Of a stretch of DNA of 5,020 nucleotides, positions 1 to 5,020 are shown piece after piece. The notes beneath the pieces were generated by a model that worked only from the letters and a program-made list of their open reading frames with translations, did no database searches and had not been told where the DNA came from. The stretch comes from a virus. Both the position numbers and the translations under genes were made by a program. Each line of letters opens with the position of its first letter. Positions within the stretch are counted from its first letter, which is position 1. The stretch spans positions 1 through 5,020 of IMG/VR virus record IMGVR_UViG_3300045988_002730. The stretch is one strand, 5' to 3'.

Positions 1-213
1 GAACTTGGAGAGTTTCAAATTCCGTGCGGTCAGTGTATTGGTTGTCGTTTAGATCGCTCGCTGGATTCTGCCGTGCGAGCCCATCATGAGAGTTTGTTAT
101 ATGATCGTAATTTCTTTCTCACCCTCACATATAGTCCGGAGTATTTGCCTCCTTTTGGTTCTCTTATTCCTCGGGACCTCACGTTGTTTTGGAAACGAAT
201 TAGAAAGCGCGGC
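1..213. repeat. Terminal redundancy of the window. 1..213 is identical to 4808..5020, giving a circular unit genome of 4807 nt.
   Basis: Direct comparison of window bases 1-213 with 4808-5020 (gaacttggagagtttcaaattccgtgcgg...gaaacgaattagaaagcgcggc) shows identity. A single gene (VP4) runs across the join. Confidence 0.95.
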
Positions 214-837
214 TACATGGCATGTGGCGAGTACGGCAGTACTTTCGGTCGTCCCCATTATCACGCTATTCTGTTTAATTTACCTGCTATTGAACTCCAG
301 CAAATTGGCACTACGCACACTGGATTCCCTACTTATATATCTAACGTTATTAGTGAATGCTGGCCTTTTGGTTTTCATACTCTTAATCCAGTCTCTTTCC
401 AAACATGTGCTTATGTTGCCCGCTATGTAACTAAAAAGATTCTCGGAGATGGAAAACAGGTTTATGAGAAATTCGACCCGGTTACTGGAGAGGTTGATTG
501 CCGTGTTAAGGAGTTCTCCAGATGGAGTACTAAACCTGGAATCGGCCATGATTATTTTCAGAAGTATTGGAGAGATTTCTACAAAATTGATTGTTGTTTA
601 ATTAATAACAAAAGGTTCAAAATCCCTCGTTATTATGATCGATTACTTCTAAGGGATCACCCTGATGTTTTTGAAATTGTTAAGCAAAAACGGATACTTA
701 GCGCACAATCTTACCGTTTGACACCTGATGCGCAAAAGGATAGACTGTTGGTCAGAGAGGAAGTAAAACGCTTAAGAGCCGAGCGCTTACTTCGACCTTA
801 TGAGGCTCAAATTACGGAGTATTTAGAAAATGTCTAA
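1..837 (+). CDS. VP4: Replication initiation protein VP4 (rolling-circle HUH endonuclease, phiX174 gpA-like), 5'-truncated by the window edge. The true start is the ATG at 4742 on the circular molecule, and the full protein is 300 aa.
   Basis: Frame 1 is open from base 1 and reads ELGEFQIPCGQCIGCRLDRSLDSAVRAHHE..., the conserved Microviridae Rep N-terminal Cys-rich motif. RCR motif 1 FLTLTY is at 115-132, motif 2 HYH(AILF) at 256-264, and motif 3 YVARYVTKK with two catalytic Tyr at 412-438. Stop TAA is at 835-837. The listed ORF 73..837 (MRAHHE...) is an internal Met artefact of the window boundary. Confidence 0.95.
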   Translation, partial: ELGEFQIPCGQCIGCRLDRSLDSAVRAHHESLLYDRNFFLTLTYSPEYLPPFGSLIPRDLTLFWKRIRKRGYMACGEYGSTFGRPHYHAILFNLPAIELQQIGTTHTGFPTYISNVISECWPFGFHTLNPVSFQTCAYVARYVTKKILGDGKQVYEKFDPVTGEVDCRVKEFSRWSTKPGIGHDYFQKYWRDFYKIDCCLINNKRFKIPRYYDRLLLRDHPDVFEIVKQKRILSAQSYRLTPDAQKDRLLVREEVKRLRAERLLRPYEAQITEYLENV

Positions 838-1096
838 TAAAGTTTTAGTTTCTGTTTATGACAAAGTTGCCGGTCTTTATTCCCCTGTTATGACCGAAGT
901 AAATACGGATTCTGCGATTCGTAATTTCAAGCTTGGTGCGAAGCAAAATGCTCAAATTTCCGCTTGCCCTCAGGATTATGAGTTGCATTTGATTTGTTCT
1001 ATGGATGATGAAACTGGATTAGTTTTCCGTAGTACTGAGGAACAATCAGCTCCGATTTGTCTTTTTAAGGCGGTAGATCTTTTCTCAGCTGAATAG
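830..1096 (+). CDS. VP5: VP5-like small protein (88 aa). By its position after VP4 and before VP3 it corresponds to gokushovirus VP5, a putative protein-C-like ssDNA-synthesis/packaging accessory.
   Basis: ATG 830 overlaps the VP4 stop (ATGTCTAA), suggesting translational coupling. GGAG at 816-819 lies 10 nt upstream. Synteny VP4-VP5-VP3-VP1-VP2 is typical of Gokushovirinae. The function is inferred only by position and size. Confidence 0.6.
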   Translation: MSNKVLVSVYDKVAGLYSPVMTEVNTDSAIRNFKLGAKQNAQISACPQDYELHLICSMDDETGLVFRSTEEQSAPICLFKAVDLFSAE

Positions 1097-1138
1097 TTTC
1101 TGTACAATTTAAAAGTTTTCTCCTTGAGAGAGGTCATT

Positions 1139-1185
1139 CCCGCAAAGCTTGTTTCCACTGTTTATTTGCTTTGCGGGATTTTTTT
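1139..1185 (+). terminator. Hairpin (9-bp stem cccgcaaag/ctttgcggg, 21-nt loop) followed by a T7 run, lying between VP5 and VP3. Terminator- or attenuator-like element.
   Basis: 1139-1147 is complementary to 1169-1177. T-run at 1179-1185. The loop is large for a classic intrinsic terminator. Confidence 0.4.
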
Positions 1186-1201
1186 AACTGAGGTGTGAAC
1201 A

Positions 1202-1702
1202 ATGCCTAAATTCTTTACTAAATACAATCCCCCGAAAATTCCCGGATTTTCTTCTGAGATGGAATCCCAGGTTCAAGAACAGTTTGCGGATGCTTGCCAG
1301 ACGGATACCATCATTCGTAAGTACAACATGATGGGCGTCAATCCGTTTATTGCCGCTGGCGGCAGCCAGTATCTGGATACGACTCAGATACCAGATTTCG
1401 TATGTGCACAAAATGCACAAATTAAAGTTAAAGAGTATTTTGAGGGTTTACCCTCAGATGTTAGACTCGAATTCAATAATGACCCGATGCAGTTTGCTGA
1501 GGTCGTTTCTGACCCGCGGAATGCGGACTACCTCCGAGATATTGGAGTCCTTGCACCCCTCCCTGCTGAGCAGGAGGGTGAAAAGCAATCCGCTCCCAGC
1601 GGGGATATCTCCGAAAAGGCCCCCCAGCCAAGTCATGGTAGTGATCTTTTTGCTGGAAAAGAGCCTGAAAAGGCTGTTTCTCCTGAAAAATCAAATGCTT
1701 AA
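1202..1702 (+). CDS. VP3: Internal scaffolding protein VP3 (166 aa)
   Basis: N-terminus MPKFFTKYNPPKIPGF matches the conserved gokushovirus VP3 start (MK.F.SKFNPP..GF-like). SD GAGGTG at 1190-1195 lies 6 nt before the ATG. Acidic low-complexity C-terminal tail. Position is immediately upstream of VP1. Confidence 0.85.
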   Translation: MPKFFTKYNPPKIPGFSSEMESQVQEQFADACQTDTIIRKYNMMGVNPFIAAGGSQYLDTTQIPDFVCAQNAQIKVKEYFEGLPSDVRLEFNNDPMQFAEVVSDPRNADYLRDIGVLAPLPAEQEGEKQSAPSGDISEKAPQPSHGSDLFAGKEPEKAVSPEKSNA

Positions 1703-1709
1703 CTCTAAC

Positions 1710-1768
1710 GTGGCACAGGTACCTACTTGTTGTAACTGTGCCACGTGACACCACACGATTTTTCGTGT
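1710..1768 (+). promoter_or_regulatory. Two adjacent hairpins in the VP3-VP1 intergenic region. The first has a 9-bp stem gtggcacag/ctgtgccac (1710-1718 / 1736-1744) and a 17-nt loop. The second has a 6-bp stem acacga/tcgtgt (1753-1758 / 1763-1768) and a TTTT loop. A CACGTG palindrome sits at 1742-1747 between them.
   Basis: Inverted repeats read directly from the sequence, followed by a T-rich tract (1774-1799) leading into the VP1 RBS AAGGA at 1800-1804. Possible partial terminator or mRNA-stability element. A weak sigma70-like pair TTGGTG (1768-1773), 16 nt, TATCAT (1790-1795) exists but would leave almost no leader. Confidence 0.4.
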
Positions 1769-1813
1769 TGGTGAAATTTTCTACTTTTTTATCATTTTTA
1801 AGGACTTAAAAAA

Positions 1814-3580
1814 ATGTCAAAAAATAGTGCTCGCAGACGTCAAAGATCGAATCATTTTTCTCAGATTCCTAACTCACCTATTCAACGCTCTGTTTTCGAT
1901 CGTTCTCATGACTATAAAACTACATTGGATTCCGGTTATTTGATTCCTTTCTTTGTAGATGAAGTTCTTCCCGGAGACACATTTAAGCTCCGCGTAAATG
2001 CGTTTGTTCGAATGAATACGCTTATTGCGCCATTCATGGACAATGTATTTATGGATACTTTCTTTTTCTTTGTTCCGACCCGTCTCGTTTGGGACAATTG
2101 GCAGAGATTTTGCGGTGAACAGAAAAATCCCGGAGATTCTACGGATTTCTTGATTCCTTCCCTTTCCGGAACGAATACTTTTGCTAATGGCACCATTTTT
2201 GATTACATGGGTTTGCCTACTGGTGTTTCATTAGACCCCGCAAATACTCCTATCAATGCTCTTCCTTTTAGAGCATATAACCTTATTTATAACGAATGGT
2301 TCCGCGATGAGAATCTCATTGATTCGATTCCAGTTTTAACTACCGATGGCCCTGACCCGATTTCTAATTACACGCTTCGTAAGCGTGCTAAACGGCATGA
2401 TTACTTTACTAGTGCTTTGCCTTGGCCCCAGAAAGGCCCCAGTGTAGATGTTGGTTTAACTGGTAATGCTCCTATTGTGGGATTTGGCAAAGATGGTTAT
2501 AAGTTTAGTTTCACTACTGACCCTACAGGCGTACAACCCCCTTCTTCTTTTTGGCAATTAGGTACGACCGAAGGCAATAATGCGAGTAAATTACAGGCCT
2601 CTTTTGGTGGTCGAGTTAGCGTCGGTAATCAAGCCCGAGCTTGGCAAAATTACAATTCATCTGTTTCTTCTTGGAATGATGTTATCCAGCAGCAAGATGA
2701 ATCTTCTTCTATTCGGTTAACCGCTTTGAGAGGCTCTGGTTCTTCCTCTTCCTATCAATTTAGTGGTGGTTATTTAATTCCTTCCGATTCTTCACAAACT
2801 CCGTACGCTGATTTATCTGGCGTTTCGGCTATAACAATTAATGATTTGCGTCAAGCATTTCAAATTCAAAAATTCTATGAAAAATGGGCTCGTGGAGGTT
2901 CTCGTTACACAGAAACCCTGCGAGTAATGTTTAATGTCATATCTCCTGATGCTCGGCTTCAACGTCCTGAGTACCTTGGTGGTACTCATTCTCGTGTCAA
3001 CGTCGTTCCGACAGCTCAGACTAGTAGCACCGATTCTGTGTCTCCTCAGTCTAATTTGTCAGCTTTCGGCGTTCTTGGTGATTCTGCCCATGGATTCAAT
3101 AAGTCGTTCGTTGAGCACGGTTACGTTATCGGTCTTGTCTGTCTCCGCGCTGATATTACTTATCAGCAGGGATTAAACCGTATGTGGTCTCGTCGCCAGT
3201 TGTTTGATTTCTACTGGCCTACTTTGGCTCACTTGGGTGAACAGGTTGTTTACAACAAGGAGATTTATGCACAGGGTACTGCCGAGGACAATGGAGTTTT
3301 CGGTTATCAGGAACGCTATGCTGAGTATCGTTACAAACCATCTATGATTACTGGCAAGTTACGTTCTACTGATGCTCAGACGCTTGATGTTTGGCATTTA
3401 GCGCAAAAGTTCGACACCTTGCCTAAACTTAATCAAGACTTTATCGAGGAAAATCCCCCGATTAATCGCGTGATTGCTGTTCAGAATGAACCGCAGTTCT
3501 TTGCTGACTTCTGGTTCGATTTGAAGACTTCTAGGCCTATGCCTGTGTACTCTGTACCTGGACTAGTCGATCACTTCTAA
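1814..3580 (+). CDS. VP1: Major capsid protein VP1 (588 aa, phiX174 F-like jelly-roll capsid protein of Gokushovirinae)
   Basis: N-terminus MSKNSARRRQRSNHFSQIPNSPIQRSVFDRSHDYKTTLDSGYLIPFFVDEVLPGDTF closely resembles Chlamydia and Bdellovibrio gokushovirus VP1. Conserved downstream block INDLRQAFQIQKFYEKWARGGSRYTETLRVMFNV. It is the longest ORF. AAGGA at 1800-1804 lies 9 nt upstream of the ATG. Confidence 0.97.
   Translation: MSKNSARRRQRSNHFSQIPNSPIQRSVFDRSHDYKTTLDSGYLIPFFVDEVLPGDTFKLRVNAFVRMNTLIAPFMDNVFMDTFFFFVPTRLVWDNWQRFCGEQKNPGDSTDFLIPSLSGTNTFANGTIFDYMGLPTGVSLDPANTPINALPFRAYNLIYNEWFRDENLIDSIPVLTTDGPDPISNYTLRKRAKRHDYFTSALPWPQKGPSVDVGLTGNAPIVGFGKDGYKFSFTTDPTGVQPPSSFWQLGTTEGNNASKLQASFGGRVSVGNQARAWQNYNSSVSSWNDVIQQQDESSSIRLTALRGSGSSSSYQFSGGYLIPSDSSQTPYADLSGVSAITINDLRQAFQIQKFYEKWARGGSRYTETLRVMFNVISPDARLQRPEYLGGTHSRVNVVPTAQTSSTDSVSPQSNLSAFGVLGDSAHGFNKSFVEHGYVIGLVCLRADITYQQGLNRMWSRRQLFDFYWPTLAHLGEQVVYNKEIYAQGTAEDNGVFGYQERYAEYRYKPSMITGKLRSTDAQTLDVWHLAQKFDTLPKLNQDFIEENPPINRVIAVQNEPQFFADFWFDLKTSRPMPVYSVPGLVDHF
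2476..2830 (+). other. Variable low-complexity insertion within VP1 (GFGKDGYKFSFTTDPTGVQPPSSFWQLGTTEGNNASKLQASFGGRVSVGNQARAWQNYNSSVSSWNDVIQQQDESSSIRLTALRGSGSSSSYQFSGGYLIPSDSSQTPYADLSGV). It corresponds to the gokushovirus threefold 'mushroom' protrusion loop.
   Basis: Ser/Gly/Gln/Asn-rich segment flanked by conserved VP1 blocks. In gokushoviruses a large insertion loop in VP1 forms the threefold protrusions that replace the phiX spike proteins. Boundaries are approximate. Confidence 0.55.
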
Positions 3581-3582
3581 TC

Positions 3583-3676
3583 TCGAAAGAGACGGGTTAT
3601 TCTGTTTTTACCGAGCCGACGCCCGCAAGAGGCAAGCGGGGCGATGGTAAACACGGAAATAACCCGTCGATCTAAA
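3583..3676 (+). promoter_or_regulatory. Long imperfect GC-rich nested hairpin in the VP1-VP2 intergenic region. The outer stem is gacgggttatt (3591-3601) paired with aataacccgtc (3658-3668), 11 bp perfect with imperfect extensions. The inner hairpin is cgcccgc/gcggggcg (3620-3626 / 3636-3643) with loop aagaggcaa.
   Basis: Inverted repeats read directly from the sequence. The region is markedly GC-rich relative to the genome. No T-run follows it, so it is not a classic intrinsic terminator. Its position after the capsid gene is analogous to the F-G intergenic hairpins of phiX174/G4 (primosome assembly / complementary-strand origin, mRNA stabiliser). Confidence 0.55.
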
Positions 3677-3696
3677 AATGTGGAAAGGACTACATT

Positions 3697-4440
3697 ATGT
3701 CGTTAGGTAATTTTCTTGGTTCTGTTGGAGGAGCTATCGGCGGTCTGTTTGGAGATGCTATAGGAGGCACCATAACAGGTGCTACGCTCGGTTCTGGTCT
3801 TGGTTCTATAGGTAGTACTTTAGGTACTGGAATGGGCCTTGTAGGCTCTGCCAAAGGCCTCTACGACAGTTTTAACAATACGTCTCTTAAAAACCAAATG
3901 GCGTATGACCAATTTAAATCCGAATTGGATTATCAATATTGGTCACGCAAAATGAGTAATCGCCATACCCTCGAGGTAGGTGATTTGCGTCAGGCTGGTT
4001 TAAATCCGATTCTTTCGGCTAATTCTGCCGGCAGTGTCGCCAGCGCGATTCCCAACGGTGCAATTCCCGAAACCTCTTCTCAACAATCTGCCGCTGGAGC
4101 AGCTAGAGAGGCGAACAGGATTAACGCTATGATTGGTGAAACCACATCGGCTAAAAATTTAGCGGAAGCTCAGGCTTCGATAATGAATGCAGAAACTGGA
4201 CGCATGGTAGGGATTGCATCAGCCCGTCGTTCTAATGCTGAGGCCGGACTTGCAAATACTCGTTCTTCTAATGAGCTTGCCTATCCGAATAATCAGCCTT
4301 CTTTATTTAAATACATCAATTCAGGTAAACAACTGGTTGAAGATTTGTTCGATCGTAACTATGGATTGCCCTCTAACGCTTCTCCTGCTCGCAGACAGCG
4401 CTATGAGGTATTCATCAATGGTGTAGGTCGTCGTCAGTAA
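3697..4440 (+). CDS. VP2: Minor capsid / DNA pilot protein VP2 (247 aa, phiX174 H-like)
   Basis: Gly-rich N-terminus with GxxxG repeats (MSLGNFLGSVGGAIGGLFGDAIGGTITGATLGSGLGSIGSTLGTGMGLVGSAKG) followed by an Ala/Gln/Asn-rich predicted helical region, as in gokushovirus VP2 and phiX H. AAGGA at 3685-3689 lies 7 nt before the ATG. Position is right after VP1. Confidence 0.85.
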   Translation: MSLGNFLGSVGGAIGGLFGDAIGGTITGATLGSGLGSIGSTLGTGMGLVGSAKGLYDSFNNTSLKNQMAYDQFKSELDYQYWSRKMSNRHTLEVGDLRQAGLNPILSANSAGSVASAIPNGAIPETSSQQSAAGAAREANRINAMIGETTSAKNLAEAQASIMNAETGRMVGIASARRSNAEAGLANTRSSNELAYPNNQPSLFKYINSGKQLVEDLFDRNYGLPSNASPARRQRYEVFINGVGRRQ

Positions 4441-4445
4441 AACAT

Positions 4446-4465
4446 CGCTCATAGAGCGTTTTTGG
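4446..4465 (+). terminator. Small hairpin cgctc-ata-gagcg (4446-4450 / 4454-4458) followed by TTTTT, just after the VP2 stop. Weak intrinsic terminator candidate.
   Basis: 5-bp GC-rich stem with a 3-nt loop, then T-run at 4459-4463. The stem is short. Confidence 0.35.
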
Positions 4466-4482
4466 AGCTTTTAGGAGGATTT

Positions 4483-4584
4483 ATGAAAATCACGACAGAT
4501 TGGCTGGATAAATTTTTTGACCTTTTTAACGAATTGGTTAAAATGCTCTTGTATCTTTATCATTTTTTTAGAGGAAAACTATGA
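4483..4584 (+). CDS. Small ORF of 33 aa (MKITTDWLDKFFDLFNELVKMLLYLYHFFRGKL), hypothetical. The stop overlaps the start of the J-like gene (ATGA).
   Basis: Strong SD AGGAGGA at 4473-4479 lies 3-4 nt before ATG 4483. The ORF is ATGA-coupled to the downstream gene. It is below the ORF-track size cutoff. It has an amphipathic/hydrophobic C-terminal half. There is no homology I can assert. A sigma70-like promoter candidate lies inside it (see the feature at 4517..4544), which tempers confidence. Confidence 0.35.
   Translation: MKITTDWLDKFFDLFNELVKMLLYLYHFFRGKL
4517..4544 (+). promoter_or_regulatory. Sigma70-like promoter candidate. -35 TTGACC (4517-4522), 16-nt spacer, -10 TAAAAT (4539-4544). It would drive the J-like gene and read through into VP4.
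   Basis: 5/6 and 5/6 matches to the TTGACA/TATAAT consensus with acceptable spacing. The predicted TSS near 4551 leaves a ~30-nt leader containing SD GAGGAAAA (4571-4578) before ATG 4581. Not experimentally supported. Confidence 0.3.
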
Positions 4585-4694
4585 GACGCCGTCGTTTATC
4601 CCGCAGAACTTCCCGCCGTTTTTTCCGTAAAGGTCTCAAAGTCCGCCGTCGTAACCTCCGTGCGAGACCTATGAGAGGCGGATTCAGAATTTGA
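4581..4694 (+). CDS. VP8: Arginine-rich small DNA-binding protein (37 aa, MRRRRLSRRTSRRFFRKGLKVRRRNLRARPMRGGFRI), phiX174 J-like / gokushovirus VP8-like DNA-packaging protein
   Basis: The protein is extremely basic, with 14 Arg and 2 Lys in 37 aa. SD GAGGAAAA is immediately upstream. It sits between VP2 and VP4, where gokushoviruses encode their J-like ORF8. It is missing from the ORF track only because of its size. Confidence 0.75.
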   Translation: MRRRRLSRRTSRRFFRKGLKVRRRNLRARPMRGGFRI

Positions 4695-4695
4695 G

Positions 4696-4709
4696 GTTCC
4701 ACGTGGAAC
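4696..4709 (+). other. Perfect 14-nt palindrome gttccacgtggaac with a CACGTG core, directly after the J-like stop codon.
   Basis: The sequence is self-complementary. It shares the CCACGTG core with the palindrome at 1741-1747 in the VP3-VP1 spacer. Possible protein-binding site or small hairpin. Confidence 0.4.
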
Positions 4710-4713
4710 GGAA

Positions 4714-4741
4714 GGCGTCAATAAATTGGCGCCTTTTTTTT
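4714..4741 (+). terminator. Rho-independent terminator. 8-bp stem ggcgtcaa/ttggcgcc (one G-U pair) with a 4-nt loop, then T8. It lies downstream of the J-like gene and directly abuts the VP4 start codon.
   Basis: 4714-4721 pairs with 4726-4733. T-run at 4734-4741. AA upstream at 4712-4713. The ATG of VP4 begins at 4742. Confidence 0.65.
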
Positions 4742-5020
4742 ATGACTTGTTATCACCCGATTACTGCATATTGGAGCAGGACGTTAAAAACTAAACTTGG
4801 TACTCCTGAACTTGGAGAGTTTCAAATTCCGTGCGGTCAGTGTATTGGTTGTCGTTTAGATCGCTCGCTGGATTCTGCCGTGCGAGCCCATCATGAGAGT
4901 TTGTTATATGATCGTAATTTCTTTCTCACCCTCACATATAGTCCGGAGTATTTGCCTCCTTTTGGTTCTCTTATTCCTCGGGACCTCACGTTGTTTTGGA
5001 AACGAATTAGAAAGCGCGGC
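4742..5020 (+). CDS. VP4: Replication initiation protein VP4, N-terminal part (MTCYHPITAYWSRTLKTKLGTPELGEFQIPCGQCIGCRLDRS...). This is the same gene as feature 1..837. It continues past the window end because the window wraps the circle.
   Basis: ATG 4742 is the first in-frame start after an in-frame TAA at 4652-4654. The N-terminus M.CY.P..AY matches the gokushovirus VP4 consensus start. Bases 4808-5020 duplicate 1-213. Confidence 0.85.
   Translation, partial: MTCYHPITAYWSRTLKTKLGTPELGEFQIPCGQCIGCRLDRSLDSAVRAHHESLLYDRNFFLTLTYSPEYLPPFGSLIPRDLTLFWKRIRKRG

Follow-up and report, generated by a model that had tools for sequence, protein, structure and literature searches.

Introduction

Complementary-strand origins (ori(-)) of the G4 type are built of three stem-loops, and stem-loop I is followed on its 3' side by a conserved CTG start site. 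The plasmid single-strand origins ssoA, ssoU and ssoT and the ori(-) of filamentous phages depend on RNA polymerase; they are long imperfect hairpins that are orientation-specific on ssDNA, and they form exchangeable, host-specific cassettes that are far more conserved than the replicons that carry them. The intergenic hairpins of phiX174 stabilise mRNA, and the F-G hairpin of this phage has a dual role, in DNA and in RNA. Deep mutagenesis of phiX174 has shown that the T_F terminator overlaps ori(-) and the PriA site, and that most substitutions there are tolerated. For the reekeekee- and roodoodooviruses, conserved intergenic hairpins with compensatory substitutions have been proposed as candidate ori(-) (Virus Evol 2022, PMC9865509). 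One of these hairpins is 64 nt long and has an identical loop in otherwise strongly diverged genomes; its function was not assigned by the authors. Unlike the hairpin described below, they belong to another Microviridae lineage, adjoin Rep and differ in sequence.

In the human gut, gokushoviruses rank among the most abundant ssDNA phages. In the open literature we found no mapped replication origin, (+) or (-), for this group. Here, we describe a hairpin between the capsid gene VP1 and the pilot gene VP2 of a gokushovirus genome and compare it with these systems.

A compound hairpin follows the capsid gene

The window that was analysed, 5,020 nt in length, is a complete circular gokushovirus genome of 4807 nt, of which bases 1-213 recur at 4808-5020. 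All genes are on the + strand: the initiator VP4 (4742 across the junction to 837), VP5 (830-1096), the scaffold VP3 (1202-1702), the capsid VP1 (1814-3580, stop codon 3578-3580), the pilot VP2 (3697-4440) and an Arg-rich J/VP8-like protein (4581-4694). Of the records in GenBank, those nearest to it are Gokushovirus WZ-2015a (human faeces, 86% identity) and Dulem virus 105 (lemur faeces, 82%). Compared with KT264822, the VP4 of the window misses 11 residues (PAITFKYADAD) and 4 residues (ISLR). Both gaps coincide with the edges of the 213-nt terminal repeat (4807/4808, where 4808 equals position 1, and 213/214), and they may be strain-variant branch points of the assembly, not the true genotype.

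The spacer between VP1 and VP2 is 116 nt long. It contains a compound hairpin of 78 nt (3591-3668, + strand), which was identified by folding, as an inverted repeat and with a covariance model, and which begins 10 nt past the VP1 stop. The VP2 ribosome-binding site (GAAAGGAC) and start codon (3697) follow at 3683-3699. The short distance from the hairpin to VP2 leaves no space for a promoter, so that transcription of VP2 must pass through the hairpin. In phiX174, the F-G hairpin is likewise a stable + strand structure that follows the major capsid gene, and its spacer measures about 110 nt. This location, directly downstream of the capsid gene, is the same as in phiX174 and G4, which by analogy speaks in favour of an ori(-).

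The basal stem is formed by the arms GACGGGTTATT (3591-3601) and AATAACCCGTC (3658-3668), as seen in the inverted-repeat and pairing analyses. Its outer pairs covary, and the GTTATT of its 5' arm is invariant in both of the apex types described below. On top of it lies the middle stem, made up of CTGTTTTTACCG (3602-3613) and TGGTAAACACGG with the bulged A3657 (3645-3657), the latter being invariant in types A and B. This stem consists of 3602-3605 paired with 3653-3656 (including T3603.G3655) and 3607-3613 paired with 3645-3651 (closed by G3613.T3645); it has a T3606.C3652 mismatch and two invariant G.T pairs. The lower stem thereby comprises 22 bp with one bulge and one mismatch. The G+C-rich apex of the window, GCCGACGCCCGCAAGAGGCAAGCGGGGC (3615-3642), was defined from the fold and the alignment of relatives and has the helices GCC/GGC, CGC/GCG and GC/GC with the loop AAGAG at 3627-3631. 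Directly 3' of the stem is CGATC (3668-3672), which is invariant in type-A genomes and missing in type B. The G+C content is 56% for the hairpin, 79% for the apex and 43% for the genome.

An earlier note on this DNA had described a hairpin of about 94 nt at 3583-3676 with an 11-bp perfect core (3591-3601 / 3658-3668) around a G+C-rich apex. The inverted-repeat search recovered the core and the apex that it encloses. The hairpin is thus real, but it is 78 nt long: the conserved structure does not extend into 3583-3590 and 3669-3676, as these flanks are variable and unpaired in relatives. A small CTC-GAAA-GAG hairpin at 3581-3590 is also variable and is not maintained among relatives.

The same note had named shuffled controls as a test, and the hairpin folds better than these, with z about -4 for both DNA and RNA. 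The DNA fold of the + strand has -23.6 kcal/mol, against -13.3 +/- 2.5 for shuffles (z -4.1), and 0/200 dinucleotide shuffles were as good. The RNA fold of the + strand has -44 kcal/mol (z -4.4) and the DNA fold of the minus strand -21.4 kcal/mol (z -3.8). The two invariant G.T pairs favour the + strand. Among the 100-nt ssDNA windows of the genome the hairpin ranks 2nd in stability (-23.6 against a mean of -9.5, sd 4.0). The same sliding-fold scan also puts the known PriA/T_F hairpin 2nd in phiX174. The 1st-ranked fold of the gokushovirus genome is the VP3-VP1 spacer (1708-1773), which carries a phiX-like nick motif. Judged by its DNA fold (z -4.1), the hairpin is a stable, non-coding + strand structure that would be expected to remain duplex under SSB coating.

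Two coding explanations of the spacer were rejected. Read-through of the VP1 stop codon would give an open frame of 45 codons in the window, but in type B and in TAG/TGA variants this frame ends after 5 codons. The small ORFs 3577-3654 (minus strand) and 3644-3706 (+ strand) have no ribosome-binding site and extend into the variable flanks.

Covariation and sequence invariance

Relatives were gathered by a VP1 search and two exact-pattern scans (IMG/VR, ENA/JGI). The 38 distinct sequence variants of the hairpin fall into two forms, apex type A, which is that of the window, and apex type B. Within type A, the pair 3592/3667 is A-T, C-G or T-A, and the pair 3595/3664 is either G-C or A-T. Type B, to which Dulem virus 105 and other genomes belong, retains GTTATTCTGTT.TTACCGAG ... 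GATGGTAA..ACGGAAATAAC, and two further pairs are altered on both sides. In this type T3607-A3651 is replaced by G-C, and position 3606, in the former T.C mismatch, is paired (column pairs 17/65 and 18/64). The type-B apex is an unrelated hairpin, GGGGCGAGGTC-CCCCATA-GACCTCGC, with two compensatory pairs in locus L105. Six base pairs are doubly changed, so that the conservation of structure with compensatory changes, which the earlier note had named as a check, is indeed seen in the relatives. Four of the pairs shared by the two types were changed on both sides and none on one side only. For the 24 pairs common to both types, 94% of the cells are paired, compared to 28-60% when the partner column is slid. 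Together with a z of about -4, the compensatory changes and the excess of paired cells indicate that the structure of the hairpin is selected.

The sequence was found to be constrained as well. We aligned 29 distinct genomes over their whole length, of which 21 are type A; all counts of invariant columns refer to the type-A genomes. These have a mean pairwise column identity of 0.76, and of 0.56-0.75 at third codon positions. The core of the hairpin (3593-3666) is 0.995 identical, with 70/74 columns invariant, which makes it the most conserved 74-nt window out of all 4807. Nowhere else in the genome are there invariant runs as long as the two in the core (3596-3625 and 3631-3663). For comparison, 17% of columns are invariant at third codon positions (Fisher's test against the core, p = 4e-45), 60% at first and second codon positions (p = 3e-11) and 35% in other non-coding DNA (p = 6e-24). 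The edges of conservation are sharp and located at the stem (3593 and 3666), while the flank from the hairpin to the VP2 ribosome-binding site is variable. A recent recombinational sweep was considered as a cause of the invariance. This is unlikely, since the limits of conservation coincide with those of the stem and covariation has accumulated at the outermost pairs, both of which point to purifying selection. We conclude that the constraint acts on the sequence of the core and not on pairing alone.

Occurrence and exchange of the hairpin

The element was found in about 70 loci of IMG/VR and ENA/JGI, nearly all of them contigs of 4.7-4.9 kb and many labelled human-gut metagenome. There is one copy per genome, always between VP1 and VP2, and the covariance model (R1) matches once in every member of the clade. 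With a threshold of E <= 1, the model gave no match in 62 gokushovirus loci with a VP1 of <=58% identity, and none in the E. coli gokushovirus prophages, phiX174, G4, St-1, ID21, FL68 or MG1. In more distant gokushoviruses, VP1 is followed by a short spacer, a small ORF or an ordinary terminator. One distant gokushovirus (L067) carries a 40-nt hairpin, GACCAGGGGCGAGAAAGATTTTAATCTTTCTTTCCCCTAGTC, about 100 nt past the VP1 stop, whose A+T palindromic apex recalls the T_F/PriA hairpin of phiX174.

A metagenome scan in which the apex was left free yielded types A and B only, plus one chance match (L125), and a match in IMG/VR (L103) was discarded as a chance half-match. When 185,579 species genomes were scanned for the exact pattern of the 5' arm, no prophage copy and no host repeat was found; the single match, in an ftsA-like coding region of a SAR86 MAG, compares with about 4 matches expected by chance, as estimated from the size of the collection. 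A plasmid BLAST with the hairpin returned chance matches only (E = 0.7), and Rfam gave no match for the whole window on either strand at E <= 1. The hairpin is real, strongly selected and clade-specific.

Within the clade, the alignment columns that separate type A from type B lie only within 3587-3672. The N-terminus of VP2 (3697-3800) occurs as two very different alleles, MSLGNF(LG)... and MGLFSS(IG).... Each hairpin type is found with either VP2 N-terminus, so that all four combinations occur, which implies recombination within about 30 nt of the hairpin. The hairpin behaves as a swappable cassette. In the whole-genome alignment we found no phage protein or gene that co-varies with hairpin type, suggesting that the hairpin is read by a host factor or acts as nucleic acid itself. 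In two loci (L147 1-2600 and L112) the VP1-hairpin-VP2 block has the opposite orientation to the J-VP4-VP5-VP3 block; the two contigs probably represent chimeric or snap-back assemblies and not real genomes.

Recombination right beside the hairpin, as seen from the four combinations, and the fact that the element is an insertion relative to the E. coli relatives could also be read as signs of a recombination site, either dif-like for XerCD (of the enterogokushovirus or the folded CTX-phage type) or a selfish palindromic insertion that is functionless for the phage. The best dif match in the genome has 11/28 mismatches, which equals that of shuffled genomes, and none is found in the hairpin; the dif site of enterogokushoviruses lies between VP8 and VP4. 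In addition, no prophage copy or multicopy host element turned up in the scan of 185,579 species genomes and no copy in plasmids, and the strong purifying selection on the core speaks against junk. We consider either form of this explanation scarcely credible.

Terminators and RNA-level roles

The E. coli gokushovirus prophages are the nearest characterised relatives and share about 70% nt identity with the window in VP1, right to the stop codon. Their VP1-VP2 junction (L133 4918-4971) has an intrinsic terminator, GGCCTC-TGCG-GAGGCC (GGCCTCtgcgGAGGCC), followed by T7. Since this terminator sits at the exact place of the hairpin, the hairpin has replaced a plain terminator specifically in this clade. 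The ancestral role of the site may then be transcriptional, as a plain intrinsic terminator is all that these relatives have there. The genomic position is shared, but the prophage terminator has a 6-bp G+C stem and a tetraloop before its T7, in contrast to the 78 nt, the lack of a T-run and the far stronger constraint of the hairpin.

The hairpin itself was rejected as an intrinsic terminator. Its stem is followed by GATCTAAAAATG, so that the earlier statement that it has no T-run holds, and a terminator scan called 4446-4458 and 4710-4737 but not the hairpin. T-run hairpins stand behind VP5 (1138-1185, with the hairpin at 1138-1178 and a T7 run, found by eye), VP2 (4446-4463, scan) and the J-like gene (4710-4745, scan). 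Around the last of these, a perfect palindrome GTTCCACGTGGAAC is seen at 4696-4709, and an invariant run of 23 nt (4730-4752) spans the T-run and the VP4 start. The spacers with hairpins behind VP5 and VP2 drift, with identities of 0.63 and 0.76.

The hairpin could be a purely RNA-level element in the VP1-VP2 transcript that controls the ratio of VP1 to VP2 expression, acting as a barrier to 3' exonucleases or as an RNase III-type processing site, in place of the terminator of the relatives. The strong RNA fold (-44 kcal/mol, z -4.4) is in accordance with this, as are the terminator at exactly this position in the E. coli prophages and the two invariant G.U-type pairs, which are more typical of RNA helices. 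In addition, the hairpin is necessarily transcribed, VP2 being without a promoter of its own, and the intergenic hairpins of phiX174 are terminators. RNase III hairpins are defined by about two turns (20 bp or more) of dsRNA, a length that the 22-bp lower stem is predicted to reach. Such elements need shape and not sequence, however, whereas here 70/74 positions are frozen, loops and bulges included, and the inner 20 bp tolerate no compensatory changes while the outer pairs covary freely. By contrast, two spacers that hold terminators in this genome drift (identities of 0.63 and 0.76), and the hairpin lacks a U-tract. We regard an exclusive RNA role as unlikely, though as the main rival explanation and one to be taken seriously.

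Near-total invariance suggests base-specific contacts, and these could also be made in RNA or RF DNA by a protein or by RNA polymerase. The hairpin would then be a cis element, either a translational operator of VP2 or a put-like antiterminator RNA. It lies 15 nt upstream of the VP2 ribosome-binding site, and two T-run terminators (4446-4463 and 4710-4745) are located downstream for antitermination to pass. This explanation is improbable in our judgement: no phage gene co-varies with hairpin type, Rfam has no match even at E <= 1, and the flank between the hairpin and the ribosome-binding site is variable. We know of no precedent in Microviridae for such an operator or antiterminator.

A candidate viral-strand origin lies elsewhere

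The top-ranked fold of the genome contains a hairpin (1708-1746, VP3-VP1 spacer) that bears CTACTTGTTGTAAC in its loop, with GTGACACC next to it, to 1752. The motif CTACTTGATGTAAC...GTGACACC (loop CTACTTG(A/T)TGTAAC) resembles the phiX174 origin CAACTTG^ATATTAATAAC...GACCAC. In the same VP3-VP1 spacer, the nick motif is present in the E. coli prophages (L133 3090-3135) and in about 27 gokushoviruses (L021-L083) whose VP1 is about 50% identical, and across those gokushoviruses the stem shows compensatory changes. From this sequence comparison, we propose 1708-1752 as a candidate viral-strand (+) origin; our survey of the open literature found no paper that describes the nick-motif hairpin in gokushoviruses. 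A second hairpin, CACCACACGA..CGTGTTGGTG, is located at 1749-1773, right after the candidate.

The nick motif at 1708-1752 removes the (+) origin as a competing role for the hairpin at 3591-3668. HUH initiators often nick hairpin loops, which would fit a VP4 rolling-circle nick site in an extruded VP1-VP2 hairpin, and the 3' arm has AATAAC, as has the phiX origin. The conserved phiX-like motif nevertheless sits in a different hairpin, and the apex loop is entirely different in types A and B, while VP4 is 91-96% conserved. A (+) origin at 3591-3668 is thereby largely refuted.

Comparison with known complementary-strand origins

The earlier note had proposed a complementary-strand origin or primosome assembly site. 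The first part is supported as a candidate, whereas the assignment as a PriA or primosome site is not, as similarity to the phiX PriA site is lacking. Local alignments to the PriA sites of phiX and FL68 scored at or below the shuffle mean (p 0.66-0.76), and that to the F-G hairpin of MG1 was not significant (p 0.08-0.09). The hexamer AAGCGG was dismissed as a resemblance to the PriA site, being confined to type A and not significant. The phiX174 hairpin tolerates most point mutations, and its apex is an A+T palindrome with a T-run after it, in contrast to the hairpin here, with its G+C-rich apex, no T-run and almost invariant sequence. The F-G hairpin of the Gequatroviruses FL68 and MG1 has the same AAAAATTTTAATTTTT apex as the phiX type, with a compensated stem.

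The DnaG-dependent origins of G4, alpha3 and St-1 resemble the hairpin in that they are non-coding, conserved well above neutral, and positionally mobile or exchangeable as cassettes among related phages. They differ in having three separate stem-loops, compared to one compound hairpin with a variable 3' flank and no conserved CTG 3' of it. There was no significant sequence similarity to the G4/alpha3 origins; the only common stretch, and the only near-significant match between the spacers, is AAAAGGACTA, which is shared by the ribosome-binding site regions of VP2 and of G4 gene G. The VP2 region (3682-3692) reads GAAAAGGACTAC in relatives and GGAAAGGACTAC in the window, and that of G4 gene G (L135 about 2106-2115) reads CAAAAGGACTAA.

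Spacers of Bullavirinae, from G4, alpha3-like phages and Gequatroviruses (L135 1985-2120; L137 2567-2681; L136 2594-2693; L138 1985-2083; L139 1988-2086), served as a positive control for an origin. Over 117 nt, the G4 origin (F-G spacer) and the G-H spacer of ID21 are 77% identical, compared to 49% at third positions of F, and the G4 F-G spacer is also similar to the G-H spacer of St-1. FL68 and MG1, with an F gene 82% identical to that of G4, carry a phiX-type hairpin at F-G instead. A genuine microvirus ori(-) is thus conserved above neutral, mobile and swapped between close relatives, and the hairpin behaves in the same way.

Unlike ssoA and the M13 ori(-), the hairpin has no -35/-10-like hexamers, no CS-6 and no plasmid homologue. 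No promoter-like sites, with no -35/-10-like hexamers, were found in 3581-3696 on either strand, and the hairpin sequence contains no TAGCG of the CS-6 motif (TAGCGT). Readings of the stem as a DnaA box, a promoter mimic or CS-6 were dropped, as neither inspection by eye nor scanning gave a convincing match.

A possible host and its CRISPR array

One contig of 8.3 kb (L140, ENA ERZ1309111 NODE_4264) combines Parasutterella-like genes with a type I-E CRISPR array of 12 repeats (CGGTTCATCCCCGCTTACGCGGGGAACTC) at 4840-5636. Its GluQRS gene is 94% identical to a Parasutterella sp. protein. The last CRISPR unit runs directly into phage sequence at window position 4185, inside VP2, and this is the only spacer of the array that matches the phage clade. 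The join was probably created during assembly, through a spacer that targets VP2, and the contig suggests a betaproteobacterial gut host (Parasutterella) for the clade.

The array raises the idea that the hairpin is an RNA decoy that mimics the host CRISPR repeat, that is, an anti-CRISPR RNA, with CCCGC...GCGGGG..ATGGTAAAC.CGG of the type-A apex and 3' arm resembling the type I-E repeat GAGTTCCCCGCGTAAGCGGGGATGAACCG. The hairpin and the repeat have an exact 8-mer (AAGCGGGG) in common, and the array belongs to a Parasutterella-like contig with a spacer against the clade. The alignment does not reach significance, however (p = 0.06 with type A and 0.43 with type B). As a mimic, the hairpin would carry several insertions and a loop of 9 nt in place of a tetraloop, and the type-B apex has no similarity to the repeat though the remainder of the hairpin is conserved. 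A decoy is therefore very improbable.

Discussion

Taken together, the invariance of the core, its sharp edges at the stem, the cassette behaviour and the presence of T-run terminators and of the nick motif elsewhere in the genome fit a complementary-strand origin better than a plain terminator. The idea of the earlier note survives as the best explanation, albeit a tentative one to which we assign slightly less than an even chance. Our candidate reading, held with the same reserve, is that the hairpin is the minus-strand origin of this gokushovirus clade.

A possible course of events, including the priming function and the reader that we infer, is as follows. The circular + strand would enter the cell and become coated by SSB, and the 78-nt hairpin would stay duplex on the coated viral ssDNA. 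A host priming factor, which could be primase, a PriA-type loader or another factor, would read the hairpin largely base by base, by contacting individual bases of the A+T-rich middle stem and of the bulges, and would start second-strand synthesis. The mRNA being the same strand, the hairpin is also transcribed at the end of the VP1 message, which it would end or interrupt and where it probably blocks 3' exonucleases or is processed, as at the F-G hairpin of phiX174. The 22-bp lower stem could serve as the exonuclease barrier and is a plausible substrate for RNase III, a step that we likewise suggest on the basis of the predicted fold. Because viral ssDNA and mRNA are the same strand, an RNA-level role and an ssDNA role are inseparable by computation.

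Origin function alone does not predict the extreme invariance, as the PriA hairpin of phiX174 tolerates most substitutions, and the constraint on the hairpin may have another cause. A more specific proposal, which we think rather unlikely, is that the hairpin represents a new class of ori(-) that is read sequence-specifically, is not of the PriA, G4 or RNA-polymerase type, uses a factor of Parasutterella and is an exchangeable cassette with two apex alleles.

The genome thus offers two concrete candidates, a (+) origin hairpin at 1708-1752 and a (-) origin hairpin at 3591-3668. Should the hairpin act in RNA only, it would be an expression signal under unusual constraint that took the place of an ordinary terminator. 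If it is an ori(-), it would account for the striking island of conservation and supply a compact ssDNA origin, dependent on orientation, with which synthetic microviruses or phagemids could be built for a gut betaproteobacterium, and it would define how these phages recruit the priming machinery of their host.
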